A stretch of DNA of 63,440 nucleotides, counting the filler, from Diploschistes diacapsis (taxonomy: Eukaryota): the NCBI GenBank assembly GCA_023645945.1. It is 18 parts of 18 records of this genome, joined end to end, with 100 filler letters (N's around TTAATTAATTAA, not from the genome) between each part and the next. Parts side by side here need not be neighbours in the genome. Positions count along the whole stretch, not along the records: positions 54,495 to 56,662 come from JALAIB010002336.1; 17 more parts are not named here. One strand, written 5' to 3'. The translations under genes were made by a program, and so were the position numbers. Below are positions 1-63,440 of this stretch, piece after piece; position 1 is the first letter of the stretch, and each line of letters starts with the position of its first letter. The notes under the pieces were generated by a model, which searched no databases, had not been told where the DNA came from, and saw only the letters and a program-made list of their open reading frames with translations.

Positions 1-299
1 TTACAATTATGACGTTTATTTTTTACGTTTTTATTTATTTAAAAAAATTATACTGCGATATTTCGGTAGATTTACCGTAATATTTCGATAAATTTATTAT
101 AATATAATATCCGTGTTAATATTAATATTTTAAATTTTTTAATTATAATGTCCGTGTCCGTGTTTTTACTATAATATAATATCCGTATTAGTGTTCGTGT
201 TTTAAAATTTTAACTATCGTGTCCGTGTTAGTGTCCGTGTTTTAAAATTTTTTGTTATAATATCCGTGTCAGTGACCGTGGCACGAAACGGCCAGCCTA
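1..299 (+). mobile_element. Right end of a non-autonomous hAT-like element (MITE family H), RIP-mutated
   Basis: GTGTCC/GTGTCA hexamer arrays ending ACGGCCAGCCTA; collinear with the right part of the full copy at 59899-60468. Confidence 0.75.
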
Positions 300-422
300 G
301 TTTGGGGGTGCAACTCCCAATAAACCTACCCAGTTTTTTAAGCCTAGATTTTTTACTTAATACTTACTGCTTCGCTTAGGAACTTGGAGGGTGACACCAT
401 GTGTCGCCAGACACATGGTATT
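300..422 (+). mobile_element. Repeat terminus with terminal hairpin (Helentron/Helitron2-like 3' end)
   Basis: About 120 bp near-identical to the reverse complement of 51841-51963; ends with ACACCATGTGTC-GCCA-GACACATGGTAT hairpin followed by T. Confidence 0.55.
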
Positions 423-1140
423 CCGTACAGTGACTCCTTTGCGGGTTTTGCCTGTTTTCCACGTGCATGCTTCGAACGAGCTACTTTGGTCTTCGGTAGC
501 CTTAAGCAAGTAAGACGGCAGCCAATTCAATTCCTCTATTTAATGTTACTTTTTCTACAGCCGGTAGCAGCGTTGGTACATACCAGACTCAAAGGGGTGT
601 ACTTTGGTGCAATTCTACTGTGCCTCGGTGCATGCTTATCCCGTTCAACGCTGGAGAGAGAGGTTGGGGAACTAGCAGCTTTTACGACTGTCACTGTCGG
701 CATTCCAGCGATGCAGTAATAGTAGCGCTACGTAAACGAGAGTGACGTACAGTTTCCGAGTAGACTCGCTCTGAATACATATTTCGTCTGTAGTAGTAAT
801 AAAGCGGAAAAGTTTTTTGGAGGAGTTTTAGCAGCATTCATTGGTGGGATTCCACCGCACTTCCTAGAGGGGCAGCTGCAAGCGAGGCTTGGCTTGGCGC
901 GCGAAAAACTTCCCTCCTGTTGAAAGCAAAATTCAATCTTTGGGTGTGGGAAGAAGCTCCCTTCAACAGTGTTTAGGTTGTGGTACCATGGCCTTCGCTC
1001 ACCACAGCTTTCTGACCATCCCGCCCTCTTGAAAATGCTGGCACGCGTGAATTACAATTGTCTGCAGCTCGATAATCGCATTGGCTAGCCTTCACTACCA
1101 GGAGCCGAGCTCCCCACCGACTCCAAAAACCTCCTGAGCC

Positions 1141-4100
1141 ATGGACATCCACCGCTGTCGCTTCGTCCCCTACCCAGCATCGCCTATCAACGCCCTCGCT
1201 TTCTCTCATCAGTCGTCTGTCAAGGGCAGATCGCCGAAGAATCTTCGTCTGGCGCTAGGTAGGGCGAACGGAGATATTGAGCTGTGGGATCCTAAGAATG
1301 GTGCTTGGGTTCAAGAGCTCGTGCTAAAAGGGGGGAAGGGCAGAAGTATCGAGGGGCTGGTCTGGACGCACGATGTGGAGGATGAAGGCTGGAACGGGAA
1401 GAAGGAAGCCGGCAGGCTCCGGTTGTTCAGTATCGGCTACTCCAACGCGGTCACGGAATGGGACATCAGCACCGGCATGCCATTGCGGAATTGCAGCGGC
1501 AACTATGGCGAGATCTGGTGTATCGCGGCTCAACCGAGGTGGGATGAGAGGCAGGACAAGCAAAGCAGCAAGCAGAACCAGCTTTTAGCGGTGGGATGCG
1601 CTGACGGATCCATCGTACTACACTCGACTGGAGATGGTGATTTGACCTATCTGCGGACCCTACAGAGGCCATCGAACTTGAGAGCTCGGATCCTGAGCCT
1701 CACATTCAACGGACGGGATGCGCTGATTGCAGGGTGTTCCGACAGCACCATCTGGATTTACGACATTCGTGGTATGGGAAGGGTTAAGAATACCATGTCC
1801 CTGGGAGCCGGCCCAAAGGGTAGGTCAAACGACATTCTTGTGTGGACGGTCAAGACTATCGGGCAAAACCATCTTGTATCTGGGGATTCGAACGGCGAGG
1901 TACGGTTTTGGGATCTCAGAACTGCGACTCAGCTACAAAGACTCAAGTGCCACGCTGCAGACATACATGAGATCGCGCCGAGTGCGGACGGACTCTCTTT
2001 GTTGAGCGCTGGTGCTGATAGAAAGCTATGCAAACTCCAATGCAGCAACGAATCGCGCCGTTGGCACAAGGTGTCCCACCAGCGAATCCACCATAGCGAA
2101 GTCAAAGCCATGGGGGTTTTCGATACGAAAAGCATCAGCGTCGTGGTTTCCGGAGGTAAGTACTATGGCCCCCTTTGCAACCACTATGTCTCATAGAAGT
2201 TCCAGGAGGCGACTCTGTACCAATAGTGACACCTCTTCGCCGCTTTGGAGCCGAGAATCAACGGTCTCTTTCGAATCTTCCCACCGTTCCTCCACTTGTG
2301 AGCGCTTCCAAAGAACGAATAATAGTGAGCTGGTGGGATCGTGAGATCAGCCTATGTCGTGTGACGGCAGATATGCTCAAGCAGAAGAGCTTTCATGATG
2401 GTTCTAATAACAAGAATTCCATGGACAGAATTCTGATACAGGTTAGTTAGGCTATGTCACTGGATAGGATCATTCTGATATGGCTCAGGGCGAAGAGGCC
2501 ATCACATCGGTATCCATCTCACCGGACGGGAGGTCAGGGCTGGTAGTAGCAACGAGTGTCGGCTGCAAGGCCTTCAGTGTGAAGCGCCCGAAACAATCGC
2601 TGCCAGCACCGCCAGCGTCAACAAAGAAAGGAATCAAGATACGTAAGATGGAAGTCCCGCAATCACTGTCTCGTTGTGGAGCTAGACACTTGCAGTTCTC
2701 ACCGGACGGCAGATGGTTACTCGTTGTCCGCCCGGATAGCCAGCTTCTACTCTATCGGTTCGTTCTTGCTGGAAACTCGGAAGGTCAATCCGAGATCCTC
2801 GACAACCCTATCGAGCTTCACCGGGGAGAACATCCTTTACCCACACCTCCCTCGCCTTTTGAGGGAACAATGGGCGAGTATTGGAAGTCAGTATGCCGGG
2901 TTGCCTGGTCCAGCGACAGCAGAGTTCTTGCATGCAGTGATCTTTCCGGACACCTGGACGCATGGATTCTGCAAGGGAAAGAACGATGTCCAGAGGGCCA
3001 GGACGTCGAGGCAAAGCCGTCAATGAACGGTACAATCAATGGCACTCGAAAGGATGTCGACGACGAATCTCAGAGTTCTGGCGAAGAAGACTCATTCTTG
3101 GATGACTCTCATGAGGTATTGGGGCAATTCTGGTCGCTTTCAAAACCAGGCCTCCCAAAGCTCTCGACATTCCCGCTGGTCCTGTCTTTTTGCCCCGGTA
3201 GTACACCGCATAGGCTGGTCGCCATCACATCATTGCACGAAGTCTACGAGTTCGAAGTCCTTCGCGGAAGCCTATCAGATTGGTCTCGAAGGAATCCACC
3301 CTCTCATTTTCCAACCGAATTCCTGAAGGACAGGGACAGAGTGATGGGCTGCATCTGGGATGCGAACAACAGCAAGAAGCGAATGTGGATTTACAGCACT
3401 ACTGCATTGTGGATGTTTGACTTGTCCCGAGATTTTCCGAACCCGGACTGTGCTGTGAAGGCGAGGTCGCAGGCTCCCGTGGCGTCCCAAGAGCATCCCG
3501 AAGCATCTATCGTCAGCACAAGGAAACGTAAGCATGATGACGAAATGTCGTGCCAAGGTGCAGAAGATCAGCAAACGGTAGATACCTGGGCCCGGAGCAT
3601 GCTTCTGCGTAGCGCCGGTGGTAGGCTGGCGGCTCCTCTGATTCGTCATGGTCTTGGCAACGACATCAAGACTACAACGACAGACAAAATGCAGGAATCC
3701 AGCGAGATGTATAAAATAGATCTCGATGAAGACGGAAGTTTCGAAGGATTCAGCGACGGGGAAGACGAGGTGGCAAGCAGAAGCCACGACGTGTCTTCGG
3801 CGTTGGCTGAGTACCGTCGGGTACGTGGAGCCAAAGAAGTGCGAGGCGACGGGCGGCCTGACACTGCGCGGAAAGCCTCGGACGAAGAAGACATGAGCGG
3901 TGGGCAAAGGAGGATGGAAGGCATCGACGAGGATATACAGGATCGAGAGCGACAGCTACGGTTCGCGGATGGAAAACCCAGTCGGGCTTCGGAAAAACAC
4001 GCACACTTCTGGCGTACATACAAGTACCGGCCCATCCTCGGGATTGTACCGCTTGATAAGACGGGAGACGAAGCGATGGCGGGAATTGAGGATGACGAAG

Positions 4101-4183
4101 TACTCCCGGACATCGAAGTGGCGCTAGTCGAGAGGCCTCTGTGGGAGACTGATTTGGACTTGCCCTGGGAAAGCCACCCGTAA
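1141..4183 (+). CDS. UTP4: U3 snoRNA-associated protein 4 (WD40, SSU processome); exons 1141-2155, 2206-2441, 2489-4183
   Basis: N-terminus MDIHRCRFVPYP, LALGRANGDIELW, RLFSIG, LSDWSRRN and C-terminal YKYRPILGIVPL...EVALVERPLW; GT-AG introns 2156-2205 and 2442-2488 join the three ORFs in frame. Confidence 0.93.
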
Positions 4184-5321
4184 GGGAGCCAGCAGCGGTC
4201 ATAGGAACTGCGTACTCCCTATCTTGTACCAAACGCCTACCGACCCAAACGGGGGATAGTCCCCACGGGTTGAAGGAGCCATGTATGGAGCAGACGCGGG
4301 AATTGAGGGCCCTGTGGCTAGAACCGGTGCATCAATCTGGGCCAGTAGCGAGGTCGCAGATTGTGCCACGCGGACGTGGAGATCCCTACTGGGCCCTGTG
4401 AACTATGTTCCAAAGCAAGTGAAGCATTGTTCTGCCAACCTTGGTGCTTGTGTTCTGATCCAGGCCGCGACAGCTGTCGGGTTCATAGCGTATGCCGCTG
4501 AGTTGCTGGAAATCAAAGGCTAGGACAGCGCTAGCAGAGGCCAATCGTCGGATTAACCTAAGATGTGCTCGACGGCATCGCGGCGGTGGCGAGGAAGAAA
4601 TTCATGTCTGGGGAAAGGGGCGACGACAAGGTATCTGGTGTTACTGTTGATGTGTACTACCAAAGCTACCCGGCCTGTAGGGCTCTTACAGCATGAAAGG
4701 CTCCGCTTTCGATGCTTGGGGGCAAAAGATGGAATATCACCGTCACGGCAGATCAAAAGTTTTATAGATGGCCGTCTGCCAATCACAAATCACATGGCCT
4801 GTCTTACCTTACACAAGTCTCAGATAACTCCTTTATTCAAGGAAGTCTACTCAATCGTAGCATTCTCTATTGGGAGGCGGGTACAAGCGTCTGGCATCGT
4901 TTTGCTCCTTTTTCTGTGCATTAATACATTATTATAAAGGGCTCGCAGGTGTCAGTGCGGCAAAGGAGCCAATAGCAGGCGAGCAATAAAAGGCCACACA
5001 AATAAACATGGCGGTTATTGGTCGAGACTGGGTAAGAGCAAAGGGGCCACGTAAGAAACTGGACGCACGTCTCTCTCTCTGTCTGTCTCTGTCTCTGTGC
5101 ACCCAAGTCGATGCACTAATTAATACGTATCCATATTACTGTACAAAGGCATGTGGTTTGGTAGCGGTCGTTGGGTGGCGTGATTGTGTTTCCTTTTGTT
5201 GTTATTCAAGTTGAAGTAATAAGTGATGGTAATAGTGATGCTAACTAGTTGCAGAGGCTGACGCGTACAGAATGCCAAGACATGCCAAGATCAGCCCAGC
5301 GTTGACCATTTGAAAAAATAT

Positions 5322-5351
5322 GAGAGAGAAGAGAGAGAGAAGAGAGAGAGA

Positions 5352-5394
<43 letters not shown>
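5322..5394. repeat. (GA)n microsatellite
   Basis: Visible GA/GAA tract. Confidence 0.9.
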
Positions 5395-5992
5395 TACAAG
5401 TCTGGCCGTGTGCCTTTCCAAGCCAAAGCAAAAGTATCTAACTTGCAAATCGCTCTATAAGCAGCACGAATCACCAATCACGCGCATCTCTAGCAAATCA
5501 CACCGAACGGCATGCCACGTACGCACCTCTGAAGCCGGCCTGTACCGCTTTGAAAAAGGTTGACACACTTTCTTATCACAATCACCACACAGTATTCTAC
5601 TCGAATGAATCTCTGAACATTATCTGCCATAAAAGACCTGCTGGATCTCGTGAACGCCAGACGGGGCTGTGTATTGTCCTATCCCCCATCCAGGTCCTGA
5701 TTGCGACGACGCCCGGGAGGCTGAAACTTAGTCCCTAAGAACAGAGTGTGGCGAGGGGTGAACCCTGCCAACTACGCAAGCTGCCCAAAGTCCAACAACT
5801 TCGATTTCGCTTCCATTCCTTGTCGCTCCCATATCCAAAGCAAAAGACCACTGCAGGCCTTCTGTTCGACCTCCTGAATTCCATCTTTGGAAAAATACAC
5901 ACCTTCTCGCTGCTGCATCATCCTTGGCGAGCGAATTCACGACTTTTTAAGACGAGCACAGAGGCTCTTGCGCTGTGTGGCAGCCCATAGCC

Positions 5993-7454
5993 ATGGCGGA
6001 CGGCAACAACCGTCACCACCATACCATCCCGCGAAAGCCCGTGCGGTCGCGGCAGCATGTCGATATCGACGTTGTCGACCTCACAAATCGATTCGAACGG
6101 ATGCTGAGCGCACGACGCATGACCGAACTCGCCGAGCGAGCCAGATCGAGGTCGTCGACACCGGCCAACGATCACTCTTCCCCTCGGCCCGTATCCACTC
6201 ACCAGAGAGTCCCTCCTCCGTACTCTTCGTTGCGGAATATCCCCAAATTCGCCACGCCGGCGCGAGATCACCAGTCGCAAAGGTTTCGGAGCATGCTGAT
6301 AGCCGCGTCCACGACGCCGTGCAAGTACGAGAACCCGGGCCTGCTGGACGAAGCATTGGCCGAGGTTCCACTGGACAGGATCTACGGCGAGGCGGACGAG
6401 GAGTCGCAGCTGTTGCAGGCCCAAGCGGCTAGCATATCGGACAGGGAGAAGCCCCAGTGGGGCTACCACGATTGTGTTATCCGGGCGTTGTTGAGGTGAG
6501 CTCGGTGCTTGGTTGTGTGGCAGGCTTGACTGATCGCGGTTCTTCAGGTGGTTCAAGCGATCGTTCATGACATGGGTCAATAACCCGCCGTGCGAAATCT
6601 GCGGCATGCCCACCATCGCCGTTGGCATGACGCCACCCGACCAGGACGAGCGGGCAAGAGGTGCGTTCAGGGTGGAACTATACCAGTGTTCGGCCGCGGA
6701 GTGCCGGGCCTACGAACGGTTCCCACGGTACGGTGACGTGTGGGCCATCATGAAGTCGAGAAGGGGTCGCGTGGGGGAGTGGGCAAACTGCTTCACCATG
6801 CTCTGTCGTGCGCTCGGCAGCAGGGTGCGATGGGTATGGAACCAGGAGGACCACGTGTGGACCGAGGTGTACTCGGAGCACCAGAAGCGATGGATTCACG
6901 TCGACGCATGCGAGGAGGCGTGGGACACTCCTCGCCTTTACGCAGAGGGTACGCCTTCTTCCCCCTTTTTTTCCTTTGCCACGATGTTGTTGTTGCTAAC
7001 TCTCCCTGCAAAAGGCTGGGGAAAGCGAATGTCCTACGTGATCGCCTTCTCCAACGAAGGCTGCACCGACGTGACTCGCCGCTACGTCCGCAACCCCGTG
7101 ACGCACGGCGCCGAGCGCAACCGATGCCCCGAGGAGGTGCTCATGTACATCATCAACGAGATCCGGCAGATGCGCCGCGAGGGGCTGTCGAAGGAGGAAA
7201 AGCGGCGTATCATCCGTGAAGACCAGCGCGAAGAGCGCGAGCTGAGGGACTGTCTTGTCTTTTCGCTCACGAGCGAGCTGGAGAAGAGCCTGGCCCCGAG
7301 GTCACATGGTGGAAGCAGCGGATCGTTGGAGATCAAGGTGCCTGCCAGGGCGACGACAGGAACGGAGGCGTACAGGAGGGTGAGAGAGCAGAATGGGGGT
7401 GGTGGACAGCAGGACGGACAGCATCCGCCGAGGGAGGGAGAGGGGAGGAGGTAA
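5993..7454 (+). CDS. PNG1: Peptide:N-glycanase orthologue (transglutaminase-like fold); exons 5993-6495, 6548-6948, 7015-7454
   Basis: ALLRWFK..F.WVNNPPC..C zinc site, [60 protein letters not shown] introns 6496-6547 and 6949-7014. Confidence 0.93.
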
Positions 7455-8567
7455 GGAGGAGGATTGAGCGAAGGTCGCCTCGGAAGCGGCTCCTACAGCA
7501 ATCTTGCTCCAGGGGATATTTCGACACTCCATCTTAGGACGGACGATTTGTCGAGGTAATACCGGAAAATATGATCCCGCATTCGGCGACATGGCAGCGA
7601 AGACGGTCCCAAGCTCCTCGGCTACCCTGTATCGCTCTTTGGGGTAAAGCCAACTACAAAAGTCTCGACCGCAAGCACACCACGACGCCAACTCACCACT
7701 TTCGGCGAGAAATGCAGTACTATAATTTGCGTGTTCACCGCGTTATGGCGCCAACACATTGGCCGCCACATATTTGATTCGGCCACGATAAGCCACTGGC
7801 TCTATATCCAGGGCATGGAGAACCCAGCCATGCCGCCATCACGATTGTGTCATCTTACATCAACACCAAGCGATTTACGCTTTCATCATAACGAATCCTG
7901 ATGTGTCGTCGAGAAGACGACCGGGAAGGGGGGGGGGGGCGAACGAGGAGAAAGAGGGGAGTTCAAAACCAGGAGTTCAGCACAGCGACGGCGTTACGAT
8001 TGGTCATTCGTATCCCATCACGTCACGTCACATTTACGACGCGGGAGCATATGCATGATCTCCCTTCGGGTTCATCGGCACCAATAGAGACGCATTACTT
8101 GTACGATTAGCGAGCGATGGCAGCGACCTTTTTCCTTCTTTGTGGGAAGGGGACTTGGGCGCGGAATGGGGTGCGTTGTATCCATCTTTCAAGCATGACG
8201 GAAGGCGGGGAAGGAGGAACAATGGCCGCATATGGGCGTACGGGGTGCGCAGGATGCTGGAACGGGATATTCGAGGTAGAGGACATTATGACTGGAGGAA
8301 GGAGAGGGAGGATGTTGAAAGGGGGTTATGTATCCGATACCTGCTATCGGGGGACAAGCCTTCTTGCGTAGTGTGCAGTTGTGACTCGTAGCTGCTCAGC
8401 AACAGGATATCACAAGCCTCGAACCTGCCCATACATCTATGCATCCGTCCATCCATCCATCGTGTTCGGTGCTGTATGATGTAAAACCCTTGTCGAATTT
8501 CATGGCCTGTCCACCGTACCTGGATAACTAGCCCGCTGTGCATTCCACCTCTGCCCCTTCCCTACGT

Positions 8568-8578
8568 GCAGCAGCAGC

Positions 8579-8642
<64 letters not shown>
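8568..8642. repeat. (CAG)n(TAG)n trinucleotide microsatellite
   Basis: About 20 perfect TAG units preceded by CAG units. Confidence 0.95.
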
Positions 8643-10807
8643 CGTTGTTCATGTGTGTGTATATATACACATACCCTGTCCAGTCCATCGCAATACTCCA
8701 CCACAGGCCTAAGGCTATAATGGAGTAGAATAGCAAGCAGACATTCTGTTTTTGGTTTTTGGTTTTCATTTCTTTTCCGCTCAACCTCCTGCGCTGCGTA
8801 TCCCATCCCATCGTAATTGTGAGAAAGGAGAAGTGCTTACAGGACCAACTGGCTTCCCTTTTTCTCTCTTTTTTTTGTTTCGTTTTTTGGAACCGCCTTT
8901 TCTTGTGTTTCGGGTGTTGCGGCGGAAGGTATACACGGGCTCATGCTGATGCTATCCTATTTTCCGGGATCTATATTGATTGTGTTATTTTGATGTAATG
9001 GGGGAGGGCGATGGCACGGCCTGACCTTTAGCTTTCGGATTCCTATATAGACATCTATATAGCAGATGCTTGGCCTGTTATCCCGTTTATACATAGTCCT
9101 TGCGGTAATCTCTCGCCCCAGTTTTATTTACTTTACTTTACTTTTCTTTTCGTATGTATCTCTTTCTTTTCCTCCATCTGTTCCTATCCATCCACCATCC
9201 AGGTTGGTAACCGTATCTGTATCCATACCCTACTCACATTCCCCATCTCCATCCCGTTCTCGCCACCACGAAGGCCCGATGCAGAACAGCAGTAATGAGG
9301 CCGGAGATATCACACAAGTAAACCAGTATCCGACAACAAACAAAGGGTTAAGATCCGAGGGACAGCGAGGGCGATAGACGAGAGAAGCAAAGGAGAAAGA
9401 GAAGAAAAGGGGGAAGGAACAAGACCAAAGACAAAAGAAAAAGGGAAAAGGGACACGAGGAGGCATCCCCATCACCGCATACCACTTGCACGCACCTTGA
9501 GCACAGGCTTGTTCTCGTTCCCTTTCTTTGTTTTATTTTATTTTATTTCATCGCCCAGTTGGAGGCCCACCTACCCAATACCCCCCCAGTATCTGATACC
9601 ACGGGCACAAGCCGGCTACCTGCCAGACTCTATCTAAGAGACTGTGCTGCTGCTGCTGCTGCCCATTGGAAAGTGCCTCCGCTCCCTCCCTCCGCCATAT
9701 TACATATTGTGTATCACGGCTGCACCCCCTCTCTGCCGCCCACCGACCGACCCAAACTACGCATACACACGCAGGCAAGCGAGAGAGAGGTTCCACAGCA
9801 AAAAGATCGAAACCCCGTACGTGCAGCTCCACTCCACTCCTTTGTTTCCCCCATTGTATTTTTTTTGGGTTCCGCACCCAAGTTTTTATTACTAAAAAGC
9901 CTTTTCGAGATCTCTGCAATGGTGGTTGGACCCTACACGTCGCGTGCATAGGGGATAAGACGGGATAATATTATGCCCCTGGTTTGAGTAGTTGTGGGCA
10001 TGCATATATATATACATATATGTATGTATACGTATTCGTAAGTAGTGCTCTGCGTGAATCCTAGTATAGCGTCGGTGCCGATGCGGATGGAATCTTCCGT
10101 GGACCGGGCATTGGTCGAATGAATGAATGGATAAATGAATGGATCGTGTTACGGGATATGGGATACGAGCGGGGGAAGCGGAAAGGAAGAGAACAAAGGA
10201 AAAAAGAAGGAGAGAAGGAAAGACCACAAGATATATATACACACATACACATATACATATACAATTATATACACCGGCACCCAGCAGCGCTCCGATAATC
10301 TAACCCTATAAAAACCCAGCAGCAAACAGCCCCCAACCACAGCACACCCCAAACCAAATCATCCCAAATAAACCATCCCAAATAAACCAGAATCGCCCCA
10401 AACACACCCCCTCCACGCCATCGCCATCGATACTTCACGATAAAGAAAGGCACCAACCCTCCCCGTTCCCCATTCCCTACTTCAAAAACAAAACGTCCCC
10501 CGCGCTCCCCCAAAGAAAAAAAAAAAGAAAAAAGCCAGAGAAGCCGAGAACACGAAGATAAAAAAACAAAAACAAAAACAAAACAAAACATGATACAACC
10601 GCCCTCCATAATACAGAGTCTGTCCCGAATTGGACGGGGAAGCTGAATCGGCCCCACGAGGCAATGCAATGCAACGCAACGCAACGCAAGGAAACACGAG
10701 GGAACACGAGGGAGGGAGAGCTGGGAGATTCGGAGGGTTTGGATATCTATTTATGGACGAGGAGGTGGAAGAAACGGAAAGAAAGGGGATGGGGGATAAG
10801 AGGAGAT

Positions 10808-10850
10808 AGGAAAGGAAAGGAAAGGAAAGGAAAGGAAAGGAAAGGAAAGG
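10808..10850. repeat. (GGAAA)n pentanucleotide repeat
   Basis: Visible tandem array. Confidence 0.9.
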
Positions 10851-10936
10851 AGGGGGCGAGTAAGCGAAAAAAGAGAGGTGGTTGGGCGCGAGATGCGTGT
10901 TTGTTGCCTATGCCTGTGCCTAGATAGGACATGATA

Positions 10937-11120
10937 TGAGTGAGTGAGTGAGTGTGAGTGAATAAATAAATAAGTGAGTAAGTGAGTGAGTGAATAAATA
11001 AATGAGTGAATAAATAAATAAATGAGTGAATAAATAAATAAGTGAATGTTGTGAGTGAGTAAATAAGTGAGTGAGTGAATAAGTGAATGAGTGAATGAGT
11101 AAATAAATGAATGAGTGAGT
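10937..11120. repeat. Compound (TGAG)/(TAAA)/(TGAA) tetranucleotide repeat
   Basis: About 180 bp mixed tetramer array with no C on the + strand. Confidence 0.9.
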
Positions 11121-12019
11121 ATTTCGTAGATTGGGGAGTTGGAGAATGTACCTGGATAGATACTTCCTTCTGCCAAACTGGACGTTGCAACGGGTGCCTG
11201 AGGGACACGAACCTGGGCTGGTGGTGATCTTAGCACTAATCGGCCTTGCTGCGTTAGGCTAATAATCTCACTGGAAAGTAGGGACTCGCACTATTCCGGC
11301 AGAGCTGCTACAGCACGTCTGAATAAACACACAGTAATCAAGTGGTCAAAGGGTCTGGTACATGTAATTGGTCATTGCATTAATCGCCAAAGGAGCAGCG
11401 CTTCGTCAGTCCATCTAAGATATCAAGCAAGGCATTCATCATCTCCAAAGTCGACCGACTCCCAGCGCACGCCCTAGTGGCGAATGTGTCATGGTCTTCT
11501 TCCCATCCGTCTATCCAGTGATGATCCAGCGCGCTGACTCCCTCGAAAATACACAGACCAGTGACAAAGCAGTCCATCGGCGCCTCCCGCCCTTTGCCTC
11601 CGCCCTCCGCCCTCGGTCCCATTGCAGATCCCAAGAAAACGAGACGCCCCGTTACATTGCCAAAAGCCCAAAGCCCAAAGCCCAATCCATCCAGTAGGCC
11701 GCGCCCGTCATGATTCGCTAGCGTACAAAATTATGAGTCGATTCCGTGTCAAAATCAGAAGGCATCTAATACTAAACAAAAAGGGTAAAAACCAAAAGCC
11801 ACAAAGTGAAAGGCATCCAAGGCGTTGTGCTGAAGCGCAGGCATAGACCATAAACCCCGTGCTGCCATCGCTGCCCGTAGCGGTAAGATCAGGCGCAGAG
11901 AATCCCTCGCCTTGATTGAAGTCGGTCGCGCTGCTCTTCGGTATCAATCCACAAGGAAGAGTGCATCAGCTGGCCAGGAAAATAAGTCGACGTTGCAACC
12001 AAGACAAGAGAAGCGGGTT

Positions 12020-12286
12020 TCAGTACCGCGTGTTCTTGTCCTGGTCTTTCGTCCTCTTGAAATCGTAGGTTTTGTCGCCGTGGTGGATGACTGGCTTTGA
12101 TTTGGGCTTTGGCTTCGGCGCCGACGACGACGAAGACGAGATGTGCGATGTGTGCTCTAGGTGAATGTTAGTCTTGGGGCACTGGCCCGAGAAACAACAA
12201 AAAGGAGAAGGAGACATACTCGTGTCAGGGGAGGAGCGGTAAGCAGCAGGGCTGGAGGGAGAGCGGGAGGATTTGTAGTCCGGCAT
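12020..12286 (-). CDS. Small basic Ser/Lys-rich hypothetical protein, 67 aa; exons 12286-12220 and 12156-12020
   Basis: ATG in CAAGATG context; canonical 63-nt intron (GTATGT...ACTAAC...TAG); TATA-like sequence near 12505-12520. Confidence 0.6.
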   Translation of the reverse strand: MPDYKSSRSPSSPAAYRSSPDTSMSPSPFCCFSGQCPKTNIHLEHTSHISSSSSSAPKPKPKSKPVIHHGDKTYDFKRTKDQDKNTRY

Positions 12287-13466
12287 CTTGGTGAGTTAGG
12301 CTGTAAATGGTGTCTTTGCTGGTTGCTCCAACGCTTTAATGCTAATGGAAGATGCAGTCTGGATTAAGCGGGAAGGGAGCAGGTGTGACTGCTTATATTC
12401 GTTCAATTGATGGCAAAGTGCAGCAGCGATGCGAGTTAGAACAACAGATTGATTGATGTGTTATCGACTGAATAGCAGAAGTGAAGAAGATGCTGTGGGC
12501 CTTGCTTTATAGATATAAAGCAGTGCGATGAACAAACGAGACATTTTCTTAAGGAAGGAGACCTTAGGCAACAAGAGCACCAAACGTCCCCATTGAGGGG
12601 AGATGACTCCAGACTCGAGTCATAATTGTACCAGAAACCGTCAAACAAATTCAGGCAACAGAACTAGTGACAAAGGGGGGCGGGGGGTATGAAAGAGACA
12701 GTCCAGGAACGTTTGTAGAGTAGTTCGTCAAGCGAATTTGCGAGATGCGGCGACAGCGACAGCCCATGGTCCTGGCTCGTAAGCGACGATGTGAGGGCGT
12801 TTGACGACACACAGGACCTCAATTGGCGCATAGTTAAAGAACAAGGTTAATTTGCTGCTTGTTTGCCCAACGGGGACACGGGCGAGGCACCTTCGTGAAT
12901 CTTCCTTCTTAAGAAGTCGAAGGACTTGGGGATGAGGCACAGCGCCAAGGCCTTCAAGTCCCGGCGTTCTGTGCTCATTCAGTCCTGCCTTAGGCAAAAG
13001 AAAGAGGGATTGGCGAACGACATCAAAGAGTCATAATCGTGTTTAAGGGTACCATCATAGGCTGGAGAAAGTAGCTGGTCAAAGTTCTCTTTCCAAAAGG
13101 TACGGGAAAAGTTCAAAGAGAGTTAGTCATCGCTAAGGCCTCTAAGGCCGCAGAAGCCTGATCAGGTCACGTGGACTGGACTAGGAGCTGCTACGCTCGA
13201 GGTGCAGTGGGCGTGTAGAGTGTAGAGTAGGCATCAGTGCGATAAAGGCGCGGTATATCATGCTTTTTGCGGCGCGCATACGCAGACGCATACGGGATGA
13301 AATTGGGAATGAATGAGGAATGGAATTAAGAGTTTGGTGATAGCAGTTAGTAGATAGTAGAAGGTTGTGAATTTTGAGTTGATTTAGTTTTGATATTGTG
13401 GGGCTGAGTACGCACTGTAGCCCTAACCGCCCGCCTACTATTACTAATAACTTATGCCCACCTCTA

Positions 13467-13674
13467 ACGTGTTCCACCAGGAAACGGGTTACACCACGAA
13501 GCGGGTTACAGTCCTTGCACCTTCGTAAAATGGATTTCTTAACATTTTCACCTTTCGTACGATAATTTTATGTGTGGTTGTGGGGCTCAAAAGCTCGCTT
13601 AAAACTATCTAGCGTATCTACATTATAATGAGTAACCCGCTTCGTGGTGTAACCCGTTTCCTGGTGGAACACGT
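13467..13674. mobile_element. 208-bp Fot1/pogo-type MITE with perfect 43-bp TIRs and TA target duplication
   Basis: TA-ACGTGTTCCACCAGGAAACGGGTTACACCACGAAGCGGGTTAC at 13467-13509, exact reverse complement at 13632-13674 followed by TA; internal CGGGTTAC direct repeats in each TIR. Confidence 0.92.
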
Positions 13675-14599
13675 TATACCTTTGTGATTCGATTGCGATT
13701 GCGTAGAATAGTGTAGTGTAGCTATAGTAAAAGCTCCACAGTTAAGCCTTCGGGTTTAACAGCTTATCTCCGTAGTATACCCACAGCCTCAATCACAAAG
13801 TGCCGAAAAAAGAGCCTTTCTACTATTGCTCATATTCCGCCTAAGTTATTTCACTTCAATCGCCTGTGGCTCTAGGCGCACTCTCCGGCTCAGTCCAACA
13901 AGGCACGTACACAGTTGACTGACTGAGCGATTTAGTAGTCAATTAAACCACGCATCGACCGCGGACTTGTGCAGATTATTGCTTCACCTTGCCTTGCCCG
14001 ACTCAGCAGCCGACATGCCTACTTTGCTGCGCTTTGGAGGGCTTTTTTTCTAGGACGCAACACCTCACATTTGTGCCTGACCACCACCGTTGCGTGTGGA
14101 ACACAGTAGCAACTCAACAAGTGCCAGCGGAAGCGGGCTTGTATCGCCATCCCCTACAGTTAAGCATCTCCAGAGCCGAGGCCGTTGAAAGCGCCCAGTA
14201 ACTGGTCTTGAGCCACGTAGCTGCAGGTACTCTACCACCACAGCGGTCCTCACGCGATTGACATACCATCATCATGCTCCTCTGCAGGTCCAAGTCGTTA
14301 GGAACTGGCAGATTACGGCCCGGCCGGTACCCGGGAGGGGTAATACCAAAAATCGACGAAAGATCAAAATTCCCACGCTTCAACGCACACAAGCCTAGGA
14401 GCCCGTGCGACCCAAAGTATTCCTTTCACCCTCCTTCCCCCTGACACTGCATGATGCCGGAGCCCAATACCAAAGTCTGCTCGGTGCTGTGACGTCTTTG
14501 AGTTCCGAGCCTTGAGCATACTGACTAGCCCAATCGAAGGTTCGCTTCTTCGAAAAAGTTTCTTGTACGGATGAAGTAACTGTGGAAACCAGGTACTGA

Positions 14600-17500
14600 T
14601 CATTGCGTCCTGGTTGCTTTTCCAGCCTTGGAAAACTGTGGCACTTTGAACTGCTGCGGTCCTGTCGACGTCCAGCTCGAGTTATTCGCGCGCATCCCCA
14701 ACACCTTCCTTGGCATGTTTTGTGTTTCCTTGAGCTGAGCCATGGTGGTCTTGTGGAACGTGGCAGTAGAGAGAAACCGGCCATGGACCTTATTGCCAGG
14801 CACCAGACTTTCGCTCGACACAGCAGCCTGCTCCTCTGACAGGTCTCCGGTTTCATTGAAGTCTGCCAATGCCGTGCAACTGGGCGAAGAAGCACTCCAG
14901 ACGTGGCGCTTGCGAGAAACACCGCCTTCCGGATCCGTCCTGGAGCGTTTGAGACTGGGACCAGGTCGGACAGAGCGGTTTCTGAGCTCGCCCGGAATTG
15001 ATCCCATTCGTGGACGAGCTACGGTGGCCTCGCTTGCTGGCAGGCCGAAATCACCCAAGACACCTCTACCGTTTCCATTTCGTGTACGAGCGATCGTGTT
15101 CTCGTCGAAATTATCCAACGACGCACTCGGTCGACATGGTTGCACATCGTGAATGCCCCTCTTGGTAAGAACGCTGAAGTGCTCTAACCCGACCTCTGTT
15201 GGCAGCGTTGGTGAAGCCTTCCTTATGCTGCTGTCATAATAGATTTGGGGGGGTACAGATGCCTGCGAAGGGGCAGACCACAGGCTGGTTATTGTTGATT
15301 GTCCTTTTGCTTTCTTTGGGGCTCGCTGGGGTTTCGGCGGCACAAGTCTCTCGAGCGATGACCCGCTTGATAGCGATTCGACCGCTCGGATGTCTTCCCT
15401 CTCCTGCTGAATCTTCAGTTGCGAAGCTGCAGACATGAAACCGCCTACCGGGGTGGACAGATTCTTGTTTGTGTCCACCTGGCGCATGATGTCTCCGCTG
15501 CGCTGAGAAAAGCTTGATTGCCCAATCTCTATGGTCTTTGACGCGTAAGGGACAGTCGATAGCTTTCGTCGCTTATTGTCTGACACCAAAGTCATACCAA
15601 CAGCTTCATTCACATGCGGTCGCAGGACTTCTTGATTTGCACTGCCATCAAGCGGCCACTTGAACTCGTCATCATCGAGATACTGCGTCCTCTTTTCGGC
15701 TTCGATTAAATCATCGTAAGACGGCGGGTCACGTCTTAAGATACTGCATATGTCGAATACTCGGTGCGCATGGATCGATGGTCCTTGATTAAGGAGACAT
15801 GAGCGGACCTCCTTGGTGTCAAGAAACGGCGAAAGTGTGGTTTCATCTCCCCGGGAACTTCTTGTGGGACAACTCAAGTATAGCAGGGCCTGCGCCCTCG
15901 TCATGGCTACGTACAACAGTCTGCGTTCCTCGTCGTGGTCTTCTGCCCTCGAATGGGGTATGGATCCATGGTACACAGACGGAATAAACACAACAGGCCA
16001 TTCCAAACCCTTGGCCGCATGCATGGTTGACAGTGTTATGCTTGGCCGAGGACGGCCCTCCGAGTCTTGTTCTTTCTCGGTCTGGATTTCTGTTGCTAGC
16101 GCAACATTCGAGAGAAACCGTGATAGAGCTTCCTCCGCGGGAACACCGACCTCACGCTGCTCGACATCATCAAGGGTTGGCAACGCATCCATGTCCTCTT
16201 CAAGCGCTTCGGGTCGTGGATCAATATCAGAAGCTTGCACAAGGAGTTCCTCAACATTGGCCCACCTGACATTTTCAGTGTCGTCTGGGTACGTCTTCTC
16301 CAGATACCTCTTGAACTCAAGCCGCTTTATCAGTAGCTCTAGCAGTTCGTAAGGCGACGTGGCCGTCTTTTCTCCATTCAAATTTTTCTTTACAGTTTCT
16401 ATAATGTTGAAGAATGATGCAAGACCGCGTTCAGCTTGCTTGGATATCTTGGTCCTGCACCTTCCTTCACCTCGCACAATATCCTTAATCAGGTCCCATA
16501 ATGGTCTTCCTACATGCGTGGCCTCCTCGAGCAACTCTTTCGTTGTGTCTTTACCCACTCCACGAGGGGGAATGTTGACAATACGGGCAATTGCATCGCT
16601 GTTGCTCGGATGAGCGATGGTTCTTAAGTAGTCAAGCAATATCTTGATTTCCACGCGGTCGAAGAACCTGACGCCGCCAACCATCCGGTATGGCATAGCC
16701 GCATGGCCCATTGCTAGCTCGAGCTGCCGAGATTGGGATGCCGAGCGTATTAGAATCGCAAAGTCTGAAAAATCAAGTACTTTTTCTCCAGTTAGCGCCA
16801 TGCAGCGCTTCATCTCCGCGACAACCCACTGGGCTTCTGCTTCAACCGAGAACAGCATCCTTAGAACAGGGGGCGTCCCTCCGCAATGCGTTGCCTGCAA
16901 GGACTTTTGCGGTCGAGAAGAATCTTGTTCGATAACTTCCTGAGCGGCTTGAAGAATAGCGCCAGACGACCTGTAATTGTCTTCTAGATGAATAACGTGG
17001 ATATCGGGATAGAGATTCCTCATGCGCTCGAGGTTCTTTATCTCCGCCGAGCGCCACCCGTAAATGCTTTGATCTGGATCGCCAACCGTTGTTATTCTTT
17101 TGTTTCGCTGAGCAAACAGACGCATCAGCATAAACTGCACGTTGTTCGTGTCTTGAAACTCGTCGATGAGTACAGCGTCGACGTTCGAAACGCACTCGGG
17201 ATAGGCCGTGAGCAGTTGCACACAAAACGTCAACAAGTCGTCGTAGTCCAAAAGATTGGAAGCCTCAAGGTGGCCCTGGTAGGCTTCATAAACGATTTGA
17301 AATTCTTGCTGATCGACACTCTTTTTCTTGTTCTTTTGTTGAATATCCCAGTAACTTTCGTTCCGAGCCTTGCACTTCGAGATTCTGCTCCTCGCAACGT
17401 TGGCGTCTATGGTAAGCTTGTGACGCTTCATTATGCGGAGAATGATGGCCTTGCTATCGGAAGCATCGACAATGGTGAATCCTTTCCGTAGCCCTATCAA

Positions 17501-17824
17501 CTGTCCGTAGCTGTACAAGTACCGCAGACAGACTGAATGGAATGTCCCAAGTATCAGCTTCGCCTCCATCCCACCGCCAATCTGCTTCGCTATCCTAGCC
17601 TTCATCTCCCTCGCGCTCTTGATGGTAAAGGTCAGACAGACAATGTTCCATGGCCGATACCCTTCGTGCTGCAAGAGCCACGACACTCGGGACGTCAGCG
17701 TCTTCGTCTTGCCGGAGCCGGGCGGAGCCAAAATCTGGACGACCAGAGCGGGCGAGGTGACGGCGCTTTGTTGTGCGGGATTGAGGCCCTCCAGGACGCG
17801 CGACGAGTCGGGAGCGGAGGACAT
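14600..17824 (-). CDS. SRS2: UvrD/PcrA-family SF1 DNA helicase, Srs2 orthologue, 1074 aa
   Basis: LNPAQ Q-motif, APPGSGKT Walker A, TFT, GTFHS, IDEFQDTN, VGDPDQSIYGWRSA, LEDNYRS, STMHAAKGLEW, EERRLLYVAMTRA; long disordered C-terminus. Confidence 0.92.
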   Translation of the reverse strand: MSSAPDSSRVLEGLNPAQQSAVTSPALVVQILAPPGSGKTKTLTSRVSWLLQHEGYRPWNIVCLTFTIKSAREMKARIAKQIGGGMEAKLILGTFHSVCLRYLYSYGQLIGLRKGFTIVDASDSKAIILRIMKRHKLTIDANVARSRISKCKARNESYWDIQQKNKKKSVDQQEFQIVYEAYQGHLEASNLLDYDDLLTFCVQLLTAYPECVSNVDAVLIDEFQDTNNVQFMLMRLFAQRNKRITTVGDPDQSIYGWRSAEIKNLERMRNLYPDIHVIHLEDNYRSSGAILQAAQEVIEQDSSRPQKSLQATHCGGTPPVLRMLFSVEAEAQWVVAEMKRCMALTGEKVLDFSDFAILIRSASQSRQLELAMGHAAMPYRMVGGVRFFDRVEIKILLDYLRTIAHPSNSDAIARIVNIPPRGVGKDTTKELLEEATHVGRPLWDLIKDIVRGEGRCRTKISKQAERGLASFFNIIETVKKNLNGEKTATSPYELLELLIKRLEFKRYLEKTYPDDTENVRWANVEELLVQASDIDPRPEALEEDMDALPTLDDVEQREVGVPAEEALSRFLSNVALATEIQTEKEQDSEGRPRPSITLSTMHAAKGLEWPVVFIPSVYHGSIPHSRAEDHDEERRLLYVAMTRAQALLYLSCPTRSSRGDETTLSPFLDTKEVRSCLLNQGPSIHAHRVFDICSILRRDPPSYDDLIEAEKRTQYLDDDEFKWPLDGSANQEVLRPHVNEAVGMTLVSDNKRRKLSTVPYASKTIEIGQSSFSQRSGDIMRQVDTNKNLSTPVGGFMSAASQLKIQQEREDIRAVESLSSGSSLERLVPPKPQRAPKKAKGQSTITSLWSAPSQASVPPQIYYDSSIRKASPTLPTEVGLEHFSVLTKRGIHDVQPCRPSASLDNFDENTIARTRNGNGRGVLGDFGLPASEATVARPRMGSIPGELRNRSVRPGPSLKRSRTDPEGGVSRKRHVWSASSPSCTALADFNETGDLSEEQAAVSSESLVPGNKVHGRFLSTATFHKTTMAQLKETQNMPRKVLGMRANNSSWTSTGPQQFKVPQFSKAGKATRTQ

Positions 17825-17933
17825 TGTGGGAGATGGAAGCGTTCGGGCACTTCGACGGTCTACATCTTTGACGGGGGAAGCTGGATGGGGGGCTGTGTGA
17901 TGTTAGATTTTTGAACAGTGTAGCGAAAAGTGG

Positions 17934-17939
17934 ACGCGT
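17934..17939. promoter_or_regulatory. MCB-like element (ACGCGT) 110 bp upstream of SRS2
   Basis: Exact MluI cell-cycle box upstream of a DNA-repair gene; function inferred only. Confidence 0.3.
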
Positions 17940-18283
17940 TGTGGGATTCAATCCCCTGTCAGGATGTCCGCACGTAAACACGTGACTGCGTCTCGGGGCC
18001 CTTGGGAATTTAATAAATGCGCTTGGTAACTAACAATCACCGTGTAATATTGATTTGCGATAATCTTATCTCAGGCTATACATGTGTATCTGTTCATTGA
18101 TATATATCACTTATTTATCCAAACGATGTCAAAGCTCGTTGTTTTCAACCTTAGACATATCGCAACCTCGTCCTTGGCATGAAGCTACGGTAGGTTAGAT
18201 AGTGGTTATGAAGAAAAGTGGGATTCAGATTATGTAATACATTATTGTCACCTGATACGAGCGTATGTAGCTTGTATACGCTC

Positions 18284-19546
18284 CTAAATCACCACGTCGT
18301 CATCCACCGTCGGCGGTGCGTCGCCTAAGAAATAGCTCTGCCAGTACTTTGACATCGAGTCATCCCACATGTCGTTATCATCTGTATTACTGTCAAAAGG
18401 CACAACGCCCTGGAAATCCGTCATGTAATAGGGAAGCAAGACTTCCTTTGATATCCCGGACAGAATATGGCGCAACACCCATCGCAATCCGAAGCCTGGC
18501 GATAGGTGATGCTCAGCGCCAGCCCACGGGAGCCAGCTAACCCACAAGGTTCTGAGGTCGCCCTTGTACCCCATCAGCTTGTCCCAGGGGCTCACGCTTT
18601 CATATCCAGCGTTCATTGCCTCCTCTAAGCTTGTGTACCCAAACTCCCTCCAGCGAGGAAACCTATCGTCCAGCTTGCAGTTCCCAAACTCGTAGTCACC
18701 GTTCTCGCAGCCGTTAAGGGGCAAGTCACCGGATATCACGCCCATTCCGCAGTCAAAGGTTGGATATTTGTCATCCCTTGCGGGACTACCGCCAAATTTA
18801 TAGTCAAGAGAAAAGTCTTTATGCTTGTTCCAGCTGTGGTGACGACAGATGGCCTCTGCGGCTCCATATGCGTCCATGGCGTCAAAGCAGGCGGTACAAT
18901 CATCCCAGCAATGGTACCATAGTTTGTCATATGCTTCACTTGGGTCGCCATTCCATGCTAGGTATACTTTCAACGAAGGATGCACTCTAGTAACATTCCA
19001 GGCTACCGTTTGATTGAACAATTCACCAGTTTGGGGGTCCTTTGATTGCACCGTCTTGTATTCAACGGCGGTATCAACCTCTTCGTCGCAGAAAGCGGTC
19101 ATCGGGTCGCCTTTTCGGAGCGGCCCCTCCAGCAGATGCTTGCAGTTCTGTGAGAATCGGTTGTACCTTGAGTTCACCGGAACAGGACGCCGGCTACCGG
19201 GCTTCTTGTGCACGCAGTACCCGTAATCTATTGATTTGGCGAATAGTTTGGTGGTTCTGTCGTTCATCATGAAGCCCCGCTGGATGGGATACTTGTCATC
19301 ATTCCAGAATGGGATTGGCGGCAAGGAATTGTTGGCAGCCCAAGCTATGGCCGTTGCTGCCGGTGGCATTACGGCCTGCTCGGTATGATAGTTTACCGGT
19401 ATGTTGATGTTTCCGTGGCCATAGTTGTCGGGATTGCCAGGGTTGTCCTCTGGAACGCCCATATGCGGCAACTTCCCTGCAGTGCTTATGGTTACCCATT
19501 GAAGAAGCGCGAGGATCGCTGTTAGGGGAAGCAGATTCAAGCGCAT
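18284..19546 (-). CDS. Secreted Cys-rich protein of unknown function, 420 aa
   Basis: Uninterrupted ORF; signal peptide MRLNLLPLTAILALLQWVTISTAG; 10 Cys including CWDDCTAC. Confidence 0.8.
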   Translation of the reverse strand: MRLNLLPLTAILALLQWVTISTAGKLPHMGVPEDNPGNPDNYGHGNINIPVNYHTEQAVMPPAATAIAWAANNSLPPIPFWNDDKYPIQRGFMMNDRTTKLFAKSIDYGYCVHKKPGSRRPVPVNSRYNRFSQNCKHLLEGPLRKGDPMTAFCDEEVDTAVEYKTVQSKDPQTGELFNQTVAWNVTRVHPSLKVYLAWNGDPSEAYDKLWYHCWDDCTACFDAMDAYGAAEAICRHHSWNKHKDFSLDYKFGGSPARDDKYPTFDCGMGVISGDLPLNGCENGDYEFGNCKLDDRFPRWREFGYTSLEEAMNAGYESVSPWDKLMGYKGDLRTLWVSWLPWAGAEHHLSPGFGLRWVLRHILSGISKEVLLPYYMTDFQGVVPFDSNTDDNDMWDDSMSKYWQSYFLGDAPPTVDDDVVI

Positions 19547-20351
19547 GGTTATGGGGGCGTGTTTATGCGTGTGTGTGTATGTGAGAGGAAGCGGAGTAAC
19601 TGTGAGCAGGCTTGCTACTGAGGCCGTGTAAGCAGCATGCAAGTAATGTCTGGGGATTGGAAATCAAAGAGATTCACAGGAAGGTGATATGGATGTCAAG
19701 GTAAGTGAGCTAAAATGCTTCTTCCAAGTACAAAGGCTTTTAATATAGACTAGAGAAGCAAGTGTCTCCTTCATGAAATTTCTTTCTGGTCTGGGGGACT
19801 GTGAAGAAGCTTTGGCAATACAGTGCCCAAAGCGAATATCTTTTTCTCCCAAGCGCACAGACTGGGTGAGGTACCCAAATGTTACAGAGAAAATAGCAGC
19901 GCAATGGCATATCGCGGGTTGCTATACGTTTTATCCATCCTATCTGTTTGCTCAAAACCCTTGAGGATCGGAGAAGTGGGAAATCGTTCTATCCTTTGTT
20001 TATGAGCCCCTAGCTGTCTGGGTATTCGTTCTCCTCATCTTCTATCCCTTGCGTGTGTGTTGACATTGAAGCACTGCGTGAGATACCACAGTCGTTAATT
20101 ATCGGCAGCATGGTTGGTCTGAATCCAGTTTCTGCACTTGATGAATTTCTGTTGCAAACTAGCTATGTTTTCACTTGCTTGAATACTATTTTACCACCAC
20201 CTATAAGGTATGTTTAACTCTCTCTTCGTGCAGACAGATGCTAGCGCCGAATCTATATATTCGCCACCGCTGCCTATAACCAATCTTGCGAGACTCCGCC
20301 TCATTCACTACTGGTCCCCTGGTGCGCTACTAGGTATACCTAGGATATGAA

Positions 20352-20987
20352 TCATCGTCTCTGCGACTTGTTTCCAGGTCCTTCATTCTCCATGTCTCGC
20401 TTCCGCTTTTGACCTGTAGCTTGAACTTTGCTCTTCCCAGGCTTCGAGCTTGTCGTTGGCTCCTGAGGCATCATCTTGTAGTGGGTGGTGATGCGGTATC
20501 GCTTGAGCTCCACTGGCTTGGGCTTGACGCCGTGTAGCTTTGCTAAGTTTGTGTGCAGCTAAAGATAATTAGAACAGAATCGATAATAGAGGAGCTTCGG
20601 GCATTTACCACGACCCATTCGTGTTCGAGTAAGGTGCTCTCCTCTCGGACGGGCACCTTCTTTAGTCTCAAGGAGTTGGCTTGCTGCTTGCCGTGTCTGG
20701 GAGCGTTGGCTTTCGGTGCTCTGTTCATCTTGGAGACTCCGTTGCTTGTGTTCTGCGATAGTCGTTAGACTTAAGCTCGGCATGAGATTAGAGGGGTCGT
20801 TTCTTACCAGTACAATCGTGTCTCTAATGGCACCCTCCGGTTTCGAACCACTTTTTGGGCTGCTTCTTTTCGACTCGGAAGTCGACCTCGACGAACTCGC
20901 CCACCTCGTCTTCTCCTCTGCTCTTGCTGCCCGCTTCATCTTGAGCGTGGCGAGAGCGTTCTGGATGATGGAGCTCCTAGGACTCAT
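20352..20987 (-). CDS. Hypothetical basic low-complexity protein, probably two exons (intron near 20608-20545; acceptor uncertain)
   Basis: 142-codon ORF, GTAAAT donor-like site, and an open downstream exon in either of two acceptor frames. Confidence 0.4.
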
Positions 20988-21824
20988 TTTTATGAAGTCG
21001 AAGCTTGCGTGTAGTGTGGTTGACTACAGATCTGATGTGTTTAGATCTGTAGGTGTGTACCGGTGTACGAATCCTAGGTGCTCTTTACTTCAGGTCTTGA
21101 CTAATGCCTTTTCTGACTCTGGTCGATGCAGTTTTGTGAAGCAAATCACTTGTAAGGTCACGCATATGTGCTATATGTCTTTTGCCTCATAGCAATACTA
21201 ATCTGGACTATAACACCAGTCACTCTAAGACAGGCGACGATTCTATAGTCCATATTGAATAGCCTATTCTGGAACCAAGACCAACAATATTACCCTAACA
21301 ATAGTAACCCGCTGTGCTTTTATAATCCCCAATTTTGGTTAATGTCCGAGCTTCAAATATATGGCAAACTATATTCATAAGTAACAATAGATATTAATCT
21401 ACAAGAATCAGATTAACAGATGATATTATTGTCAATCGGACATGGCTCAATCCTATCTCGAGGGCTCTTTTCAAGTAATGGCAGTCACTGAATGATCTAT
21501 GAGACAGGTACGATATTGTTGTGGTTTTGCATTCTTTACAACTGCTGCATAGACGATACGCCCCTTGGGACGATAAGATGGACTGTTTTAGATCTATCTC
21601 GCGCTTATCTTTTCGAATCCTCACGAAAACTGCAGATGGTGATTTTCCCTAGATTCTAACCGATGCCCGCCCATCGACCAATGTCCATATATCGAGCAAT
21701 CTCAACCACATGGGAGATCCTCGTAATATATTTGCTTCTCGCCCTTCATACGGGCTGCCAACCTGCCTCGTCTACCTTCTGCCGTGGTTCCTGTTGAAGC
21801 TTAATACATGGTGAGATGCCATAA

Positions 21825-23402
21825 TCAGGGGCTCGAGCGCGCCTTTCTGGCTATATAGGTGGCCAAGCTCATCTTCTTGCGCTGCTTTGAGCGAGTGTTA
21901 TGTGCAGGAGAAGAATCATCAGGAGGGGCGGTTGTAGTATTGGTCCTCGGAACAGACGAAGAAGCGCTAGGAGGGGAGCAGGCGGCAGGACAATCGGGAG
22001 AGGGAGGACCGGGAATAAGTGAATCGGCAGCAGGGGCACCCATACCGAAATGAGAAGCCACCGTTGGCAGAGGAATCGAAAGTGGGGAGATCGTCCCAGC
22101 AACGGTCGCCGCTACCACGTGAGCCGCAGAATTTATACGCTGCCTCTTTCGCGGATCCGGGCTCTCCTCCTCCTCCTCCTGCTGCTCTTCCACCTTGCGC
22201 TTCTTACCCGCAGACCTTTCTTTTGGCTCGCGAGTGGATTGATGCCTGAGTGGCTCCGCCGTGGCCTCTTCCGTCGTCTCTTCGGGACTTGGATGATTGC
22301 CCGAATATATAAGCAGAGGATGAGGCTCCTCCCGGGCTTGTAGCACGGGTCCTGAAGGCTCTAATCCTCTGGTGTTGTTGACTTCCGTTTCAGCCACCGG
22401 AGCCAAGCCACTATGCCCAACTCCCTGCCTAGTCGCTCTAGGTTCCTGACGCTTTTCCCGCCCCTCTATCAATTCTTTGGCGAGATAGATCTGAGCCTCT
22501 TCGGTCCCTGTGACTGTTTTGCTAGTCTGTTTCGGCAGCTCATATACACGAGGGGGCGGAGGAGGTCTCAGGCGCCTGCGAGCATTCGGCCTTGATCTCC
22601 GCGGGGCGGGGTCCTGACCTGTCTGGGCTTATATATCTCTTGTGCCAAAGTTCCCACCTGATTTGAAGAAGAATGTTCAACACCGTTGTCGGCGGGCTGC
22701 CTGGCTCCTCTGGTGCGACACTGTCGCTGTAAGGGAGCAAGTGGTGTCCTGTTGGCACCAGATGCGTGGTTGACCCTCCTTGGCCTCTTCGGATCTGGAC
22801 TCTCGTCTCCTTCTTCATACGCACGCCTCTTTCCTCCAGTGCTTGCCTTGCATCCTAGAGGTTCGGGCCCTCTAGCTCTGTTGATACTTCTCCTGCCTGG
22901 ATACTTGTTCTCCTTATCAGAATCCCAGCCAGATTCTCTGTGATGGGTCACTCTATTCCGTGCTCTCTCCGGTTTATGGGGCGCAAGAGAACTGTTGCCT
23001 TTATTCTTATCCACAGCTCCATCTTCGATAGCCTTCTCTCTCATGTTCGCGTTTTGGGTAGGCCGGTCCTATTACCGAGTCAGGATTTTTCATGCCGATG
23101 CAGGCGAGATGGCATACCTTTTCATATTCGGCGATCTGCCTTCCTTCCCACATCCTATCAACACCCTCCCTCCTTGCCTGCTCTCGCCGAAATGTCTGAT
23201 CACGTTGTGCACTCGCGAATATCTGCGACAGCTCCCCGGGACCCTGCGTCAGCCCAGTAAATAGTACGCGCGTTGCCGTACTTGAATTCTGCATCGCGCG
23301 TCTGAATCGGGCTTCCTGAAGTTCCTGTCGTAGTTGAACTAGTTCGCGTAGAACTCCTCGACGTCTTTCGTCTTTCTGCCTCTTGGTGCGGCTGTGGTCC
23401 AT
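21825..23402 (-). CDS. Hypothetical disordered multi-exon protein with repeated ESPDP-basic motif (exon structure uncertain)
   Basis: Three consecutive - strand ORFs (23007-23429, 22568-23044, 21825-22472) with intron-like GTACGG...CTGACGCAG signals; GKRR..ESPDPKRPRRVN and GKKRK..ESPDPRKRQRIN. Confidence 0.45.
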
Positions 23403-24690
23403 GATGAGGAAATGGGAGCCTTTATACAATGGGACGAGCTGAAAGGGGTGGTGAGAAGTAGGTAGCCTAGTAGAAGCCGATTGAAGATGGCGTCTTGCAG
23501 TGACCCAGATTGACTAGGTAGGAGCTTTGATGTGACAAAGTTGGTGATGGTATAAAGTGCGTGCACAATAGAGGTAGATTTCCCTTTTGAAGTAGGAAAA
23601 TTGTGGAGGATCGAGGTTGGATAGAGAGTGACCAGGATTAAGTATAATCGGAGACGTGGTGCGTGTTATGCCTGGTGTAGATGATGTATAACCCAACCCT
23701 GAACTTTGGATAAAGTCCACGAGTACATGGCAGACCTGACCCCCGCGTGTTATTGTCAGTGTGTTGAGGTGTTGACTGATCGTGTATATATATATATATA
23801 TTTATTATAACCGATTGGTCTCATCTTCTCTACCCCAGCTCAAGTCGGTAGCTTATTAGCTCTGGAATAGGAGTAAATGGTTCAAAAATCATATACCATA
23901 TTCTACCCTCCATACTCTCCAATACTCAAACACGCGAGATATTTGTTCAAGTGCCTCGATGTATTTAACCTACCCATAATGTCGCAGTATCCTCTTCACA
24001 AAGCTCAAGTTTCATATGCTACCGTTGCAACGGTGGAGGAAGAGTTATAAGACGGTATGATTTGCAATATGTTGTCCCATATGATATAAAGAATCCACAA
24101 GCTCTCGTTAATCAAGCAAAGATGCATAACCAGTCTCGTGAATAGCTCCCAAGTAGCTGATGCGCTCTCTCTCGAGGCTGTGCAGAATAAGTGCATCTTG
24201 TCTAATCCTATTGTGATTCTCACTTGACAGAATAGAAATGATTAGGACACAGTACGAAAAGCACCTACTCCCCTCGTCAAAGATCACCTTGAGCGCATAT
24301 TGTAAGAGAGGTTCTATTGCGATGGGATTTTAGGAAGCTGATTGAATCCCTTTCCCCGAAAATTCCCAACCCATGCTTTTCTGCACTCTCACAAAGTACC
24401 TCCTCGTACAAAGCCGATAGTGAATAAGAGCAAGCACCAAGCAAGCTGCCCCTGAAGCTAGCCAACACTTCCTAAAGAGGCAAAGCCACACGCCTAGTCA
24501 AAGGCGGGTAGGGCTGACGGGCGAACCCGCAGCTCGACTCGGGCTCGGGAACAAGCTCCACCTCACGTCGACCTCCAAATCCATCGGATAACTCGACAAC
24601 AACAACACTCCAATCAGCATTACCTCCACTGCCTCTCCCACCCCCAACCAATCCCAACAACCACCCAAATCCATCCCCCATCTCTCAACC

Positions 24691-24790
24691 NNNNNNNNNN
24701 NNNNNNNNNNNNNNNNNNNNNNNNNNNNNNNNNNTTAATTAATTAANNNNNNNNNNNNNNNNNNNNNNNNNNNNNNNNNNNNNNNNNNNN
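24691..24790. other. First of 17 artificial 100-bp contig spacers (N-TTAATTAATTAA-N)
   Basis: Same spacer at 26990, 29287, 31581, 33874, 36163, 38451, 40734, 43017, 45298, 47577, 49853, 52125, 54395, 56663, 58930 and 61188; the 12-mer gives stops in all six frames. Confidence 0.98.
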
Positions 24791-25079
24791 ATTAAGAATT
24801 ATCTTTAAAGCGAAGGAATAGACGACGTGTTATTATACGAAATACCGCTTAATTATAGTATCGATATTCTAATATCGAGTAATTAATTTAATTTAATATT
24901 TAAATTTTTATATATTAAGGATCAATGGCGAAAGTATTAGATTAAAGTTAATTATTAAATATATCTTTATATAAACGACGTCGATCACGAACGTATCGAG
25001 AACCTCGATACTTTTTACGTTAAATAGATATTTCTTAAGGTTAAGTACGAAAAGGTTATTAAAAGCGAATATCGATAAT

Positions 25080-26375
25080 TAGAACGCCCCTACAGGAATA
25101 CTACACAACCAGGGGCTGAGCCTAATCTGGAAGGATCACGTGTAGCTGCAATCTGTAGACTGAATGGTTCAGATTCGAAAAGGTAAAGAAGGAACTATCT
25201 AAGTAGGAGTAAGGCACAAATAAATAGTCTGGGTGTCAGCCTTACTGCCCTACGGGGTTCAACCCTTAAACCCACAAACGTTCAGGATATTCCACTATCC
25301 TCCTTTCCAAACTATTGCTATCCCCTAGCAACAAAACAAAACAAAACCAAAACAAAACCCTTTTCTTAACTCGGATATATGCTCCTGGTCCTCCCATACC
25401 CTATACTCTTTTCGGTCTAGTCCAGTCCCTTTTCCCTCTATTCTCTTCAACCCGTACTACACGTAGACACGTGCCCGACCTTACTCCTCTCAAGTTTCGG
25501 CGTTGAAAATGGGTGCTATTAGACCAATAGTACTAAAAACAGGCGACTCCCAGGGCGAAAAGCAGTAATAGCAGCAGTAGACGTGGCAGCAGAAACCGCT
25601 TTCGAAAGCTGGCGATGGCGATAAAGGTTTGTTTATTGATGAAGTGAAGGTTCGAAAGGTTCAAGAACTTGTATGGGATCCCAAGCTCTTTCTTCGTAAT
25701 TGATTAGATTAGATCGTAACCTCTGATTCGTCGATCTATTGCTTGTCGTAGATTTTTCGTAAGAGCTTTTCGTTGCTCCAGGTAAGTGTGGGTATATCGT
25801 AGACCTATTACTACCAGGTTACTCGCTTAAATAATATCTCATCGCGACAGATAAGATTAGATCTAACACTTCAGCTATAGCCATAACTGAATACTAATAA
25901 GATCGAGGGTTCTGATTGGTCGATCTTTTGCTTGTCGTAAAAGGTTTTTCGTCGCTCCTAGGTGGGTGTCGTAAGAAATTTTTCGTCGCTCCTGGGTAAG
26001 TGTGTCGTAGAGCAGCTATTGAGTAGCATTTCATCTTTAAAAACGCGTCAGCTCGCGTGAACAGCATCAGATAAGATTAGGTCTAGATTCTTTCTATAGG
26101 TAGGCTGAATACTTCAGGTCCTAAACCGAATAGATAGCCCTAAAGGACCTTTTCGAATGTAGAACGCCCCTACAGGAATACTACACAACCAGGGGCTGTG
26201 CCTAATCTGGAAGGATCACGTGTAGCTGCACATCTGTAGGCTGAATGGTTCAGATTCGAAAAGGTAAGGAAGGAACTATCTAGGTGGGAATAGGGCACAA
26301 ATAAATAGTCTGGGTGCCAGCCCTACTGCCCTACGGGGTTCAACCCTTGAACCCACAAACGTTCAGGATGTTCCA
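25080..26375 (-). mobile_element. About 1.3-kb non-autonomous LTR element (TRIM-like) with two ~217-bp LTRs (25080-25294, 26158-26375)
   Basis: Direct repeats differing mostly by transitions; TG..CA ends on the second copy; polypurine tract (- strand TTTGGAAAGGAGGATAG) abutting the 3' LTR; no long internal ORF. Confidence 0.75.
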
Positions 26376-26989
26376 GGATTAGCGAGAATCGTAATTTCGT
26401 GTAGGTTCTAGAGCTTCTTGGGTCCCATATGGGCCATGCGTGCGTGCTATAGCTGATAATTATTTTTGTTAGACTGAACTTTTGGGTTTAATTCAGGATT
26501 AGGCTAAACCGGGTTTAGTTTAGTTGATTCAGATTCAGCTATTGGGTACATAGTTGTCCTATACGCATGTTTTCCTTTTGCAACCTTGTTTGAATAATAG
26601 ACTCCATTCTTCTTCTTACATATAAGAATAATCCGACCGTTCTCGTCATGTAAATACAAGCCTTTTTGATCAAAATTCTTTTTTAATCTTATCTTGCATA
26701 ACTTTTATTTCGATATAAGATTTACTTTTAATCCAAACACGTATATTATATATCTTAAATACAAAACGTCATTATCTTATTTCAACTTAACTTTCCTAAT
26801 ATAATCTAAATAAAGCATTCCTTTCCCGATTTTGATTCGTCGTTTTCGAATAGGAATTAGATTTTTAAACAGATGTAACTAATTAGTTACATATAATAAA
26901 GCGCCGGTATTATCGATCCATTTAATAAAAATAATCTTATTTTTAATAATAGCGTTTTTAGTTGTGTTATTAACTTTATTATTATATGG
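26376..26989 (-). mobile_element. RIP-degenerate Ty1/copia protease to GAG-pre-integrase region (probably continues at 24791-25079)
   Basis: - strand QL*HARMAHMGP, matching the LWHxRxxH pre-integrase motif with Trp mutated to stop. Confidence 0.65.
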
Positions 26990-27089
26990 NNNNNNNNNNN
27001 NNNNNNNNNNNNNNNNNNNNNNNNNNNNNNNNNTTAATTAATTAANNNNNNNNNNNNNNNNNNNNNNNNNNNNNNNNNNNNNNNNNNNN

Positions 27090-27530
27090 CCCATAACCCC
27101 CTACGCCCAGACGCCGCTGCACAACCCCTACTCAATCGGCACCTCGAGCCTAGCTAGCGACCCGATGACGCCTCTACGGGGCAACTTCCGGTCTGAAGAC
27201 TCCAAGTCGCAAACCTACGCCCACGGCGACGATTACGACTACGATTACGACTACGATTACGACACAGGAAGAGGCGCGGGTGCCGATGGCGGCGAAAGGG
27301 AAATGGAAAAGGAAAAGGAAAAGGGCAGGCCGGAAAAGTCGACGGCTGCGGCGGCGAGGATGATCGCGGCGGGGCTAGGGGTCAGGCCGGCGAAGAAGAG
27401 CGAGGAGATGAGGAGGTATGAGAGGGCAGTTAGGGAGAAGGAGGCGAGGAGGTTGAGGGAGGAGAAGGAGGGGAAGGAGAGGGAAGTTAGGGAGAGGGAG
27501 GAGGCTAGGAGGGCGGTTTGGGAGGATTAG
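27090..27530 (+). CDS. 3' part of a conserved fungal hypothetical protein with C-terminal charged coiled coil (5' end lost at gap)
   Basis: RPEKSTAAAARMIAAGLGVR..KKSEE.RRYERAVRE..AVWED resembles a fungal family I recall lying convergent to SMT3. Confidence 0.65.
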   Translation, partial: PITPYAQTPLHNPYSIGTSSLASDPMTPLRGNFRSEDSKSQTYAHGDDYDYDYDYDYDTGRGAGADGGEREMEKEKEKGRPEKSTAAAARMIAAGLGVRPAKKSEEMRRYERAVREKEARRLREEKEGKEREVREREEARRAVWED

Positions 27531-28271
27531 GATGGAGATTAAGATTGCGCTAGGGAATGGAGGTGGACGATGGGTCGGGGTTGGGTGCGTGATGGCTGTT
27601 GAGGGAGCTTTTTAAGCATGGTTTCTATACGGTACTTTTGTGCGGTTTGGGGCCTTGGATATTTTCGCTCGCAGTCTTGTACGATTAGGTGGGAATAGTC
27701 TTCTTATGGTTTCCTACGAGCGGGTTGCAGGGCGTTGGGTGGAGCTGTCCGTGGGGGGGGTTGTTTGTATTTTACGCAAGTTTGGCCATGTTACAACGTT
27801 TGCCGTGTTTCTTTAGAATATAGCCATCAAATTATATTTCCTTGAAACGTGGTGTGTGATCTCCACTAGCGATATGAGATTAGTGTATTGAAGGTAAAGT
27901 AGGCCGACATTAGGAGACTTAATTCCAACCGCCAGTAGGTGTTAGATAGTATTGACTTTTTAAATGTTCCCTGTGACTGGCTCGTTCGCGTCTCGATTCA
28001 TCTAACTGCATGCCATATACGGTACCATACATCGGAAATGCTGGAGAGAATGCCCCGGATACATTCAATCAGGATTGCTTGATGCCGTGAGGCTATCCAC
28101 TGCACAAATCCTCCGTTTCGCCTCGGCTGCCAGCCATTCATCCAAAAGACGCCTCATGCGCCTAGAAACATTCCGCCACGATGCATGATTCATCAACCCA
28201 CCCGGAAAAAATTGGTAAAGAAGCGTGCAGATCGTTTACTGATCGAAATGCTGTTCCGAGAAGCTATGGTT

Positions 28272-28677
28272 TCACCCCCCGATTTGCTCTTGATGAACCT
28301 CTAGAGTGTCGCCGTCTTGCATTTCGAGCTGAGAAGAAGCAATGTTAGCCTCGCCACCCAAACCAACCGATGCGCCTCCGATATGCTGAAGCTCGCGGCA
28401 AACAAGGATACAGCGGAAAGTAATGAAACAAACCTACCGTGTCGGGGGTATCCGTAGCAGAGACACGGACACCGTCAAAAAGAAAACGAACGGTGGAAGG
28501 CATCTTGCCTTGGCGGTCGCAAAAGGCATCCATGAGCTTCTTCAGTGCTGTCGAACGCTTGATCTTGAAGAAGACCTCGTTATTGTTGTCCGTCACCTTG
28601 ATGTTCAGGTGCTCCGATGGAGGCGGGGCTCCATCCTCCGGCCGTGGGACGCTTTGGTCTTGGTTTTCGTCCGACAT
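28272..28677 (-). CDS. SMT3: SUMO, 98 aa; exons 28677-28438 and 28328-28272
   Basis: EHLNIKVTDNNNEVFFKIKRST.LKKLMDAFCDRQGK...VRFLFDG; spliced exon 2 LEMQDGDTLEVHQEQIGG*; intron GTAGGT..GCTAAC..CAG. Confidence 0.97.
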
Positions 28678-29195
28678 TGTAGGCGACTAGCAAGTTGTGA
28701 GCTTTGCCCCGCCAAGTCAGTGGAGTGAGCAGAAGCCTCTTACAGTCAGGCTTGGAAAGTTTGGGACTGCCGACAGTTAGCGCAAGTGTCTCTGGCGAGC
28801 GCGAAAAACTTGTTTCTCAAGTCTACCTGAGCACGATAATTTCAATTTGCAAAGCCACTCGCGAAAATGAGGTGGAGGTTGCGGATAGAAGTCTTGGGGA
28901 AGTGAAGGAGGTCAAAAGGTGAAGTCAAATGTAAAGAGCGCCAAGAACCATAGCGTTTGCCCCCCTTGTTCGGCCAATCGCAGGAAAGAGAATTTTGCCA
29001 AGGGTATGTGCTAGCTAGTCTATGTTTTGATAACGAATACCTTTTTTACATAAAACGACCTAGCTGGGAGTAAAAAGATTTTTATTGCTTTAATTTTAAT
29101 TACGTATCTAGTTTATGTATGAGAATTGTCAGAATACTAACCTAAATAGGTTAGCTAGATTACTTACTAAGCTTCTAATATGTTTAAATATTTTG

Positions 29196-29280
29196 GAAGG
29201 TTTTAGAAGGTTCTAGAAGGTTTTATAAGGTTCTAGAAGGTTTTATAAGATTCTAGAAGGTTCTAGAATATTCTAAAACA
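29196..29280. repeat. (TTCTAGAAGG)n decamer array, probably within a RIP-mutated LTR
   Basis: Degenerate 10-bp tandem units in AT-rich sequence at the contig end. Confidence 0.65.
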
Positions 29281-29386
29281 TAATAANNNNNNNNNNNNNN
29301 NNNNNNNNNNNNNNNNNNNNNNNNNNNNNNTTAATTAATTAANNNNNNNNNNNNNNNNNNNNNNNNNNNNNNNNNNNNNNNNNNNN

Positions 29387-29871
29387 TATGGATTCTTTAG
29401 ATTTAATAAAGCACGCGAGAATTAACGATAAATTAAAATATATCGATATTGCTTATTATTATATACGGGACCTAATTAAACGAAACCGTATTAATGTTAT
29501 CTATATATCTATAAATAAGATGGTTACCGACGAATTAACGAAACTACTAAATTACGCTAAACACGACATATTCGTTAAAGGATTTGGACTAGTATAAAGG
29601 GCATCTAGCTAGATCAGATAAACATATCGATAGTTCCGCCCGTGGGGAAATATTGAGCAGGCAGGTAGAATATATGGCTGGGAAGTTCAGCTAAACTTCA
29701 GGTTCAGGTTCAGTTCGGCTGAACCTACTAGGGTTCCTACTAATCCTAATCGGGAGTAGTACAAGTCTATAGGGCTTAATGGATCGTATTGGTATAAGAG
29801 TTTACATGTAGACTATTCCTTCTAGTTAGATCTCTAGATATCTAGACTTCAATACATGCGTTGCCCAAAAC
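29387..29871 (+). mobile_element. Ty1/copia RNase H end, PPT and 3' LTR (LTR family B, 29651-29871)
   Basis: KYIDIAYYYIRD...YISINKMVTDELTK matches the KHIDIRYHFIRE...M.AD.LTK motif; GTGGGGAAA PPT; LTR homologous to 46105-46319. Confidence 0.85.
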
Positions 29872-29879
29872 TTACGATA

Positions 29880-31580
29880 ATATAAAGCTTCGGATAAGAT
29901 AAAATGATCGTAAGAAATAATCGTAAAAAATAATCGTAAGAATATAATTAAGTATTTATTTAATCTTTATTAATTATTTTATATAACGCTTTTTTAAACT
30001 TTCAGATTAATCTTCTATAAGCCAATCGTCGTTTATTTGGGCCTCTTCGTTTCCGTTATCCTTATTCTTATCCTTAATTTTATCGTCCGAATCAGATTCT
30101 TCCGTATTAGTTTTTCTATCTTTATCCGTTATTATAAAACCATTTTCGAGATTAATCAAGTATACGTTAATCCTACGTTCTTTTTTTTTAAAAATGGTTT
30201 GATCGTTTTCTGTCTAATAAGCGGAAAAATCGAAATAAATACGTAACGGCCTAGAAACATACACTGTTAATTATACATCGTAAAAAATAAGCGTGAGAAA
30301 TCAATATATTCCGGACCACGATCCTGTAAGATATCTTTCTTATAACAACAATCGTTTTAGATTATGTCGGCGATCTCTTTCTGAACTTTAACTGTCGTAT
30401 CATAAACTTTTTATTCTTTATAGACTGTTTTCAGCTGCTATATGCCCGCCTTCCCTACAAAACGCCAAAGCATCCTGTCCGCCACCTCGCTTATCGCTAG
30501 TTTTCGAAGGGATTCATGATCTACGATCTTTTTCCTACTAGAAAACAAGATAGATAACGAGTTTAAAAACTTTTTTAAATTATCGGCTTTCATGATCTGT
30601 TCGTTTAAGGCTTCTGACGTGATCTTAATCTTAAAATTTTATTCTTGCTCTTTACGTTATCGATAAATACGCTCTTTTACTATATCTCTTATCTCGTTTA
30701 TTAACCGTAAAAAATGAACGTGAGAAATAATTATTAAACAACTTAGTTCTATATCGTTCTACTATCTTTCGATCTTTTAAAACTTTAATAAATTGATCCC
30801 GATACTTCTCATCATTCTCATATATAATTTCGGGATAACAAGAAATTTCATTATTTTTTTTATATACGAAGGTTTTCTTTCGAACGTATCATATCGCTTA
30901 ACGATTTAAGTTACGCGTTATTTAGATAAGATCGATATCCGGCGAGAACTCGCGACGTCGTTTACGGGTTGCGACAGTTACGGGATTGCTCGATAGTTAA
31001 ATATCAGGTTTAATATTTCTATTTTGCCCTTTTAGGGCCCCGCGACCCCGATTAACAATACGTTTAATTTTCTTTTAACCGATAGACAGCTATTAAAAGA
31101 TAAAGTCGTGAAAAATAACCGTAAGAATTAACTTATAAGAAGGATAGCATCCACGATGTCGATATCTTCTATCTTAATATTAATATTTAAAATAATAGTA
31201 TCATCTTCATCCTTAAGGTGTATATCTCGCTCCATGTTGCCGCAAAGGGTTTCTAAACCAAAGAACAGGAATTCAAAACTAGTAAAAGAAGGGATAAAGT
31301 AAAGACTAGCCAGATAATAAAAAGCAAATGAAAAAAAAGATAGGCTTAATGGTTAAAAAAACAAAACAAACAAAGAATTTATTAAATTTAGGTTTATGTT
31401 AGATTTATGTTCAGGTTTATGTTACAATTTATTATAAATCTTAATCTTAATATTAAGATTCACTTTTTCATACTAAGATTTCACTTTACTTTCATATTCG
31501 CTTTTTAATTGATTTATTTTGTTATTCTTCTTTTATTAGCCGTTAAGCGTTTTAAATAAAAGGTAAGCATGAGATCCTTT
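29880..31580. repeat. AT-rich RIP-degenerate repeat of unassigned class
   Basis: TpA/CpG-rich, stop-ridden; no motif recognised. Confidence 0.5.
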
Positions 31581-31680
31581 NNNNNNNNNNNNNNNNNNNN
31601 NNNNNNNNNNNNNNNNNNNNNNNNTTAATTAATTAANNNNNNNNNNNNNNNNNNNNNNNNNNNNNNNNNNNNNNNNNNNN

Positions 31681-32274
31681 AGAAATAGACGTGATAATTC
31701 TAGAATTATTAAAATTAAAAAAATAATTTAAAGTGTTTCGGTAACTGCACGGACACGGACATCGTAATAAAAAAATTTTCGACACGGACACTGACACGGA
31801 CATTGTATTGTAGTAAAAGCACGGACACGGACACTGTAATTAAAAAATTTAAAACACTGACACTGACACGGATATTATATTTCCGTAAATTCACCGAAAC
31901 ATTGCGGTGAATCCACCGAAACATCGCAGTGAAATTTTTTTAAAAAAATAAAAGCGTGAGAAATAGGCGTGATAATTCTAGAATTATTAAAATTAAAAAA
32001 ATAATTTAAAATGTTTCGGTAAATGCACGGACACGGATATCGTAATAAAAAAATTTTCGACACGGACACTGACACGGACATTATACTATAATAAAAACAC
32101 GGACACGGACACTATAATTAAAAATTTTTAAATATTGATATTAATACGGACACTACACTTCCGTGAATCCACGGACACGGACACCGCAGTTAAAAAATTT
32201 AAAACACGGATACTGATACTGTCAGTGTCCGTGTTATTGACACGGCCGTGTCAGTGTCAGTGACGGCCAGCCTA
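31681..32274 (-). mobile_element. MITE family H copy with an internal ~278-bp tandem duplication
   Basis: Ends GACGGCCAGCCTA at 32274; unit AGAAATAGRCGTGATAATTCTAG starts at both 31681 and 31959. Confidence 0.8.
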
Positions 32275-32539
32275 GTTTAAAGGAAGGTGGTAACCTGTCT
32301 TCGTAAAATAGTAATTTAAACCTTTCTTTTCGAGAGCCAAATTACCGTCCACATAGCAAATCCGCGTTATAAGCGTGTCATTTCCGATGCATTTATATAG
32401 ATTATAAAAAGTTGATTTTAAAGTAAACGCAATATAATTCGTGTATATAATACATACTAATTATTATAGGAATTAAATATGAACTAAATAGTTTAACAAA
32501 CACACTATATGTGACCGGGGTGGGGAGTAGGTGGTGCTC

Positions 32540-32860
32540 CCGAATCGCCTTGCCATTACCTAAGCAATCAAAACATTTGTTTCGGCGGTTGTTTGGAAGC
32601 TATAATGCTTTTCTCCCGTTGATCGTTACCCAGTGATGATTGATAAAAATCGTTTTCGGACGACTGCCTAAGGAAGTTGCAATCGAATCGACGAGGCCCG
32701 AATGGCCCTCCAGCGTCTGCTGCGGCGATCCCGTCGCCGCGTCCCAGATTCGTACTGTCTTATCCCAGGACCCGGATACGATCTTCTGGCCGTCGGGCGA
32801 GAAGGCCACGGAAGTGACGAGATCCGAATGGCCCTCCAGCGGCTGCTGCGGCGATCCCAT
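32540..32860 (-). pseudogene. 3' remnant of a HET-E/NWD-type (NACHT-WD40) NLR gene
   Basis: [50 protein letters not shown] high-identity WD repeat; terminal WVT...AL*LP where the usual LWLP has Trp mutated to TAG; no NACHT upstream. Confidence 0.75.
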
Positions 32861-33423
32861 CGCTTGGAGGCATTAAAGGGCATCTCTCAATGTCCTCCTC
32901 CTCGACAACATCTCTCGCGGCCTCCTCCTCGTCCCGCTCTGCCTCCTCCGCCGTTCCCTAACCCCCCCCCTCGTGCACTGCTCTCGCCGCTGCCCTCGCC
33001 GCCCTCGCTCCTGCCCTCACCTCCCGCGCCACCCGCTTGGCTCGGCATCTGTCGCTACATTCCTGTACAGCCAGTACCGCTTACCAGGCCTTCGTTCCAT
33101 TCGGGGGCCAGTTTCTCGAACGGATACTCGGGAAGCTGTTCCATTAGGATAGCGAAGGTCTATCAGGCGGGCCTATAGACGTCTGCTGGCGTCGAGCTTT
33201 CGTCAGTAGTCGCGTAGAAGCTCGACGGCGACCTTATCGCCGTTTATAGAATTCCGTCGGCATTACGGTTTACGTTTATATCTAAAAACGATACTATAAT
33301 TACTCGACGCTTTCTTTAAAACGTTCTGGTCGGAAATGACCCGGTATGCTTTAACGGCGTGTTAAATATAGATTTATAACAATTAATTCTTGTTTATTAA
33401 CGTCTTTTGCGTTCCCGTTGCTA

Positions 33424-33873
33424 TGTTACGATCCAAATAACTAGGTGGTAGTCCACTTGGTACTTCACAGCTGATCGGGCCTAGCCCAATTACTCCTTAT
33501 ATATAGTTTAATTATGATAATATCGGTCACGTGATGAATAGAAAGCCTGAAAGGCTATTTTATTTTCTGTAAGTAGAACGGGAGAACGGTAATTCTATTT
33601 ATTTATTAATTTATTTCGTTAAAAACTAATCGATTATATAAGAACGTATTATAATTTTTATAAATTAGTGTTTGGCAACGTAATGGATGTATTGAAGTCT
33701 AGAGGTCTTGTCAGGAGGTTATCCTACTTTATAGACTTTTATCCTCGTGGGATACGCTAAGCCCTACTACCTATACTATTCCTTATTCGGTCTAGTTGGA
33801 ATTCCAGGAGGTTCAGCTGAACTGAACCTCGGAGTTTAACTGAACTGAACTTCCTTCTAAAACTTAGTTATAT
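33424..33873. mobile_element. Gypsy LTR family A fragment (33424-33668) interrupted by an inverted copia LTR family B (33669-33873)
   Basis: TGTTACGATCC start homologous to 44252; TGTTTGGCAACGTAATGG is the reverse complement of the family B LTR end. Confidence 0.75.
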
Positions 33874-34617
33874 NNNNNNNNNNNNNNNNNNNNNNNNNNN
33901 NNNNNNNNNNNNNNNNNTTAATTAATTAANNNNNNNNNNNNNNNNNNNNNNNNNNNNNNNNNNNNNNNNNNNNCCCGGTAGAGTATCATCCCGTCCTGCG
34001 CTTGCGTATCATTACGTTAACACTAATCACGATATTATATAATCTTTTCACACGTTTTATTAAACGATTAAAAATTATTTACGTATAATTAAAACGCGTT
34101 AAAATCCGTTACGATTACCCGCAAGATGTCCGCGACGGTAAAAAGACGCGTTTTTCACGTTAAGAAATCCGTAAAAAAGCTATAAAACTTTCCCGTAATA
34201 AATAACGGCGGTAAAAGGAGGCGAGAACGAACGAGCGCGACGGGCGCAGTAAACGCGGCAAAGATAGGCGAGGTAGGGGCGATAAAAGGAACGAAGGAAA
34301 GAACGGAAAAGGAAGCGATATCTTCACGGCCTAAAACAGCGGCAAGAATATCGTAAAACATACGATCTTTAAAATCTAACTCGTCGTCGTTATAAATATC
34401 GATAATTATATTAAACGTAACCGTATCGGCGGTAAGGAACGCAGGGCGAATAAATAAAAAAACATCTATTATATTTAAAAAATAATTAAAAAGATAAGAT
34501 TAAAAATAATAAAAAAAACATATAAATCGCGTAAAAAGTAAACAAATATAATTAAAAAAAAGGATGACTCCACAGGTACTTATGGTTACAAACAAATTTA
34601 AATGATTAAGAAAGTAT

Positions 34618-36009
34618 CTATAGAACCATGGTACTCATCTTGTAATTTATGTGTATAGTAGGCAGAATAGCACTTGCCGCATTCTTCAGGGCCCATTCCC
34701 TCAGCAGCTCTGTTGCTGCTTTTCCCGATATCTTTGGTTTTCGAACAGCAGGAACACGTGCTTTGCTCATCAAAATCTTGCCTGGTGCATTCTTACTAGG
34801 TGGAACCACTTGAACTCCTCGATCTAGCTGCTCAGGTTCCTCGGCATCTTCCATAATCGTCTCTCGCAGGTAGGGGAGCGACAGCATCAGGTCGCAAGTA
34901 CTTACCACCCCTAGCGCACTTATTCTGAGGGAGTCTGTTTTCTTCGCCCGTCGTCTCCTTCAGTACTCGCCGTCGTTCACCTCACTTCGGATCAATGATA
35001 TTCCGATGGTCAGGGTTCCAGGACCACCTAGGACGCCCCCTAGTGGCGGCGTTGATGTTGTAGAGCTGATGGTAATCTGCTTCGTATGACTGAACCACAA
35101 AGCGCTCCATCATTTCATCGTCACTTTCTTCTTCCTCAAAATCCTCGGGATTGCATCCTGCTTCAATTACACTACACGCTGGCATCTGGTAGAGATATCT
35201 AGTCTGTACCTACTGGGGGTGAGACTGTCCTCTGGGAGCTTTTGACCTCTGGGACTTTTTCCAGCTTTCAATCTGGGCCTTGAGTTTCTCTATCATGGTT
35301 CCTGGTCCGTAAAAGTTGGCTTGATGCGCTTGTGGGTGGTCTTGCGGATTAATGAAAATCTTGTTTTTCTATAAGTGAATATTACCGTTCTGAAAGAATT
35401 GCTGTAAGGGAGGATATTGGGTTCTGAAATGACGGGCCTGATAACAAAAATAGCAAGTATTAGGGCTTTTGTTGGACTGAGCATCCTGGGGTGTTCTGTT
35501 CAGGTTCGATTGATTTTGCTGAGGGTAAGCAGCCGGAGGAGGATATGCTTTAGCTGGAGCAGGGTAGGGAGCAGCAGGCCCAGAATTATGGTATACGGTA
35601 TCACTAATGGAAACGTGATTGACTTATGTCTCAAGAATTAAGTTGCCGAAGTTTCTTATTATCCCCTTTTTTTTTTGTCGAATATGTCCTCGCTTTTTTT
35701 AAAGAATTTTTCTATAAGATCGTTAGGACATTCTTTAGATTCTTTTTTTTAATTAGAAATATTATTATTAATCTTTTTATTCTTAGGAAGTGCATGTTTT
35801 TTCGAATTGTATTATTTGTTTAAAATGTTTTATACGAATCCAGTATTTCTTTATGGCCGAAAAGTACGGAAGTTAAAATTTATATCGCATTATTCTCGTA
35901 TATATTTAATACTGGTTTCGAAATCGTAGAAATTAAAAATATGTTCTAAAACGGGATATTTATATAGCAATTTCTGTGTTTCCTTTTTTGTTAATCCGTA
36001 TATTAGAAT
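34618..36009 (-). mobile_element. Degenerate LTR-retrotransposon gag region with zinc knuckle
   Basis: - strand CYFCYQARHFRTQYP (CX2CX4HX4C with last Cys TGT>TAT) near 35415-35460; broken ORFs 34982-35185 and 34618-34908 downstream. Confidence 0.65.
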
Positions 36010-36162
36010 TAGGCTGGCCGTTCCGTGCCACTGACACTGACACTAACACCGCAGCAAAAATTTTCTTGACACTGACACTAACACTGACACTGCACTGCAG
36101 TAAAAACACGGACACGGACACTGCAGCTAAAAAATCTAAAACATTAACATTAATATTAATAC
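36010..36162 (-). mobile_element. MITE family H terminus
   Basis: TAGGCTGGCCGTTCCGTGCCAC followed by GACACT/GACACG arrays. Confidence 0.8.
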
Positions 36163-36262
36163 NNNNNNNNNNNNNNNNNNNNNNNNNNNNNNNNNNNNNN
36201 NNNNNNTTAATTAATTAANNNNNNNNNNNNNNNNNNNNNNNNNNNNNNNNNNNNNNNNNNNN

Positions 36263-36762
36263 TCTTAAGACATGTCGTACTTCGAAATCAAAAAGCTAAA
36301 TCTATATAAATCAATTATTAACGAAAGCTCCTAATAAATCAATATTAAATCTATTTAGTTAATATATTAAGGTTTTAACGTCCAACTCAAGAATAAAATA
36401 TACTTTATACAAATAAAATCTTATCTTTTTTAAAATCTTTAATAATCTCCGGCATTCGCGCTTTCTAACATTATACTTTACTTCCGAAGGAAACCATACT
36501 CCGTTCTCGTATCTAAATATATAGCGACGTTTTCTATTAATACTTAATTGTCCTAAAAAACCTCCCCAGCTAATCTTACTCGCATTAACTTCTAAAATAA
36601 TCGGTTATATCTCGATTACCGTATAATCCAACGGCTTCAAGATAAAGACACTAATAAATAATAATTTAAAAATATCCATAATCTATTACTAATAAAGATC
36701 CTATAAAAAGAATTAATCCTCTTTTAATAACTGATATAGAAATTAAGCGATCACGGCAAAAT
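36263..36762 (-). mobile_element. Ty3/gypsy RT-RNase H fragment (RIP)
   Basis: - strand PIILEVNASKISWGGFLGQ matches the RNase H ILExDAS..GGVLxQ motif. Confidence 0.75.
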
Positions 36763-38450
36763 TGTAGTAGCCATAGCAGCTATGGCTACAGGCTGTTGTT
36801 GTTACTAGGAAGTGTCGCTTGCGTGTCGCTTAGACTTGCACCTGCTGGTGTCGCTTGTGACGCCATTGTCCACGATGCTATTAGGCATCCACCTATAGTA
36901 GCTATAAAGGGCTCGCTACCCATCTAACTACTTACAATGCATCTTCTTTTCTATTAATAAATTTGAGCTTGTTCAACAAATGGTAGCAACGAGTTGGTAG
37001 AACCAATTCCTAGGGTAGTATTATGTCTTAATAACAAGGTTTTGTCTATCTAGTTCATATATTAAACCATCATTTATAGGAACCTCCTTCTTCCTCTTAA
37101 ATCTACAGAGATCAGAGCCTGTTCTATGTACTGCCGAGTCCCTCTTTGCTTTTTTTGACCAGATTAAGATTAATTTTTAATTAGATACGTCCCTCGGTCT
37201 CTCGGTCCCTCTATAGTTAATTTGAGTCTAATTTAGAGCTATTTACTATTATCTAGTGTCTAGGAAGGACACTTTAATTAAAATTTTCGGAACGGTCTAC
37301 GTCTGAAAGAGCTTAGCATTAGATGCAAATTTATTTATCAACCTAAAGCGAGCTTGACGAGAAGACTACTTTCCGGATCTACTATCTTAATAAGAAAACT
37401 TTATGTCAGACTTACTGATCAAGAATTAGCGAGATAACTTTCTTCTTAAAATTTTATAACTGTTCTATTATACTCGAGCTGGAAACCAGTACCGGAATTC
37501 AGAAAGTTACGTATTAATCTTTTAATGGATCGTCAGAAATCACGAGTATCCATCGTTTATCGTAAAAAGATAATAAAAATTCGATCGAAAACATTCGATC
37601 ATCGAAGAAAAGAAATTTAGAAGTAATATTCAACCTAGATCAATAAAAGAAGAACGTCGGTTAACGCCATTTTTATTAGAGTGAATGACGGACAAATCTC
37701 TTATTTAGATAAAAATTAAAATCTTTATTAGAGAATACGTAGTTTAAATACTTGATCCATTTTTAGATAACATCCTTTTAAGTAAATCTAGATCCTCTTA
37801 TTTGTAGCGAGCCCGATCTTAATTTCTAGATATTATCGACGAAAGAGCTTTCTTAAATCCGCAGCTTCTTCAGTTTCGATACATACCTTTAAGTTAATTA
37901 AAAGAGTTCTTGCTTGCTTTATTCTTAACGTCGATAAGATTTACGATTATATTTAATAAGTAACTATCGAGGATATCTACGATCGGAGAGTAGTAAGGCA
38001 TAACGTTTGCTTAAAAAGACGATATCTTACGGTCGTTGAGAAAGTAGATAAAAGAAATCTTTTAAATAAAGGTAAATATTCTGTTGGATAATTACGAGCG
38101 TCGGAGAAATCGACGATTATAAAATTTATAAAACGATTTTTTCGAAGACGATCCGTCTGCGTTTACGATAAAGCGTTAGTTTGATACTCGTACGGTCGGA
38201 TATTTCGATTTAAATTAAAATATTTCCGCCGTCGAAGTTAAAGATAAGTATAACGTGTATCACGATTTTTACGTCTTTGCCGAGAGATTTCGAATAAAGT
38301 TAGCAACAGAAACCAACGAATTCCTAGTATAGAATCTAGATATCTATTTATTAGAAGCCGTCAATCGATGATACACCGAAGAGATTAATAAGATAATAAG
38401 AATTAGATTTCGAGCTAGCGACATTAAGATATAATGCGACAATCTAATTA
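36763..38450 (+). mobile_element. LTR retrotransposon 5' LTR (36763-36978), PBS and degenerate gag
   Basis: TGT..ACA LTR with TATAAA; TGGTAGC PBS-like site at 36981; stop-ridden AT-rich ORF downstream. Confidence 0.7.
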
Positions 38451-38669
38451 NNNNNNNNNNNNNNNNNNNNNNNNNNNNNNNNNNNNNNNNNNNNTTAATT
38501 AATTAANNNNNNNNNNNNNNNNNNNNNNNNNNNNNNNNNNNNNNNNNNNNGAATATAGTATTCCGTCGTTTTCTAATCGAGAAAAATAATTGTCGCCGAA
38601 AAAAAATTATAAAATTTACGATTAAAAATTATTAATTATTATAGAAATTTTTAAACATTAAAAGCATTA

Positions 38670-39765
38670 ACGTATATGCATAGCGAGTGGACACTCATAG
38701 CGAACGGACACCCCCCATCCAATTTTACGAACTTTCAACTTTTATATCAATTTTCTACACGTACGATCATGGAATCATCTTCAATTAAAAATAGAATCAT
38801 AATGGCACTTCAGACTATCAAACAAGACCTAAATCTTAATATAAAACGCGTATCTCAGATATACAAGGTTCCTAGTACGACGCTTATTGTTTAACGCGAT
38901 AATCGTATTTCAAGACACGATATCTCAGCCAATTTAATAAATTTAAATCTATTAAAAGAAAAAACGATTCTTAAACCTACGATTAATTTAATCAAATATA
39001 GTTTTCCGCCGCGATAAAACGATATACGCGATATGGCCAATTTAATGCGCGCAGCTCGAAACACGCCGCCAATCAAACCACGATAAACATAAAACATCGT
39101 ACGATAACAAGAAATGCTTAAAATACGTTATTAAAAAGCATGAATTAAAGATTTACGAATCGTACGAAACTAATTCGACCTCGTACGTAACGTGATTAAT
39201 AAATATAGTATTTTCGATTCGGATACGACGAAACCGGCTTTCTTATAAGAATGTTAGGCCATATAAAGGTCGTAACTACTTTAAATCGCAAAAATAGACT
39301 TCGTACGAAACAGCCCGGTAATCGAGAATAGGTTTCTATTATTTAAATTATTTACGCGGACGATTATACGTTAAATAATAATTCTTAAAACCGAGATCAA
39401 GATACTTCGTACGACGAATAAAATACTTAACAAACGAAAGAAAGTTAAAAAAACGCGCGTACGAGCTGAAGGATTACTTAATACATCAGAAGGAATCGCA
39501 TTATAATCTTTAAAGATCGAAATTCGTATAGAGGAAACTGATATATCTGAAAATAAGAGTCGTACGAAAGAGGTCGGATTACGCGTATGACGTTATAACA
39601 AGTGTAATTAGTTCGAATATAATGCGCGAACTTGCGAAATAGAATCTATAGCTTCTAAAAAAGATACTAATAATTAATATAATGAATTATCGTAAGAATT
39701 GATTGCGTAAATATAATTGCAACTCGTACGAATCGAGAAGGATGTCGCTCGCTATGCATATACGT
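38670..39765 (+). mobile_element. Internally deleted Fot1/pogo DNA transposon (RIP), 1096 bp
   Basis: TIR ACGTATATGCATAGCGAG at both ends with TA duplications; HTH IYKVPSTTL, DETGF, QPGNRE*VS and a C-terminal knuckle remnant (NARTC). Confidence 0.9.
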
Positions 39766-39939
39766 TATTTAAAAAACGTCCGGCATCTTATCGAGATCTT
39801 TACGGACCATAATAACTTAAAGGGTTTTATAAATTAAAGCTTTTTAACCGATAAACAAACGAGACAAATAATATGTTTAACTATTTTTAATTTTATTATT
39901 TATATTACTTTTGATCGGTTTAATTAGGATTTTACGGGA

Positions 39940-40463
39940 TTTCATAAATTTTAGTTGAACTAAATTGAATTAAATCTCGGTAAGTTCATCTGAACTGAAC
40001 TTCCCGGGTTCTTCTAGTGAACCTTCCGGAACAAGCCGAGCTCACAGCCATGCCTTCCGTCTGCCTGTTCAACAACCCGTATATTTAAATCGACGTATAT
40101 TAAGTTTATAACGTTTCGTAAAGAAAACCGAAAATAAAAAACGCTTCTTAATAATTATAAAAAACGTAAATTAAATAAGCGAATCGAATTAAAAAATCGT
40201 TTTATGTTTAATATAGACGAAGTTCTTAAAATAATAATTCGGGCTAAATCGAATCGAACAGTTTTAAAACGACCTATAACGCGTAAAAAACGTCGTCACG
40301 TTTTTAAAATCGAGAAGGATAAAGAGAAAAAAGATAGATTCGATTTAGATCGATTAGATTCTGATTACGACGAATAGATTGTATTTAAAAACCGTAAAAT
40401 GTTAGCGGTAGTGATTTGAGGTGGCCGGAATCTGGGGGTGGCCGGAATCCCTGTGAAACACGT
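39940..40463. mobile_element. Inverted LTR family B fragment (to 40074) next to the 3' end of a second pogo family (40075-40463)
   Basis: GGTGGCCGGAATC repeats ending ACGT-TA; sequence homologous to 53616-54010 reversed. Confidence 0.7.
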
Positions 40464-40833
40464 TATCTTTTTAAATAACTTAATCGAGGCGAAATCAAAT
40501 CGTTCCGCGAGTTATTCGATAAATTCTCTGTCGATGAAATATATTCCGTTGGCCCCGTATCGATTAATATTAGAATACGAAAGTTCTTATACCTTTTACT
40601 TAATATTATATCTGACGTAAAGATAGGCGCCGTTAAGAATTTTTTTTTTAATTTTTATAATCGTTTAATTATATTGTTAAAACGATTCGTCGTCGTCATC
40701 TTTTATTTAATCGTTAAATCCTTTATATATAACNNNNNNNNNNNNNNNNNNNNNNNNNNNNNNNNNNNNNNNNNNNNTTAATTAATTAANNNNNNNNNNN
40801 NNNNNNNNNNNNNNNNNNNNNNNNNNNNNNNNN

Positions 40834-42770
40834 AGTCAATAGCGACTCGCTTACGGTATTTTTATTATCCGTTCTGTTGATTATTAGAACGTATATTGTA
40901 GTATAATTTTCTATATTCTTCGCGAATTCTTTAGGGGAAGATATTTAATGTTTTCTTCGATCAAATTTGAAGCGTTAAGCCATTTCTTTGCAATCTAATA
41001 ACAGCTTCCTCGCCTTAAGGTCTGGTATACCCAAGATTATCGGATTTTTTGTTTTGTTTATAGCGTAAAATATTCCTTTAATAGTCTTAATGACCCTATA
41101 TAAATCAATTATGTTAATTTTTAGTCTGTATCCCCCGTAATAATATACTTTTGTCGTATTATCGATCTAGTTAAAAATCGGTAATTCAGCGTTTATAAGC
41201 GGGGTTAGGCCTATTTCGGTAACGTAACGCTTGCTAATAATATTACATTGTATATAACTGTTTAGGTCGATGCGATATTCTGACGATTTAATGCCCCGTA
41301 TCTTGCCTCTCGTTTGAATTATCGGCGCGATCTTTAATAAAATACGATCTACCGGGATAGAAGGCCCCGACGACCTTTAAGGTTTTTTAAACCCCTAATA
41401 ATGCTTATAGAAATGTGATTTGGGTTCGTTTGTGTTTTCGGGTTTAAGTATTTTAATGAAATATGCCCGTATTCTTGATAATTGTAACATTATATTTTTG
41501 ATATATCGCGGAATAATTGACTGATCGTCGGTAATTCGCTCCTGTTTTTAGAATTAAGGACCCCCTAAGAATTTCGCGTCGACAGCGGCTTTCCCTATCG
41601 AGCTTTACCTCGCTGTAAACTTCCTAATAAATTTTCTATTTAGACCGCTAAGGATACTAAGTCTTTATAATTCTTCGGAATATTAGCCGCTTATATTAAG
41701 AATCGTTAGATATCCGGCCGTAATTTTATTAAGAAGTATTAACGCCGCTGTTCTTCCGTGTATTTTAATAATTACGCTTCTAGCCTAACTAAATATTGTT
41801 CGAAAGAATATACCGATTAAATTATTCCTTATTGGGCATTCGCGTACTTTTGGGTAGCTTCGAGTTTACGATTTTTTAGGTCCTTCACTCGATTTAATAA
41901 ATAACGTTTAAAGTATTTTTAATTAATAATTTTATAGCTGATATTCGGTTCATGCGTAAACCACGATTGTTTTAAGTTACTTTATAGCGACTGTATAGCG
42001 AAACGGATTTTCCTTTCTTCAAATTAGAAGTAACTAAAGGACAGCGCAAAAAAGTTATCAGCGGTTTAAAACCATTTTTAATATTCTCGGACAGATTTTC
42101 CCTAATAATCTAGGAATTTTTTAGGCTTGAAATAATGATTTTTAACATCTTAATGATCTCTGCTCGTTCATTTCTTACGAATTAACGGCGTCGCGTTGGC
42201 GTCGGGTTAAGTATTAGCGTCGAAAAGTTCCTCGCTAGTTTCTAATCGTCTAACGTCGTTTTCGATACGTTCCAGGCGTCTTTTGGATTATAATATCTTT
42301 TTTTTTATTTCTAGTACTTTTATCCGTTCTTATAATCGGATATCTTTTATTCGAATTTATTTCAGTTCTACGGGGTTGAAAGCTTCTTCCTCCGGTACTA
42401 TCTCGCTTACAGATCGGTTGTTAAAAACTTGCGATTCGTTGAACTCGTTTTTTAATTCCTGTTTATTTTATGATTGTGAACGGGTATTACGCTTCGGTCG
42501 CGAATCATCTGCCATATTTCGAACCGTAGTCCTTAAGAAGGAAGAGAAGTTATAATTATAAAGATTAATATTACAGTATGACAATAAGATAAATAAATGG
42601 TTATTCGCTAGCTAGGTCTCTGCTAGACGATAGATGTATTGATGAAATAATTTTTAAAAAACTATTTCTGTCTGCGAAAACTCTGTTCTTATACAAGAAC
42701 ACGCTAGCGGGCCTTGGTATATACTTGGCATACCCCCTGATAGCCCCTTATTGGGTTCTGCGTATTATAC
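40834..42770 (-). mobile_element. Ty3/gypsy gag-protease region with probable 5' LTR near 42590-42770 (RIP)
   Basis: 40834-41150 reverse complement is collinear with 59130-59440, which runs into a gypsy RT. Confidence 0.7.
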
Positions 42771-43354
42771 TTAAAATTTTATTATCGAAAAAGAATATTT
42801 ATCGGACGTAAACCTTTCGCGATCTAACCGGGACCGTATTTTTTATGTTAAAAGAAAACGCGAGAGATTATTAGAATAAAAAAGAATTTAAGATTTAATT
42901 ACGGAAATAACGAATCTAAAAATTTAAATTACGTTTTCGATAATCGAAACGAAATATAAAACGTATATTACTCGCAAGCGAGCCGTATTTACTAAACACG
43001 TTATTAATATTACGAANNNNNNNNNNNNNNNNNNNNNNNNNNNNNNNNNNNNNNNNNNNNTTAATTAATTAANNNNNNNNNNNNNNNNNNNNNNNNNNNN
43101 NNNNNNNNNNNNNNNNAATTAAGGATGTTTATATATAATTAACTCGTTTATCGTTTATCGTAAATTTAGCGACCGGTGCTCTCGAGGCTCGCCGTTTATA
43201 AAAATAAACGCGATCATCGAGCGGTAGCGAAAGCCTGCTCGCCGTTTACGAGAATGAGCGCGAGTAGTGAATATATTACGTGACCCCCCGTCCCGTGATT
43301 GACCTATATACAACAAAGCTGGGACGTGCCAAGTCTGGTACTTGGATCGTAACA

Positions 43355-44705
43355 CAAAAAACGTAAAAATTTATTTGATGTTTTATTTTAAATACCTCCA
43401 ATTAGTATATCTAGACATATCGTTATAAGAAACCTTCTATTTCGAAATAGATAACGAAAACGAATACGAAGTTAAGAAAATCTTGGATAATGGTTTTAAA
43501 GGATTCTTTATTAAATAGAAAGGATATCCGTCAGAATAGAACACGTGGGAATCTTTAGAAAATTTAAGCAACTGTAAGAACAAGATAAGAGAATATCGTA
43601 GACTTATTTAATTTAAAGGGATAGGAATTTTATTCCTTAAAGATTAGTTTAACTGAGCCGGCGATATCGCAGTTAGTTCTAACAATTCTGAACCGAATTT
43701 CGAAGACACGCCTTCTTAAGCGTTCGCGTACGTCTCGGACGATTCTAAATCTAGTTCTTTCGTTAAACATCTTGTTTGCGCGTCCGCACGATTTTCCGTC
43801 AGTTTGAGAACCTTTCGGTTACGGCGAATACGACGTTTACGCTAAAAACGACGATCTTTAATTTTACGAAGTTGTTTTTCTAATTCTTCTTCTTATTTAT
43901 CATCCTCGTTAATAAGCTTTTTATCCTTCTCGATCTCGCCTTTTTTCGAAAGGATGGTCCGTTTAATTACTTCTTATATAACAGAGATATAGTTTTTCCT
44001 ACTAAACTTAACATAGCGAGCATATTTCATTAAGATAGAAGGCATCCTAATGCAGTCGTGAAAGAATAGATAATGATTATAAAATAATGTGTTTAGGAAA
44101 TCTCGAAGACGAATGATAGAATCTAGACGTTTTTTTTGTATCGAAGATAAAGAAGATATCGCTGTCTTACGACTTAGGATTCTCTTTTGTTTAGTACTTA
44201 TGTTAATCCTTCGGTGCTTATCGGGCCGATAAGGTTGAAAGAAAGGGATAGTGTTACGATCCAAGTTACTAGTCGGTAGTACTTAGTACGTAACAGTTAA
44301 TCGGGTATTTTCTAATTATTCTTTATATATAATCCAATTAGGGTGACACGGGTCATATGATGAATAAAAGGTCTGAAAGACTATTCTATTTAATCGTAAA
44401 TAGAAAAAAAGAACGGTAATTTTATTTATTTATTTATTTACTTTATTAAAGAAGCTGTTAACTATATAAGAACGTCGTTATAATTTCTATGAATTTAGGG
44501 CGTATTCATTTTTATAGACATCTTTAACTATTATTCGGGATCAATCTATATTCGTTACTTCTATTATTAAAAAGCCTTTTTTCTAAAGATAGTCTAAGAC
44601 CTATAACTACTCTATCTTCTTCTCCTGCCACACTCCTCTTCTAACAGAGACCAAACCCACCTTAATCCTACTCGTGTATACCTTGTATAGATAGAGATCA
44701 TAACA
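43355..44705 (+). mobile_element. Chromovirus (Ty3/gypsy) 3' end: chromodomain, PPT and LTR family A (44252-44705)
   Basis: EYEVKKILD....FFIK*KGYPSE*NTWESLENL chromodomain; GAAAGAAAGGGATAG PPT; TGTTACGATC..GATCATAACA ends; a related inverted LTR end lies at about 43260-43354. Confidence 0.85.
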
Positions 44706-45397
44706 AAATAACGCCTTCGCCGATTCGTAATACTAGAATCGTCGGGTTATCGTAGATAATATTCGATAACGAGATTCTTACGGATGGCTAAATTATGTAA
44801 ACGAAATCGTCGATATATAATAAAATCTCGACCGCGATTAAATACTTTTTTAATATTAATCTTCGAGATTAGAACTATTAAGACATCACGCGTTATTCGC
44901 GTTAATTTCGGAAATATTTGTTCGTTAATACGTTATTATTTAAAAAAGTTAAGTTTCTTATCTTTATTATAAATTACGTTATCGTTTAAATATTATAAAG
45001 CTTAAATTCGTTTATTCTTTATAATTCGTTTCGTCTAATAATTAATTTTAAAATTAATAAGAATTGTTAAGTTTAACGTAACGTTAAGCGTTCTCGATCG
45101 ATAAATATCACGTTAATAATATTCTTTAAAAAAATCCGTGAATTCCTTTTTATATCGACGTTAATATTTTTTATTATTTAAAAATTTATTCTTATTTTAA
45201 TTTTATATAGAATTAATTAATATATTAATAATTAAACTTTAATATTATTATTTTATATAATAATAATTTATTATTTAGATCGAGAACGGTTATAAAANNN
45301 NNNNNNNNNNNNNNNNNNNNNNNNNNNNNNNNNNNNNNNNNTTAATTAATTAANNNNNNNNNNNNNNNNNNNNNNNNNNNNNNNNNNNNNNNNNNNN

Positions 45398-46319
45398 TAT
45401 CTATTATTTATACGCTTTAAAAGGGCTACTCCGCTATATTCGAAAGACAAAGGATATTAAGGTTTAATTCAGTTCTAAACCTGAACTTTCGAAATTATAG
45501 GGATATTCCGATGTAGATTATGGGGGAGATAAGTTAGATCGAAAGTTTACGTATAGACATATCTTTTAGTTATGCGGTAAAACAATATTCTGAATAAGTA
45601 AGAAGCAGAATTCAGTTTTAACGTTAATTATAAAAGCTGAGTATATTGGTTTATCTTACGTCGTTAAATAAGTTTTATGGTGTTTATAGTTTTTAAAAGA
45701 TATTGACTATCCTGACCTTATAGGATTATTTTTATATACTGTTAATTATTATTTTATGGTGTTTATAGTTTTTAAAAGATATTGACTATCCTGACCTTAT
45801 AGGATTATTTTTATATACTGTTAATTTAGTCGGTAATAATATTGGTTCTTTAGACTTAATAAAGCACGTAAGGATTAACGATCGTTTAAAATATATCGAT
45901 ATTGTTTATCATCACGTACGAGATCTAGTTAAGTAGGGACGCATTAAAGTATTTTATGTTTTTATCGATAAAATGGTTGTTGATAGATTTACGAAGCCAA
46001 TCAATTATTCGAAGCACGATATCTTTATTAAGGGATTCGGTTTAGTTTAAAAGATATTTTATTGGATTATATAGTCATGCCGGACGATTTCGTCTGTGGG
46101 GAAGTGTTGAACAGATAGGTAAAAGGTATGGTTAGAAATTTAACTAAGTTCTAGAGGGAGGTTCAGTTCAGTTAAACTTCCTGGAATCCCAATTAGACCG
46201 GTTTAGGAATAGTGTAGGTAATAGGGCTTAGCGTATCCCATAAGGATAAAAGTCTGCAAAGTAGGATAACCTCCTAGATAGACCTCTAGACTTCAATACA
46301 TCCATTACGTTGCCAAACA
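45398..46319 (+). mobile_element. Ty1/copia RT-RNase H, PPT and 3' LTR family B (46105-46319)
   Basis: GYSDVDYGGDKLDRK, KAEYI, KYIDIVYHHVRD, MVVDRFTKP; GTGGGGAAG PPT; TGTTG..AAACA. Confidence 0.88.
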
Positions 46320-46809
46320 GTTATATAGATTTAATGCGTCAACGACGCCTCCGTAAATATATTATTAACGTTTATTTAATAATATTCTAGATCTTTTGCT
46401 GCGATGATCGTTAATAGGATGCGTAGAAAATCCGCTCGAATAATAAGAATAAATATTCTATTAAAATCGATTCTTTTTTATTGCGAGAACCCTTTTACGA
46501 TTAATTTAGTTTTAAATCTCTTAATATCGCTATTAAGATTGTATTTTACGTCGAATATTTATCTTAAGCTTATTATATTAATATTTTTTGGTTTAGATAG
46601 TTCAGTTTAGATCTAATTTAGGAATAAAGAATCGATTTCCTTTTTTATTACTTCCTTTTATTTTTTTTTAAAGATTGGGTTATTAATAACCTTTTTATAA
46701 TTCTTTAGAATGTTGATTCGAGATAATTTTAATTTAACGTCGTTAATTATTTCCTGCTCGCTGACGACTAGCGCGACATAGTTCCTTAAGGCTTTAATCG
46801 ACGAATATT

Positions 46810-47576
46810 TTTTATTATCCCGTTCTCGTTTGCTAGTAACAAGAGTCGTATTAAACAGCTCTCTATCTTAATACGTAGTTATTATCATTGGTGCATTATT
46901 CATGTTCATTTTGGCTGATTCAGGTTTAGGGTGGAATTCGAGTTCAGGTTCAATATTTTTCTTTAAAATCTCTATTCGTAAGAACTTCCTGACTAGAACA
47001 TCGGTCCCCAGGGTGCTGTGATCTGCAACCGATTTAAATGGTTCAACATCTTCTGTCTAACCTTTTAAAGCACAGGCCCCTAGGGTGCTGTGATTTACCG
47101 CTGGTTTAGATGGTTTAATATGTTCGTTCTAAACTCCCTATTTTTGTATCATTAATACCCTGTTATCGTCCGTAATTAACGTGTCATTGCCGTTTATTAT
47201 TAACGAGATATTTATTCCCTCGATACTGTATACTAAGTCAGCGGTTGGTCGTCTTATTGGCTTTCGGATAAACATCACGTTGTCGCCTTCCCTATAGCTT
47301 TCGGGAAGTTTCAGCTTTTAAAGAATAAATGTTTTATTTTCTTTAAATCTGATCGAGCTCGTTCTAATAATCTTTTAAAGATCTGGTATTTAGATTTTAT
47401 ATTATTTATCGATATCGATATATTTAATTAATATATAAAATCTTGTTCTATTTTTAGCTTATCTTGTCGTCTAGATAGTAATTTAGATTCATGTAGTTAT
47501 AGTATCTTGATTTTTAGACGCGGAAGTGATCTATTAACGGTTTTTTCTTTATTTAATATTCTTTAGATGTTATAAC
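46810..47576 (-). mobile_element. Ty1/copia integrase-RT linker (RIP), same family as 56763-58193
   Basis: Reverse complement collinear with 56800-57450. Confidence 0.7.
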
Positions 47577-47676
47577 NNNNNNNNNNNNNNNNNNNNNNNN
47601 NNNNNNNNNNNNNNNNNNNNTTAATTAATTAANNNNNNNNNNNNNNNNNNNNNNNNNNNNNNNNNNNNNNNNNNNN

Positions 47677-47908
47677 GAGAAGAGGCAGGCGACTGATTGA
47701 CCTGGGGCCGGGGCCGCGGCGTGCTGAACGCGCCCGTCGACGAGCGCTGCAGGTCTTCGAACAGCTTCTGCTCTGCCTCGGGCAGGCGCGGCGGCGACGG
47801 CCCGCCGAAGGGGGCCCGCAGGTGCCGCGAGCTGCTCGTGAAGAAGCGCCGGGCGGCTGAGACGCGGGCGGCGGCGAGGCGGAGGGGGAGGCGAGTGGAG
47901 GGATACAT
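47677..47908 (-). CDS. SDH8: Succinate dehydrogenase assembly factor 4, N-terminal part (cut by gap)
   Basis: Arg-rich mitochondrial presequence, then PSPPRLPEAEQKLFEDLQRSSTGAFSTP typical of fungal SDHAF4; the diagnostic C-terminal domain is not visible. Confidence 0.7.
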
Positions 47909-48211
47909 GTTTGTGCTGATCCTAGCTGATTGGAGGGGTGGCTGCTGTTGTTGTTGTTCTTGCTGTGGAGGAGAAAGAGGTGTACTTTGAAAGGAGAGGT
48001 GGGAGGTGGCGAAGAATGTGAATTTACACGCCACTGTAGATTTGTCGGATTCGACTCCGAGAGAAAGAAGTTCTTGGCAAGGGAACTCCGTCCGGCATCG
48101 GTGAGACGGCTTGAGTCACTATCTATCTCTAGAGATAATATTGGGAGGTGTTCTGCATTTTTGTAGATGTTCAAGTATCCAATTCTGTCCAGGGCAGAGC
48201 GCTTATGTTCA

Positions 48212-49831
48212 ATGGCTTTTGGACTGCCAACAAAGCGTATCTGCGCTTCTTGTGCGGCCTCGTTAAGAAAACAGTCTCGAGTGTCCGCGCAACGACATAG
48301 GTGGGCTTCGGCCATCCATGTACCTACTACGGGTCCCTCAGAGAAGGGAAAGATTGTAAATGAAGCAGAGGTACAATCAATGGCCCCAGAAGTCAAAAAA
48401 AAAATCACTATACCTGTTCGTCGAAGCTAATGCTGCGTAGAGAGATGCTTCCCTACCATGTCCCGACCCGGCACCAGACTCCCAGACAGCTGCCTTCGTG
48501 GAGCAATATGCGCCCTACTTGGTGGCAACGTACTCCAGGCCCCCACCAGTAATGCAGAAGGGCGAAGGCTGCTACCTCTGGGACATCGAGAACCGGCGCT
48601 ACCTCGACTTTACGGGCGGCATTGCCGTCAACTCCCTCGGCCATTGCGACCCTGGGTTCACGAAACTGATATCGCACCAGGTGAGTTCCCAACCCCCCTA
48701 CATTCCAAGTATATGTTCCTTTCTCAACCGGTCCACTAAAACCCCACCGTCCAGGCAAACACCCTCGTCCACTGTTCCAACCTGTACCACAACCCCTGGA
48801 CCGGCCCCCTCTCCAAGCTCCTCGTCCAAAAGACCCTCGCATCCGGCGGCATGTACAACGCCGCGCGAGTCTTCACCTGCAACTCCGGCACCGAAGCCAA
48901 CGAAGCCGCCCTCAAATTCGCCCGCAAAGTCGGCTCCATGCGCTCCTCGTCCTCATCCTCGTCCTCGTCCTCTCCCAAACCCAACCCAAAACACGAGCTC
49001 CTCTCCTTCACCTCCTCCTTCCACGGGCGCACCATGGGCTCCCTCTCCGCGACGCCGAACCCCAAGTACCAAGCGCCCTTCGCGCCTCTAATCCCGGGCT
49101 TCCGCCACGCGCCCTTCAACTCGACCACGGACCTGGACTCGCTGATCACGGCGTCGACGTGCGGCGTCATCGTGGAGCCGGTGCAAGGCGAAGGCGGCAT
49201 CCACGCGGCGTCGGTGGGGTTCCTGCAGGCGCTGCGGGCGCGCTGCAGCGCCGTGGGCGCGGTGCTGATCTACGACGAGATCCAGTGCGGGCTGGGGCGG
49301 ACGGGCGCGCTGTGGGCGCACTCGCGGCTGCCGCGCGACGCGCACCCGGACATGGTCACGAGCGCCAAGGCGCTGGGCAACGGCTTCCCCGTCGGCGCCG
49401 TGGTCGTCAGCGACGCCGTCGCGCGCTGCGTCGCCGTCGGCGACCACGGCACCACCTTCGGCGGCAGCCCGCTCGCCAGCCGCCTCGCGCACTACTGCGT
49501 CGGCCGCCTCGCCGATCCCCGCCTGCACGCCCACGTCCGGCGCATGGGCGCGCTGTTCGCCGCCCGCTTCGACCGCTTGCGCGCCAGGTTTCCGCGCCTG
49601 GTCGCCGAGACCAGGGGCATCGGCTTGTTGCTCGGTCTGCAGCTGACCCGCGATCCGGCCGCGCTGGTGGCCGCGGCCAGGGAGAGGGGGCTGCTGCTCA
49701 TCACGGCCGGGACGAACACGTTGCGCTTTGCGCCGCCGCTGGTCGTGAGCGAGCGGGAGGTGGAGGAGGGCATGGCCATACTGGAGAGCGCGATGGAGGA
49801 GGTGGTGGGGAGGGAGAGCGAGGGGGCATGA
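48212..49831 (+). CDS. ARG8: Mitochondrial acetylornithine aminotransferase (class III PLP); exons 48212-48370, 48441-48680, 48755-49831
   Basis: YLDFTGGIAVNSLGH, CNSGTEANEAALKFARK, SFHGRTMGSLS, IVEPVQGEGG, YDEIQCGLGRTG, SAKALGNG, HGTTFGG; both GT-AG introns keep frame. Confidence 0.95.
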
Positions 49832-50003
49832 GGAGACAAGGGGGCACGAGGGNNNNNNNNNNNNNNNNNNNNNNNNNNNNNNNNNNNNNNNNNNNNTTAA
49901 TTAATTAANNNNNNNNNNNNNNNNNNNNNNNNNNNNNNNNNNNNNNNNNNNNATATTTAATTAAATTATATAAATATATTAAACGATTCCGCCTGTAAAG
50001 AAG

Positions 50004-50266
50004 TATTAAATAGACAGATAGAAGGTATGGCTGGGAATTCGATTGAGTTTTAATCGGGGGTTTAGTTCAGCTAAACTCCGAGGTTCAGTTTAACTAGACT
50101 TCGAGGTTCAGTTCAGCTAAATTTCTTAAGACTCTGACTAGACCGATCGGAAGTAATGTTGGCAATAAGGTTTAACGGATCTCGTAGGATATAAAAGTCT
50201 ACGCAGTAGGATATCTTTATAGGATAAGACCTCTAGACTTTAATATATCTATTACGTTGCCAAACA
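50004..50266 (+). mobile_element. Copia 3' LTR family B with preceding PPT remnant
   Basis: Homologous to 46105-46319; ends TTACGTTGCCAAACA. Confidence 0.8.
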
Positions 50267-50664
50267 TAAACCCTAAAATGCTATTAATAGTGATTAAAGT
50301 AACCGAGTTTTAAGAATGGCCGTGTGCCCCGTCTAACATGTTATCAAATATTTACAATTCGCCGGAGAGCTCATTAGAATTGAAAATGATCTTTATACAT
50401 TTTTGATTTAAAACCAAGCTCCGAAAGACCATCACCGGACCTGCGACTCCCCGCAGTTGCACTTAACCCCCCAAAATCGATTTAACTCCGGGATATGGTG
50501 CGTTAGTCCCTTCTGAAAGTGCACCATTGATCAGCAAGCAATATTTACATTGATAAATCCAGCGACAGATAGTATTTACCGACATAACACTCTATCCGTT
50601 CTAGTCTCAAATTTATTCTCCTTTTTCCACGCCATCTTGGAGTCAACTACCATCATTCCTTACA

Positions 50665-51279
50665 ATGCCCGTTACAGTTGCGCAGATTATCGGGCCCCAC
50701 GAGTACAAACCAGAGCTGGTGGAGCATATATCCTTCCGAACGGTACAACCTTCCATTAACATACTCGAGCCCAACCCAGCATGGCCGCAACGATATGAAG
50801 AAGTCAAACAGCGGATTCAAAAAGCTCTTGGGGCCTTGATTTTGGACATCGTTCATGCCGGCTCTACCAGTGTTCCTAGCCTACCAGCTAAAGACATTAT
50901 TGATGTTGATCTGACACTGAAAGACGTCATGGATGAAGCATCCTATGTGAAGCCTCTGGAAGAGGCAGGATTTCGATTCCTCCTACGCGAGCCGCAATGG
51001 CACCAGCACCGATTATTTGTGGAGGATTGGCCCAAAGCCTATCACGTCAATGTTCACGTGTGGGGTCCCGACTCGTCCGAAGTTATCAGACATCGTATCT
51101 TCCGTGACTGGTTACTCAAAACGCCAGCGGATCGGGAACTATATGCCAAAGTGAAACGCGAAGCGGCTAAACAGACGGCCATGGCTGGAGGATCAATGGA
51201 TGATTATAATCAACAAAAAGAGAACACAATCCGTGAGATCTTAGGAAGAGCATTCCTTGACTTAGGTTACGTTAAATGA
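50665..51279 (+). CDS. GrpB/UPF0157 family nucleotidyltransferase-fold protein, 204 aa, intronless
   Basis: WP.RYEE...I..ALG, HAGSTSVPSLPAKDIIDVD, NVHVW, RHRIFRDWL...ADRELYAKVKR, YNQQKE. Confidence 0.9.
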   Translation: MPVTVAQIIGPHEYKPELVEHISFRTVQPSINILEPNPAWPQRYEEVKQRIQKALGALILDIVHAGSTSVPSLPAKDIIDVDLTLKDVMDEASYVKPLEEAGFRFLLREPQWHQHRLFVEDWPKAYHVNVHVWGPDSSEVIRHRIFRDWLLKTPADRELYAKVKREAAKQTAMAGGSMDDYNQQKENTIREILGRAFLDLGYVK

Positions 51280-51840
51280 ATTACTTGAACGGCGATTTAA
51301 TTGGTGCTGTCAGACTTAAAGATGGGTATAGAAGCTGCGAGCCGTTGACCGCTGTCCGCCTACGTTTGCCCTGTATTGCTTTCGTTCTGCCTTGATCCCA
51401 TACTTTGTATAAAGCATCGATGAAGTTTTGCAATTATTTATAGTCAGGCCAAGCCGGTTCCTTTTTTGCCGCAATGGTCAGCTCCAGCATCAGCAGCATT
51501 AAATCAAATCTAGCTGTGGAGTTAGACTGGCTTGAGCATCACTTGCCCCCCGATATTCTGTATATGATCATCTCGATCTTTATTAGACAGAAGGGAAGAA
51601 TATATTTCGATCTGATCTGTAGGCTCTCTCATTAGAAGTCTCCAGAATACCTTCATTCATAGCGGGTTAGTAGGACGACGTTCCAGCTATCGGGGATCAT
51701 AGAGCATAAGGCGCCGTTTGTCCTAAGAACACTACCTAAGCCACGTCTTTTTAATATATCATATACCTATTAAGCCGGTCACATTATGTCAAGTTCCCAT
51801 AAGAGTTAATATACATTTGATATACGAGTCATATTGCGTT

Positions 51841-52000
51841 AATATCATGTGTCTGGCGACACATGATGTCGCCCTCCAGGTTCCTAAGCGAAGCAGTAAG
51901 TATTAAGTAAAAAATCTAGGCTTAAAAAACTGGGTAGGTTTATTAGGGGTTGCACCCCCAAACCCTGCTTTTTTGTTTTTGGGGATTGCATCCTCACACC
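51841..52000 (-). mobile_element. Second copy of the hairpin-terminated (Helentron-like) repeat end
   Basis: Reverse complement of 300-422; ATATCATGTGTC-TGGC-GACACATGATGT hairpin. Confidence 0.55.
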
Positions 52001-52224
52001 CCTACTAATAGAATTTAGCTGAATATTTAGAAATCTGAATAACTATAATAATTGTTTAATTTTTAAGATAAATTAAAAATAAATACTTTTATAATTTTGT
52101 CGACATCTTATAACTAACGTGTTTNNNNNNNNNNNNNNNNNNNNNNNNNNNNNNNNNNNNNNNNNNNNTTAATTAATTAANNNNNNNNNNNNNNNNNNNN
52201 NNNNNNNNNNNNNNNNNNNNNNNN

Positions 52225-53613
52225 TATTATTCATTAATTATTTATTAATTACGAGTCAATTATTTAATAAATCTTCTTTATTTACGAAAATAATAATAAG
52301 ATAAACGATATTTTATTTAAGAAACGGGTTGCTCCCATTTTAATAAAAGAAAACTAACAGCAATAATTCGACCTTATACGTATATACGTTAAAAAAAAAG
52401 CTAAACTACGTCCTTAATAATCGGCCACTATCGCCTACTACAGTCACGTTAAATGACTTTATATCATCTACCCCTACCGGTTCAGGTTTAATTTTGAACA
52501 AGACACCTAAACCATAAAAGAAAGATTAATCTAAAACAAATTACCAGATTATAATCTATACGAAAGAAATCGATTAAGAACGTCTTCATAATTTATTTAC
52601 TACGAAAGCTAAATAGGATTCTTTATAAACAAAATACCAAACGATTACTAACCTAAACGTCGCCAACTAAACCTTAAATTCGCCAATTATAAACTTAAGG
52701 AAAACACGACCCATTCAGAAGGCATAAATATATTTAATAAAACTTTCAAAAAAGCTGTCGTATAAACGAACCGAATACGCCCTAAAGATTCTCTTTTAAT
52801 AATTACTTACAGCATTATCGTCTAATTACGGAATCATTATCGACGCCATTAATACGTAAATCGATAATGTTTTATCCGTCAATATCGACTTCGATAAATA
52901 ATTCAATATACTCACCGACGAGCAAAATAAGCTCAGAAAAGAAATTATAACATATTCTTTACGTTATAATAAATCATAATGTTCTAGGGGCTTCCCCTCT
53001 TAAAGACGATCCGACGAAAAACGACGCCACCGTTCTAGCCCAATAAAAGGATATCTATTTTATAATAACGATAATTATCGTACGATACGATTCAAGCTCG
53101 CCAAAAAGTTTAAAAAATGATTATCGCAGTAAAAGACAAGAAGCGGAAGAAAAGAAAAGAATCCCGAGATATCCGCGACAAGAAAGATAAGAACAAGCGC
53201 GCCTATAATGTAAAAGGTTCAGACGATAAAGGTTTAAAAAGTTCGAAATCTAAACCTAAACCTAAACCCTAACCAAAATATAATAATAAAGTTAATAATA
53301 TATCTAAAAACGTTATTATTAAAAGAAAAATACTTCTATCGAATAGATCGGTGATACCGGCGTTTTATTATATATAACTAACCAGCTACATTTACTTAGA
53401 CATTTGATTCTTATTCGAAGACCACGAATTAAAATCGGGGAAGGAATGCTCTATTTAGATTATACTATCAAGATTAGGTTGAAGCAAGGCAATAACGGCT
53501 CATATTTAAGATATATAATGTATGTTTTTAGATTGAAAGCCAATCTTATATCGGGATAAAAGTTAAATAAGATAGGATTACGGAGGAATTTTGATTAAAA
53601 GAGTTTGTATTTA
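52225..53613 (+). mobile_element. Ty1/copia gag-protease region (RIP)
   Basis: E*IGDTGVLLYITN at about 53341 matches the WIxDTGAxxHMT protease motif. Confidence 0.7.
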
Positions 53614-53615
53614 TA

Positions 53616-54394
53616 ACGTATTTGACGGTCAGCTCGGCCACCCCCAAAGCTCGGCCACCTTAAAGCACTACCGCCAACATTCTACCGTTTTTAGATATAA
53701 TTTATTCGTCGCAATCAGAATCTAATCGATTTAAATCGAAACTATTTTCTTCTTCTTCTTCTTCTTCATCCTCCTCGATTTCAGAAACGCGACGACGTTT
53801 TTTACGCGTTATAGATCGTTTCGAAATTATTCGAGTCGATTTAACCCGAGCTGTTATTTTAAGAACTTCGTCTGTGCTAAACATAGAAGAATCTTTTAAT
53901 TTAATTCGTTTATTTAATTTACGTTTTTGACGATTATTAAAAAGCGTTTTTGGCTCTCGATTTTCTTTACGGAACGTTATAAATTCAGTATAGGTCGATT
54001 TAAACATACGGATTAATCGAGTCGAATAACGTCTAATTGAGTTAATTAATTTTAGAACGGCGCGTAACGTTCGATTAAATTTTTTATTAATCTTTTATAG
54101 TTCGGTCGTGTCTGGCAAAGAGTTATAAAGTATAAATAAATTTAAATCGAATCGATTCGTGATTAATAAAAGACTAAAAGATAAAAATAATAAAATCCGA
54201 TACGTCGAAACGAGTTTATTAAACACGATTATGAATTTGTTGAGCAGACAGGAAGAAGGCATGGCTGGGAGTTCGACTGAGTTCCAGAAGGAGGTTCAGT
54301 TCAGCTGAACTTCGAGGTTTAGTTCGGTTAAACTTCCTAGAATTTCAACTAGATCGATTAAAAAATAATATAGGTAGTAGGGCTTAACGTATCC
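53616..54394 (-). mobile_element. Pogo/Fot1 3' end (53616-54237) interrupted by LTR family B (54238-54394)
   Basis: TA-ACGT terminus with CTCGGCCACC repeats; transposase C-terminal ORF 53702-54007; TGTTGAGCAG LTR start. Confidence 0.72.
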
Positions 54395-55540
54395 NNNNNN
54401 NNNNNNNNNNNNNNNNNNNNNNNNNNNNNNNNNNNNNNTTAATTAATTAANNNNNNNNNNNNNNNNNNNNNNNNNNNNNNNNNNNNNNNNNNNNAGCAAG
54501 CTCGAAGGAGCTCATATAAGGAGATGAGCCACGGTGCTAAGGACCGGTGACTGCTGGGATACCAGTCTCGGTGGTTTCGGGGTTGTTCCGATGCAGAGCG
54601 GCCGACAGGATTCGCAGATGAAGGGAAATTGGTTAGCGTTTACTTGAAACTGCGACTGTTGATCTCCCGAGTCGTATAGGGGAATACATAGACGAAGAGA
54701 TAGGCTATCGGCTTTGAGACTGAGCGAGCCGACGAGCTGCATCCCATCATTCAAGGCTTCACTAGAATACAACAAGAATATATCAAAGGGGATATGTAGT
54801 ACTGAAAAGACGGTATGGAATAATGTATCGAGATCTGCCAGGTCCCAACGGCAGGTCCGCGAAGTAGACATGGCCATAGCTTTTGAAGAGAAAGAGAGTA
54901 TTTTGTCTTGTGTTGGCTGATCACCTAATCTCGTCTGTTGTTTAACTTGTTACCTAGTTCGTTTCACATTATTGACGGAGGTCTGACGAATCCCGCCGTC
55001 TTGGCAGCTATGCCTTTCTTGCTCACGTTTTATGTTTTATGCACGGGGCATAATAATTATTCACCACCATGTTAATTGAAAAATCCACCAGCCCTATAAG
55101 GCCCTTGACCCTCATCATCCCATCATCCGTAAGGTCTGCGCGTCTGCGAGAACGGTGCAAAGTATCGTGCCTTTTGGACAGTTGTATTATGGCTTCGTAG
55201 TTGAGTATAGGAAATACTTGATAAAGCTGACCAGCCCCCAATCATCCAAACTATTTTTCTGTGTCCTGGACCACACATTGGAGGAGTACTTTACTTGATC
55301 TTCACAGTGTTACTGAGCAAGATTGAATATCGCCTCGCGGCGTTAGCGGGGTGAAGTCCGAGATCTGTTAACCCCACTTACCGATGACCTGGCCCATTAT
55401 CGACTTTCCCATGAAAGAACAGAAGTCAGACCTCAGGCTTAGCCACGTATTTTTCCTCGAAATCACGAACTCAACACTGCTCTAGACTGCTTGTACAACA
55501 GATTCACATAAGTGGTTGAGCCTTCGGTGCATTACCAAAG

Positions 55541-56320
55541 ATGACAGACTCGACGCTTCCCACTGCTAACAATCCGTGGATGGGTAAGTAAACAATGGTG
55601 CCCACTCGCAAATCCACAAGTAGGACTGATTTCTATTTTCACACAGCATGGTCACAGTAGTAAGTGACAACTGCCGCCACAGCTACCGGACGTCAAGCTG
55701 TACGCTGACAAGCCTACCATGTCAGCTTCAAATCCACCGGCAAGATCGACCTTTTCGCTCTCTGCAGTAGCGACCGCAAAACCGTCGACCACCCGGACAG
55801 CCCAGCATCGTCCCTAATATGGATCGCAGATCCCGCCATCAAAGTATGCATCCATCCAGCTCGCCAGGGCGAAGCAATACTGACCGATTTGCGTCTACAG
55901 CCACAAGCCAAACAAATTCGGGCTATACTAGATTCAATGACAGATACAAGCAGTGACAAAAAGGTGCTGAGCGAAGGCTTCCACGTTGGAAACGACCGCT
56001 ACATATGCGTCAAGACCGAGTCGGACAGGCTGATCGGCCGAAAAGTGAGCAAGGAAATTTCCCCAAGCACAATAGCAATGGACGGGACACGTTTTTGCTG
56101 ACGCTGAGAAAAAAAACAGGGTAAGGAAGGTATAATCTGCTTCAGAAGCGAGGGCGGCCTGGCCCAGACAAAGACACATCCCCAAAGCTCCGGCTTCCTG
56201 GCCATTGCACATCATCCCGAGCTGCCGGAAGGCTCCGTAGGCGCGGCGAACTGGGTCGAAGACGCAGCCAAGGTCTTGCAGAGTAACCTCGATCAGGCGG
56301 AAACGGGACGTAGGCAATGA
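55541..56320 (+). CDS. Divergent profilin-like protein, 172 aa; exons 55541-55583, 55647-55659, 55726-55843, 55901-56044, 56120-56320
   Basis: Four canonical introns splice to MTDSTLPTANNPWMAWSQYFKSTGKIDLFAL...IWIADPAIKPQAKQIRAIL...EGFHVGNDRYICVKTESDRLIGRKGKEGIICFR...LAIAHHPE....GAANWVEDAAKVL; matches the profilin core GxxVxGxRY....DxRxxxGxKGKEG. Confidence 0.82.
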
Positions 56321-56762
56321 GTCGGTGCATCGCAATAAAACACAGGTTCCCAGTCGGCTGGTTGGTGCATAGATGAAGTTGTGTAGCCCGCTAGTCCGTG
56401 TGCGGCATGTCGAGCAAGAGAGTTTTGGAACTTCTTTGTATTTTATTCCGCAGTTCACAACCTCCTCCGAGCCTTTAAGCTATCGAACCAAAGACCCTTG
56501 AAGCTCGACACTTCATAGTTTTAACACCAGCATCTTGCGTGTCGAACAAGCCTCTGAACAAAGCAAATGCTCGAATGCCTTAATAACTCCACAAAGATGC
56601 CAAAAAGGTAAATACACCACACCCCTCAACTAGACCGGCAAATCCGCCCCACTCCTCCCCTGNNNNNNNNNNNNNNNNNNNNNNNNNNNNNNNNNNNNNN
56701 NNNNNNTTAATTAATTAANNNNNNNNNNNNNNNNNNNNNNNNNNNNNNNNNNNNNNNNNNNN

Positions 56763-58193
56763 AATTAAACGAAAAGCCGTTAATAAATAATATCCGTATC
56801 TAAAAATTAAGATATTATAACTACGTGAATCCTAAGTTATTATTTAAACGATAAGATAAATTAATAAATAAAATAAAATTAAATATAATAATCGGATATA
56901 CTAATATCGATAAACAATATAAAATCTAAACACCCGATATTTAAAAGATTATTAAAACCAATTCAATCAAATTTAAAAAAAATAATACGCTTATTCTTCA
57001 AAAACTGAAATTATCTAAAAGCTATAAAAAAGACGATAACGTAATACCCATCCGAAAGCTACCGGGACGTCCAGTTAACGATCTAATACCTAATATTAAA
57101 GATATTAACGACGGGTTAATTATTCACGTCAACGACGGGTCAATTATTCACGCTAAAAACGTATCAATTACGTACGCCAAAGACGTATCAACGACAAAAG
57201 CAAAAATTTAACTAAATTATACTAAACCTACATCATTTGTTCCTACCGAGGATCACAGCATCCTAAAGGCCCCTATTTCCGTTTTATATGATAAACCCGA
57301 GCAAGATAATAATAACCGACGATCAATAAAGAAGTTCTTACGGATTGAAATTTTAAGAAAAAAAACTGAACCCGACCCTAAATCTAAATTTATTAAACCG
57401 AATATATTAAAACCTATTATATTAATAACGAACGTTATATACGTCATTAATAACCCGATTACGCATACAGTATTCGTTAACGCCACGTTAACAACCTCTA
57501 ACATATAAGATTCTCAAATAATAAACGATATAAACGACGTTTCAATAACTATAATTATTTAAAGCATCAAGAAATTTTATAACACGAATTCCGTTATTAA
57601 TAAACGATAACAAGATATCGAACACTTTTCATTAATTAAAATATTAAAGAATTATATAACGCTTATAACCAATAAATAAAAGATAACGAACGACGTCGGT
57701 TTAAAATCGACGCGTATTAACATTTTAAGGAACTATAAAAAGGCCGTAAATGATCCAATCTTCGGATAAAAGTAGGAAGCAGCAGTAAAAAGAAAAATCG
57801 ATTTTTTATTATTGAACCAGACCTGGACTAAACTACCTAAACCATCTAAACCCACCAATATTATAAACTTAAGATAGGTTTTCGATATCAAATACAATCT
57901 CAATAATAACATTAAAAGATTTAAAGCTAGATTAATCGTAAGAAGTTTCTTATAAAGACAAGATATCGATTTCGACGAGATATTTATTTTTATTATTCGA
58001 GCCGATTCGTTACGAATTCTATTAACGGTTATAATAACTAAAGATCTAGAATGTCATCAAATAGACGTTAATAATACGTTTATCGAAACATTATTAACGT
58101 ATTAAATCTACATGACCGTATTAAATAGATATAGCGTTTTAAAGGGCACCGTGCTTAAGATTAATAAAAGCTTATATAAGCTAAAATAGGCGG
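56763..58193 (+). mobile_element. Ty1/copia integrase end and reverse transcriptase (RIP)
   Basis: *VFDIK, FKARLIVRSF, DIDFDEIF, CHQIDVNNTF and KSLYKLK*A (= KSLYGLKQA). Confidence 0.88.
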
Positions 58194-58929
58194 TGTAAGG
58201 CCAAGCAAGGAGCATGCCAATAGTCGGACAAGCGGCACTCAGGGTCTTGGCTTGCGGGTACTTGAAGGGGGATTTTGCCCTTCTTACTCTCTTCTTTTCT
58301 TTAGTAATTAATTCTAGCATGAATCTGCCCTACGTGCAGCCATCTTGCCACATTATCGAATTCCACCCTTTACAGTTCTAATTATTCTACCTTTCTTAAA
58401 AACGACGATCCGACAAGATAACACGTTCTTCACAACGTAAACGCAGGATAAACCCACATAACCAAATTAAAATAGAAGAAAGTGAAGGAAGAGAAAGAAA
58501 TAAACGATCTAAAATTACTTCACTTAATAAAAAAGATTCAGATTATATCGAGCAACAAGAACGAGACTCGTAGTCTAAAGACAAAACATCAGTAAATAAG
58601 TCGTTAGAATAAGAAGATGGTTTCGAATCTATATTAAAAAATATATTAGAAATAATAAAAAACATACTACTAAAAATAAGATAAGATATGAAGCTTAAAA
58701 AAAACCAAATAACAAAAGCGAGAAAAGATACCCTCGTCGAGAAAACAAAAAGAATTACTGTTAAAGCAGCATTAACAGCCGAGATGATGCACAAGCGATA
58801 AGTAAATTAAGATCATCTAGATGCCATAGACCGCTACCGCGACATTAAATTAAATAAATTATTACCTTTTTATAAAAAAACTGTTCAGAAACATAACCGT
58901 GGAATAACAAATATAGAAAGTATATTTAT
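58194..58929 (+). mobile_element. Nested LTR (58194-58374) and following degenerate gag
   Basis: TGTAAGG..CCTTTACA bounded GC-richer block that interrupts the copia RT. Confidence 0.65.
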
Positions 58930-59029
58930 NNNNNNNNNNNNNNNNNNNNNNNNNNNNNNNNNNNNNNNNNNNNTTAATTAATTAANNNNNNNNNNNNNNN
59001 NNNNNNNNNNNNNNNNNNNNNNNNNNNNN

Positions 59030-59898
59030 ATTACCTCCTACAATAGTAATACATTACTATTGTACTCAGCATTATTTCCCTAGTCATTACTTGCCTATTT
59101 AGTCACCCCACTTCCACTTTTCAACAGGTATATTATTACGGGGAATATAAACTAAAAATTGACATAATTAATTTACATAGGGTCATTAAGATTATTAAAG
59201 GAATATTTTACGCTATAAATAAAACAGAAAATTCGATAATCTTAAACACACTAGACTTCAAAACGAAGAAACTGTTATTAAATTACGAAGAAATAGTTTA
59301 GCGCTTTAAATTTAATCGAAAAAAACATCAAATATCTTCTCCTAAAGAGTTCGCGAAAAGTATAAAAAATTATACTATAATATACGCTCTAATGATTAAC
59401 AGAACGGATAATAAAGATACCGTAAACAAATCGCCACCGACTCGTATAAAAAATATTAACTTAATTAAAATTCTTAAGGTCATTATAAAATACGAAGATA
59501 TATTTAACGAACGACTAATCAACGAATTACCAGCGAACGGTTCTTAAAATCATGTAATTAAGATAAACGCGGAATTACTTTACGGCCCATTATATAATCT
59601 TTCAGCGATCGAATTGCGAGAACTCCGCGAATATCTAAATGATGTACTATTATATAACTAGATTCAACCTTCGATTAACCTAATAGGGGCCTCTATTTTA
59701 TTCGTGCCTAAAAAGAATAATTTTTTGCGATTATATATGAACTATCGGGGTTTAAACAAAATCACAAAAAAAAATAGATACCCATTACCCCTCATCAGCG
59801 AAACGCTCGATCGTCTAAGTGAAACTAAGATTTATTCAAAATTAAACCTAAAGAACGCGTATTATAGGATTCGGATTAAACGAAAAAATAAATAAAAA
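59030..59898 (+). mobile_element. Ty3/gypsy protease-RT fragment (RIP)
   Basis: GPLYNLS..ELRELREYL, GASILFVPKK, LRLYMNYRGLNKITKKNRYPLPLISETLDRL, YSKLNLKNAYYRIRI. Confidence 0.92.
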
Positions 59899-60468
59899 TA
59901 GGCTGGCCGTCACTGACACTGACACGGCCGTGTCAGTGACACGGACACTGATAATGTCAGTATCCGTGTTTTAGATTTTTTAGCTGCGGTGTCCGTGTCC
60001 GTGGATTCACGGAAATGCAGTATCCGTATCAGTATCAGTATTTTAAAATTTTTAATTATAATGTCCGTGTCCGTACTTTTATTATAATATAATGTCCGTG
60101 TTAGTATCCGTGTCGAAAATTTTTTTATTACGGTGTCCGTGTCCGTGCATTCACCGAAATACTTTAAATTATTTTTTTAATTTTAATAATTCTACAATTA
60201 TCACGCCTATTTCTTACGCTTTTATTTTTTTAAAAAAATTTCACCGCGGTGTTTCGGTGGATTCACGGAAATGCAGTATCCGTGTCAATATTAATATTTT
60301 AAAAATTTTAATTACAGTGTCCGTGTCCGTGCTTTCACTGCAGTGTAATGTCCGTGTCAATGTTCGTGTTTTAAAATTTTAGCTGTAGTGTCCGTGTCAA
60401 TATCCGTATTTTGAAAATTTTTGCTGCAGTGTCCGTGTCAGTAACAGTGGCACGAAACGGCCAGCCTA
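59899..60468 (+). mobile_element. Full-length 570-bp MITE family H element with 12-bp TIRs TAGGCTGGCCGT
   Basis: TAGGCTGGCCGT ... ACGGCCAGCCTA; interior made of GTGTCC/GTGTCA hexamers; no ORF. Confidence 0.85.
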
Positions 60469-61187
60469 CTCTTAATACTACGTCTTATTGATTATTTCAG
60501 AAGATTTTTTACCTAATTCAATGCCGTCGTATTTATTAAACGGGATTCTTTAGCCTTTATATATGTCCGTTATCATCTTAAAACGCTGAAGCATCTTCTC
60601 GATATATATCTTTTAATCTAAGGTCAGTTCAGTTAAACTTATTGAACCTAAACCTGAACCTAAACTACGCTATTGCTAAACTCTCATACCTAAAAGCTTT
60701 TTTAATCTCCCCCAAATCCTTAACCTTATAGCGTTCAGCTAGTACTTTTTTAAACCAACATACATCATACAGATCCGGCGCTGCTATAATAATATCGCTC
60801 ACGTAAAGGCCATCTAATAGCTTTTCTTAACCTCGGAAAATAAAAACGCATAAGTTAACATTAAATCGAACGAATTTTAAATTCAAGATTCCTTAAGATA
60901 CTAACACGCGTCGGTTTTAAATCAACGTCGTTCGCTATTTCCTATTCATTAACCATAAACGTTATATAACTTCTTAATACTTTAATTAATAAGAATTACT
61001 CGATATCTCGCTATCGTTTATTAATAACGATATTCGTGTTATATAGCTTTCTAATACCCTAAATATTTATAATTATTGAAACGTCGTTTATATTATTTAT
61101 TACTTAAGAATCCTATATATTAAACGTTATTAATATAACGTTAATAAATATTATATACGTAATTAGATTATTAATAACGTGTTTAAT
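60469..61187 (-). mobile_element. Ty1/copia RT fragment (RIP)
   Basis: - strand LTLD*KIYIEKMLQRF and LYVSDII (= LYVDD). Confidence 0.7.
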
Positions 61188-61693
61188 NNNNNNNNNNNNN
61201 NNNNNNNNNNNNNNNNNNNNNNNNNNNNNNNTTAATTAATTAANNNNNNNNNNNNNNNNNNNNNNNNNNNNNNNNNNNNNNNNNNNNGTGTTGGGGTGAG
61301 TCAGGGCACGCTTGATACGCTCAACATGCTGGTTGTTGCTCGGGGGAGTATGACTGCGAGGGAGAGCTTAGAGATGTTGAAGTGAGGTCGGGACGGAGGC
61401 AAGAGCGATGAAGTGCTTCTCGTTGAACCAGAAACGGTCCTGGGCAACGACCTGTGGTTTAATGCTTCTTCGATAAAGTCCTGGTCTACGGCAGCATGCC
61501 AGCTCTTGTCACTTCCTTTTTTCCCTCTATCGCCGACCAATCTTCCTCCATAGCCTACCAGTCCTCCTCCATGGCAGACCAAACTTCCATCGATGGCCGA
61601 ATAGACTACCTTTGTTCTCCAACCCCTCGTTCGCCCTGGACATCTATCTGCACACTTGCCCTCAGACGACCCAGGCCCACTGACATGCCGCAG

Positions 61694-63308
61694 ACTAACA
61701 CAAGACACCACCCCCATCCAACGCGGCATCATACGCCATGTCGTTGTCCTCCTCGACCTCTCAGAGTCGATGCTCGACAAAGACCTACGTCCTACCCGCC
61801 ACCTCCTGACTATCCACTACATGACAGACTTCGTACGAGAGTACTTTGAGCAGAATCCCATCTCGCAGCTAGGGATTCTGGGCATGAGGGATGGGCTGGC
61901 CGTCAGAGTGAGCGACATGAGCGGGAACCCAGAGGAGCATGTTGCTGCGCTGCAGGCGCTGAGGGAGCAGGAGCCAAAGGGACACCCGAGTTTGCAAAAT
62001 GGTTTAGAGATGGCTAGGGGGGCGCTGTTGTACGTACAGCTCTTTCACTCTTCTCCCCGTCCTTGCCCTTCGCTGTTATGCAGATTCTCTCCATCTTTCC
62101 TTCCACCCTTCAAACCACCCATCAATCCCTTCTTACATTACCAAAGCTGACCACCAGCAAGCCACATCCCTTCCCATAGCACTCGCGAGGTCCTCGTCCT
62201 CCTCGGTAGCACCTACACCGTCGACCCGGGCGACATCCACACCACCATCTCCGCCCTCATAACCGCTCACATTACATGCACCGTCATTGGCCTCAGCGCC
62301 GAAGTAGCCATCTGCCGCACCCTCGTCACTCGCACCAACCCCTCTCTCGCCCCAGCACAGGCCTACAGCGTCGCGCTCGACGAACAGCACTACAGGGAAC
62401 TGCTCATGGGCGCTACCACCCCGCCGCCCATAGCCCCAAGCCAAGCGCAGCAAGAACACGCCGACGCAGCCGGCGGCACGCTGCTGATGATGGGCTTCCC
62501 CAGCCTGACCCTCGCCCAGCCTTCCTCGTCCACCGCCGTCGCCGCCACCGGCAGCAACGATAACGATATCAACCCTACCCCGGAAGCGATACCCCAAGGC
62601 CCAAGCCTCTGCGCCTGCCACTCCACCCCCACGCTCGAGGGCTACCTGTGTCCCCGGTGTGGCGCCAAAGTCTGCTCGCTTCCGACGGATTGCCCGGTCT
62701 GCGGCCTGAAGCTTGTTCTCAGCACGCATCTTGCGCGCTCGTACCACCATCTTTTTCCGCTGCGGAACTGGCGCGAGGTGCCGTGGGCCGAGGTGCGGGG
62801 CGTCGAAGCAGGGGAGAGGCAGGTGAGGTGTTTTGGGTGCCAGGGAGCGTTCCCGGCCGTCCCGGAGGCGCTGGAAGATGGTGGAGATGGGGTGCAGAGG
62901 AGGAAGAGCGCGGGGACGGCGGGCGCGGAGGCAAGGCTCCTCCGGAGGGCGCAGAAGGGGGGAAGGAATGGTGCTGTCGGCGGTGGGGAGGACGGGAGCA
63001 GGGCGGTGAAAGTTGTCGACGTGGTTAAGGACGTGGGCGGCGGCGGGGGGAGTGCGAACGGGATTGCCGAGTCGGGGAGGTATGCGTGCACGAGCTGCGG
63101 GACGCATTTCTGCATCGACTGCGATGTCTTTTGTCATGCCGAGGTGCACAATTGCCCTGGGTGTTTGGGAAGGGCGGCGAACGGCGGGCGAGGGGAAGGG
63201 AACGAAGCAAGGCAGACGGAGGCGGAGGCGGGGGCGCAGACGGATATGCCCGTGGAAGTGGGCAGAGAGATACTGGAGCTGCTGGCGGGGTCCTTGGGCC
63301 CCGGTTAA
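61694..63308 (+). CDS. SSL1: TFIIH subunit Ssl1/p44, 5' exon missing; exons 61694-62029 and 62162-63308
   Basis: DTTPIQRGIIRH, LDLSESM..KDLRPTR, EYFEQNPISQLG, PSLQNGLEMA, CACH, GYLCPRC..KVCSLP..CP.C...L..STHLARSYHHLFPL, CFGC, FCIDCDVFCH..VHNCPGC. Confidence 0.93.
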
Positions 63309-63440
63309 GAACACGAGCCCCGATTGTCTGGACCCAGAGCATGTGTCCCCCCAGCCAAGCACCGAGCCGGATCCAGAGCTCCACGAGTACCCAATGGGTC
63401 GTGAAGGAACAGAAGAAAGACTCACGAGTCTGGGCATATC

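Follow-up and report, generated by a model that had tools for sequence, protein, structure and literature searches.

Profilin is the protein that supplies actin monomers to growing filaments, and in fission yeast its binding to poly-proline is needed for viability. To our knowledge, fungal studies treat profilin as a single gene, and the orthologues of the canonical Pezizomycotina protein are yeast Pfy1, fission-yeast Cdc3 and FgPfn of Fusarium graminearum. We take the poly-L-proline groove, situated between the two terminal helices, to be formed by Trp3, Tyr6, Trp31, Tyr105, Tyr124 and Tyr130, and the central sheet together with the start of the C-terminal helix to be the actin face of solved profilin-actin complexes. 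Canonical Pezizomycotina profilins (Pfam PF00235) have 130-132 residues, and within our alignment A3, ten proteins drawn from sources named among others as lichen-forming genera, Aureobasidium and Polychaeton, identity is 72-80%. FgPfn is 131 residues long according to the relevant passage of PMC11095717.

Among the more distant profilins, vertebrate profilin-4, which is not known to bind actin or poly-proline, and the poxvirus protein A42R combine the profilin fold with a degraded poly-proline site and can be taken as models for a remodelled extra profilin, although their lineages are unrelated to the fungal one described here and no specific sequence kinship with it was shown. PMC9527652 describes the profilin fold of A42R as probably no longer binding proline-rich ligands. 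Apicomplexan profilins (PDB 2jkf, 170 aa, and 3nec, 164 aa) resemble our candidate in being long and in carrying extra loop or hairpin segments on the standard fold, but their inserts stand elsewhere in the protein, and they belong to a different lineage. For fungi, full-text searches of the literature listed no account either of a divergent profilin or of a second one.

We analysed a window of 63,440 nucleotides joined from contigs of the Diploschistes diacapsis assembly GCA_023645945.1, and found at 55541-56320 (+) a candidate gene predicted to encode a profilin-family protein that has diverged strongly. It shares with the canonical protein the core signature, the sites and phases of four introns, the D-x-S-x-x-KKV-x-SEGF stretch typical of the lineage, and the motifs GKEG and AAN-VE, but it has 172 residues instead of 130-132, shows 35% identity with the canonical consensus, and its partial ORF reaches about 25 bits in Pfam where canonical profilins reach 161-172. 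More precisely, the ORF at 55709-56098, which runs from stop to stop through exon 3, intron 3 (itself in frame) and exon 4, obtains 25.3 bits (E 1.7e-05) with Pfam Profilin, a partial sequence placed marginally above the cutoff of 25 bits, and exon 4 alone gives 21.5 bits. With an HMM of canonical profilins, built from 30 full-length Pezizomycotina sequences of 130-132 aa taken from 108 collected proteins, the spliced protein scores 56.4 bits; the alignment covers positions 28-99 of the HMM, and the envelope takes in residues 13-162 of the protein. Profilins (three, E 0.003-0.011) are also the only matches of the candidate ORF in a PDB sequence search, in which exon 5 alone matched nothing. 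A language-model Atlas placed the ORF closest to three profilin clusters with scores of 0.87-0.88, the third of them being named 'Profilin family member 4', which we treat as a lead only.

The gene comprises five exons and four introns, with a coding sequence of 519 nt (172 codons and a stop). Exon 1 (55541-55583, 43 nt) encodes a 10-residue N-terminal extension and the tryptophan corresponding to canonical Trp3, and ends in phase 1 within an alanine codon. It is followed by intron 1 (55584-55646, 63 nt, GTAAGT..CAG, with a CTGAT branch motif) and by exon 2, a microexon of 13 nt (55647-55659) which ends in phase 2 and is the homologue of a canonical 16-nt microexon minus one codon. Intron 2 (55660-55725, 66 nt, GTAAGT..CAG, CTGAC branch motif) leads into exon 3 (55726-55843, 118 nt), which spans the last part of helix 1 together with the first strands and contains an 11-residue insert at 55787-55819. 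Intron 3 (55844-55900, 57 nt, GTATGC..CAG, phase 0) keeps the reading frame and contains no stop, and exon 4 (55901-56044, 144 nt), the best-conserved part of the profilin core, is separated by intron 4 (56045-56119, 75 nt, GTGAGC..CAG, phase 0, at the Lys/Gly junction of GRK|GKEG) from exon 5 (56120-56320, 201 nt with the stop), which encodes the last two strands and the C-terminal helix. In this last exon a 13-residue insert lengthens a hairpin (56159-56197), HH stands for HY and KVL for DYL, and a tail of eight residues is added (56285-56317). All four introns run from GT to AG with CTGAC or CTGAT branch motifs before the acceptors, in phases 1, 2, 0 and 0.

The putative start ATG at 55541 is the first one in frame downstream of a stop at 55517-55519. 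A second in-frame ATG (55578-55580) is the last full codon of exon 1, and a start from it would bring Trp to position 3 and Tyr to position 6 at canonical spacing; the base at -3 is A for the first ATG and T for the second. If intron 3 were retained, it would insert 19 residues without breaking the frame, and in a database relative of the candidate, P0001, an in-frame intron is read through at this very site. The collection of proteins that we searched holds no protein of 71-228 aa from the candidate locus, while three other proteins of the window are present in it, two of them under NCBI nr, and the gene seems to have been missed by the deposited annotation.

The intron layout is informative for the origin of the gene. 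The canonical profilin gene of a metagenome locus, L014, starts with a 13-nt exon ending in phase 1 within the codon of Ala5, continues with a 16-nt microexon and a phase-2 intron in the codon of Ser10, and has a phase-0 intron after GFT. Introns 1-3 of the candidate occupy the same sites in the same phases as all three L014 introns, with the microexon of 13 nt against 16. The fourth (phase 0, K|G) falls at the site where canonical database fragments pass from YGKK into V..., that is, where a GT donor has been read through; this is seen in P0002, P0005, P0006, P0009, P0020, P0038, P0075, P0082 and P0101, as an in-frame insertion artefact in P0053, and also in two divergent proteins, P0001 and P0007. 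L014 itself (1321-2021) has introns 1-3 and is without the K|G intron that other canonical genes have, which points to a lineage-specific loss. The first-pass annotation had proposed five exons, including a 13-nt microexon, joined into a 172-aa ORF, with introns where canonical fungal profilins have them, and both parts stand: the frame is open through four GT..AG introns with branch motifs, three of three L014 sites and phases agree, and the fourth agrees with the read-through artefacts. Since all four intron sites are kept, the microexon included, the candidate gene descends, as its exon structure argues, from a canonical Pezizomycotina profilin gene by ordinary descent at the DNA level.

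The same introns set the alignment of the N-terminus. Anchored by them, P-W-M-A-W of the candidate corresponds to canonical S-W-Q-A-Y, so that Trp3 is kept and Tyr6 has become Trp. MAFFT paired the second methionine of the candidate with the canonical start instead, and we rejected this pairing, which would need both introns to have moved.

The microexon gives trouble in ordinary profilins too. In a number of deposited models a mis-spliced or read-through microexon or intron brings the protein to 144-184 aa (P0042, P0044, P0050, P0054, P0061, P0073, P0018, P0048, P0053 and P0074); they come mostly from assemblies of lichen fungi, with two Aureobasidium strains among them. They are an annotation artefact that could be taken for 'long profilins'. 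Our candidate illustrates in its turn how genes with microexons escape annotation, several deposited canonical models of lichen fungi mis-splicing the same microexon.

When aligned by MAFFT with the consensus of 30 canonical profilins, the candidate agrees with it at 44 of 126 positions (35%) and keeps 16 of the 41 columns that are invariant in the canonical set. The segments it has for itself are the 10-residue N-extension, the 11-residue insert of the first hairpin and the 13-residue insert of the last one; one extra residue precedes AAN, the C-terminal tail adds eight, and one codon of the microexon is lost, which balances the length exactly (130 + 10 - 1 + 11 + 13 + 1 + 8 = 172). At the invariant columns, His replaces Tyr105 and Lys-Val replaces Asp123-Tyr124, and no Tyr stands at 130, while Trp31, G-K-E-G, His104, Pro106 and A-A-N-x-V-E are retained. 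The claims made from the first reading, namely a profilin identity resting on the core peptide quoted there, a PWMAW start after an extension, two inserts, HY changed to HH, DYL to KVL and an added tail, hold well: the Pfam score of 25.3 bits is marginal, the canonical HMM gives 56.4, and every listed change is found in the alignment, with inserts of 11 and 13 residues.

The two binding surfaces can be considered in turn. Of the residues of the poly-L-proline groove, Trp3 and Trp31 are kept, Tyr6 is Trp, Tyr105 is His, Tyr124 is Val and Tyr130 is absent, so that the canonical aromatic groove, as predicted from the alignment, is not retained in the candidate. On the other side, the lysine before T-E-S, R-K-G-K-E-G and AAN-VE are retained in the alignment. 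We suggest the following mechanism. The fold as a whole would be preserved, the basic residues around GRK|GKEG in the central sheet and AAN-VE where the C-terminal helix begins are kept, and monomeric actin is probably still bound, since canonical motifs are kept in the regions that form the actin face. The poly-proline groove, made by the two terminal helices, would be remodelled by the 10-residue N-extension, the 8-residue C-tail and the replacement or absence of three tyrosines; with both terminal helices extended and Tyr105, Tyr124 and Tyr130 lost, coupling to the FH1 tracts of formins is probably weakened or retargeted. The two inserts would lengthen hairpin loops and could create a new surface. 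The product might then act as a binder or buffer of actin monomers, or as a specialised regulator, and not as a housekeeping formin cofactor.

A gene so far from the consensus may be asked whether it is a gene at all. A decaying duplicate, that is, a non-functional relic whose frame has stayed open by luck, would agree with the strong divergence (the low counts of consensus matches and of invariant columns) and with the absence of the gene from annotation. We simulated neutral, substitution-only evolution of the coding sequence of L014. No stop had arisen in 72 of 3000 runs taken to 35% identity, nor in 85 of 3000 taken to 40%, in a simulation that ignores the in-frame indels and the eight intact splice sites of the candidate; as 2.4% of neutral runs is not negligible, a point in favour of the relic, the open frame taken alone is no more than suggestive. 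Against decay speak the consensus donors, acceptors and branch motifs at all four introns (eight splice sites and four branch motifs intact, even beside a 13-nt exon), length changes that are each in frame, and a GC3 of the coding sequence (0.63) above the GC of the introns (0.49). Conservation is strongest in the structural core, exon 4, the changes gathering in loops and termini, and relatives with the same derived motifs exist. We regard decay as quite improbable, and these indirect signs favour a candidate gene maintained under selection.

The relatives deserve separate consideration. When 1.84 billion representative proteins were scored with the candidate ORF, eight matched at E<=0.001, the best at 6.9e-06; P0002, P0005, P0006 and P0008 are read-through fragments of ordinary profilins, and the other four (P0001, P0003, P0004 and P0007) are aberrant in the manner of the candidate. 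These four have in common with it the motifs ILD, RY(I/V)C and RL(I/Y/F/V)G, and two of the four also C(F/Y)(K/R), and their C-terminal helices are altered where this region is present. Identity to the candidate ORF is 37% for P0001, 29% for P0003, and 36% for both P0004 and P0007, the divergent sequences of the alignment ranging overall over 29-43%; their Pfam Profilin scores are 58.4, 43.9, 24.0 and 33.7 bits respectively, and two canonical proteins score 171.9 and 161.4. P0003 is NCBI MCJ1332650.1, a protein of 182 aa annotated as profilin, and the other three are unnamed. Like the candidate, MCJ1332650.1 has a W-x-A-W start and an insert in the first hairpin, but the inserts differ in length and sequence, and the three unnamed relatives are fragments in which an exon is read through. 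A likeness of the 'HP..SP' type between the first inserts of the candidate and P0003 was set aside as too short and of low complexity.

In a further search, for close protein homologues, the single ORF of the candidate matched none of four candidate proteins, and P0003 used as a query matched itself only. A profile search gave 104 further matches among 2088 candidates, and its named matches of 130-132 aa come mostly from lichen-forming fungi and Aureobasidium. Metagenome contigs searched with alignment A2 yielded 364 pattern matches and no relative, and the metagenome profilin loci came only from the canonical alignment A3.

The profilin fold holds a central antiparallel sheet between N- and C-terminal helices, and P0003 is the relative for which a model was obtained. 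The AlphaFold model of it, made with alignment A4 (28 rows), has a mean pLDDT of 64.4; its core blocks reach 69-79, and residues 27-75 form a disordered insert. Its elements begin with a helix, a strand and a short helix, and after the disordered insert come two helices, five strands and a long helix. In a Foldseek comparison of this model with the PDB, every one of ranks 1-43 is a profilin, led by 1acf (E 7.2e-05, TM 0.52), and the fold-level matches of the model with the apicomplexan structures 2jkf and 3nec have probabilities of 0.96 and 0.89.

For the phylogeny we used 81 distinct rows and 130 columns, comprising the candidate, the four aberrant relatives, 31 database profilins and 45 ORFs of metagenome loci; we excluded fragments shorter than 120 or longer than 135 aa, ORFs of loci that scored below 60 bits, and duplicates. 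In the maximum-likelihood tree the candidate and P0001, P0003, P0004 and P0007 form one clade (support 99/98, stem 0.59), which is nested among Pezizomycotina profilins beside an Arthroderma protein and the metagenome locus L005 (98/71). Forcing the candidate together with 14 rows of lichen fungi costs 34.85 lnL (p-AU 0.029). Placed singly in quick trees, the candidate settles weakly (SH-aLRT 46/65/83) among six rows of Squamulea, Gallowayella, Xanthocarpia, Calogaya and Xanthoria, all Teloschistaceae, P0003 goes with Arthroderma and L005 (99), and P0001 goes with another long branch (89). The clade may in part be a product of long-branch attraction, and a common divergent profilin lineage is favoured by the tree without being secure.

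It would be logical to ask, then, whether the divergent sequences represent an additional copy or the only one. If the candidate were the one profilin that a rapidly evolving group of fungi has, the five aberrant sequences would mark one clade of organisms whose housekeeping profilin had moved far from the canonical form, and a single clade nested in canonical Pezizomycotina profilins is what taxon-specific acceleration would give; P0003 is labelled plainly 'profilin' in its NCBI genome, and the ORFs from 80 profilin loci, compared with the whole 63-kb window, match it only at 55709-56278, so that there is no second, canonical profilin within it. Among the 104 profile matches there is likewise no second protein with a source name beginning like that of P0003, which is not evidence in itself because this search is word-based and clustered at 90%. 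What makes a sole copy hard to accept is the constraint on profilin elsewhere: the canonical proteins of A3 keep their 72-80% identity, and canonical Pfam scores are 161-172 bits, while the divergent set is at 29-43% to the candidate ORF and at 24-58 bits, its members being distant from each other as well, and the C-terminal tyrosines are replaced in both the candidate and P0007. If poly-proline binding is as essential here as it is in fission yeast, its loss from an only copy would be unexpected and so degraded a groove hardly tolerable. A sole copy is for these reasons a doubtful reading, and were it nevertheless true, it would show that a core protein of the cytoskeleton tolerates more change than expected.

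The contrast between a constrained canonical set and a divergent one fits a release from constraint after duplication. We consider it an even call that the candidate is an intact and selected extra profilin, evolving fast, with a canonical copy elsewhere in the genome, the step to an extra copy being the one that we infer. Such a remodelled additional copy would be a ready separation-of-function variant, with the actin face kept and the poly-proline face lost, and could show how far the role of profilin in hyphal growth needs formin coupling. We may go further and suppose, rather speculatively and against our own expectation, that some Pezizomycotina possess a rare and old second profilin lineage, fast-evolving, which has kept the actin face, has lost the groove for formin coupling, and stays hidden as gene predictors miss its microexon. 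If this is true, it would provide a naturally occurring 'uncoupled' profilin with a role in buffering or redirecting actin monomers.

The surroundings of the gene have to be read with care, since the window consists of unlinked contigs, and genes that seem adjacent to the candidate are for this reason uninformative. A first contig of 24,690 bp is followed by about 17 contigs of ~2.2 kb each, separated by spacers composed of N44, TTAATTAATTAA and N44 (34 N runs in 17 pairs, within 24691-61287 of the window). The contig with the profilin gene occupies 54495-56662 (2168 bp), flanked by the spacers at 54395-54494 and 56663-56762, with no other contig sequence between them. The idea of an island of normal GC between RIP-like AT-rich blocks, beside ArgD, GrpB and SSL1, was consequently dropped, as those stretches lie on other contigs, and suggestions of synteny and of RIP leakage were dropped with it, the supposed neighbours being other contigs as well. 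ORFs of canonical profilin loci, taken with flanks of up to 1.5 kb, have nothing in common with the window except profilin itself. On the contig, an antisense ORF of 181 codons over exons 4-5 (55934-56479, -) is without a Pfam family (best E 0.14) and is taken as spurious, and neither a further antisense ORF (55714-55998, 94 aa) nor any of three ORFs lying upstream matched a Pfam family at a meaningful E-value.

This composition also raises the matter of provenance. The contig could belong to another fungus in the sample, as a co-assembled or binned contaminant, and any second profilin in the assembly would then be no paralogue. The chain of ~2.2-kb contigs after one of 24.7 kb is compatible with this, as is the GC3 of coding stretches on separate contigs: 0.93 for an aminotransferase (48851-49831), 0.77 for a TFIIH-Ssl1-like protein (62406-63308), 0.57 for a UvrD-like helicase (14603-17824) and 0.48 for GrpB (50665-51279), with 0.63 for the profilin itself, and many of the closest named profilins are from lichen metagenome-assembled genomes. 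Given this range of 0.48-0.93, the assembly may be a mixture of organisms, or its genome may be very heterogeneous. Nothing links contig 54495-56662 to another organism, however, and heterogeneity of GC is known within single fungal genomes too, so we judge a foreign origin to be unlikely; it would concern where the gene comes from, leaving its identity unaffected.

The AT-rich stretches mentioned above (52000-54500 and 56720-61400), which cross spacers and several contigs, have ~31% GC and RIP-like indices, with TpA/ApT of 1.09-1.10 and (CpA+TpG)/(ApC+GpT) of 0.57-0.67, and with their degenerate AT-rich ORFs they are probably relics of repeats.
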